Assembly: GCA_046483495.1 (NCBI GenBank)
Contig: JAWODC010000012.1
Location: 1 to 40,325 of the forward strand
DNA length: 40,325 nucleotides
Direction: 5' to 3'
Source of the DNA: Desulfobacterales bacterium
Lineage (GTDB): Bacteria > Desulfobacterota > Desulfobacteria > Desulfobacterales > UBA5616
Shown: one piece after another, positions 1 to 40,325 of the stretch
Numbering within the stretch: position 1 is the stretch's first letter
How the letters are laid out: every line of letters begins with the position of its first letter
Program-made: the position numbers and the translations under genes
The notes under the pieces: model-generated
What the model saw: the letters and a program-made list of their open reading frames with translations, nothing else
What the model was told of the DNA's origin: nothing
Database searches by the model: none

Positions 1-177
1 TCGCTCCTTCTCCTCCGGAGCCTTGTCAATCTGGTCAAACGGGATAAACTGCGCCATCCCCTTCAACCCCATATGCTTCGTGATCGCCGCCGTCAACGTC
101 GTCTTGCCGTGATCGATGTGTCCGATCGTCCCTACATTCACATGCGGCTTTGTCCTCTGAAACTTTTCCTTCGCCAT
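1..177 (-). CDS. tuf: Elongation factor Tu, N-terminal 59 codons (runs off window)
   Basis: Manual translation [33 protein letters not shown]...[11 protein letters not shown]1 motif GHIDHGKT; lies downstream of the Thr-Tyr-Gly-Thr tRNAs as in tufB operons. Confidence 0.98.
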
Positions 178-400
178 TTTAGCGTCCCTCCATGACTTTG
201 GTACGTTTTGTATTCATATCATTTTCCGGGAAAATTCAATTAACCGGCAAACCGAATGCCCTGGCCCAAAATACCTTCCATATCCTGCCATTGAATGTAT
301 CGAATACATCAGCAGACTCCATTTGCGGTGGCGGCTGAATGTGTGGGGGACGTTTCGTTACAGCCCCGTCCGGCCTATTCAGTTTTCCGTAAAACAGCAA

Positions 401-477
401 TGGAGCCCACGACCGGAATCGAACCGGTGAACCTCTTCCTTACCAAGGAAGCGCTCTACCGTCTGAGCTACGTGGGC
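401..477 (-). tRNA. tRNA-Thr(GGT)
   Basis: GCCCACGTAGCTCAG...CTTCC-TTGGTAA-GGAAG...GGTTCGATTCC...GTGGGCTCCA; cloverleaf with encoded CCA. Confidence 0.97.
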
Positions 478-555
478 TTTATGCCAAAGCGTCCGCATAG
501 TTTTTATTGCATATCACGCAAAACGCACGGTACTATTCTTAAACGGGTCTTAAAC

Positions 556-631
556 TGGAGCGGGAGACGAGACTCGAACTCGCGACATCTAGCTTGGAAG
601 GCTAGAGCTCTACCAACTGAGCTACTCCCGC
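556..631 (-). tRNA. tRNA-Gly(TCC)
   Basis: GCGGGAGTAGCTCAGTTGGTAGAGC-TCTAGC-CTTCCAA-GCTAG...GTTCGAGTC...CCCGCTCCA. Confidence 0.97.
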
Positions 632-710
632 CTGCCGTTTCAGGCATCCGTAAACCCAAAATCCGGCAACGTTTTTTTCCTAAATCGCCTACATAAACGT
701 TCGTGCAGGT

Positions 711-795
711 TGGTGGTGGGGGGAGGATTCGAACCTCCGAAGGCTTCGCCGACAGATTTACAGTCTGTTCCCTTTGGCCGGTCGGGAACCCCACC
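711..795 (-). tRNA. tRNA-Tyr(GTA)
   Basis: GGTGGGGTTCCCGA...ACAGA-CTGTAAA-TCTGT, long variable arm, GGTTCGAATCC, CCA end; 85 nt. Confidence 0.96.
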
Positions 796-799
796 CGGG

Positions 800-875
800 T
801 GGAGCCAGAGACAGGAGTCGAACCCGCGACATCCTCATTACAAGTGAGGCGCTCTACCAACTGAGCTACTCTGGC
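800..875 (-). tRNA. tRNA-Thr(TGT)
   Basis: GCCAGAGTAGCTCAGTTGGTAGAGC...CCTCA-CTTGTAA-TGAGG...GGTTCGACTCC...CTGGCTCCA. Confidence 0.97.
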
Positions 876-937
876 CACACTTCGTTTCATGTGAAATTTC
901 AAACCCTTTGTTACTATTTCAGACAAATGAATCAGCA

Positions 938-966
938 TTTATAACTTTATTTTTTCAAAAGATCAA
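938..966 (-). promoter_or_regulatory. Candidate sigma70 promoter of the tRNA-tuf operon
   Basis: Minus-strand TTGATC-N17-TATAAA in AT-rich DNA about 60 nt upstream of the first tRNA. Confidence 0.4.
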
Positions 967-1103
967 GAATTTTTTCGTACATGATTTTTTTCCAGAAAAA
1001 AAGACCGATGTCCCCGAAGAAATGTCAAAAACCGACAACAAATAATTATGCTCTATTTTTATATTGATAACAAGCTTTTTATTAAATAAAATAAGATCCA
1101 GCC

Positions 1104-2300
1104 ATGTTCGAAACCCTGAAAAACGATGTTCGGTCGCTTCAGCAAGAGATGATGATGCTGCGCCGGGATTTTCATATGCATCCCGAGCTCGGAATGACTG
1201 AAGTCCGCACAGCCGACAAAATCATGCATTATTTAAAAGAGCTCGATCTTCACCCGGTCGGTGGAATCGCCCAAACCGGCGTGGCGTGCATGATCGAAGG
1301 GAACGGGAAAGGAAAAACCCTTCTTCTTCGGGCGGATATGGATGCACTCCCGATTTTGGAAAAAACCGATGTTCCGTTTCGCTCCCAAAACGACGGTGTA
1401 ATGCATGCCTGCGCTCACGACGGGCACATGGCGATTCTTCTTGCCGCCGGCAAACTGTTGACCGCCCGACAAAAGCATTTTCCGGGAAACATCAAGCTCG
1501 TCTTCCAACCCGGCGAAGAGGGTCTTGCCGGCGCTTTTTTCATGATCCATGAAGGGGTTCTTGAAAATCCGAAAGTCGATGCCGCCTTGGGCCTTCACCT
1601 TTTTTCCACCTTTCCCACCGGCCAAATTCGGGTCCGGGAGGGTGATCTAATGGCAAGTGTAGACCAATTTACCCTTGAAATACACGGGAAGAGCGGACAC
1701 GGTGCCATGCCCGAGTCGGGAATAGACGCCGTTCATATCGCGGGGCACGTGATAACCGGCCTCCAGGGAATAGTGGCCAGGGAATTGCCGGCCCAATCGC
1801 CGGCCGTTATTCACATCGGCAAAATCCATGGCGGCACGGCACAAAATATCATTGCGGATAACGTGGTTCTCAGCGGAAGCGTTCGGACACTGAATGAAAA
1901 AACCCGTACGCATGTGGAAGAGCGGATGAATACGCTCTTAAACAAAATCGTATCCGCCTTCGGAGGAACTTGCACGTTTACCTATACGCGGGGATATCCG
2001 ATATTAAGAAACGACCCCGGTATGACCCAACTCATCGAACAGACGGCAAAACAGGTCGTGGGCTCCGAAAATGTCATCACGGCCGATCCGATAATGGGGA
2101 GCGAGGATATGGCCTTTTTCCTGGAAAAGGTGCCGGGATGTTTCTTTTTCGTAGGCGCCGGAAACGAGGAGAAAAGATGCCGCTACCCTCATCATTCCGA
2201 ATTGTTCAATTTCGACGAAGACGCCCTTGTCGTCGGCCTTGAAACGTTGGTCCGGGGGGCATTGACTTACCTCAATACCCATACCACCTCCAACCCATAA
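1104..2300 (+). CDS. M20 family amidohydrolase (hippurate hydrolase/aminoacylase-like)
   Basis: Motifs RRDFHMHPELG, LRADMDALP, MHACAHDGH, FQPGEE, GSEDMAFF, HH. Confidence 0.93.
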   Translation: MFETLKNDVRSLQQEMMMLRRDFHMHPELGMTEVRTADKIMHYLKELDLHPVGGIAQTGVACMIEGNGKGKTLLLRADMDALPILEKTDVPFRSQNDGVMHACAHDGHMAILLAAGKLLTARQKHFPGNIKLVFQPGEEGLAGAFFMIHEGVLENPKVDAALGLHLFSTFPTGQIRVREGDLMASVDQFTLEIHGKSGHGAMPESGIDAVHIAGHVITGLQGIVARELPAQSPAVIHIGKIHGGTAQNIIADNVVLSGSVRTLNEKTRTHVEERMNTLLNKIVSAFGGTCTFTYTRGYPILRNDPGMTQLIEQTAKQVVGSENVITADPIMGSEDMAFFLEKVPGCFFFVGAGNEEKRCRYPHHSELFNFDEDALVVGLETLVRGALTYLNTHTTSNP

Positions 2301-2362
2301 CCCCTTACCCATCAACCATCAACCCTTACCCATTACCCCTTACCCATTACCCATCACCCGTT
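2293..2362 (+). repeat. Ten-unit heptamer tandem array, consensus about ACCCATY/ACCCCTT
   Basis: acccata acccctt acccatc aaccatc aaccctt acccatt acccctt acccatt acccatc acccgtt, between two convergent genes. Confidence 0.9.
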
Positions 2363-2365
2363 TTT

Positions 2366-3157
2366 TCAATCACACGTATTGCCCCCGTCCACCATGTACA
2401 CCCCGCCGGTGCAGAAGCTGCTCTCATCACCGGCGAGAAACAGCATCACGTTCGCCACTTCTTCGGGGGTGGCATATCGCCCCATCGGCATTCCCTGAAG
2501 AATCAGCTCCTTGGACGGAAGATGCTCCACATCCGGTTCAACGGCTTCCATCATTGTCCCGTATCCGCTTTCCAGAGACTGCATCATCCGGCTTTCAACG
2601 GGTGAGGGATTGACGGTATTCACCCGAATGTTCAAGGGTGCGCATTCAAGAGCGGCTGAGCGCATCATCCCGATAACGGCATGCTTGCTGCAGGTATAGG
2701 CCGAAACCCCTGCGGATCCGGTAACGCCGGCAACGGAAGAACTGATGACGATGCTTCCGGCACCCTTAAATGCCATAACGGGAATGACATATTTAAGCCC
2801 GAGCCAGACACCCCGAACATTCACGGCTATCACCTTGTCGAATATATCGATCGGATAATCGGGCAAAGGCTGAACAACGCCCTCGATCCCGGCATTATTT
2901 AAAAAAACATCTATCCCGCCGTACCGGTCCACTGCCGTGTTAACGTACCCCTGCACCGATTCGGGATCGGAAACATCAGCCACCGCATACGTGACATGAT
3001 CGCTTCCAATCGACTGTACGGCCTCTTCCAGGGTGTCTTTATTCATGTCAACCAGCAATACACGCGATCCTTCTTTTTCGAACAGTTTTGCAGCGGCCAT
3101 GCCGATGACGCCGGCTCCGCCGGTGATAACAGAAACCTTTCCAGTAAGTCGGCCCAT
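2366..3157 (-). CDS. Short-chain dehydrogenase/reductase (NAD-dependent)
   Basis: TGGAGVIG Rossmann motif, NNAG, YTCSK (YxxxK), C-terminal VDGG. Confidence 0.95.
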   Translation of the reverse strand: MGRLTGKVSVITGGAGVIGMAAAKLFEKEGSRVLLVDMNKDTLEEAVQSIGSDHVTYAVADVSDPESVQGYVNTAVDRYGGIDVFLNNAGIEGVVQPLPDYPIDIFDKVIAVNVRGVWLGLKYVIPVMAFKGAGSIVISSSVAGVTGSAGVSAYTCSKHAVIGMMRSAALECAPLNIRVNTVNPSPVESRMMQSLESGYGTMMEAVEPDVEHLPSKELILQGMPMGRYATPEEVANVMLFLAGDESSFCTGGVYMVDGGNTCD

Positions 3158-3181
3158 TTTTCCTCCTTATATATGCCCGAT

Positions 3182-3216
3182 GGTTATAGGTTAAAGGTGA
3201 CGGGTTATAGGTGTGG
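3182..3216 (+). repeat. Degenerate heptamer array (GGTTATA-like), opposite orientation to the 2293 array
   Basis: ggttata ggttaaa ggtgacg ggttata ggtgtgg. Confidence 0.6.
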
Positions 3217-3284
3217 ATGGGGGGGGGAATAAAGACCCGATCCGCTCTGACTTTAAGCTTTGATCCTTCAGCATTGCGCTCATC

Positions 3285-4418
3285 TTACCCTGCGACTCGA
3301 TTCAGAGCGTACTCAATCTCTTCCTTGACAATGCCCGTCGCCGAATGTCGACGAAGTTCAAGGGCTTCTTTCGCCTTTTCCCCTCCCATGCGCCCCAGAG
3401 ACCACGCCGCCATTCCCCGCACCACATCGTAGGGGTTTTCATTCAAAGCGCCGATCAGGACCCCTGCATAATCCCGATCCGCCATATTTCCCAGTGCCCT
3501 GGCGGCGTTCATTTGCCATTTAAAGATGTTGTCTTTTGAAATGTAAAAGGCTAGCGGCCAAACATTTCGGTGATAGTGATTCTCGCCCATCTGCAGCAGA
3601 GCGGCCGGGTCGAAATCCGCAGACCGGGCCATAAGATCCGGGTTTTCCGGGAGATGCTGATTCATCCATGGCTGGTTTCTCGGACAGACTTCCTGGCAGC
3701 GATCGCATCCATAAATCCATGTGCCCATCGGTTCGCGCAAGGCCATGGGTGTTATCCCGTCCCCTGAATAGTACGAGTTATAGGCAATGCAGAGTCTCGG
3801 GTTCATTTTTTTGGGCGCGTACAGCGCCCCTGTCGGACATGCCGCAATGCATGCTTCCTTGCACCATTCGGGACACCCCAGTTCGATGGAGGGTTCATCC
3901 GGAGGAATTTCGACATCCAGAACGATAGGGATGCTCTCAAGCCACGAAGCGCCCCGCATGCTGTTTTTGGCGTAAGCGAAGCAATTCTTGCCGTATGTCG
4001 CAATCCCTGCCCGGGCGGCGGACATTCGGGCCGGTATTTCTTCATCGAACCGGAAGCGGATCCTTTCGGACTTGAGAAATGCAAAAAAATCCATGATTCG
4101 CCGATGCTCCTCGCCGTGCTCGATGCGCTCGTCAACCTGATAACACCTGCCGATAACACCCTTCATTTGTTCGGGAAACGCTCTTCTATGGTAATTGCGG
4201 ATCAAAACGAGGAGCGATCTCGCCCAAGGATATTTCCGGCCGAAATCCGCACCGCGACGAACGTTGAAAGCGTCCGTTTGCACCCAGTTGTACATGTTTT
4301 CAGGCCGGGAATCGATTTCTTCGATATACAGGTCCAAGGGCCCTGCATGGGTAAAGCCGATGTCGGCAAATCCCATTTCCAGGGCTTTTTCCATAATTCT
4401 ATTTTTCAATGAACTCAC
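3285..4418 (-). CDS. Epoxyqueuosine reductase (QueG)-like 4Fe-4S protein with C-terminal HEAT-like repeats
   Basis: AARAGIATYGKN, CPEWCKEACIAACPTGAL, CIAYNSY, YGCDRCQEVCPRN, HEAT-like NAARALGN/VRGMAAWSLG; start uncertain by a few codons. Confidence 0.8.
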   Translation of the reverse strand: MSSLKNRIMEKALEMGFADIGFTHAGPLDLYIEEIDSRPENMYNWVQTDAFNVRRGADFGRKYPWARSLLVLIRNYHRRAFPEQMKGVIGRCYQVDERIEHGEEHRRIMDFFAFLKSERIRFRFDEEIPARMSAARAGIATYGKNCFAYAKNSMRGASWLESIPIVLDVEIPPDEPSIELGCPEWCKEACIAACPTGALYAPKKMNPRLCIAYNSYYSGDGITPMALREPMGTWIYGCDRCQEVCPRNQPWMNQHLPENPDLMARSADFDPAALLQMGENHYHRNVWPLAFYISKDNIFKWQMNAARALGNMADRDYAGVLIGALNENPYDVVRGMAAWSLGRMGGEKAKEALELRRHSATGIVKEEIEYALNRVAG

Positions 4419-4492
4419 CCTCCTTTACCGGCAGATAATTCATGCGATTGTTCATTGCGGTATGAATACGTCCTTGCCGAAGGTCGTTGCCA

Positions 4493-6043
4493 TCAAGGTC
4501 TGAAGGTAAACGTCACGGGACCGGGGGTCATGGCTTTCCGTGCCAAGCCGGCCCACCTGCAGAGAATCGGACGCGTATCCCGGGGATCGATAATTTCGTC
4601 GATTTCAAAATATTCCGCCGACCGAAAGGGAGACCGCACCCGATTAAGCCGTTCCTTTATCCGTGCGAGATGAGCCGCATAATCGTTTGCCGCCGACAAC
4701 TCGGCTTTATAGCCGACTTCGATGCCCCCTTCTATCGGCAATGATCCCCAATCTCCGGAAGGCCAGGCATATCGAAAATGATTGCTTCCCGCTTTTTGGT
4801 TGGAGCTGCCCGCAACTCCGAACGCCTTCCGGACAACAATGCAGCAATAAGGAACATGGGACTGTCCAAGGGCCGCCAGGGTCTGTACGCCATGCCGGAT
4901 GGTTGCTGTCTCTTCGGCCTCTTTGCCGATCAAAAATCCCGGACAGTCCTCCAGATGAATCAGGGGAAGGTGAAAGGTGGATGACAAATCGATGAAGCGG
5001 GTGAGCTTCCGGGATGAATCGGCCGTCCATGCGCCGGCATAATAATTGGGGTCTTCAGCGAAAACGGCGACAGGTATTCCGTCAAATCTGGCAAACCCGG
5101 TAATGATCGGTCTGCCCCATTTTCTCCCGATTTCGAAAAAGGAATTCCGGTCGACAACAGCGGATATAACAGCATGCATATTGTAGGGCTTGCGCGGATC
5201 TCTCGGGATGATATCGACAAGCTTCTGTTCCCTGCGGCCGGGGCTGTCTCCCGCATCGAAGACCGGCGGAAGCTCATCGACATTCGTCGGAAGGTACGAA
5301 AGAAACCGGCGCGCCATGTCAAAAGCCTCCATTTCGGTGGTCGCCTCATCATCGATGGCACCGTTGCGGGTATGGATACGGGCATGGCCGAGTTCTTCTT
5401 TTGAAACATTACCAAGCCTGGCCCAGTCCACCAAAGCGGGGCCGGCCACCATCATCTGGGCGCTGCCGGCGACGATCACGGAATAGTGGCTCGTCGTAAT
5501 TCTTGCCGCTCCCAATCCGGCCGCAGAACCAAGGCCGAGAGAAATGGACGGAGCCACCGCAAGATGCTGCAGCACGAGCTCCCAGCCGCGCAGTTCCGGA
5601 ATATACGTTCTCCCCGCCATTTCGATGGTCTTGACCGAACCGCCGCCGGCCATCCCATCAATAAGCCGTACATGAGGGAGCTTCAGTTCACAGGCGAATC
5701 CTTCGGCACGGATTCGTTTTTCGGCGATGGAGGCATCCGAAGATCCACCGCGGACGGTAAAATCGTCCCCTGAAACAACTACCGGCCGATGGCTGATGGT
5801 AGCGGTTCCGAACACGAAATTGGATGCCGTAAAATTCACCAATTCGCCGTTTTCATCGTATTCCGCACGGCCTGCAAGCGTGCCCGTTTCATGAAATGAA
5901 GCATCATCGACAATACCCGCAATCCGCTCACGCACGGTCAATTTTCCGAATTCATGCTGACGCGCGACTTTTTCCTCGCCGCCCATGCGATAGGCCAGCC
6001 CGGCACGCCGATGCAACTCCTCGATTTCCTTTTGCCAACTCAT
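4493..6043 (-). CDS. Acyl-CoA carboxylase/decarboxylase carboxyltransferase (beta) subunit
   Basis: GKLTVRERI, DDFTVRGGS, EELG, DCPGFLIG, VRKAFGVAG, DEIIDPRDTR. Confidence 0.92.
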   Translation of the reverse strand: MSWQKEIEELHRRAGLAYRMGGEEKVARQHEFGKLTVRERIAGIVDDASFHETGTLAGRAEYDENGELVNFTASNFVFGTATISHRPVVVSGDDFTVRGGSSDASIAEKRIRAEGFACELKLPHVRLIDGMAGGGSVKTIEMAGRTYIPELRGWELVLQHLAVAPSISLGLGSAAGLGAARITTSHYSVIVAGSAQMMVAGPALVDWARLGNVSKEELGHARIHTRNGAIDDEATTEMEAFDMARRFLSYLPTNVDELPPVFDAGDSPGRREQKLVDIIPRDPRKPYNMHAVISAVVDRNSFFEIGRKWGRPIITGFARFDGIPVAVFAEDPNYYAGAWTADSSRKLTRFIDLSSTFHLPLIHLEDCPGFLIGKEAEETATIRHGVQTLAALGQSHVPYCCIVVRKAFGVAGSSNQKAGSNHFRYAWPSGDWGSLPIEGGIEVGYKAELSAANDYAAHLARIKERLNRVRSPFRSAEYFEIDEIIDPRDTRPILCRWAGLARKAMTPGPVTFTFRP

Positions 6044-6094
6044 ATTGTAAAGATTTTCTTTCCCGCCGGTTCCTGCGGGCGATTACCCATTCGC

Positions 6095-6427
6095 TTAAAA
6101 AACGAGCGGTGCATATCCCTGTTTGAGAAGATCCGAAATGACGGGGCCGACGTACTTCACGTTCATTCCGATCGCTCTGAGCTGATCCGAATTGCCGTCG
6201 CGGTCCGACAGAAACCGGCAAAACATCGGCTTTTCACTTTCGGCGATTTCCAAGGCCGCTTTTTTGACCTGTTCATTGTCGATAACAAGATTTTGAGCAG
6301 GCCCGAAGAAAATGACCTTGACATCTTCCAGCCAGCCGAATCGTATGGCGTTCTGCGCATACATCAAGCCGGTCAGCGCTTTTTCCGTTTCTCCTGTTGA
6401 AATGATAACCACCGCTTTGTCGCTCAT
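6095..6427 (-). CDS. DsrE-family protein
   Basis: 110 aa; KALTGLMYAQNA...VKVIFFGP...C...YVGPVISDLLKQGY pattern typical of DsrE-like proteins. Confidence 0.75.
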   Translation of the reverse strand: MSDKAVVIISTGETEKALTGLMYAQNAIRFGWLEDVKVIFFGPAQNLVIDNEQVKKAALEIAESEKPMFCRFLSDRDGNSDQLRAIGMNVKYVGPVISDLLKQGYAPLVF

Positions 6428-6456
6428 CTGTGCCTCTCTTTCTCATGGCCGGCCGC

Positions 6457-6532
6457 TGAATTGTGAATCGTGAATCGGATTGGGGACTTTATCCCCCCCA
6501 TCCCGGCCTTCCCCCTCCAGGGGTGAAGGGGA
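6457..6532. repeat. Three TGAATYG heptamers followed by a REP-like CCTTCCCC..GGGG-GAAGG hairpin
   Basis: tgaattg tgaatcg tgaatcg, then ccccccatcccggccttccccctccaggggtgaagggga. Confidence 0.6.
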
Positions 6533-6673
6533 GTTGTTGCGCCGCAAGTCCACTGATCGTAATGCCTTAATTTTCAACAAGTAAACAAAAGTGCCGTTCG
6601 CTTTGCCCACGGTTTGTTTTTTGGTCAAAATAAGCGGCTTCGCCGTATATTTTACGTCTTACGCTCGCTTCTC

Positions 6674-6747
6674 ATCGAAATCGGTATCGGGATCGAAATC
6701 GGGATCGGCTTTTTTTGAATTTCGATATCGATACCGATCCCGATTTC
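6674..6747. repeat. Inverted hexamer arrays (ATCGRN)6 / (NYCGAT)4 able to form a stem-loop
   Basis: atcgaa atcggt atcggg atcgaa atcggg atcggc, spacer, then ttcgat atcgat accgat cccgat; just downstream of the ligase stop. Confidence 0.8.
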
Positions 6748-6767
6748 ATTCGGCAAATCCATTCGGG

Positions 6768-8327
6768 TCACGAAACGCTGTACTGTTCCACCAATTTTTT
6801 TCGCTGCAGTTTGCCGATGGCCGTCCTCGGGAGTTCATCTTTAAAAACCACTTTCCGGGGACACTTGAATGAAGCCAGCTTGTCGCGGGTAAAATCGATA
6901 ATTTCCTCTTCCGTTGCCGACTCCCCCTCTTTCAATACGATGACGGCATAGGGCTGCTGGCCCCACTCCTCGTCGGGAACGCCGATAACGGCCACTTCGG
7001 CGATCTTTGGATGGGTGATCAAGGCTTCCTCGACTTCCTTCGGGGAAATATTTTCACCCCCCCGTATGATGACATCGTCGGCCCTGCCGGTCCGGTAAAT
7101 ATATCCCTCTTCGTCCATCCAGCCCTGGTCCGAGGTCTTGAGCCAACCGTCCCTGGTAAACGCAACTTTTGTTTTTGCTTCATCTTTCCAGTATCCACGC
7201 ATTACCCGGGGACCCCTGGCTACGATTTCACCGATTTGATGGGGCGCCAAAGGATTGTCATCAGGATCGACGATTTGTATTTCAACGTCCGGCAACGGTT
7301 TGCCGATCGAAGTGGCAAGCCGCCTGAGCTTTTTTTCCTTTTCTTCTTCCGTTCCGTCGATTTGATGGTCCTCCGGCCCGAGCATCGTAATCGTGGAGCC
7401 GGTTTCCGTCTGCCCGAAGGCATTGATGAAACTCACACCGGGCATCATTTCAATAGCTTTCTTGATGACGGGAAACGGCATCGCCGCCGCACCGTATGTG
7501 ATCACTTCAAGACTGGAAAGGTCGTACTTGTCGAAATTTTCATGATCGATGACCTGCTTGAGCATGGTTGGAACCAGCATTGCCCGGTTGGCCTTTTCTT
7601 CTTCGACGAGCTGGAGCCATTTTTCAACCTCGAACTGGCGCATCAGCACCAGCGTCCGGCCGCCGTAAACACCGGCAAGCATCCCCTGGACGCCTGCGAC
7701 GTGGTACAAGGGAACGGTAAGAATGTTTTTTTCTTCGGTTTCGGGGTCGGCCGGACTGACATTTTCCAGGATATAGGAGCCGAAGCTTTCATGCGTCAGG
7801 GGCACCGCCTTTGGACGACCCGTCGTGCCGGAGGTGAACATGAGAATCGTAACATCCTCGTCTTCGACTTCGGAAAAATATTCATCCTCGAATTCGGCAT
7901 CCACGAGGTCCTCATAGAACAGCATGTTTTCAAAAGGTGTATCGATGGAGATGCACTTTTCCAGCAACGGAAGGCTGGGAATCATTTCTTTCGCCGATTC
8001 CAGGTACCGTTCACCAACCAGCAGGTACCTGGCTTCAGATGCCGTCAGCATATACTCCAATTCGTCTTTTTTCGCCCGAAAATTCAGGGGAACGAAAATG
8101 GCGCCGGTCTTTGCAGCTGCAAAATATGATTCAATGTATTGCGGACAATTGACACTCAAGATCCCGACTCGGTCGCCTTTTTCAATCCCCATTTCGGCCA
8201 GTTTGAAGGCCAGACTGTTTATGCGGGCCCCTGCCTCCATGTAGGTGGTTCGGGTGCCCTCGAACACCATAAAATCCCGATCAGGGCAAATAGCAGCCGC
8301 TACTGAAAAAAAATCCGTCGTGTTCAT
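6768..8327 (-). CDS. Acyl-CoA synthetase / AMP-binding ligase
   Basis: FTSGTTGRPKAV, FGQTET, GEIVARGP, GRADDVIIRGGENISP, LPRTAIGKL. Confidence 0.95.
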   Translation of the reverse strand: MNTTDFFSVAAAICPDRDFMVFEGTRTTYMEAGARINSLAFKLAEMGIEKGDRVGILSVNCPQYIESYFAAAKTGAIFVPLNFRAKKDELEYMLTASEARYLLVGERYLESAKEMIPSLPLLEKCISIDTPFENMLFYEDLVDAEFEDEYFSEVEDEDVTILMFTSGTTGRPKAVPLTHESFGSYILENVSPADPETEEKNILTVPLYHVAGVQGMLAGVYGGRTLVLMRQFEVEKWLQLVEEEKANRAMLVPTMLKQVIDHENFDKYDLSSLEVITYGAAAMPFPVIKKAIEMMPGVSFINAFGQTETGSTITMLGPEDHQIDGTEEEKEKKLRRLATSIGKPLPDVEIQIVDPDDNPLAPHQIGEIVARGPRVMRGYWKDEAKTKVAFTRDGWLKTSDQGWMDEEGYIYRTGRADDVIIRGGENISPKEVEEALITHPKIAEVAVIGVPDEEWGQQPYAVIVLKEGESATEEEIIDFTRDKLASFKCPRKVVFKDELPRTAIGKLQRKKLVEQYSVS

Positions 8328-8382
8328 TTTTCAATCCTGTATCCTAATTAGAAGTTTATCCAAGTTTCCGGTCTCCTGACCG

Positions 8383-9120
8383 TTAAAAACAGGCCTGAGT
8401 ACCTTTCATGATCCTGCCGGCGATTCTGTCTTCAAGATCCAACCCCTCTGAAAGCGGCAGGTCCATTCCCCGGTTTATCGCCTCCTTGACCGCCTTGACC
8501 GTTGTATAATGGTGCAGCGAAATGCCATCGGCAAGCTTATCGACCGTCGTATAGAGCATATTTTCGGGAACGACACGGTTTACCAGGGAGGCCTTGAGGG
8601 CGGCCTTTGCATCGATCCACCGGTTGGTCAGAGTCATTTCCATGGCCTTGGCAGTCCCCACCGCCCGCGGAATCGTCTGCGTGCCGCCGGCAGCGGGAAT
8701 CATCCCCAGATCCATTTCGGGAAGTCCGAACCGGGCGTTTTCAGAGGCGATACAGATATCGCAGCAGAGCGCGATTTCGATTCCCGATCCCAGTACATAA
8801 CCGTGAACCGCAGCAATCAAGATCTGGGGCATGCGCAGAAAAAGCCCCCAGAGATCACCGTCAAACCGAATTTCCCTGGCTGCTGTCGGCGAAGGCGCCG
8901 TCAAAAACTCGCTGATATCGGCACCCGCGCAAAAAGCCTTTTCACCGGCGCCTTTGAACACCACGACCCGCACTTCATCATCATCCCGAATGGCGCCGAG
9001 CACCTCGATCATGTCATCCCGCATCTGAACGTTATGGGCGTTCAATGCGCGGGGCCGATTAAGCGTTACGGTGGCGACATGGTCCACCTTTTCAAAAATC
9101 AGTGTTTCGAATGCACTCAT
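8383..9120 (-). CDS. Enoyl-CoA hydratase/isomerase family
   Basis: LNRPRALNA, AFCAGADI, GSGIE and GLPE (both catalytic Glu), GGTQ. Confidence 0.93.
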   Translation of the reverse strand: MSAFETLIFEKVDHVATVTLNRPRALNAHNVQMRDDMIEVLGAIRDDDEVRVVVFKGAGEKAFCAGADISEFLTAPSPTAAREIRFDGDLWGLFLRMPQILIAAVHGYVLGSGIEIALCCDICIASENARFGLPEMDLGMIPAAGGTQTIPRAVGTAKAMEMTLTNRWIDAKAALKASLVNRVVPENMLYTTVDKLADGISLHHYTTVKAVKEAINRGMDLPLSEGLDLEDRIAGRIMKGTQACF

Positions 9121-9869
9121 TTACCCTCGAATTTCGGACGCCTCTTTTCCTGAAAAGCACGGATGCCTTCGGTGCGGTCATGGGTGGTATGAAGCAGAAA
9201 ATAAAGATCCGCCTCCATCCTCAATCCCTGCTCCAATGTCATATCCATGCCTTTGAGAATGGCCTCCTTGGCGTAGCGGAGGGCAATGGCGCCCTTTTGG
9301 GCTATCTGATCCGCGGTTTCCATGGCCGACGCCAATACGGCATCCGTTGCAACCAACCGGCTTACCAGCCCGACGTCCAGGGCTTGCGCTGCATTGACGA
9401 TTTCGCCGGTTAAAATCATTTCCATTGCTCTGCACCGGCCGATCAGTCGTGACAAACGCTGTGTGCCGCCGTCCCACGGGATTTCGCCCTTTAAAATATG
9501 GGGCATACCAAAACATGCGGCATCTGCGGCAACTCGAATATCACAGGCTAAGGCGATTTCCAGCCCCTGCCCCAGGGCATCACCGTTCAAGGCCGCAATC
9601 ACCGGACGGTCGAAAGAGCCGATAACGGCCGCGGCCCGCAAATCGGCCAAACATTCTTCCCCTTTTTTGTCGGTGCCGGTGCAGAATGCCTTATGACCCG
9701 CTCCGGTAATCACGATGACATGGATATCACTTCCATAGCCGATCTCACGGCGGATTTGGGCGAGTTCCACCGTCATCTCCCGGGTCACCGCATTGCCGAA
9801 GTCCGGCCGGTTTAAACGGATAATGCCGACCCTTCCTTGTTTCGAGAATTTTACAAGCGATTCCGTCAT
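9117..9869 (-). CDS. Enoyl-CoA hydratase/isomerase family
   Basis: LNRPDFGNA, AFCTGTD, GQGLE, GGTQRL, AFQEKRRPKF; 4-nt ATGA overlap with the downstream gene. Confidence 0.92.
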   Translation of the reverse strand: MTESLVKFSKQGRVGIIRLNRPDFGNAVTREMTVELAQIRREIGYGSDIHVIVITGAGHKAFCTGTDKKGEECLADLRAAAVIGSFDRPVIAALNGDALGQGLEIALACDIRVAADAACFGMPHILKGEIPWDGGTQRLSRLIGRCRAMEMILTGEIVNAAQALDVGLVSRLVATDAVLASAMETADQIAQKGAIALRYAKEAILKGMDMTLEQGLRMEADLYFLLHTTHDRTEGIRAFQEKRRPKFEGK

Positions 9870-9915
9870 GGTTCGAATCGAGTGAGAAAATGGAAAAAAC
9901 CGCGAAGAGAAGAAG

Positions 9916-9956
9916 CCCGCGGTTGCAGGATTGCATCGCCATCCTGCAGCCGCGGG
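9916..9956 (-). terminator. GC-rich 16-bp hairpin between thiolase and crotonase (terminator or mRNA stabiliser)
   Basis: cccgcggttgcaggat-N9-atcctgcagccgcggg (1 mismatch), followed on the minus strand by CTTCTTCTCTT. Confidence 0.55.
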
Positions 9957-9989
9957 GGTTATACCAACACGTCCGAATACGGCAGCCGA

Positions 9990-11192
9990 TCAGGCATCCA
10001 GGCGGCCGATAATCGACATCCCGCACACGTTTCGATGCGGAAAACCGCCCAGGTTGTGCGTAAGTCCGAATCGTGGATTGGAAAGTTGGCGTTCACCGGC
10101 ACGACCCAGCAGTTGGAGATACATTTCGTAAATCATCCGCAGTCCGGAAGCGCCGATCGGATGGCCGAAGCATTTCAACCCCCCGTCGATCTGGCAGGGT
10201 ATCGTGCCGTCGGCATCGTAAAAACCATCCATAACATCCTTGATCGCCCCGCCTTCCGGTGAAATGAACAGGTCTTCATAAGTCACCATTTCTGTTATGG
10301 AAAAACAATCATGAACCTCGAACATGGACAGCTCTTCCCTGGGATTCTTGATGCCGGCCTCTTCGTAAGCCCGTTTCGCCGCTGCCCGGGTGGTAACGAA
10401 ATATGAGCCGTCCCAGGCCTTGTGGGCGGCCTCCAGACCGTTGCTGTTGGAAAGCTGAAGCGCCTTGACCGACACGAGATCCGTTTTGCCGAGACTCTTG
10501 GCGATCTCCGGGGTTGTAACGATAGCGCAGGCCGATCCGTCACTGACGCCGCAGCAATCGAATAGTCCCAGAGGTTCGGCAATCATGGGGGCGGCCAGGA
10601 TCTGCTCTATGGACACTTCCCGCCGCAGATGCGCCTTGGGGTTTTTCGCACCGTTTTTGTGGCTTTTCCAGGAAACGTGAGCGATCGCCCGTTTCAGGTC
10701 TTCCTTGTTCACGTTGTGTTTGGCCCGGTAGGCACTGGCCAGCTGGGCAAAGGCCCCCGGTGCGGACATGGCAGGCCACCACAAGTCATCCTTGGTTCCC
10801 GCCGTTGCCCCGGGAAGTCCGCCGTAACCGCTGTCTTTGAGTTTTTCGACGCCCAGCGCGAGAGCGATGTCGACGGCACCGCAGGCCACAGCGTAAACGG
10901 CCCCTCTGAATGCTTCGGTTCCCGTGCAGCACATGTTCTCCACGCGCGTGGTGGGAACGTTATCCAGCCTGAGCATCACGGAAAGCGGCGTGGCCGAAAG
11001 ACCCGTGCTTTCCGTCATGTACTGGTTGCCGTACCATGCCGCCTGGATATCATTGATACCGACACCGGCGTCCTTGAGGCATTCCTGGAATGCTTCGTTC
11101 ACGATGTCTTCGACACCGCAGTCATACCGCTCACCAAATTTTGCGCAGCCCATCCCCAGGATGGCCACTTTATCTTTAATGCCGCTTGCCAT
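9990..11192 (-). CDS. Thiolase / acetyl-CoA acetyltransferase (SCP2-type, DUF35-associated)
   Basis: VENMCCTG (catalytic Cys region), EVHDCF, GHPIGASG, THNLGG. Confidence 0.93.
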   Translation of the reverse strand: MASGIKDKVAILGMGCAKFGERYDCGVEDIVNEAFQECLKDAGVGINDIQAAWYGNQYMTESTGLSATPLSVMLRLDNVPTTRVENMCCTGTEAFRGAVYAVACGAVDIALALGVEKLKDSGYGGLPGATAGTKDDLWWPAMSAPGAFAQLASAYRAKHNVNKEDLKRAIAHVSWKSHKNGAKNPKAHLRREVSIEQILAAPMIAEPLGLFDCCGVSDGSACAIVTTPEIAKSLGKTDLVSVKALQLSNSNGLEAAHKAWDGSYFVTTRAAAKRAYEEAGIKNPREELSMFEVHDCFSITEMVTYEDLFISPEGGAIKDVMDGFYDADGTIPCQIDGGLKCFGHPIGASGLRMIYEMYLQLLGRAGERQLSNPRFGLTHNLGGFPHRNVCGMSIIGRLDA

Positions 11193-11205
11193 ATAATCCT
11201 CCTTC

Positions 11206-12675
11206 TTAAGCGTTGTCGACGACCGGCGTCGCCTTCCAGAAGTAATTCTTGAATTTCAACTGATCGTCATCCGTTTTGATTCGAAAGACCATTTCCATGG
11301 GAACCCCCACCTCAACTTCTTCAGGCTTGCAGCCGGTGAACTGCATCATGAACTTGGCCCCCTCTTCGAACTCGATCATTCCGAACAGGAGCGGCGGATT
11401 GGGTGTGTAGGCCAGCCAGTCAACGGTGTAGGACGCGATTTTGCTCTTGCTTTCCGCCAGTGAGTAATCGTCCATGCTGTCCACGGCCCGGCATTCGGGG
11501 TTTACGCAGATATGGGCTTTGGGGAACTGAATGGTGCCGCATTCGCTGCACTTTCCGCCGTAAAGTGAATTGAGCATCTTCCGGTTCCTGTACAGGGTCG
11601 TCATACGCGTCTTCCGGGCGCCGGCTTCGGCCCGCATGCCCCATTCAATGGGCACCAGATTCCGGAAGGACAGGAATTTCTGGTAATTATCTTCAACGAT
11701 ACCGTTTTTCATACCTCCCTTGATCCCCTTTGCCCGGGTTTGTTTGGAAACGGCCTCCGTTGTTTCGAACAGCAGGGCATCCGCTCCCTGGCCAAAACCG
11801 ACCACCAGAATTTTTTCGCCGGGTTTGGCATCCTGGAGCGCATCCACGAGCATCACCACGGCATGGGCGCTTCCGGTTTCGCCGCAGCCATTCATGAGAT
11901 TATCCCTGATCGCTTCCGCCGGCATTCCCATTTTCTTGGCGATCGTCTCGCGTACCCGCTTTATGACACAGGGCAGAACAAAATGATCGATTTCCCCCGG
12001 GGCCACACCGGTTTTTTCCAAAAGGCCTTTGATTGCCGACGGCACGATTTTAAAATATCCTTCTTCCCTGATCCAACGCTCCTCCCATTCGTAATCGAAC
12101 CGTTCGCCCTTTGAACGGAAGTGGTCCACCATATCCCTGCTGACGGAATAGGCCCCCAGATATCGTGCAATCAGGCCGTCACCCTTGCCCAGGGTAACGG
12201 CGGCGGCTCCGTCGCCGTACAACAGTTCCTTTGGGGTCCCGCATTTCGTTTCCCGCTGCTCGGAGGCAACAAACAGAGAAGCTTTACCCTCTCCGCCGGC
12301 AAGTGCTTTCATGGCGGTGATCATCCCTGAGGTCGCCGCCCGCTGAGAGTGCGATACATCGAGGGTCTCGATATTTTCTTTAATGCCGAGCGCTTCGGCG
12401 ACAACCGTAGAATTCTGACGATCATCGAACGGCATCGTGGTCGAGGCGAAGAAAACGGCATCGATGTCCTGCCGGTCAGCTTCTTTCAAGCAGTCCCGTC
12501 CCGCTTCAACCGCCATAGTAATGGTGTCTTCGTCATAATCGCACATAGACCGCTCCGATTTGGCATGGGCCATCAGGCTCGGATCCACCCAAATGTTCGC
12601 CTGAACAATGCTTTTCCGGCTCATCCGCAACCGCGGAATATACCCGCCGTAAGCGGTGATTCCAACTTCGTTCAT
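11206..12675 (-). CDS. HMG-CoA-synthase/KAS III-like domain fused to DUF35 (Zn ribbon + OB fold)
   Basis: GITAYGGYIPRLR, DEDTITMAVEA, GDGAAA, GETGSAH, GFGQGADA; C-terminal CSECG..FP...CVNPEC followed by OB-fold VGVPMEMVFR. Confidence 0.9.
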   Translation of the reverse strand: MNEVGITAYGGYIPRLRMSRKSIVQANIWVDPSLMAHAKSERSMCDYDEDTITMAVEAGRDCLKEADRQDIDAVFFASTTMPFDDRQNSTVVAEALGIKENIETLDVSHSQRAATSGMITAMKALAGGEGKASLFVASEQRETKCGTPKELLYGDGAAAVTLGKGDGLIARYLGAYSVSRDMVDHFRSKGERFDYEWEERWIREEGYFKIVPSAIKGLLEKTGVAPGEIDHFVLPCVIKRVRETIAKKMGMPAEAIRDNLMNGCGETGSAHAVVMLVDALQDAKPGEKILVVGFGQGADALLFETTEAVSKQTRAKGIKGGMKNGIVEDNYQKFLSFRNLVPIEWGMRAEAGARKTRMTTLYRNRKMLNSLYGGKCSECGTIQFPKAHICVNPECRAVDSMDDYSLAESKSKIASYTVDWLAYTPNPPLLFGMIEFEEGAKFMMQFTGCKPEEVEVGVPMEMVFRIKTDDDQLKFKNYFWKATPVVDNA

Positions 12676-13160
12676 AAACTTCTCCTTTCTTGTACCGATT
12701 CGCCTTTTTTAGTGTGGTTTAACCGACCTATAATATTAAAACGCAAATTCCAACTCGTGCAGGGCGGTTTCGGTTCGTTGGAGAATGGTCCAAACCGCCT
12801 TGCCATGAACCCCTTTCCATGAACTTAAGAAAGTTGAATTATAAATTTAAATATTTATGCTATCCGCTCAAAAATTTCAAGCCTTAATTGCAATTCAATG
12901 ATCGGGTATCGAAGGTAGGCAAACGCTTGTTTTTGAAATTGACATCGATCCCTTAAAGTGATAAGAACTGAAAAAAATGTAATAACTTGCAAGGCTTATG
13001 ATGAGGAGGAATTCATAAAATGGCGAATCAAACAGGCAAAAGGTACGTGTGTGAAAAATGTGGGGCGACTTACTTGGTGACAAAAGGCGGTGATGGAGAG
13101 CTTAAATGCTGTAGTCAGCCTATGGTGATAAAAAAATAATTTTATATACAAGGAGGGATC

Positions 13161-13301
13161 ATGAGCCAGTTGGGAAAACGCTACATCTGCGAAACCTGCG
13201 GAACGCAAATTCTGTGCACCAAAGCTGCGGAATCGAATCCTGAATGCTGCGGCCAGGAAATGCCGGTTCAACAGCCGAAGAAGACGCCTTCCTCGGACTA
13301 A
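13161..13301 (+). CDS. 46-aa desulforedoxin-like metal-binding protein (absent from ORF track)
   Basis: RBS AAGGAGG before ATG; MSQLGKRYICETCGTQILCTKAAESNPECCGQEMPVQQPKKTPSSD; CxxC-x15-CC motif; stop 6 nt before the next gene. Confidence 0.88.
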   Translation: MSQLGKRYICETCGTQILCTKAAESNPECCGQEMPVQQPKKTPSSD

Positions 13302-13307
13302 AAAAGC

Positions 13308-14267
13308 ATGAAAAAAACCGCCGTATGTGATCTCCTTTCAATCACATACCCAGTCCTGCAAGGCGGGATGCTTTGGCTTGCCGACGCCGGACTTGCTGCA
13401 GCAGTGTCCAATGCGGGAGGCCTGGGAGTGATCAGCCCGCTTGCCGGCGCTTCGCCTTCCGCCGATGCCGTCGCACATTTGTCGGGGCAGATACAGCAGG
13501 TGCGGACATTAACGGCAAAACCGCTCGGCATCAACCTTCCGCTGGACCTCAGAGATGTCGGGCTCTTGATAAATGCGGCTCTTGAACAAGGCGTCGATGC
13601 GGTAATTACGGCGGCCGGTGATCCGGCCGTCTATACCGGTTTATTGAAAAGCGGCGGCATCACCGTGCTCCACGTGGTGAGCACCGTAAAACATGCCAAA
13701 AAGGCCGAAGAAGCCGGAGCAGATGCGGTTATCGCAGAAGGTGTCGAGGCGGCGGCCAGGAACGGTTTCGATGAATCGCCGCTTTTCTCACTTCTGCCCC
13801 AGGTGGTTGACGCCGTCGATATTCCGGTCATCGCAGCCGGCGGCATTGCGGACGCACGAGGTATGGCCGCGGCGTTCGCTCTCGGCGCCCAGGGCATTCA
13901 AATGGGAACCCGATTTTTAATGACTCGGGAGTGCATCGCGAACGCCGATTACAAGAAGGCGATTCTCGCGGCGGGCGACACGGACACCATTATCACCCTT
14001 CGAAAACTGATTCCGAGCAGGAGCCTGAAAAACACCGGATTTACACACGGTCTTCTGGCCCTGGAACAAGAGGGCGCTTCCAGTGAGGAATTGAAGCAGT
14101 TTCTCGGTCATGCCGCCTCACGCACCGCGGGAATCGAGGGGGATCTGGAAAACGGTGAAGCATATTGCGGCGCCTCCGCCGGGTTGATAAACGATATACC
14201 GCCGGTAAAAAGCGTGATCGATAGGATGGTTGCGGACTGGGATTCGGTCGTCCAAAAACTTCTCTGA
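13308..14267 (+). CDS. FabK/nitronate monooxygenase-family FMN enzyme
   Basis: YPVLQGGM, AAAVSNAGGLG, PVIAAGGIAD, LGAQGIQMGTRF. Confidence 0.9.
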   Translation: MKKTAVCDLLSITYPVLQGGMLWLADAGLAAAVSNAGGLGVISPLAGASPSADAVAHLSGQIQQVRTLTAKPLGINLPLDLRDVGLLINAALEQGVDAVITAAGDPAVYTGLLKSGGITVLHVVSTVKHAKKAEEAGADAVIAEGVEAAARNGFDESPLFSLLPQVVDAVDIPVIAAGGIADARGMAAAFALGAQGIQMGTRFLMTRECIANADYKKAILAAGDTDTIITLRKLIPSRSLKNTGFTHGLLALEQEGASSEELKQFLGHAASRTAGIEGDLENGEAYCGASAGLINDIPPVKSVIDRMVADWDSVVQKLL

Positions 14268-14298
14268 AAAAAACGGCAGCGGTCGGCTTCACCGAACC

Positions 14299-14330
14299 GT
14301 TCACTGTTCACCGTTTTCACTGTTCACTGT
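14299..14330 (+). repeat. Short GTTCACY heptamer array at a convergent gene junction
   Basis: gttcact gttcacc gttttcact gttcact gt; overlaps the TPR gene stop. Confidence 0.55.
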
Positions 14331-15747
14331 CTTGCCTGATGTTTGACAGGACCTTCAATGCCTCTTCGGCCTGCCGACGCTGTTCAGGATATTTTTTTGC
14401 CTCCAGCATAGCCGTATACGCGGTATCGACATCTTCCCGGTTCCATGCGGCATATCCCAGCATCAGCCACGGTCTTCCGGTCGAGGTTCCCAGCCGGGTC
14501 AACTTCCTGAATACGGCTGACGCGCCCGCGTAATCCTTCTGCATAAACAAAATTTCTCCCCTCAGCATCAGCAATTCCGAATTCTTTTTTTCATCCGCCC
14601 TTTCAATCCCTTTTTCGACCCATTTCAGTGCGTTTTCCGGTTGATGAAGGGCCATGTAATTTCGCACCACCGAAACGACAAGATCCGGATCCCAATATTT
14701 TGAAAGCACATCGATTAAAATTTCATTCGATTGCGCCGGTATTCCCGCTGCAGCCGCGACATCCGCTATCCGTTTTTTTTCTTTCACGCCGGGTGTAGTC
14801 AAATGGCTGTAAATCGTCAGCGCGACCAGCGCCTCTCGATAGCCGCCCCGGTTCAAATGAAAATGCGCCAGACCCTTCCACCATTTGCATTCCATCGGAT
14901 CCTCCCGGGTCAGGTATTCGGCAAAGGCAAGCGCCTTGTCATGCATATCCAATGTGATATAGTGATACAGCAAGGTTTCCTGCCATTGCTTTCTTTCCGT
15001 CCCGGTCGACGTTTTTGCCAGCTCCTCGATCAGCGGCAATGCTTCACGATTTCTGTTCAGTGCCAGCAGGGCATGGATCTTTGCCGCTTTCCAATCGAGC
15101 GTGGCCTCTTCTTTGTGCGCCGCCATCAAACGATCGAAAACCTCGAGGGCCTTTTCGTGCTGCCGGGCCGCCAGATAACATGAGCCTGCGTAGTACAGGG
15201 TGGCCGCGTTTTTTTCCGCTGAACGGTCATATGCCGTGGTGAACAGTTCGGCGGCTTTTCCGTACTCCCCGAGTTCGTATCGGCTTTTGGCCAGATTAAA
15301 CCAGGCCGGTGCATAATCCGGTGCCGATTGCAGCGCATACCGGTATTGCTCTGCGGCATCCCGGTACTTTTCGGCCTGCATGTGGCAATTGCCCAGTGCA
15401 AAATGGATGAGATAATGGACCCGATCCTTCTCGATATACGACTGAAGATAAGCGACAGCTTCCGTAACGCGGTCCTTTTCCAAAAGATCGTAGGCACGGT
15501 TTACCGCACGCGAAACCGACGCCGGGGGATCCTCAGCCTTACCTGACGCCGAATACGCCCCATGCGGCCACATAACGAATGCCAGGAAAAAAAGAAAGCA
15601 GGCCACGGACAAAACGTTTTTCCGGTTGCCTTTTTCCCGGACGTTGACGGCTTTTTTGTTTTCGGCAGCCGAGCCGCAGCCGCGCGCCTTCCGGGGACGG
15701 TTTCGGCATTTCCAAATGAAAGAAATGTATGCAGGTGTCGAAATCAT
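14317..15747 (-). CDS. Exported tetratricopeptide-repeat protein of the TonB operon (start may be later)
   Basis: Hydrophobic signal-like segment VACFLFFLAFVMW, multiple TPR-like helices (APAWFNLAKSRYELG); last gene of the exbB/exbD/tonB block. Confidence 0.8.
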   Translation of the reverse strand: MISTPAYISFIWKCRNRPRKARGCGSAAENKKAVNVREKGNRKNVLSVACFLFFLAFVMWPHGAYSASGKAEDPPASVSRAVNRAYDLLEKDRVTEAVAYLQSYIEKDRVHYLIHFALGNCHMQAEKYRDAAEQYRYALQSAPDYAPAWFNLAKSRYELGEYGKAAELFTTAYDRSAEKNAATLYYAGSCYLAARQHEKALEVFDRLMAAHKEEATLDWKAAKIHALLALNRNREALPLIEELAKTSTGTERKQWQETLLYHYITLDMHDKALAFAEYLTREDPMECKWWKGLAHFHLNRGGYREALVALTIYSHLTTPGVKEKKRIADVAAAAGIPAQSNEILIDVLSKYWDPDLVVSVVRNYMALHQPENALKWVEKGIERADEKKNSELLMLRGEILFMQKDYAGASAVFRKLTRLGTSTGRPWLMLGYAAWNREDVDTAYTAMLEAKKYPEQRRQAEEALKVLSNIRQDSEQ

Positions 15748-15792
15748 AAATCAACTTCGGTTCGGATGTTCGAACCGGTTTTGAAACCACCC

Positions 15793-16470
15793 CTAGTCAT
15801 TTTCCAGATTGAACCTTATCGTAGTCTGGACCCAGGTCTTCACGGGTTCACCGTACAAGGTTCCCGGGGAAAACCGCCAGTTCTGAACACAACTGATCAC
15901 GCTGTCTTCAAAAACCCCTTTTGGATCGGATTCTGTAATTTCCACTTGTTCCACTTCTCCTTTTTCCGATACGAGAAGTTTGACCTGAACCCAACCCTCG
16001 ATTCCCAACCGCCTTGCACGCATCGGATATACCGGCGGGACCTGGGCAAGCGGGGAGATAGGCTTGTCGATATCGCCCATTTCATAGGCATCCAGGCCGT
16101 GAACGGCATATTTTTCCATATACAGCGTCGGTGTAACACCGGGCATCTGCGGGAGCGAGGGATTGATCTCAAAGGGCAACCGAAGACGGTTCAGCGGTTT
16201 TTTTCGAAAAACGTCCTTTTTTACATGCTTTTTCAGTGATTCTTCACGCTGCTCCGGCTCTTTTTCCTGAATGCGTTTCTTCGGCGGCTCCTCCCGGCGC
16301 TTTACACGTATCACATTTACCGTATGGGGCTGAATGGCATCGTGCTGCATATCCGATGCCGTGGACAGCAACCCGGGCATCACGCTGAAAAGCGCGACGT
16401 TCAAAATCAATGCGAATATAACGGCGGTATACCAATCCGTTGCGCCTTTTCGGATTTTACCAGCGTCCAT
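15793..16470 (-). CDS. tonB: Energy transducer TonB
   Basis: N-terminal TM, charged/Pro linker, PVYPMRARRLGIEGWV and WRFSPG in the TonB C-domain. Confidence 0.92.
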   Translation of the reverse strand: MDAGKIRKGATDWYTAVIFALILNVALFSVMPGLLSTASDMQHDAIQPHTVNVIRVKRREEPPKKRIQEKEPEQREESLKKHVKKDVFRKKPLNRLRLPFEINPSLPQMPGVTPTLYMEKYAVHGLDAYEMGDIDKPISPLAQVPPVYPMRARRLGIEGWVQVKLLVSEKGEVEQVEITESDPKGVFEDSVISCVQNWRFSPGTLYGEPVKTWVQTTIRFNLEND

Positions 16471-16889
16471 TATTCATCCTCAGGCAGACCGGCGGCGATG
16501 GAGACGTTCCCGGCCCCGGCCAGTTTGCAGCCGTCCAAAACGGCGATAACCGTACCGGTGCTGCTCTCCTTGTCCGCGACGATGACAACCCCGCCCTCGG
16601 GATTTTCGGCCAGAGAACGTGCCACATTCGCACGAACCGCGCGGACATCGATTTCACGATGATCCATGAACACGGCATTTTCCCGGGTTATGCCGATAAT
16701 CAGGCCGGATTTCTCCTTGCTCACGGCTGTGGCGGCCGTCGGCCGGTTGACATCTACGCCCGACTCCTTGACAAAACTGGTGGTTACCAGGAAAAAAATC
16801 AACAAGATAAAAACCATATCGATCAGCGGAGCGATATTGATCTCCGTTGACTGCTGTTTCGCTTTTCTTGCGGCTGTTATATTCAACAT
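16470..16889 (-). CDS. exbD: Biopolymer transporter ExbD
   Basis: INIAPLIDMVFILLIFFLVTTSF, VVIVADK; start set at ATG 16889 with upstream GGAG. Confidence 0.93.
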   Translation of the reverse strand: MLNITAARKAKQQSTEINIAPLIDMVFILLIFFLVTTSFVKESGVDVNRPTAATAVSKEKSGLIIGITRENAVFMDHREIDVRAVRANVARSLAENPEGGVVIVADKESSTGTVIAVLDGCKLAGAGNVSIAAGLPEDE

Positions 16890-16915
16890 ATAAAGTGGCT
16901 CCAGTATGCTTAAAT

Positions 16916-17058
16916 AGTGTCTATCCAGAAATGAGATAATTCGACAGTTCAAGGCGGCCGGGAAATTTTAACCGCAGGAATACATTGAGTATGTTGAGGA
17001 TTAAAATTTCCCGGCCAACGCAGAAATGGAGCGAATCAGCCATTTCTGGATGGGCACT
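16916..17058. mobile_element. 143-bp MITE-like element with 18-bp terminal inverted repeats and 4-bp AAAT direct repeats
   Basis: Left AGTGTCTATCCAGAAATG vs right (reverse complement) AGTGCCCATCCAGAAATG, 16/18; internal perfect 16-bp IR GGCCGGGAAATTTTAA; AAAT at 16912-16915 and 17059-17062. Confidence 0.8.
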
Positions 17059-17659
17059 AAATATGCCTTTTCAAATATATCCCCACCGAGGCGACCCGCT
17101 GCTTCAGCGCCTGTGATCTTCGTTTCAAGAAATTGCTCATGTACAGTCCCGGAATGGCAACCAGCAGGCCGGTCTGCGTGGTAATAAGGGCTTCTGAAAT
17201 TCCCCCGGCCATGGCCTTGGCATTGCCCGTACCATAAAAGGAGATAATATCGAATGTGGTGATCATGCCAAGAACCGTTCCCAGCAGGCCCAACAGAGGT
17301 GCGGTTTTGGCCAATACACCGATTGCCGAAAGGTGCCTGTCCATAGCGGTCGTCAATGAAATGACGGTTTCATCCAGTATATATGAATCCACCTCGGGCA
17401 GTCGGCTTCTGTTTTCGATAAAGTCAGTCACCAGAAGCGCGACAGCCCCGGTAAATTGCCGCGGGTCCGGCAAACGATCCGTTTTGACGAACTCCCCGGC
17501 CGTCTTTCGGTTCATATTGCGCCGGTAGAGCCTTCGGAAAAACATGATGCGGTTGATGATCAATACCCACATGATCAGCGAAATCCCGGCAAGCGGCGCC
17601 ATAACGAGGCCGCCGCCGCTCATGTAATCCCATATGCGGCCGGCGGATTCAGCGATCAT
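17057..17659 (-). CDS. exbB: MotA/TolQ/ExbB proton channel protein
   Basis: APLLGLLGTVLGMITTF, AGGISEALITTQTGLLVAIP. Confidence 0.92.
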   Translation of the reverse strand: MIAESAGRIWDYMSGGGLVMAPLAGISLIMWVLIINRIMFFRRLYRRNMNRKTAGEFVKTDRLPDPRQFTGAVALLVTDFIENRSRLPEVDSYILDETVISLTTAMDRHLSAIGVLAKTAPLLGLLGTVLGMITTFDIISFYGTGNAKAMAGGISEALITTQTGLLVAIPGLYMSNFLKRRSQALKQRVASVGIYLKRHI

Positions 17660-19103
17660 CCGAATTCCCTTCTTTTTTTCGGTAAATCATATTCATGAAG
17701 GAAACCGCTTTTTCCTCCATTTGCGCAATCATATTTTCCGAACGCCGGGACACCAGGGTATGGCCGAACATGATCGGAATGGCCACCATTAACCCCAGCA
17801 TGGTGGTGACAAGGGCTTCTGAAATACCGCCCGACATCATTCGGGGGTCTCCGGTGCCGAAGAATGTAATGACGTGGAAGGTATTGATCATACCCGTAAC
17901 GGTCCCCAAAAGCCCTAATAAAGGAGCGACGGCGGCAAGCATTCCCAGCGTGGACAAGAACCTTTCCAGAGGTGGTATCTCCCGCAAAATGGATTCCTGC
18001 AGCGCATTTTCCATATCCTGCCGATTCATATGCCTGAAATCGATGCCGGTCGAGATCACATTGGCCAGGGGCTTGTCCTTTTGGTGACGGCAAATCGACC
18101 GGCAGGTCTCCCAATCATCTGATGAAATGCACCTGCGCAGCCGTGCCATGAATTTATCCGCATCGATTTTCTTTCGGGAAAGAAAAACCGTGCGTTCACC
18201 AAAGAGAACGACCGCTAAAACCAATATCCCCAGAATAGGCCACACTATCGGCCCGCCTTTGGCGATTTGATTCGAAAAATTCGTTGCATGGTTCAGCTGC
18301 CTCAGCGCTCCGCCTCTGGAGATGTCAATGGGAACGGCATCGGATTCACCGGCCATGTATGCCTTGATGCGTCGCCGAATATGCCACGACGGCAGATTGG
18401 AAAATGCATAAAACCGCTCATCCTGGGGGTCGAAATTTAAAAACCCGCATTCCTCCCCGGACCGGTAAGCCGCGGTAAAATTGCCAAGAATCAGAATGTC
18501 TGCGGCGGTCTCCTCTCCGGAACGGTCGATAATGGGGCAATGCTCGATTCGGACTTCTCCGGATCGTCGCATCTCATCGAAAAAAAGCGCCACCATCGCC
18601 GTCACATCCTCCATTCCCGGAAAGGAGGATTTGTCCATCAGCCTGTTCAAGTCTTCACCCCTGCCGGCAGATACGGCGCTTTGCAGACCCTGCTGAACGA
18701 GGGCATCGAGGTCTCGTGCATTCACCCGTATATGGCCGACCAGTTCACGAATAACGGCATCGACCTCCCCCAACTGATCCTTTAACGTTGTTTCTTCAAG
18801 CATCAGGTCGTCGCGCTCGGCAGCCAGGCGGGTATTTTCCGCTTCGAGAGAGGCGATGTTTTTTTCAAGCTCCGACAGGGCCGATGTGAGCGCCTTCCGA
18901 TCCGAAAAAATCCGCTGTCTGCTTTCCCGGGCTTCCGTTTCCGCCTGCTTTTTCTCATGCTCCAGCGCTTCGATCAGTGCAGCCTTCTTTTTTTCCGCCT
19001 CTTGCTCCCTCATACGCATATCTTCGGCATACAGCACACCGGCAAAAAGCCACATTGCCGTGAAAAGTCCAATCATCAGGTAATGTATAAACCGCATCAT
19101 CAT
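17649..19103 (-). CDS. Long ExbB-like protein with periplasmic coiled-coil N-terminus (TtpC-like)
   Basis: Signal peptide, coiled coil, then APLLGLLGTVTGMI...SGGISEALVTT. Confidence 0.88.
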   Translation of the reverse strand: MMMRFIHYLMIGLFTAMWLFAGVLYAEDMRMREQEAEKKKAALIEALEHEKKQAETEARESRQRIFSDRKALTSALSELEKNIASLEAENTRLAAERDDLMLEETTLKDQLGEVDAVIRELVGHIRVNARDLDALVQQGLQSAVSAGRGEDLNRLMDKSSFPGMEDVTAMVALFFDEMRRSGEVRIEHCPIIDRSGEETAADILILGNFTAAYRSGEECGFLNFDPQDERFYAFSNLPSWHIRRRIKAYMAGESDAVPIDISRGGALRQLNHATNFSNQIAKGGPIVWPILGILVLAVVLFGERTVFLSRKKIDADKFMARLRRCISSDDWETCRSICRHQKDKPLANVISTGIDFRHMNRQDMENALQESILREIPPLERFLSTLGMLAAVAPLLGLLGTVTGMINTFHVITFFGTGDPRMMSGGISEALVTTMLGLMVAIPIMFGHTLVSRRSENMIAQMEEKAVSFMNMIYRKKEGNSDDR

Positions 19104-19888
19104 TCGACCGCAATCTCCCCCAATGGCAGGTTGACGACTTCGATCGGCCGTCTTTTCGATGCCATTTCTATCGCCATTGTAATATCCTCATTAAATTTCG
19201 CCGGCAGAAAGCGCCATTGTTTTTCAAGCACGTCGTAATACCCGCTGTATTCTTGGTCAAGCGATTGAAAAAACAGGGATACCCGGCCCAACCGGAAGAT
19301 GCGTGCCTGCATCGGCCGCCCGGCCGCCTCGATCTTTTCCGAATACACTTCGACGGTATTTCCGTATTCCGCTTCGATAAGAACGGCTTCCATGGTCTTT
19401 CTGTATTTTTCACTGATGTCCAATTCCGGATCTGCCAGCATCGTGTCGAGGGCTTCGACACGTTTTGTTCGTTCCGCCATTAAAAAGGGGGATCCTGTAT
19501 TCACGATCCTTTTCAGACGATCGACCACCACTCGCAGATAGGGTTTTATTTCTTTCGAAATCCGTCCGGCATCCTTGATTCGCTTCGTGAGGGATGCGAT
19601 CTCGTCTTCGCGATAACGGATTTCCTTCGCGAGTTCTTCGTTTTGCTCCTGCAGATGCCCAAGCTTCTCCTCGAGCATCTCGTACCGGGCGGTAAGTTTT
19701 TCTTTTTCCGCCGCCCACTGATCTTCAGCCTCTTGAGTCCGGCGGCGGATATCGACGGTCCGCTCAACCGGACCCTTGATTTTTTCGGATAAGTCCTCGG
19801 CATTCACGACAGCAGCGGATAAAAAAATCACGGCCGCCGGAACTAAAATGCCCATTACCGGGATACCGAACAGTTGGTATTTTCGCAT
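19100..19888 (-). CDS. DUF3450-family periplasmic coiled-coil protein
   Basis: Signal peptide, coiled coil, PFLMAERTKRV, EKYRKTMEA..IEAEYG, FRLGRVSL; first gene of the TonB block. Confidence 0.82.
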   Translation of the reverse strand: MRKYQLFGIPVMGILVPAAVIFLSAAVVNAEDLSEKIKGPVERTVDIRRRTQEAEDQWAAEKEKLTARYEMLEEKLGHLQEQNEELAKEIRYREDEIASLTKRIKDAGRISKEIKPYLRVVVDRLKRIVNTGSPFLMAERTKRVEALDTMLADPELDISEKYRKTMEAVLIEAEYGNTVEVYSEKIEAAGRPMQARIFRLGRVSLFFQSLDQEYSGYYDVLEKQWRFLPAKFNEDITMAIEMASKRRPIEVVNLPLGEIAVE

Positions 19889-19990
19889 TGAAACTCCTTA
19901 AAAAAAACAAAGATGTACACTTGACCTTGCCTTCAAACTGCTTCATAACATACATTATCATTGCCGTCATGCGCAATAGAACCGAATCGT

Positions 19991-20866
19991 ATGGATACTT
20001 CGACAAAAATGCAATACCATGAAAATCACGCGATTCTCCTTCAAAAGGTACAAAAAATACTTTATGATAGAAGAAAACGTCAACCGGAAATGTTTACGGA
20101 TCACGTGCATGGTGTTCTGGATCAGTCCGCCGTACTGGTTCCCATCGGTCCCAACTGCATCAACAGCGAAGAACCGGCGGACCTGTGCCTGATATTGAAC
20201 AAAAGGAGCAAAAATGTCCGGCAGGCCGGTGATCTCTGTTTTCCCGGAGGGGGTGTTTCACCGAACCTCGACCGATTATTGGCCAACCTGCTCAAATTCC
20301 CCTTAACGCCGCTCACCCGATGGAAATTCTGGACCCGGTGCCGGAAGCGGTCGCCCGCTCAGGCGTATAAACTTTCGATTCTGTTCGCCGCCAGCCTGCG
20401 GGAAAGCTTCGAAGAGATGCGTGTCAATCCCCTGCATGTGAGATTTCTCGGAACGCTGAACCCCTATCGACTGGCCATGCAAAATCGTTTTATTTTTCCT
20501 ATGGTTGGGTGGCTGCCGAAACAGAAGAGGTTCCTGCACAACTGGGAAGTGGAAAAAATCGTATACATACCTGTTCGGCGTTTGTTGAATCCGGAAAACC
20601 ATGCGATGTTCAAGCTGAGCATTGCCGGCAACCAGGCATCCTCGCTGAACCGTTTTCCTTTGCTGCATCCGGGTTATCTGCACGAATCCGAAGGGGAAAT
20701 CGACTTGTTGTGGGGGGCGACCTATCGCATTGCCATGGACTTTCTATCCGTAATCTTCGACTATAATCCCCCGCCGCCCAACCGTTCGGCAACGATCGAT
20801 TGGGTGTTGGATGAAAATTATTTTAACGGCACACCCAGGTTTAAAAAGGTGTCCATACGCAAATAG
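19991..20866 (+). CDS. CoA-pyrophosphatase-like Nudix hydrolase (start uncertain)
   Basis: SAVLVP, LNKRS..VRQAGDLCFPGG, LRESFEEM, NWEVEKI, LWGATYRI. Confidence 0.8.
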   Translation: MDTSTKMQYHENHAILLQKVQKILYDRRKRQPEMFTDHVHGVLDQSAVLVPIGPNCINSEEPADLCLILNKRSKNVRQAGDLCFPGGGVSPNLDRLLANLLKFPLTPLTRWKFWTRCRKRSPAQAYKLSILFAASLRESFEEMRVNPLHVRFLGTLNPYRLAMQNRFIFPMVGWLPKQKRFLHNWEVEKIVYIPVRRLLNPENHAMFKLSIAGNQASSLNRFPLLHPGYLHESEGEIDLLWGATYRIAMDFLSVIFDYNPPPPNRSATIDWVLDENYFNGTPRFKKVSIRK

Positions 20867-20911
20867 CGATCCGGAACAAAGGATGGGCGCCGACAGATGT
20901 AAGGAGACGCT

Positions 20912-22312
20912 ATGCCAAGCAAACACGCAAAAACGTTCGGAGATCTTAAAAAACAAGTCCGGCGGCTGCCCGGTGTCAGAGAAGAGATGCGGTCGAACCT
21001 GATCAGGAAGCTGAAGAATAAAGAACCGATTTTTTCCGACATCATCGGGTATGACGACACCGTAATACCCGGTTTAATCAACGCACTACTGTGCGGCCAC
21101 AATATCATACTCCTCGGCGAAAGAGGACAGGGGAAAAGCCGCATTATTCGTAACATGGTGGACTTTTTAGATGACGAAATGCCGGCTGTCGAAGGTTGCC
21201 CCATTCACGACGACCCCTTCGATCCGATATGCACCCAGTGTCGCAGCAAGGCCGCTGAAATGGGGGACGCTCTTCCCATTACCTATATCCCCAAAGATCG
21301 GCGGCTGGTTGAAAAACTGGCGACTTCCGATGTCAGCACAGCAGACCTCATCGGTGAAATCGATCCGATCAAAATTGCACGAGGCAGGACTCTCGATGAT
21401 GAATCCGCCATACATTTCGGCCTTGTTCCCCGAGCCCACCGGAGCATTTTCGCGATCAATGAACTGCCGGACCTGGCGGAAAAAATCCAGGTGGCCTTTT
21501 TCAATATCATGGAAGAAAGCGATTTCCAGATCAAGGGCTTTCCTGTCCGGCTGCCGCTCGACATCTTCATCATCGCCACGGCAAACCCGGAGGATTATAC
21601 CAATCGCGGCCGGATTATTACACCGCTGAAGGACCGATTCGACGTCCAACTCAGAACGCATTATCCCAAGGAGCGAACCTACGAAATCCGTATCATGGAA
21701 CAGGAAGCCGAAAAATACGAAATCGACGGCATAAAGGTGAAAATCCCGGATTACATCAAGGAAATTCTTGCTGAAATCACGTTTCAGGCACGAAAGAGCA
21801 CCGACATCAATCAACATTCCGGGGTCAGCTGCCGGGTCTCCATCCGAAGCTATGAAGCCATGGTTGGAAATGCCGTTAAGCGCTGCCTGATGGTGGGCGA
21901 AACCGAAGCCGTCCCCCGAATCACCGACCTGGAAGCCGCTTTTCCCGCCATTTCGGGAAAAGTCGAGTTGGAGTATGAAGTTGCCGATGCGGCGGGACGG
22001 GACATCCTGGAAAAACTGACCCAACGTGCGGTCAAAATCATTTTTGACCAACATTTCAAATCTGAAGATCTCTCCCCGGTGGTGAATTCCTTCAAAAACG
22101 ACATGTCCGCTGAAATTTCAAGTGAGCAGCCTTCCGAAGATTATATGGACGGTTTTCACGTGATCGAAGGTTTGAAGGATGCCGTTCGCCACCTCGTCAA
22201 ACCGGATGAGCCCGCCCTTGCCGCCTCAGCGATCGAATTTATTCTCGAAGGGCTTCATCTGTCCAACAAACTAAACCGTGAAGTATCGCAAAAAGGGATA
22301 CGATACCGATGA
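20912..22312 (+). CDS. Mg-chelatase-like (ChlI/MoxR-related) AAA+ ATPase
   Basis: Walker A GERGQGKS, Walker B IFAINELPDL, ATANPEDYTNRGRIITPLKDRF. Confidence 0.88.
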   Translation: MPSKHAKTFGDLKKQVRRLPGVREEMRSNLIRKLKNKEPIFSDIIGYDDTVIPGLINALLCGHNIILLGERGQGKSRIIRNMVDFLDDEMPAVEGCPIHDDPFDPICTQCRSKAAEMGDALPITYIPKDRRLVEKLATSDVSTADLIGEIDPIKIARGRTLDDESAIHFGLVPRAHRSIFAINELPDLAEKIQVAFFNIMEESDFQIKGFPVRLPLDIFIIATANPEDYTNRGRIITPLKDRFDVQLRTHYPKERTYEIRIMEQEAEKYEIDGIKVKIPDYIKEILAEITFQARKSTDINQHSGVSCRVSIRSYEAMVGNAVKRCLMVGETEAVPRITDLEAAFPAISGKVELEYEVADAAGRDILEKLTQRAVKIIFDQHFKSEDLSPVVNSFKNDMSAEISSEQPSEDYMDGFHVIEGLKDAVRHLVKPDEPALAASAIEFILEGLHLSNKLNREVSQKGIRYR

Positions 22313-23901
22313 AATTTTTTATCTACAAAAAATGGGACGGCTCCCAATCGCCTTTCAGCCTCGATAAAAAAGAGATTGTGGACCGTTTTATGGATAATAT
22401 TCTCAAGGGCTTGAGTCCCAATATGGCAATGGCCCAAATGTTCTGGAACGGCTTTCCCATGGCGGGGATGAATTTTCGGGTCATGGGGCTCTCCGAAATG
22501 ATTCAGGAGCTCGAGCAGCGCAAATCCGACCTCCTGTCCCGGTTTCACCTTGAAAACGCATTCGACATGCCCATGGAGGATCTGAAATACCTGCTCGGAG
22601 ATGAGGCCATGACACGAATGCAGAAGAAAATGCCGGCGCCGCCCTCATATGAATCCCTTCCCCCGGGCCTGGTGGAAAAGTTGAGCGACCTCGCCGATTT
22701 CGATTTTGAAAATCCCGAAAGCAGACGCCTGTTTGACCACTGGAAAAGCCGTGAAGACGATATTTTCGATCTGTATGATTTCTATGGCCGATTCGCCGAT
22801 CAATTCACCGGTGAAGAACCGCTGGATTTCGATCAGGCGGTTGACATCATGCGGCAGATGGAATCCCTTGAAAAGCTGCAGCAGCAGCTTTTAAGCGGCC
22901 GGATTTCCAAGGTCGATTTAAAAGAGCTGGCCCGGCAACTTGGTGACGAGGCCCGGCAATCCATGACCATTCTCCTCCAGCTGCCGAATATCATTTCGGA
23001 TGAAGGCGTGGCCGATTTCAACAAAAAAACCGGCTTTAACATGACGCCCAAAGGAATGCGGGCCCTCGGCGAATCCGCTTTCGGCAAACTCTACCATCAT
23101 GCCCGAAAGGACAGGGCCGGCGGCCAGCCGGGCGACGCCCCCCAGTCCGGCGAAATCGAGCCGGATTCCTCCCGGCCGTATGAATACGGGGACCGGATGG
23201 ATCTGGATATTACCCGGACGATTCTGAGTGCCGTGCAGAAGCATTCATTTGCCGACGGTGAAGTCCGCTTGTCTCATGAAGATATGTACATCCGCGAGCG
23301 GGAACGGCATGTGACGTCAACCACGGTGATTCTGCTGGACCTTTCCTGGTCCATGTCCTGGGAAGGCCGCTTCGAAGCCGGAAAGAAAGTGGCCCTGGCG
23401 CTGGACCATTACATTCGCACCCGGTTTCCGAAAGACAAATTTTATGTCGTGGGCTTTTCAACCGAGGCCCGGGAATTGAGAGGCAACGAACTGGCGCTTT
23501 GCGTGTGGGATGCCGATCGGCCCTATACGAATCTTCAGGGCGGGCTGAGGCTCGCCATGCAGCTGATCAAGAAAAGCGGAAACCGGAACAACCGGGTGCT
23601 GGTCATCACGGACGGTCAGCCGACGGCCTATTACGAAGAAAACCGGTTGTACGTCGAACTGCCGGACGGCATGTTCGGCCTCAGCCCAAATGCCTGCAAA
23701 GCCACCCTTGCCGAAGTCAGGAAGGTGACCGCCCAGGGAATGCACATCGAAACCTTTATGCTGGACAACAATCCGGTCCTGGTCGAATTCACCCATTCGA
23801 TTGCCAAAATCAACCACGGCAGAGCCGTTCTTTGCGTACCCAATGAGCTCGGTGAGTTGATTCTCGTGGAGGAAATCAAGCGCAGGCGGGGAAAAATATA
23901 G
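22309..23901 (+). CDS. VWA-domain protein, partner of the AAA+ ATPase
   Basis: MIDAS elements LLDLSWSM, YTNLQ, VITDGQPTA; ATGA overlap with the ATPase. Confidence 0.88.
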   Translation: MKFFIYKKWDGSQSPFSLDKKEIVDRFMDNILKGLSPNMAMAQMFWNGFPMAGMNFRVMGLSEMIQELEQRKSDLLSRFHLENAFDMPMEDLKYLLGDEAMTRMQKKMPAPPSYESLPPGLVEKLSDLADFDFENPESRRLFDHWKSREDDIFDLYDFYGRFADQFTGEEPLDFDQAVDIMRQMESLEKLQQQLLSGRISKVDLKELARQLGDEARQSMTILLQLPNIISDEGVADFNKKTGFNMTPKGMRALGESAFGKLYHHARKDRAGGQPGDAPQSGEIEPDSSRPYEYGDRMDLDITRTILSAVQKHSFADGEVRLSHEDMYIRERERHVTSTTVILLDLSWSMSWEGRFEAGKKVALALDHYIRTRFPKDKFYVVGFSTEARELRGNELALCVWDADRPYTNLQGGLRLAMQLIKKSGNRNNRVLVITDGQPTAYYEENRLYVELPDGMFGLSPNACKATLAEVRKVTAQGMHIETFMLDNNPVLVEFTHSIAKINHGRAVLCVPNELGELILVEEIKRRRGKI

Positions 23902-24099
23902 TTTCGGCGCACCGGCCGCAAGCCTGCAGACTGCCGATTCCGCATCTCTCTACTCCCGCCCATGGTTTGCCTGATGTAATAAGTGCCCATCACCTCCCGC
24001 AGATCTTGTTGTTGACACGGATAGAGGCAATTTGATAGGTGAACCTTACGAAATTATTCGTTTTCCGTGATTTTGTATCAACACCTTGCGGGAGAATTC

Positions 24100-25548
24100 A
24101 TGTATCGCGAAAATTATATCGATTCGCTTCGATCGGAAATATTGGAAATGGTGGCGGAAAAGCTCACACCCGTCGCCCTGAAATACGGGTACAGCGACTC
24201 GCCGCTGGAAACCAATATTAAATGGCGCCCGCTCGTGCTGGTGCTGGGAAATTATTCTTCCGGAAAATCGACGCTGATCAATGAATTTTTAGAAGCGGAT
24301 GTCCAGGCTGCGGGCCAGGCCCCTACGGATGATTCGTTTACGATTTTAACCTACGACGACTCGGTTGAAAACGAGAATACGATTCGGACGGTTGAAGAGC
24401 GGGACGGAAAGTTTCTGCTCAATGATCCGGAATACCCCTTTGAATCGTTAAGAAAACATGGACAGCGTTTTGCTTCCCATTTCCGGCTGAAAAAAATCAA
24501 TTCACCGTTTCTAAAAAATATTGCCGTCATCGATACCCCCGGTATGCTGGACAGCATTACCGAACGGGACAGGGGATACAACTACCAGGAGGTTATCGGA
24601 GACTTCGCCCATATCGCCGACCTGGTGCTGGTGCTGTTCGACCCCCACAAGGCCGGGACCGTACGGGAAGCCTATATGAGCCTTCGGAAAACCCTCCCCG
24701 ACAGGACATTTGAAGATCGGATACTGTATGTTCTCAACCGGGTGGATGAATGCGAATCCTTGATCGATCTGCTGCGGGTATACGGGACATTATGCTGGAA
24801 TCTCTCCCAGATGACCGGCAGAAAAGATATCCCTATGATCCATCTTACCTATTCCCCGCGAGCTGCGAAAAAGTCTCACCGCAACCAGGTTCCGGAATTG
24901 CATTTTCTGGACCATCTTGAAAATCAACGGGAGGATCTGAGAGAAGCTATACTGCAGGCGCCCCGGCACCGCCTGGACAACCTGGCCGCATTTGTCGAGG
25001 TTCATGGAGAGCGGCTGTCCCACCTGCTCGAAGGACTGATCAATTACCGTCTGATGCTGAAAAAGGCTATTGTCAAATACTCGATTACCGGCCTGATTAC
25101 CAGTCTCGTTATCGGGGCCGCGTCGGTTCCGGCAATGATGGCAAGCCCGACATTCGAGGCGATCGACACGCGTGTTCTTTGGGGGTTCGGCGGCATGGCG
25201 GCACTGATTCTGTTCTTGTTGTGGATGACCGTCATTCGAAAGTACGTTCAGAACCGGTTCTTTCGAAATGCGCTGAAGCATTTAGACAACTTAACCGGCC
25301 TGTATACACAGACCCGGCGGGACAGCTGGCAATCGGTGCGGCACTTGGTGGAAAAATACCTGAAAAAAACCCGAGGTCGTTACCGCGTAAAGGAAGTGAA
25401 ACGGGAATATGCCGAAATCCGGCGCGTTTTTGACCGCGGAGCCCGGGAAATTCGGGAAGCCTTGAATGAATTATCCGCTATTCGTCACGATCCGGTCGAT
25501 TACACGCAAACGGAAAACGCCGGCCGAATGGAATATGAACACGTTTAG
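24100..25548 (+). CDS. Dynamin-superfamily EHD-like NTPase with two predicted TM helices
   Basis: GNYSSGKS, PTDDSF, IDTPG, RGY, VLNRVD; ATG 24100 has a GGAG RBS. Confidence 0.87.
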   Translation: MYRENYIDSLRSEILEMVAEKLTPVALKYGYSDSPLETNIKWRPLVLVLGNYSSGKSTLINEFLEADVQAAGQAPTDDSFTILTYDDSVENENTIRTVEERDGKFLLNDPEYPFESLRKHGQRFASHFRLKKINSPFLKNIAVIDTPGMLDSITERDRGYNYQEVIGDFAHIADLVLVLFDPHKAGTVREAYMSLRKTLPDRTFEDRILYVLNRVDECESLIDLLRVYGTLCWNLSQMTGRKDIPMIHLTYSPRAAKKSHRNQVPELHFLDHLENQREDLREAILQAPRHRLDNLAAFVEVHGERLSHLLEGLINYRLMLKKAIVKYSITGLITSLVIGAASVPAMMASPTFEAIDTRVLWGFGGMAALILFLLWMTVIRKYVQNRFFRNALKHLDNLTGLYTQTRRDSWQSVRHLVEKYLKKTRGRYRVKEVKREYAEIRRVFDRGAREIREALNELSAIRHDPVDYTQTENAGRMEYEHV

Positions 25549-26114
25549 TGGTCCAACTCTACGGTTATCGGGGCTGCTTTGGTGATCGTGTTGAAAACCG
25601 GTGAATATTTCTGAGCCATCCTGATCAGCTCTTTCTTCTCTTCGTCAGAGATATCCGCCTCGATGGTGAAATAAACGCGGATGGACTGGTAACCCACCGG
25701 AACATCTTCCGACAATCCGAGAAATCCCTGAAGGTCGATATCCCCCTCGTATCGGGATTCGACGCCCTTGATCACGATTTTCCGGGCGGCTGCATGGGCA
25801 ATCAAGCTCGTTGTCAAGCAACCGGACAAGGCCACGAGAAGATGTTCAACCGGATTGGTGCCCAGGTTTTTACCCAGAAGCGAAGGTGGTTCATCCATGC
25901 TGAAGACCTCGGTATCTCGTGAATGATCCTCCTTGAGAGCACCGTAAAAGTCTTTTACGCTGGCCTGGCTGTGTGTTCCATCAATCCAGGTGTTTCGGGA
26001 CCGAAACTCGAATTTGGCGATTTCCGGTTCCTCTTTAATCCGTTCGATCATCGTAAAGAGGGTTTCGATGTTGATGCCGTTTACGATCTTGCTGTTAACC
26101 ATGGTCAATTCCAT
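25545..26114 (-). CDS. OsmC-family protein
   Basis: DEPPSLLG...NPVEHLLVALSGCL, GDIDLQGFLG, KYSPVFNTI. Confidence 0.88.
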   Translation of the reverse strand: MELTMVNSKIVNGINIETLFTMIERIKEEPEIAKFEFRSRNTWIDGTHSQASVKDFYGALKEDHSRDTEVFSMDEPPSLLGKNLGTNPVEHLLVALSGCLTTSLIAHAAARKIVIKGVESRYEGDIDLQGFLGLSEDVPVGYQSIRVYFTIEADISDEEKKELIRMAQKYSPVFNTITKAAPITVELDH

Positions 26115-26223
26115 TTCAGGCTTTTTCCCGTTCGTACAGTCCGAGTATTTTATAAGAAATGCATTGAGCCAAACCGAAAAACAGCTGCTCTGCTTCGGGT
26201 TGGTCCATGGCGGCTGCCGCCGT

Positions 26224-26982
26224 CTAGTGCAGAATCACCTTCGACAGATCCGGGACTACGACATCGGCCCCGAATTCCATAAGCTTATCAGCCTGATGCG
26301 CCCGGTCGACACCGATCACCAAACCGAATTTTCCCTTTCTTCCCGCCATCACCCCGGAAATGGCGTCCTCCACCACAACGGCGCGTGCCGGCTCAACCGA
26401 AAGGCGCTGAGCGGCCGCCTCGAAAATATCCGGTTCGGGTTTGCCTTTCAACCCCAGCTTTGACGATTCCACGCCGTCTATTTTAACATCGAATAAGTGG
26501 AGAATGCCGACGAGTTCGAGAATGGTGGTGCAATTCTTGCTGGAGGAAATAATAGCGGTGTGCACGTTGTGTTTTCGCAACAATTGAATGAGCTCGATCG
26601 TGGAGTCATATACTTTGATATCGTCCTTATTCAAGAATTGCTGAAACATGAAGTTTTTTTTATTGCCGATGCCGCATATGGTTTCCCGGTCCGGCGGATC
26701 ATCAGGCGACCCATAAGGAAGGGTGATGCCCCGAGAGGCCAAAAAGTTTTTAACCCCGTCATACCGCGGCATGCCGTCGACGTACCGGGTGTAGTCCGTC
26801 CGGATGTCAAAGGGTTCAAATGGTTTTGCTTCTGTTGACCTTTGCTGCAAATAGTCATCGAATGTCTTTTTCCACGCGGATGCGTGAATACCGGCGGTAT
26901 CGGTCACGACCCCGTCCAGGTCGAAAATGAACGCATCGTATTCAGTAGAAGAAATTTTTAGAATGTCACTGGCACCCTGCAT
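26224..26982 (-). CDS. HAD hydrolase, beta-phosphoglucomutase-like
   Basis: FDLDGVVTDTA, SSSKN, GKPEPDIF, VVEDAISGV. Confidence 0.9.
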   Translation of the reverse strand: MQGASDILKISSTEYDAFIFDLDGVVTDTAGIHASAWKKTFDDYLQQRSTEAKPFEPFDIRTDYTRYVDGMPRYDGVKNFLASRGITLPYGSPDDPPDRETICGIGNKKNFMFQQFLNKDDIKVYDSTIELIQLLRKHNVHTAIISSSKNCTTILELVGILHLFDVKIDGVESSKLGLKGKPEPDIFEAAAQRLSVEPARAVVVEDAISGVMAGRKGKFGLVIGVDRAHQADKLMEFGADVVVPDLSKVILH

Positions 26983-27198
26983 GTCGGTCCGGCGGCTATA
27001 GGTGATGTTCTTTTCGGCATCGCATAAAAAGCGGTGATTACCGAAAGGGAGCGGGTCTTGAATTCGCCTCCTTTTGCCCGAAAACTATAAAGAATGGCCG
27101 CAGATTTTAAAATACGGTCCATCATGTATTTGAAATCGGATTTGTATACCGCAGCCGGGCGGATGTCACTGTGGCATTAAGAATACATGAAAGCGGCA

Positions 27199-27867
27199 CT
27201 AGGATCGGGTTTCCCGGTCTACTTCCCGGTCGAAATCCGCGTCTTCAAAGGAGGTGGTCGAATAATATTTTGAGGAAAACGTTTCCATCATGCGGTCCAG
27301 GGGAACATCTTCGAATTCGCCAAGATACCGGACATATTCCATGTGCCGGTTTCCTTCGAGATCGAAAGGATGGTAAATGGAGTCCGTTCGCCCATCGAAG
27401 TCGAGCGGCTTGAGGCTGAACTTTTCGCACAGTTCGATGTTGAATGCGGGTGTGGCCTTTACCCAGACCCCCTCCAGGAAAATGGACGTGTAGCCATGCC
27501 AGTAGAAAACATCCGTTTGCATGGTCTTGCGCATCCGCTCGGTTGACAGGTGGTTTTTCACATCGGCAAAGCCAAGCCGCGCCGGAATTCCCAGCAATCT
27601 GCAGCAGGCGGCGAGAAGGACCGCCTTTGGCACGCACCATGCCCGCTTGTCTCTCAGTGTGGTCGCGGCGCATAGTCCCTCGACCGTCAGGTTGAATTTA
27701 TAGGGGTCATAGCGGATTCCGTCCCGTACGGCATAATACAGGTTTACGGCCTGCCGGAGGAGATCATCCGTTGTGCCGGCGTTTTTGAATGTAAATGTCT
27801 GCACAGCACTGTCCTGATAGTTGATAATGGGCGTCGGCCGAAGAAAACGTGAAAAATCGGAAATCAT
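27199..27867 (-). CDS. Transglutaminase-like domain protein
   Basis: AVRDGIRYDPY, WCVPKAVLLAACCR..GIPAR, WHGY, WVKATPAFN. Confidence 0.88.
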   Translation of the reverse strand: MISDFSRFLRPTPIINYQDSAVQTFTFKNAGTTDDLLRQAVNLYYAVRDGIRYDPYKFNLTVEGLCAATTLRDKRAWCVPKAVLLAACCRLLGIPARLGFADVKNHLSTERMRKTMQTDVFYWHGYTSIFLEGVWVKATPAFNIELCEKFSLKPLDFDGRTDSIYHPFDLEGNRHMEYVRYLGEFEDVPLDRMMETFSSKYYSTTSFEDADFDREVDRETRS

Positions 27868-27895
27868 GGAAGCAGCGTGTCCTTTCTAAAAACCT

Positions 27896-29140
27896 CTATT
27901 CCGAAGACAAATCGTCGAAGAACTCGGAAATCAGCCGTGCGCCGTAGCGGGCGCCGCCGTAGGTTCTCATTTTTTCCTTTATCTTGTTTGCATTTTTGGC
28001 ATACGAGGAATCAGCCAACATCTGACTGACTTTTTGCCATAATTCATCGCCCGATACCGTTCGTTCGAACACTTCATTCGTTTCCGGAATGATCAATTCC
28101 GCCGCACCCAGCCCTGCCATCCGCCTCGCGTTGCTTTCCCGCTCGGAATAGGTGGGGATAATCAGCGCCGGCGTGCCGGTATAAGCGCCGGTCATGGTGG
28201 ACCCGTGCCCCCCATGATGAATCATGAGATCGCACCGGCGTGCAAGGGCGAGACCGGGGATGAATTTTTCAAATCGGAAGTTGTCCGGCAATGGCGGCAG
28301 GCTTGCGGGGAGTTCGTGGTATCCGGTGGTCATGACAACCATCACGTCTTTTCCCGCAAGGCCGTCAATGGCGGCTTCCAGTACGATTTTGGAATCCCCC
28401 CACGTATTTGTCCCGGGCAAATACTCGGGGTTTCCCGAATAAACCCAGATCAGGGGGCGTTCTGTGTCCATCGATGCAATCCAGTCCGGCAGCCGTGTGG
28501 CTTCCTCCCGGTAAAAAACAGGACCGATGTAAATGACGTCTTCACCCGGAGGGATCGGATCCGTTTCCGGTATGCCCGTACACAGCGTCAGATCCCCGAG
28601 AAACAGCTCCGCCGCCGACAGGATGGGATTTATCCCGTGCTTTACGAGGACGGTGTTGAATGCGGGCACCGGCGTCGGCAGATTTTCGGGCGGGTCCCGC
28701 CACCATATAAACCCCCTGTTGCGCGGGTGCATATCGGCCTGGATGACGCTCACCAGAGGTTTTTTAAGAATTCTCGCCGCGGCGCAGGAAAACAGGTTCC
28801 ACGAATCCACCACCACGTCCACGCCTGTATCCGAAATGATTCCGGCAACCGCTTCGATGCAATGGGCGGTATAATTTTTATCCGAATAGCCGAACATCGC
28901 TGAAAATTGATCAACGTTATACACCTCGGTCGTCCACGGCGCAAGCGTTGCAGGGCCAATGCTCAGCTTCGGAACAATGTTTTCAAATCCAGCCTCGCGA
29001 ATGATACGGTCCGGGGACGAACCGGGATTACAGAACCAAACCGAATGGCCCATCTTCATAAGAGCTTCTGCCAACGGGACGGTCCGGGTTGGAAGGCCGA
29101 GATCGTCCGACCACAAGTTGGTAAAAAGAAATTTCCCCAT
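27896..29140 (-). CDS. GT-B fold glycosyltransferase (GT1/MGT-like)
   Basis: C-terminal EKFIP...CDLMIHHGGHGS...GTPALIIP..ERESNARR. Confidence 0.82.
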   Translation of the reverse strand: MGKFLFTNLWSDDLGLPTRTVPLAEALMKMGHSVWFCNPGSSPDRIIREAGFENIVPKLSIGPATLAPWTTEVYNVDQFSAMFGYSDKNYTAHCIEAVAGIISDTGVDVVVDSWNLFSCAAARILKKPLVSVIQADMHPRNRGFIWWRDPPENLPTPVPAFNTVLVKHGINPILSAAELFLGDLTLCTGIPETDPIPPGEDVIYIGPVFYREEATRLPDWIASMDTERPLIWVYSGNPEYLPGTNTWGDSKIVLEAAIDGLAGKDVMVVMTTGYHELPASLPPLPDNFRFEKFIPGLALARRCDLMIHHGGHGSTMTGAYTGTPALIIPTYSERESNARRMAGLGAAELIIPETNEVFERTVSGDELWQKVSQMLADSSYAKNANKIKEKMRTYGGARYGARLISEFFDDLSSE

Positions 29141-29392
29141 GGCGGATCCCCCATTTAAGCGGCCGTCCCGGTTGCCGAGACATTTTTCCCTTTGTCGAAA
29201 CGGTTATCGGGATCGGGTCTTTGATAAAAAGCAGGAAACCTCTATCAAAAGCAAGTTTTATATTTTCAATCCTTTATCATAAACGAATGAGCGGCGCAAG
29301 GGCGGAACGCATTGCACCTTGATACGGCGGATGTTATCTGATATGGAATTGGGGATCCGGGAATAATATGATTTTCCACATCGATCGCCACG

Positions 29393-30004
29393 ATGTTTCG
29401 AAAAAATTACAACTTGTCGACACTGGAAGGTATTCTGCCCGCCGGTTGGAAAATGCTTCGCCGGGGGGTTCGAAATCCGTTGCATCCGTTTCACCGGCCC
29501 TCGCTGGCCACCTTGGAAGGCGCTGCACCTGAAGTGCGGACCGTCATCCTGAGAGGCTTTTCGGCAAGCCTTCGCCACCTGATCTGCCACTGCGACGCAA
29601 GGACGGCCAAAGTCCATCAAATCGAGACCAATCCCCATGTCAGCTGGTTGTTCTATGACCACCGCAGCCGTATTCAACTTCGGTTTTCAGGAACCGCATC
29701 CGTTCACACGGAGGATTCGATCGCCGATACGCAATGGCAAAGCGTGAGCCTGACCGGCCGATTGAATTATTGCGCCGAAACCCCGCCCGGGTCAGGGGTT
29801 GAAAAACCGACATCGGGTCTTCCTGAATTTCTCCGGCATAAACCAACCGCTGTGTTTAAAGAAGCGCAGGCCCGCCGAAATTTTGCCGCTATCGTTTGTG
29901 TATTCGACCGAATGGACTGGCTTCACTTGAAGTTGTCGGGAAACATCCGTGCCGAGTATCTCTGGCAAAATGGTCGAATGGAGGCACGTTGGATCATCCC
30001 GTAA
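29393..30004 (+). CDS. Pyridoxamine 5'-phosphate oxidase-related FMN-binding protein
   Basis: HPFHRPSLAT, PEVRTVILR, DARTAKV, LFYD...QLRFSG, DWLHL. Confidence 0.85.
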   Translation: MFRKNYNLSTLEGILPAGWKMLRRGVRNPLHPFHRPSLATLEGAAPEVRTVILRGFSASLRHLICHCDARTAKVHQIETNPHVSWLFYDHRSRIQLRFSGTASVHTEDSIADTQWQSVSLTGRLNYCAETPPGSGVEKPTSGLPEFLRHKPTAVFKEAQARRNFAAIVCVFDRMDWLHLKLSGNIRAEYLWQNGRMEARWIIP

Positions 30005-30589
30005 TGTTTAACAAAATTAGGCCTTGATATCATTTTGGAAAGATGTTAATTATTAGTGTTTAAAATTAATTTTGCTCTTTTATATTTCTATTATGCGCTC
30101 GATAATGAAGTCTCTATTCATGCCTGAGATATCAGCTGCCGGATGAGACAGAATTAAAAAGCGAAGTCGCCAAAAACTGCCGTGATGCCGACCAGTGGCG
30201 TTTTATACGATCTGTTGCGGTTTGCATGGGTGTTCACCGGCAGTTATGTTTACTGGTAATTTCACTTCCAACGGCTGACGTTGGAATCAGTTTTGACTGT
30301 TCTGAACCCGTATTTTGACAGTATATCCCCACCTGGATACACCGTTGGAATATGATTGATTTACCCCCTGTATATCCATTTGGTGCCAGTCAGGTTTAGA
30401 ACGTTTTAACGATCTGCATTGACGGCATATCTCAAACCGGAACCGGCAATCACTCGTAATCATCCCGTTATCCAAAAAGAACCGATTATATCTTTCAATT
30501 TCACAAGTCGATAAGCTGCAGCCCTCCGGCACGAATTGACGGCAGCGAGCTTTTTAAATTTATAGCTATTTGAATTTTTATTAAAAATT

Positions 30590-31540
30590 ATGAAGAAAAT
30601 AAAAATCGGATCACGCAAGAGCAGACTGGCGCTTTGGCAGTCTGAAAGCGTGGCACATATGATGAATCGCCGGGGAATCGAAACCGAGATCATCACCATG
30701 GATACCATCGGAGACAAAAAACTCGACACGCCGATTGCCGAAATCGGCGGCAAAGGCGTTTTTACCGAAGAAATAGAGGCCGCCCTTAAGCACGGAGACC
30801 TTGACATGGCGGTTCACAGCGCCAAGGACATGCCGTCCCGATTGCCTGAAGGATTTTTCCTGATCGCCTTTACAGAACGGGAAAGAGCCAATGATGTACT
30901 GGTGAGTTCCGCCGATGGTCCATCCCTGGAAGATACAGCCGACCCTCTTCGGATCGGAACCTCTTCGGTCCGGCGAACGGCTTTGCTCAAGCACTTCTAC
31001 CCGCATGTAAAAACGGTAAATATCAGAGGCAACCTTCAAACCCGTATTCATAAGATGGAAACCGGCGAGTGTGATGCCCTCCTGCTGGCTTATGCCGGCG
31101 TCAAGCGGATGCAATACGACCACATGATCGTCCGGCATATGCCTGTAACGCAATTCGTACCGCCCGTCGGACAGGGAAGCATGGCTGTCGAGGTTTACGA
31201 TTCCATCGATGCGAACCTGAAAGCCGCGATTCGTAATTGCGTCAATCATGCACCGACGGAAGTGGTGATAACGGCGGAACGGGCTTACCTGAAAACACTT
31301 CAGGGCGGGTGCAGCATTCCGGCATTTGCCTATGCCCGGTATGTCGGCGAAGCGATCCGATTGATCGCCGGACTTGTCAGTCCCGACGGCCGCATTCTTT
31401 TGAAAGAAGAACTGACGGGGAGGACGGAGGAGGCGGCCGAATTGGGAGAAATCGCCGGTTTACGGATCCTTCAAACCGGCGGAAAAGAAATATTGGATGA
31501 ATTACATGGGTTTACAAAAAACGAAGGAGGAACATGTTAA
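30590..31540 (+). CDS. hemC: Hydroxymethylbilane synthase (porphobilinogen deaminase)
   Basis: GSRKSRLALWQ, GGKGVFT, AVHSAKDMP, GTSSVRR, RGNLQTR, GGCSIP (cofactor Cys). Confidence 0.96.
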   Translation: MKKIKIGSRKSRLALWQSESVAHMMNRRGIETEIITMDTIGDKKLDTPIAEIGGKGVFTEEIEAALKHGDLDMAVHSAKDMPSRLPEGFFLIAFTERERANDVLVSSADGPSLEDTADPLRIGTSSVRRTALLKHFYPHVKTVNIRGNLQTRIHKMETGECDALLLAYAGVKRMQYDHMIVRHMPVTQFVPPVGQGSMAVEVYDSIDANLKAAIRNCVNHAPTEVVITAERAYLKTLQGGCSIPAFAYARYVGEAIRLIAGLVSPDGRILLKEELTGRTEEAAELGEIAGLRILQTGGKEILDELHGFTKNEGGTC

Positions 31541-32061
31541 GTGCAGAACAACACAGCCCCAAAACCGGCATTGTGTTTCGGAATCCAACAACCGACGACG
31601 GAAAGCATTTTTGGGAAATTGCAAAGGCATCCAAGACACTGGACGTAAATTCCATGTATCATTATCTGATCCTGTGCCGCCATTTTGGACGAACGTCCAT
31701 TGCCGCCGAGAAGGACGGTCGGATTGTCGGATTTGTCACCGCTTATATTCCGCCGGAAAATCCGAACACGGTGTTTGTCTGGCAGGTTGCGGTTGATGAG
31801 GCGGAGCGCGGACAGGCAATCGGCGTCAACATGCTGGTAAATGTGTGCAGAAACGCGAAAGCCTATGCCGTCGATCATCTCGAGGCCACCGTAACCCCAT
31901 CCAATGAACCAAGCAAAAGGCTTTTTGCTGCTGCGGCCCGGCGGTTAAATGCGCCGTTTGAATTTGAAAAGGAAATTTTTTCAGCAGCGGATTTCGGACC
32001 AGCCGTCCATGAACCCGAACTGCTGTTCCGCATCGGTCCATTTGACGACCACATACGATAA
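31534..32061 (+). CDS. ectA: Diaminobutyrate acetyltransferase
   Basis: LDVNSMYHYL, FVWQVAV, LEATVTPSNEPS, HEPELLFRIGP; first of ectABC. Confidence 0.95.
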   Translation: MLSAEQHSPKTGIVFRNPTTDDGKHFWEIAKASKTLDVNSMYHYLILCRHFGRTSIAAEKDGRIVGFVTAYIPPENPNTVFVWQVAVDEAERGQAIGVNMLVNVCRNAKAYAVDHLEATVTPSNEPSKRLFAAAARRLNAPFEFEKEIFSAADFGPAVHEPELLFRIGPFDDHIR

Positions 32062-32073
32062 AGGGAGAAAAAT

Positions 32074-33348
32074 ATGAGAATTTTTGAACAGATCGAATCA
32101 CGTGTCAGAGGATATGTCAGGTCTTTTCCTGTTATTTTCGAATCATCCGAAGGAGCGGTAATGACGGATGAATCCGGCAAGAACTACATTGATTTTTTCG
32201 CGGGCGCCGGTGCCCTGAATTACGGCCACAATAATGAACGCATCAACGCGGCATTGATCGATTACATCCAGAACAAAGGGCCGCATCACACACTGGATAT
32301 GGCCACCTCGGCGAAGAAGCGGTTTCTGACCAAATTCTATGATACCATTCTGCAGCCCCGGAATTTGGAATACAAAGTGCAGTTCACCGGCCCTACCGGC
32401 ACGAATTCCGTGGAAACAGCCATTAAGCTGGCACGGATGATAAAAGGACGCTCGAATATCGTTGCATTTACCAATGGTTTTCACGGATTGACCATGGGCT
32501 CTCTGTCCATTACCGGAAACAATTTTTACCGGGATGAAGCCCATATCAGCAGATGCAATGTCAGTTTCATGCCCTATGACTGCTACCTGGGTCCGGATGT
32601 GAGAACGATGGATTATTTCCGCAAGCTTTTAAGCGACAACAGCAGCGGACTCGACCTCCCGGCCGCCGTAATCGTCGAGACCATTCAGGCGGAAGGGGGC
32701 GTCAATGTCGCCAGTCCCGAATGGCTGCGCGAATTGGCCTTGGTATGCTACGAATTCGACATCTTGCTCATCGTCGATGACATCCAGGTGGGCAACGGCC
32801 GTACCGGCGAATTCTTCAGTTTCGAAGAATCCGGCATAAAGCCGGACATGGTGACGCTGTCAAAGGCCATCGGCGGCGGCCTGCCGTTGGCGCTGCTGCT
32901 TCTCCGGCAGGACCTCGATCAATGGAAGCCGGGAGAGCATACCGGCACGTTCAGGGGAAACAATCTGGCGTTTGTCGCATCTTATGAAACCCTTCACTAT
33001 TGGGACAACATGGATCTGAGCAATGCCGTTCAATACAAATCCGAAATCATGAAAAAAGAGATCCAGGCGATCGCCGATCGGTTTCCGGAGCTCAACGCCA
33101 AGGTCCGCGGACGGGGTATGATCTACGGGCTTGAAATTCCTGAACGGGGCTTCTGTTCCGAACTGTCGGAAAAATGTTTTGACAACGGGCTCATTATCGA
33201 ATTGGCCGGCGCTGACGACCAGGTGCTCAAATTCCTGCCGCCGCTGGTTATCGATGAAGAAACCCTGTTGAAGGGCATCGCCGTCATCGAACAGTCCATT
33301 GCCGAACTTCTCGAAGAAAAAAAGGAAAAACTTACAGGAGAATTTTAA
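32074..33348 (+). CDS. ectB: Diaminobutyrate--2-oxoglutarate transaminase
   Basis: ESRVRGYVRSFP, DFFAGAGALNYGHN, DDIQVGNGRTG, LSKAIGG, WKPGEHTGTFRGNN. Confidence 0.97.
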   Translation: MRIFEQIESRVRGYVRSFPVIFESSEGAVMTDESGKNYIDFFAGAGALNYGHNNERINAALIDYIQNKGPHHTLDMATSAKKRFLTKFYDTILQPRNLEYKVQFTGPTGTNSVETAIKLARMIKGRSNIVAFTNGFHGLTMGSLSITGNNFYRDEAHISRCNVSFMPYDCYLGPDVRTMDYFRKLLSDNSSGLDLPAAVIVETIQAEGGVNVASPEWLRELALVCYEFDILLIVDDIQVGNGRTGEFFSFEESGIKPDMVTLSKAIGGGLPLALLLLRQDLDQWKPGEHTGTFRGNNLAFVASYETLHYWDNMDLSNAVQYKSEIMKKEIQAIADRFPELNAKVRGRGMIYGLEIPERGFCSELSEKCFDNGLIIELAGADDQVLKFLPPLVIDEETLLKGIAVIEQSIAELLEEKKEKLTGEF

Positions 33349-33740
33349 TGATAGTGAGAAGATTGGAAGACATCATCGGATCTGAAAATGATGTACAAAG
33401 CGAAACCGGAACATGGGTAAGCCGTCGCATGCTCCTTAAAAAGGACGGCATGGGTTTTTCCTTCCATGATACGACCATATTTGCCGGGACCACAACCCTG
33501 ATATGGTACAAAAACCATTTAGAAGCCGTATATTGCGTGGCCGGCGAAGGCGAATTGGAAGTGATTGAAACGGGGGAGGTGTACAAGATCGAGGACGGTA
33601 CCATGTATGCCTTAAACGGTCATGAACGGCATTACCTGCGGGCATTCTCGGAATTGCGGCTGATCTGTGTATTCAATCCGCCGCTGACCGGAAGGGAAGT
33701 TCATGATGAAGACGGCTCCTATCCCCTTGTCGAAGACTGA
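33348..33740 (+). CDS. ectC: Ectoine synthase
   Basis: MIVRRL, GMGFSFH, WYKNHLEAVYC, CVFNPPLTGREVHDEDGSY. Confidence 0.97.
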   Translation: MIVRRLEDIIGSENDVQSETGTWVSRRMLLKKDGMGFSFHDTTIFAGTTTLIWYKNHLEAVYCVAGEGELEVIETGEVYKIEDGTMYALNGHERHYLRAFSELRLICVFNPPLTGREVHDEDGSYPLVED

Positions 33741-33792
33741 CCCCGGTGTCCCGATAGCACCCACAGAAATCAGGTTTTACTGCAAAGGACAT

Positions 33793-33837
33793 GAAGATCA
33801 CGAAACGGTCAAGAATGAGAACGGTTTCGTGATCTTC
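33793..33837. repeat. Perfect 14-bp inverted repeat between ectC and ask
   Basis: gaagatcacgaaac-N17-gtttcgtgatcttc; right arm followed by a tandem copy of tcgtgatct. Confidence 0.7.
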
Positions 33838-33886
33838 GTGATCTTAGCGATCAACCAGAGACGATAAAATTGAAACAGGAGGACAA

Positions 33887-35308
33887 ATGGGAAACCATAC
33901 AGTCGAAAAAATCGGCGGCACATCCATGTCTCAATTTTCAGATGTACTGGACAATATACTCATCGGAAACAGAAAAGAAGAAGAACTGTACAACCGCATT
34001 ATCGTGGTGTCCGCTTATGGAGGACTCACGGATATGCTGCTGGAGCATAAAAGATCTCAAAAACCAGGCGTTTATGCCCTTTTTTCAGACAGCGACGCAT
34101 CCTGGACATGGGGAGACGCCGTTACCGAGGTCGGAAATCGGATGTGCCAGGTCAATGCGGAACTCGAACCCCTGGGGCTCGACTGTTCGATCGCGGATCG
34201 TTTCGTTAAAGAGCGGATCGAAGGTGTGCGGTCCTGTCTGCTGGACCTGACCCGCCTTTGTTCATACGGCCATTTTCAGCTCGATGAGCACTTGATGACG
34301 GTTCGGGAAATGCTCAGTGCCGTGGGGGAAGCGCACAGCGCCCACAACACTTCCCAGATCCTGACGTCACTCGGGGTAAACGCACGGTTCGTGGATTTGA
34401 GCGGATGGATGGAGACGGAACATTTCACACTCGACGATAAGATCCTGCATCACTTCAAGGACCTGGACCTCACATCGGAATTGCCGGTCGTCACGGGATA
34501 CACCTATTGCAAAGAAGGGATCATGCACACCTTCGACAGGGGATACAGCGAAATCACCTTCAGCAAGGTCGCAGTGCTCACCGAGGCGAAAGAAGGCATC
34601 ATCCACAAGGAATTTCATCTCAGCAGCGGTGACCCGAAACTGATCGGGGAGGATAAAGTACAAACCATCGGAAATACCAACTATGATGTTGCGGATCAAC
34701 TCTCCGATTTGGGTATGGAGGCGATACACCCTGCGGCCGCCAAGGGAATGCGGAAGAGCGGCATTCCCCTTCGCATTAAAAACACCTTCGAACCCGAACA
34801 TCCGGGCACCGTCATTCAGACCGATTATAAAAACGAATATCCCAAAGTCGAAATTATCGCCGGCAGAAAAAAGGTTACCGCCATCGAATGCTGGGACCAG
34901 GATATGGTCGGGCGTTGGAACCACGACCTGGAAATGCTGAAGCATTTCTCAAATTTAAAAATCCGGTATCTTGCAAAGGATACGAATGCAAATACCCTGA
35001 CCCATTACGTGGACGAACCGCTGTCCACCATCCAGAAACTTGCCGATGTTATCCAGGAGTCTTTTCCGACAGCCGATATTATGATAAAGCGGGTGTCTTT
35101 AGTGTCGGCAATCGGCAGCAACATGGGGGATTCCGGGGTCTTTCCCAGGGCCGTTTCCGCCCTGAACTCGGCCGGCATCCCGATCCTGGCGGTCCATAAA
35201 TGCATGCGGGATATTGACATTCAGTTCGTAATCGAAGAAGATGATTTTGAAAATGGCGTACGCGTTCTGCACAAAATCCTGGTTGAAGAAAACGGCGACT
35301 GCAGCTGA
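33887..35308 (+). CDS. ask: Ectoine-associated aspartate kinase (Ask_Ect type)
   Basis: HTVEKIGGTSMS, FDRGYSEITFS, IIHKEFHLSS.DP, GMEAIHP, C-terminal ACT-like region; follows ectC. Confidence 0.93.
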   Translation: MGNHTVEKIGGTSMSQFSDVLDNILIGNRKEEELYNRIIVVSAYGGLTDMLLEHKRSQKPGVYALFSDSDASWTWGDAVTEVGNRMCQVNAELEPLGLDCSIADRFVKERIEGVRSCLLDLTRLCSYGHFQLDEHLMTVREMLSAVGEAHSAHNTSQILTSLGVNARFVDLSGWMETEHFTLDDKILHHFKDLDLTSELPVVTGYTYCKEGIMHTFDRGYSEITFSKVAVLTEAKEGIIHKEFHLSSGDPKLIGEDKVQTIGNTNYDVADQLSDLGMEAIHPAAAKGMRKSGIPLRIKNTFEPEHPGTVIQTDYKNEYPKVEIIAGRKKVTAIECWDQDMVGRWNHDLEMLKHFSNLKIRYLAKDTNANTLTHYVDEPLSTIQKLADVIQESFPTADIMIKRVSLVSAIGSNMGDSGVFPRAVSALNSAGIPILAVHKCMRDIDIQFVIEEDDFENGVRVLHKILVEENGDCS

Positions 35309-35422
35309 AATGCAATCCGCGCATTCGGATCAGCAAAGCGGCGCCTCTAAAGGCGGCCGCGAAGTCGAGCGGCGATACGTAACCTGTTTCAAACCCCTTT
35401 TTGGCGGTATTCGCTGACATAG

Positions 35423-36280
35423 ATGACCGACACCCGGATCACATATTCAATTCCCTGGAATCTGTTTTTGATAACCGCCGGATCGGCAATCGCAGCTTTA
35501 GCTTTCCGGGGGATCGCATTCGAACATGGATTTATCCCCGGCGGCATATTCGGATTGGCATCCCTGGTGTATTTTGCCGGAGATGCGGGCAGGATCAGCA
35601 CCTGGTTTTTGATATTCAACATACCGCTTTTCATTATCGCCTGGAAATACATCAGTAAGCGATTCCTCCTGTACTCGCTGTATGCCATGCTCACCTTTAC
35701 AGCATTGTACAGGATACTCGACGTGTCGTTCGGCATCGATGATCAGCTCTACGCGGCCGTAACCTGCGGCATCCTTTCCGGCCTGGGCGCCGGAATCGTG
35801 CTGCGGTCTTTGGGGTCCAACGGCGGGCTCGATGTCATGGGTATTCTGTTTTACCAGAAATTCAACCTGGGGCTTGGAAAATTTTATTTCTTCTTCAACG
35901 CGGTTCTATACGCATTGTGCTTCATCTACTTTGAAAATGACCTGGTGATCGCCTCCCTCATCCTGATTTTCTGTGCTTCGTTCGCCATGGATTATGCCCT
36001 TTCTATTTTCAGCCAAAGAAAAGTGGTGATGATCGTATCGAACAAGCCTGCGGAAATCTGCAGTACCATCAATAAGCAGTTAAGGATGGGCTCGACGATC
36101 TTAAACGGCACAGGCGGCTATTCCGGGGCTCCGAAACAGGTCGTCTTGACGGTTATCAACAATATACAGCTCAAGCGGTTGGAAGAAATCGTTTTTACCA
36201 TTGACCCGAACGCCCTTTTCATCGCTGAAAACACTTTCTCGGTGATCGGCTCCAATGTGGCCCGGCGGAAAATCTACTAG
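35423..36280 (+). CDS. YitT-family membrane protein
   Basis: GFIPGGIFG, NIPLF, GSNGGLD, G.GGYSG, IDPNALFI. Confidence 0.88.
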   Translation: MTDTRITYSIPWNLFLITAGSAIAALAFRGIAFEHGFIPGGIFGLASLVYFAGDAGRISTWFLIFNIPLFIIAWKYISKRFLLYSLYAMLTFTALYRILDVSFGIDDQLYAAVTCGILSGLGAGIVLRSLGSNGGLDVMGILFYQKFNLGLGKFYFFFNAVLYALCFIYFENDLVIASLILIFCASFAMDYALSIFSQRKVVMIVSNKPAEICSTINKQLRMGSTILNGTGGYSGAPKQVVLTVINNIQLKRLEEIVFTIDPNALFIAENTFSVIGSNVARRKIY

Positions 36281-36291
36281 AAGTGGTTTTT

Positions 36292-37095
36292 CTAAATGCC
36301 TTTCCCCGGCTTCTTCAGATTCACCATTGCTTCGCCTGCCGAAATACCCGTGTGCACCATGGCGCAGGCAGCCTTTAGAAAACGTTCCGGTGCGGTGTGC
36401 TGGAAAACATTGCGGCCGATGGACAATCCGGCGGCCCCGGCCTTCATGGCCCCCTCGATCATTTTCAGGGTCTCATCGTCGGTCATTTTAGTGCCGCCGG
36501 CAATCACCACCGGAACGGGGCATCCGGTGACCACCTCGGCGAATGAGTCCGCGCTTCCCGTGTACGGGCACTTGACGATATCCGCGCCAAGCTCCGCACC
36601 GACCCTTGCAGCGAGCTTTACGGTATTTGCATCTTCCCTGATATCTTCACCTCTTGGGTACATCATGGCCAGAAGGGGCATCCCCCAGCGGTTGCACTCT
36701 TTTGCCGTTCTTCCCAGGTTCTCCAGCATGGCGGATTCGGTGACGGCGCCGATATTCACGTGAACGGAAACAGCATCGGCCCCGAGAGCCAATGCCTCTT
36801 CGACATCACACACGGACACCTTGTCGTTTGGATCGGGATTCAATGATGTGGCCGCGGAGAGGTGGATGATCAGCCCGATGTCCGTATCCTCCGACCGGTT
36901 GGTCGATGTGACAATGCCTTTGTGGACAATAACGGCATTGGCGCCGCCTCGAATGATCATATTGACGGTGGCATCGATATCCTGCAAACCGTAAATCGGC
37001 CCCAGGCTGACGCCATGGTCCATGGGGACGATTACGGTTTTCCCCGATTCCAGATTGAAGACTCTTTTGATTCTGATGCGTTTGCCCACGTTCAT
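36292..37095 (-). CDS. DhnA-family class I aldolase, 2-amino-3,7-dideoxy-D-threo-hept-6-ulosonate synthase-like
   Basis: GKRIRIKR, IVPMDHGVSLGP, GADAVSVHVN, LLAMMYPRG, AELGADIVK, GRNVFQ; start set at ATG 37095. Confidence 0.85.
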   Translation of the reverse strand: MNVGKRIRIKRVFNLESGKTVIVPMDHGVSLGPIYGLQDIDATVNMIIRGGANAVIVHKGIVTSTNRSEDTDIGLIIHLSAATSLNPDPNDKVSVCDVEEALALGADAVSVHVNIGAVTESAMLENLGRTAKECNRWGMPLLAMMYPRGEDIREDANTVKLAARVGAELGADIVKCPYTGSADSFAEVVTGCPVPVVIAGGTKMTDDETLKMIEGAMKAGAAGLSIGRNVFQHTAPERFLKAACAMVHTGISAGEAMVNLKKPGKGI

Positions 37096-37160
37096 GTGCC
37101 GCCTTCTTTCAGATAGGGAGTACGCAGGGGCCGCACCCATGCCGCAAGCGGTCATGCAGT

Positions 37161-38171
37161 TCAGGATTCCAGATACCTGTCCATCAGGTCCTCGCGCATT
37201 CCGCGGCTGATGCCCAAAGCGTTTTCAATGTAATCTTCAATACTTCCGTAATGTTCTTCAATGTATCGAACGGCGGTCTGCAAGTACACCGGATGGACTT
37301 CGAACACCGGCCGCATGACCTCGAGATAAACGTCTTGCGGAATCTCGTATTTCAGAGCCATCAGACGCATTTCAGATTCGATGGGGAAATAGCGCCGGGT
37401 GAGCAGATAGTCCTGCATGATCGTATCCGGGTCCACGCCCAGGGCATACAAAATCAAGGCCGTGCCGAAGCCGGTTCTGTCTTTGCCGGCCGTACAGTGG
37501 ATCAGGCAGGCCCCCTCCCCGGTTTCCAAAAGGCACCTGAACATTTCGGCATACCGGTCAGCCTGGTTTTCGGCAAAATCCAGATAGATGTCGTTCATCA
37601 GTTCCATCATGTCCGCCGGATCGGCCTGTCTCTTTTCAATACGTTCGAGAAAGCTTTTCGAACTGCCCGCTCCGATGGGCAGGTTGACTACGGTCACGTG
37701 ATCTTCATCCGCAAGCCGGCTGGGGGATATCATCTGCTCATCCTCACGCCTGAAATCGCAGATGAGTTGTATATCCAGGCTTGAAAAATAAGTAAGGTCC
37801 CGTTCCGTCAGGTCCGAAAGTCTTCCGGACCGGAAGACTTTTCCCCATTTGACGCGGCGTCCGTCCCGGGTATAATACCCGCCAATGTCCCGGAAGTTTT
37901 TCGCACCTTCGAGGGGAAGGCGCCGTTCCGCAACCACCTCCACGTCTACATCCTGCAAACACAACGAAAAATACCGCCGCGCGTTTCCGTCGAGGCCGGA
38001 TATCAGGGCCGGCGGGCATTCCTGGGTTATCAGGGGACGCGTAAAATCGATGTTTTCGACGGAAAAGCCGGTAAATACAGTGACGGGAAGACCGGGAAGC
38101 CGCACACGCCATTCGATGCGGTAATCACCGGTTTCCGTCAATTCGACCAAGGTTGAATTGGGTATAAACAT
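37161..38171 (-). CDS. Tyrosine-protein-phosphatase family
   Basis: NFRDIGGY, FRSG.LS, CDFR, HCTAGKDRTG (CX5R), DYLLT. Confidence 0.92.
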   Translation of the reverse strand: MFIPNSTLVELTETGDYRIEWRVRLPGLPVTVFTGFSVENIDFTRPLITQECPPALISGLDGNARRYFSLCLQDVDVEVVAERRLPLEGAKNFRDIGGYYTRDGRRVKWGKVFRSGRLSDLTERDLTYFSSLDIQLICDFRREDEQMISPSRLADEDHVTVVNLPIGAGSSKSFLERIEKRQADPADMMELMNDIYLDFAENQADRYAEMFRCLLETGEGACLIHCTAGKDRTGFGTALILYALGVDPDTIMQDYLLTRRYFPIESEMRLMALKYEIPQDVYLEVMRPVFEVHPVYLQTAVRYIEEHYGSIEDYIENALGISRGMREDLMDRYLES

Positions 38172-38245
38172 AATCTTGAATTCTTTTCATTTTTCGATGC
38201 CACAATGCCGGCGATAATACAGCAGGCATTATAAAATTCTACGGG

Positions 38246-40276
38246 TTATCCCCGCTTTTTGCGCATGATCTGTATGCAAGCCACAGTTAAATATATCAGA
38301 ATTCCCGCAAAATAGAAGAAATATTTGGCATTGTCATGCACCCCGACAGCCGATGCGACGGCTCCGGGGTGAAAAAGAATGAACCAGGCGGATAGAAAAA
38401 ACGGGAAGTCATACCACCGGTTTTTTGTCAGGCACCACCCTTGAGCGGCGCATTCGAAGGCCGACATACCGATCAGGGCCATGCTGAAAATCAGCAGCGC
38501 ATGAGACCAGGTGCTTATCCCGAACAGGATCAATTCGGGATTAAAAACGAACATGAAAGCGATACAGGAGGTTCGAATGTCGTATAAAAACCCCTGGATT
38601 CCCGTGGGAATGGGTTCGGATTCAGCTATGGCCGCCGCGGCATAGGCGGCAAGCCCCACCGGCGGGGTGTCATCGGCCAGGATACCGAAATAAAAGCAGA
38701 AAAGATGCGCCGCCATGATGGGGATGATGTACCCGTAAAGGCCGCCGACCTGCACGATAATCGGTGCGGTCAGTGTTGCCATGACAATGTAGGTGGCGGT
38801 GGTGGGCAGCCCCATACCGATAACCAGGCACGCCAGTGCGGTGATCAGCAGCAACAGAAATATATTGCCGCCGGAAAGATTTTCCACGATCCCGGAAATC
38901 ATTCCGCCGATGCCCATGTTCACGACCCCGACGATGATGCCGGCCGTGGCGCATGCCAGGGCCACGGGAATCATGTTTTTGGCTCCCTGTATCATACCCC
39001 CGAATATGATTCGGGCGCTGTTTTTCAGTGCACTGCCGATTCCGGTTTTCTCCAAAACCGCCGATCGGATTTCCTGGTAAAAAATGACGCCGAACAGCAG
39101 CAGGATCGATCTGAAAACCGCCAGTTCCGGGGAATGACGCAGCCAAACGAGTTCGTACAGCAGCATCGCCAATGGAATAAGATAATGGCATCCCCTTTTC
39201 AAGGTTCTTCCAAAATCGGGAAGATACTGCCGGTCCAGACCTCGAATGCCCAGTTTCGAAGCTTCCAGATGTGTTATGCAAAAAAGTCCGAAATAGGATA
39301 CCAACGCCGGAACGGCCGCCGCTTTCACAACGTCGATGTAGGGGACATTGACATATTCGGCAATAATAAAGGCGGCGGCACCCATAATGGGCGGCATCAG
39401 CTGGCCGTCGGTGCTGGCGGCCACTTCCGTGGCAGCGGCCTTTTTCGGCGGATAACCGGTTTTTTTCATCAGGGGAATGGTAAAGGGCCCGGTGGTGACG
39501 ATGTTTGCGATACTGGATCCGGAAACGATTCCTGTAGCACCACTGGCAACAACGGCGGCCTTGGCGGCGCCGCCTTTAAACCGCCCGAGAATGGAAATGG
39601 CCAGGTCCGTAAAAAAAAGGCCCGCACCGGCCCTGTCCAGGAGGGCACCGAAAAGAACGAATAAAAACACGATGGAAGCCGACACCCCCAGCGGAATCCC
39701 GTAAATGCCTTCGGTGGAAAGCGTGACACTGCTTACGTAGCGGGAGAGGGAAACACCCCTGAACGCCAGCATTTGAGGCATATAGGGCCCCAAAAAAGCG
39801 TAAATGGTAAAAAGCAAGGCTATGACCGGCAGCGCCGGACCAACGATGCGCCGTGTCGCTTCCAGCAGCAGGACGACAAGCAGTATGCCGAAAAATAAAT
39901 CCTGCGTGGTCGGAATACCGGCCCTTGATGCGATTTGCCCGTAATTGACAACCAGGTAAAGTGCAGAAACCGCACCCGATACGGCAAGGATGTAATCCAC
40001 CGCCGGAATGTGGTCGGCGGTCCATAAGAAACGGAATCCCGTTCGCTTTTTTGTAAAACAGGGCATCAGCAGAAAAAGCAGGACCATGGCAAACGCCAGG
40101 TGAATCGCCCGTTTTGTAATGACGTCGAGGATAAGGAAACTCGGAAGAGCCAATTGAAAAAGGGACCATCCAACGGCGACACCCGCGACAATCCACTGTT
40201 CAAATCGGCCCAGGGTGCGAACATCTCCCCTTTCCGATTTCAAGAGAGCTTCGGCGGATTCGAACGATTTGGCCAT
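38246..40276 (-). CDS. TRAP transporter fused 4TM/12TM permease (TAXI type)
   Basis: LEATRR, EGIYGIPLGVS, FVLFGA, GQLMPPIMGAAAF, GMGLPTTATY, DDTPPVGLAA. Confidence 0.95.
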   Translation of the reverse strand: MAKSFESAEALLKSERGDVRTLGRFEQWIVAGVAVGWSLFQLALPSFLILDVITKRAIHLAFAMVLLFLLMPCFTKKRTGFRFLWTADHIPAVDYILAVSGAVSALYLVVNYGQIASRAGIPTTQDLFFGILLVVLLLEATRRIVGPALPVIALLFTIYAFLGPYMPQMLAFRGVSLSRYVSSVTLSTEGIYGIPLGVSASIVFLFVLFGALLDRAGAGLFFTDLAISILGRFKGGAAKAAVVASGATGIVSGSSIANIVTTGPFTIPLMKKTGYPPKKAAATEVAASTDGQLMPPIMGAAAFIIAEYVNVPYIDVVKAAAVPALVSYFGLFCITHLEASKLGIRGLDRQYLPDFGRTLKRGCHYLIPLAMLLYELVWLRHSPELAVFRSILLLFGVIFYQEIRSAVLEKTGIGSALKNSARIIFGGMIQGAKNMIPVALACATAGIIVGVVNMGIGGMISGIVENLSGGNIFLLLLITALACLVIGMGLPTTATYIVMATLTAPIIVQVGGLYGYIIPIMAAHLFCFYFGILADDTPPVGLAAYAAAAIAESEPIPTGIQGFLYDIRTSCIAFMFVFNPELILFGISTWSHALLIFSMALIGMSAFECAAQGWCLTKNRWYDFPFFLSAWFILFHPGAVASAVGVHDNAKYFFYFAGILIYLTVACIQIMRKKRG

Positions 40277-40304
40277 GATTCGCTGTTTCCAGGCAGCTGA
40301 TCGA

Positions 40305-40325
40305 TTATTTCAACCCGACTTCACG
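40305..40325 (-). CDS. Probable C-terminal tail of a TAXI-TRAP substrate-binding protein (partial)
   Basis: Reads ...REVGLK-stop 28 nt before the permease ATG, resembling TAXI receptor C-termini; only 7 codons visible. Confidence 0.5.
   Translation of the reverse strand, partial: REVGLK

Follow-up and report, generated by a model that had tools for sequence, protein, structure and literature searches.

Desulforedoxin (PDB 1dxg/1cfw; PF06397) is a homodimer of tail-less 36-aa chains, and it has its fold in common with the N-terminal domain of desulfoferrodoxin and with two small proteins, here called DxA and DxB, that are encoded in the 40,325-nucleotide stretch of Desulfobacterales DNA analysed in this study (the window, meaning that whole stretch). 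The motif CxxC-x15-CC is common to both window proteins, each of which has all four metal ligands. In contrast to desulforedoxin, DxA and DxB are two different halves, split or fused, with a 10-residue tail ending in Asp; the four ligands are not conserved across the DxB family, and the linked genes encode acyl-CoA enzymes rather than superoxide reductase. MbtH-like proteins are small partners encoded beside an adenylating enzyme; their fold is unrelated, DxB gave no match to the MbtH models of Pfam or NCBIfam, and it is kept in 13 genomes in which only a CoA-transferase was found. The acyl carrier systems of malonate decarboxylase and citrate lyase combine a small protein, a ligase or CoA-transferase-like enzyme and a crotonase-fold pair, whereas DxB lacks an internal Ser motif and its recurrent neighbours include no CitG/CitX-type genes.

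Amino-group carriers are loaded by the ATP-grasp enzyme LysX and released by the M20 hydrolase LysK; at the DxB loci the recurrent partner belongs either to the ANL ligases or to the class I CoA-transferases, and an Amidohydro_3 clade co-occurs. The amino-group carrier proteins are globular carriers whose acidic C-terminal residue is activated and whose product a hydrolase releases, and LysW and Vzb22 likewise have a small globular domain, an acidic-ended tail and an accompanying ligase and hydrolase (PMC9303977). They end in Glu, whereas the tailed family has the desulforedoxin fold, is associated with CoA chemistry and ends mostly in Asp (114 of 150 listed representatives, with 8 in Glu). 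The pearlin carrier peptides (TglA, TmoA) undergo chemistry at the C-terminal residue and then hydrolytic release (PMC9303977); they differ in that no PEARL is among the annotated recurrent neighbours of DxB, which is folded and has a genetically encoded terminal residue. The PtmA3/PtmU4 thioacid cassette comprises an ANL ligase, a two-domain class III CoA-transferase and a small carrier with a functional C-terminus (PMC6006322), and DxB loci, similarly, often have a CaiB pair or its two-domain form. However, that carrier ends in Gly-Gly and has another fold, and no CaiB pair stands by the amidohydrolase in 11 of 12 regions. With its S[SA]D end and a model that matches desulforedoxin, DxB also departs from the Gly-Gly end and beta-grasp fold of the ubiquitin-like sulfur carriers (ThiS/MoaD/PtmS2). 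By their defining features, DxB falls outside the desulforedoxin family, the amino-group carriers, the MbtH-like proteins and the Gly-Gly sulfur carriers, with a layout resembling those of the amino-group carriers and PtmA3/PtmU4.

A previous sequence-only reading of the window had described DxB as an unannotated open reading frame with a strong ribosome-binding site, a CxxC-x15-CC motif, an additional Cys19, a PSSD end and a 6-nt gap to the ATG of an NMO/FabK-like gene, all of which was confirmed (Table 1). Its cysteines lie at residues 10, 13, 19, 29 and 30, its C-terminus reads QQPKKTPSSD, and it has no Pfam or NCBIfam match at E ≤ 0.01. DxA, which lies 21 nt upstream with its own ribosome-binding site, matches PF06397 at 33.5 bits (cut-off 23) and accompanies DxB in 74 of 80 loci. 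There is, as had been stated, no superoxide reductase domain near DxB, and the true desulfoferrodoxin of the same genome is on a separate contig (C94). Judged by sequence comparison, DxB is a genuine coding gene under purifying selection: against eight homologous genes the changes are mostly at third positions (21 of 27 in the comparison with L046), those in the PSSD codons are silent, and the stop codon switches type while always following directly after Asp. The DxA-DxB pair is covered by RNA-library contigs from two studies, a coverage that may or may not reflect transcription, and a scan of promoters and terminators gave counts not above those of shuffled sequence.

Table 1 Features of the DxA-DxB locus, in window coordinates.
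Feature	Position	Strand	Description
DxB	13161..13301	+	46-aa desulforedoxin-fold half with C-terminal tail
DxA	13020..13139	+	39-aa tail-less desulforedoxin-like half
Shine-Dalgarno AGGAGG of DxB	13151..13156	+	4 nt ahead of ATG
Pro-Ser-Ser-Asp tail codons of DxB	13287..13298	+	Asp46 is the best-conserved feature
AMP-forming (ANL) ligase	6768..8327	-	Core partner; clade travelling with the tailed protein
ech2 crotonase	8383..9120	-	Core partner; both catalytic glutamates, clade-specific arginines
ech1 degenerate crotonase	9117..9869	-	Second Glu lost and oxyanion motif scrambled clade-wide
Thiolase PRK06157	9990..11192	-	Accessory, local insertion
HMG-CoA-synthase-like/DUF35 fusion	11206..12675	-	Accessory, local insertion
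NMO/FabK-like flavoenzyme	13308..14267	+	Accessory, although present in 17 of 80 loci

Searching 1.84 billion representatives gave 232 matches at E ≤ 0.001, of which 150 were listed. Apart from the Asp and Glu endings counted above, a few of these 150 end in other residues, and 111 end in small-small-Asp; the expectation that homologues would have a conserved acidic C-terminus, and a conserved gene linkage, was borne out by the homologue and neighbourhood searches. Since the tail itself contributes to the search score, genomes were also chosen by the ligase alone (at least 45% identity, in a 400-genome phylum sample), and 16 of the 18 genomes picked in this way carry an S[SA]D-ending gene; in one of the other two the contig ends after DxA, and the second (G377) has no Dx gene. 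Among 137 tails selected for their Asp ending, position −2 is Ser in 106, Ala in 27 and Gly in 4, and position −3 is Ser in 123, Ala in 6, Gly in 4 and Thr in 4. This tolerance fits a thin handle rather than an attachment site at Ser, and it lends no support to a special role for a particular serine of PSSD. Likewise, among 129 tailed domains, also selected for the Asp ending, Cys19 occurs in only 72, which does not support a special role for it, and the CxxC and CC motifs occur together in 77.

Many homologues are DxA-DxB fusions that match no named family in Pfam or NCBIfam. These fused forms, found in Actinomycetota, Sphingomonadales and others, are often free of cysteine, and a large cysteine-free set keeps K-P-L-P-S-S-D with an invariant terminal Asp. 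The predicted structure of DxB (pLDDT 89.7) has desulforedoxin as its best match (TM 0.90 by target, rmsd 0.9 Å, E 0.02), a profile comparison gives the same relationship (E 2e-6), and a cysteine-free fused member is predicted to consist of two desulforedoxin-like units (pLDDT 90.7). A wide fold search with the fused model returned desulforedoxin (1cfw) as the best match at Z 3.5 and nothing at Z ≥ 5. DxA and DxB are two halves of one small desulforedoxin-fold protein, and the split halves presumably pair as the fused ones do. Since the metal ligands are dispensable and the Asp terminus is kept, the fold serves as a scaffold, and it is the free Asp terminus that selection preserves.

Several members at the edges of the family were noted. 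Divergent fused proteins (P0012, P0014, P0022, P0023, P0030, P0052, P0035, P0040) end in Glu (A[IVLM]SE-like) or in AAF. Two 41%-GC metagenome contigs (L285:4957-5280, L290:5989-6138) carry a tailed DxB with neither DxA nor acyl-CoA enzymes nearby, one of them with a 60-aa N-terminal extension, and a related protein (P0177) is labelled Ca. Microgenomates; these stand-alone forms are a possible decoy or separate use. Weak matches of 41-44 aa (L234, L238, L239) proved to be tail-less, ordinary desulforedoxin-like genes and were left out of the counts. No tailed domain fused to an enzyme was present among 26 matches of 110-193 aa, which is weak evidence, and the tailed protein had no match in 50,697 phage records.

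The gene order that recurs in the best 80 of 469 GTDB loci is ech1-ech2-ligase-DxA-DxB, with a ligase of one clade in 25 loci, the NMO gene in 17 and close thiolase orthologues in 2. In a genome of the same genus as the window no thiolase lies between DxA and ech1, which identifies the window's thiolase and HMG-CoA-synthase-like/DUF35 genes as an insertion. The proposed linkage to an acyl-CoA cluster held for the ligase and the crotonases; the thiolase and the FabK-like gene were not supported as core partners and are accessory. The pair of inserted genes, whose layout we take to be PhlABC-like, occurs in only some members of the DxA-DxB family, and its synthase-like protein seemingly lacks the synthase catalytic Cys. 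The fused forms adjoin a ligase in all 6 of the plasmid loci inspected (from 19 records) and in 14 of 18 actinobacterial loci, and none of these 24 loci has the NMO gene; the earlier statement that P(S/A)SD-ending proteins occur beside ligases in other bacteria was supported. In a tree of 131 ANL enzymes (FastTree), a single clade of 63 members (support 0.999) contains every one of the 40 adjacent ligases, and the remaining 68 enzymes include none of them. Despite about 35% identity this clade has Y185, Y208, R224, W237, Y278, N302, A303 and R336 invariant and keeps S311 and T312 at 94-97%; several of these residues presumably map to acyl-pocket positions of the adenylation-domain pocket code, which implies one conserved ligand. 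Ligases at 40-43% identity were considered as a sister system and rejected, with no Dx-like gene beside any of 10. Second copies arranged DxA-DxB-ligase occur in three loci (L104, L111, L141). The operon of G377 (90% complete) is otherwise intact, and unrelated non-coding sequence fills its DxA-DxB slot (L220:5772-6151).

The ligase is not the only activating enzyme in this position. The sequence-only reading had overlooked DxA, the amidohydrolase described below and a CoA-transferase that takes the place of the ligase: a pair of class I CoA-transferase genes, with the catalytic Glu present, stands between ech2 and DxA in seven loci. In L145 it sits in the ligase's exact slot, the ech1-ech2-sirtuin operon being identical in all other respects. 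It immediately precedes DxA-DxB in L147 and L027, in the former as a second copy ordered ctfA-ctfB-DxA-DxB. Among 48 genomes without a ligase at the locus, 23 have the ligase elsewhere, 13 have the transferase clade (assigned at ≥65% identity), none has both and 12 have neither, many of the last being fragmented (Fisher p 3e-5 for the exclusion, overstated by kinship). By their record titles, the 13 transferase genomes include Acidobacteriota, Burkholderiaceae, Leptospirales, Desulfomonilaceae, Syntrophorhabdus and Dehalococcoidia. Of 59 tail-negative genomes none was found to carry the transferase clade; 21 additional tail-positive genomes yielded a single case, which is without the ligase. 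In one genome (G109) the operon contains, besides the ligase, a sister CoA-transferase inserted between two DxA copies. At L219:1-5431 the order is ligase-DxA, an inverted ctfB-ctfA and DxA-DxB-NMO, with the CoA-transferase pair inserted between the two copies of DxA, an arrangement that might represent a replacement still under way. A sirtuin deacylase lies inside the operon of Dehalococcoidales (L133, L140, L142-L145, L150) and is retained at L145 although the ligase has been replaced there; L057 and L069 contain an HDAC domain deacylase.

Both crotonases also belong to clades of their own. The ech2 clade (support 0.999) takes in crotonases of Actinomycetota and Sphingomonas that are roughly 340 aa long and degenerate in their N-terminal part, and it has R34 and R85 invariant and R82 near-invariant. 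The changes to ech1 (Table 1) extend to the absence of the second Glu throughout its clade, and ech1 is likely a partner subunit of ech2. The long ech2 is found in exactly the same 14 of 300 actinobacterial genomes as the fused tailed gene, often far off on the chromosome, and in a second set it is present in 33 of 40 positive genomes vs 5 of 40 negative ones. The one strong match among the negatives is cut off by a contig end; in G004, which had looked crotonase-positive and tail-negative, the contig stops 401 nt upstream of ech1. An Amidohydro_3 clade adjoins these genes in both groups of loci and at E ≤ 1e-120 was found in 73 of 80 positive vs 3 of 80 negative genomes, with a profile built from 20 linked sequences, some of them out of positive-set genomes, and with G039 and G462 being one genome. 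In the window genome the amidohydrolase is on another contig (C56:87232-88875), adjoining a CaiB pair. CaiB, as a pair or in two-domain form, is often found nearby, the pairs having only one catalytic Asp; it is not established as a universal core part, with low tree support and a position beside the amidohydrolase in 1 of 12 regions. In L259, L260 and L263-L267 the long ech2 directly follows FadD4, and the amidohydrolase, a collapsed two-domain CaiB and an acyl-CoA dehydrogenase are close by; such loci are a lead to the small molecules of the pathway. Kinship among the genomes means that the co-occurrence counts overstate significance.

Taken together, the comparisons reveal a real, widespread multi-gene system around an Asp-tailed mini-protein, which was undescribed in the open-licence literature searched. 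On comparative evidence of this kind, the mini-protein likely has a carrier or substrate role. Two unrelated acyl-CoA-making folds exchange while the mini-protein stays adjacent with its tail intact, which suggests, as the simplest single explanation, that its terminal Asp is the acid that both activate; a shared substrate fits its retention after the swap, whereas an activator specific to the ligase would be useless there. We consider it an evenly balanced proposition that the tail Asp is this shared substrate and is turned into a CoA thioester. In the scheme that would follow, the ligase, or in other genomes the class I CoA-transferase, would convert a carboxylate of the terminal Asp to a CoA thioester, the ech1/ech2 crotonase would act upon this thioester while it is bound to the protein, and release of the product would fall to the co-occurring amidohydrolase. 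Such a scheme would follow the logic of the amino-group and pearlin carriers (PMC9303977) by means of CoA chemistry. This complete sequence, with a protein-CoA thioester formed on an encoded Asp by either activator, a dedicated crotonase and amidohydrolase, and a protein that either is a carrier used repeatedly or supplies an Asp-derived metabolite, is put forward tentatively and somewhat short of an even chance. We infer the pairing of DxA with DxB, the binding, the formation of the thioester, the choice of carboxylate and the order of steps. Counting against it are G377 with its intact operon and no Dx gene, G109 with both activators, the 12 of 48 genomes with neither, the stand-alone forms of L285 and L290 and the representatives ending in Glu or, in a few cases, other residues; nor was there a recognisable enzyme for joining an amine cargo to the thioester.

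Of the other explanations, the one that survives best is that DxA-DxB acts as a non-covalent, obligatory subunit or scaffold whose Asp tail enters a partner enzyme (the arginine-rich ech2, the activating enzyme or the amidohydrolase being the most plausible) so as to complete an active site or couple enzymes, the real substrate being a free small acid. This is possible though on balance unlikely. It fits the co-occurrence equally well, and interchange of a ligase and a CoA-transferase is ordinary for small acids; if the partner were ech2 or the amidohydrolase, retention after the swap would be explained too, and the conserved arginines of ech2 and the mycobacteria-type loci, in which the crotonase is paired with a different ligase, FadD4, and an acyl-CoA dehydrogenase, are in its favour. 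It accounts less well than activation of the Asp for the adjacency to the activator, since in split clusters the gene stays by that enzyme and not by the crotonase (the 14 actinobacterial and 6 plasmid loci above), and since second copies join DxA-DxB to a ligase or to ctfA-ctfB; moreover, ech2 already has both catalytic glutamates.

An improbable alternative makes the tail a pseudo-substrate plug, inhibiting or regulating the activating enzyme and perhaps gated in anaerobes by metal or redox state. A thin carboxylate-ended tail does mimic an acyl chain, and the stand-alone tailed forms, G377 without the gene and the protein deacylases of some operons could be read in this way; its almost invariable presence alongside the pathway in two phyla, and with either of two unrelated enzyme folds, speaks against it, as do the many members that have lost their metal ligands. 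The sequence-only reading had offered electron transfer as one option, and it is very improbable that DxB is an electron carrier of the desulforedoxin type serving the neighbouring flavoenzyme. All four ligands in both window proteins, the fold match and the NMO gene 6 nt downstream favour this role; against it, the ligands can be lost, cysteine-free forms keeping both fold and tail and just 77 of 129 tailed domains having both motifs, the NMO gene is absent from most loci, and electron transfer needs no tail. Attachment of an acyl group to Cys19 or to one of the tail serines is equally remote, since, common as Ser is at both positions and although small C-terminal motifs bear esters in other systems, either Ser can be Ala or Gly (a few members being without both), Cys19 is often missing, and no phosphopantetheinyl- or CitG/CitX-type transferase is among the annotated recurrent neighbour families.

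The proposed activation of the terminal Asp would have consequences well beyond the window. Desulfobacterota, Dehalococcoidia, Acidobacteriota, Binatota, Actinomycetota and Sphingomonadales all retain the module, mostly in single copy, and assemblies of only 1 Mb can have it too. The small gene has either no name or the wrong label desulfoferrodoxin, and the enzymes bear generic names. Co-occurrence now yields a defined four-part parts list. If the thioester model is true, this would be a new carrier chemistry, whole clades of ligases, CoA-transferases, crotonases and amidohydrolases would have to be reassigned, and enzymes annotated as catabolic for small acids would actually work on a protein terminus.

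Elsewhere in the window, a 110-aa open reading frame following the ligase (6095-6427) has no Pfam or NCBIfam match and by eye appears, we presume, DsrE-like. Two long open reading frames at about 500-940 resemble spurious frames across a tRNA cluster, and positions 30590-35308 hold hemC and then an ectoine cluster (acetyltransferase, aminotransferase, ectoine synthase and aspartate kinase).
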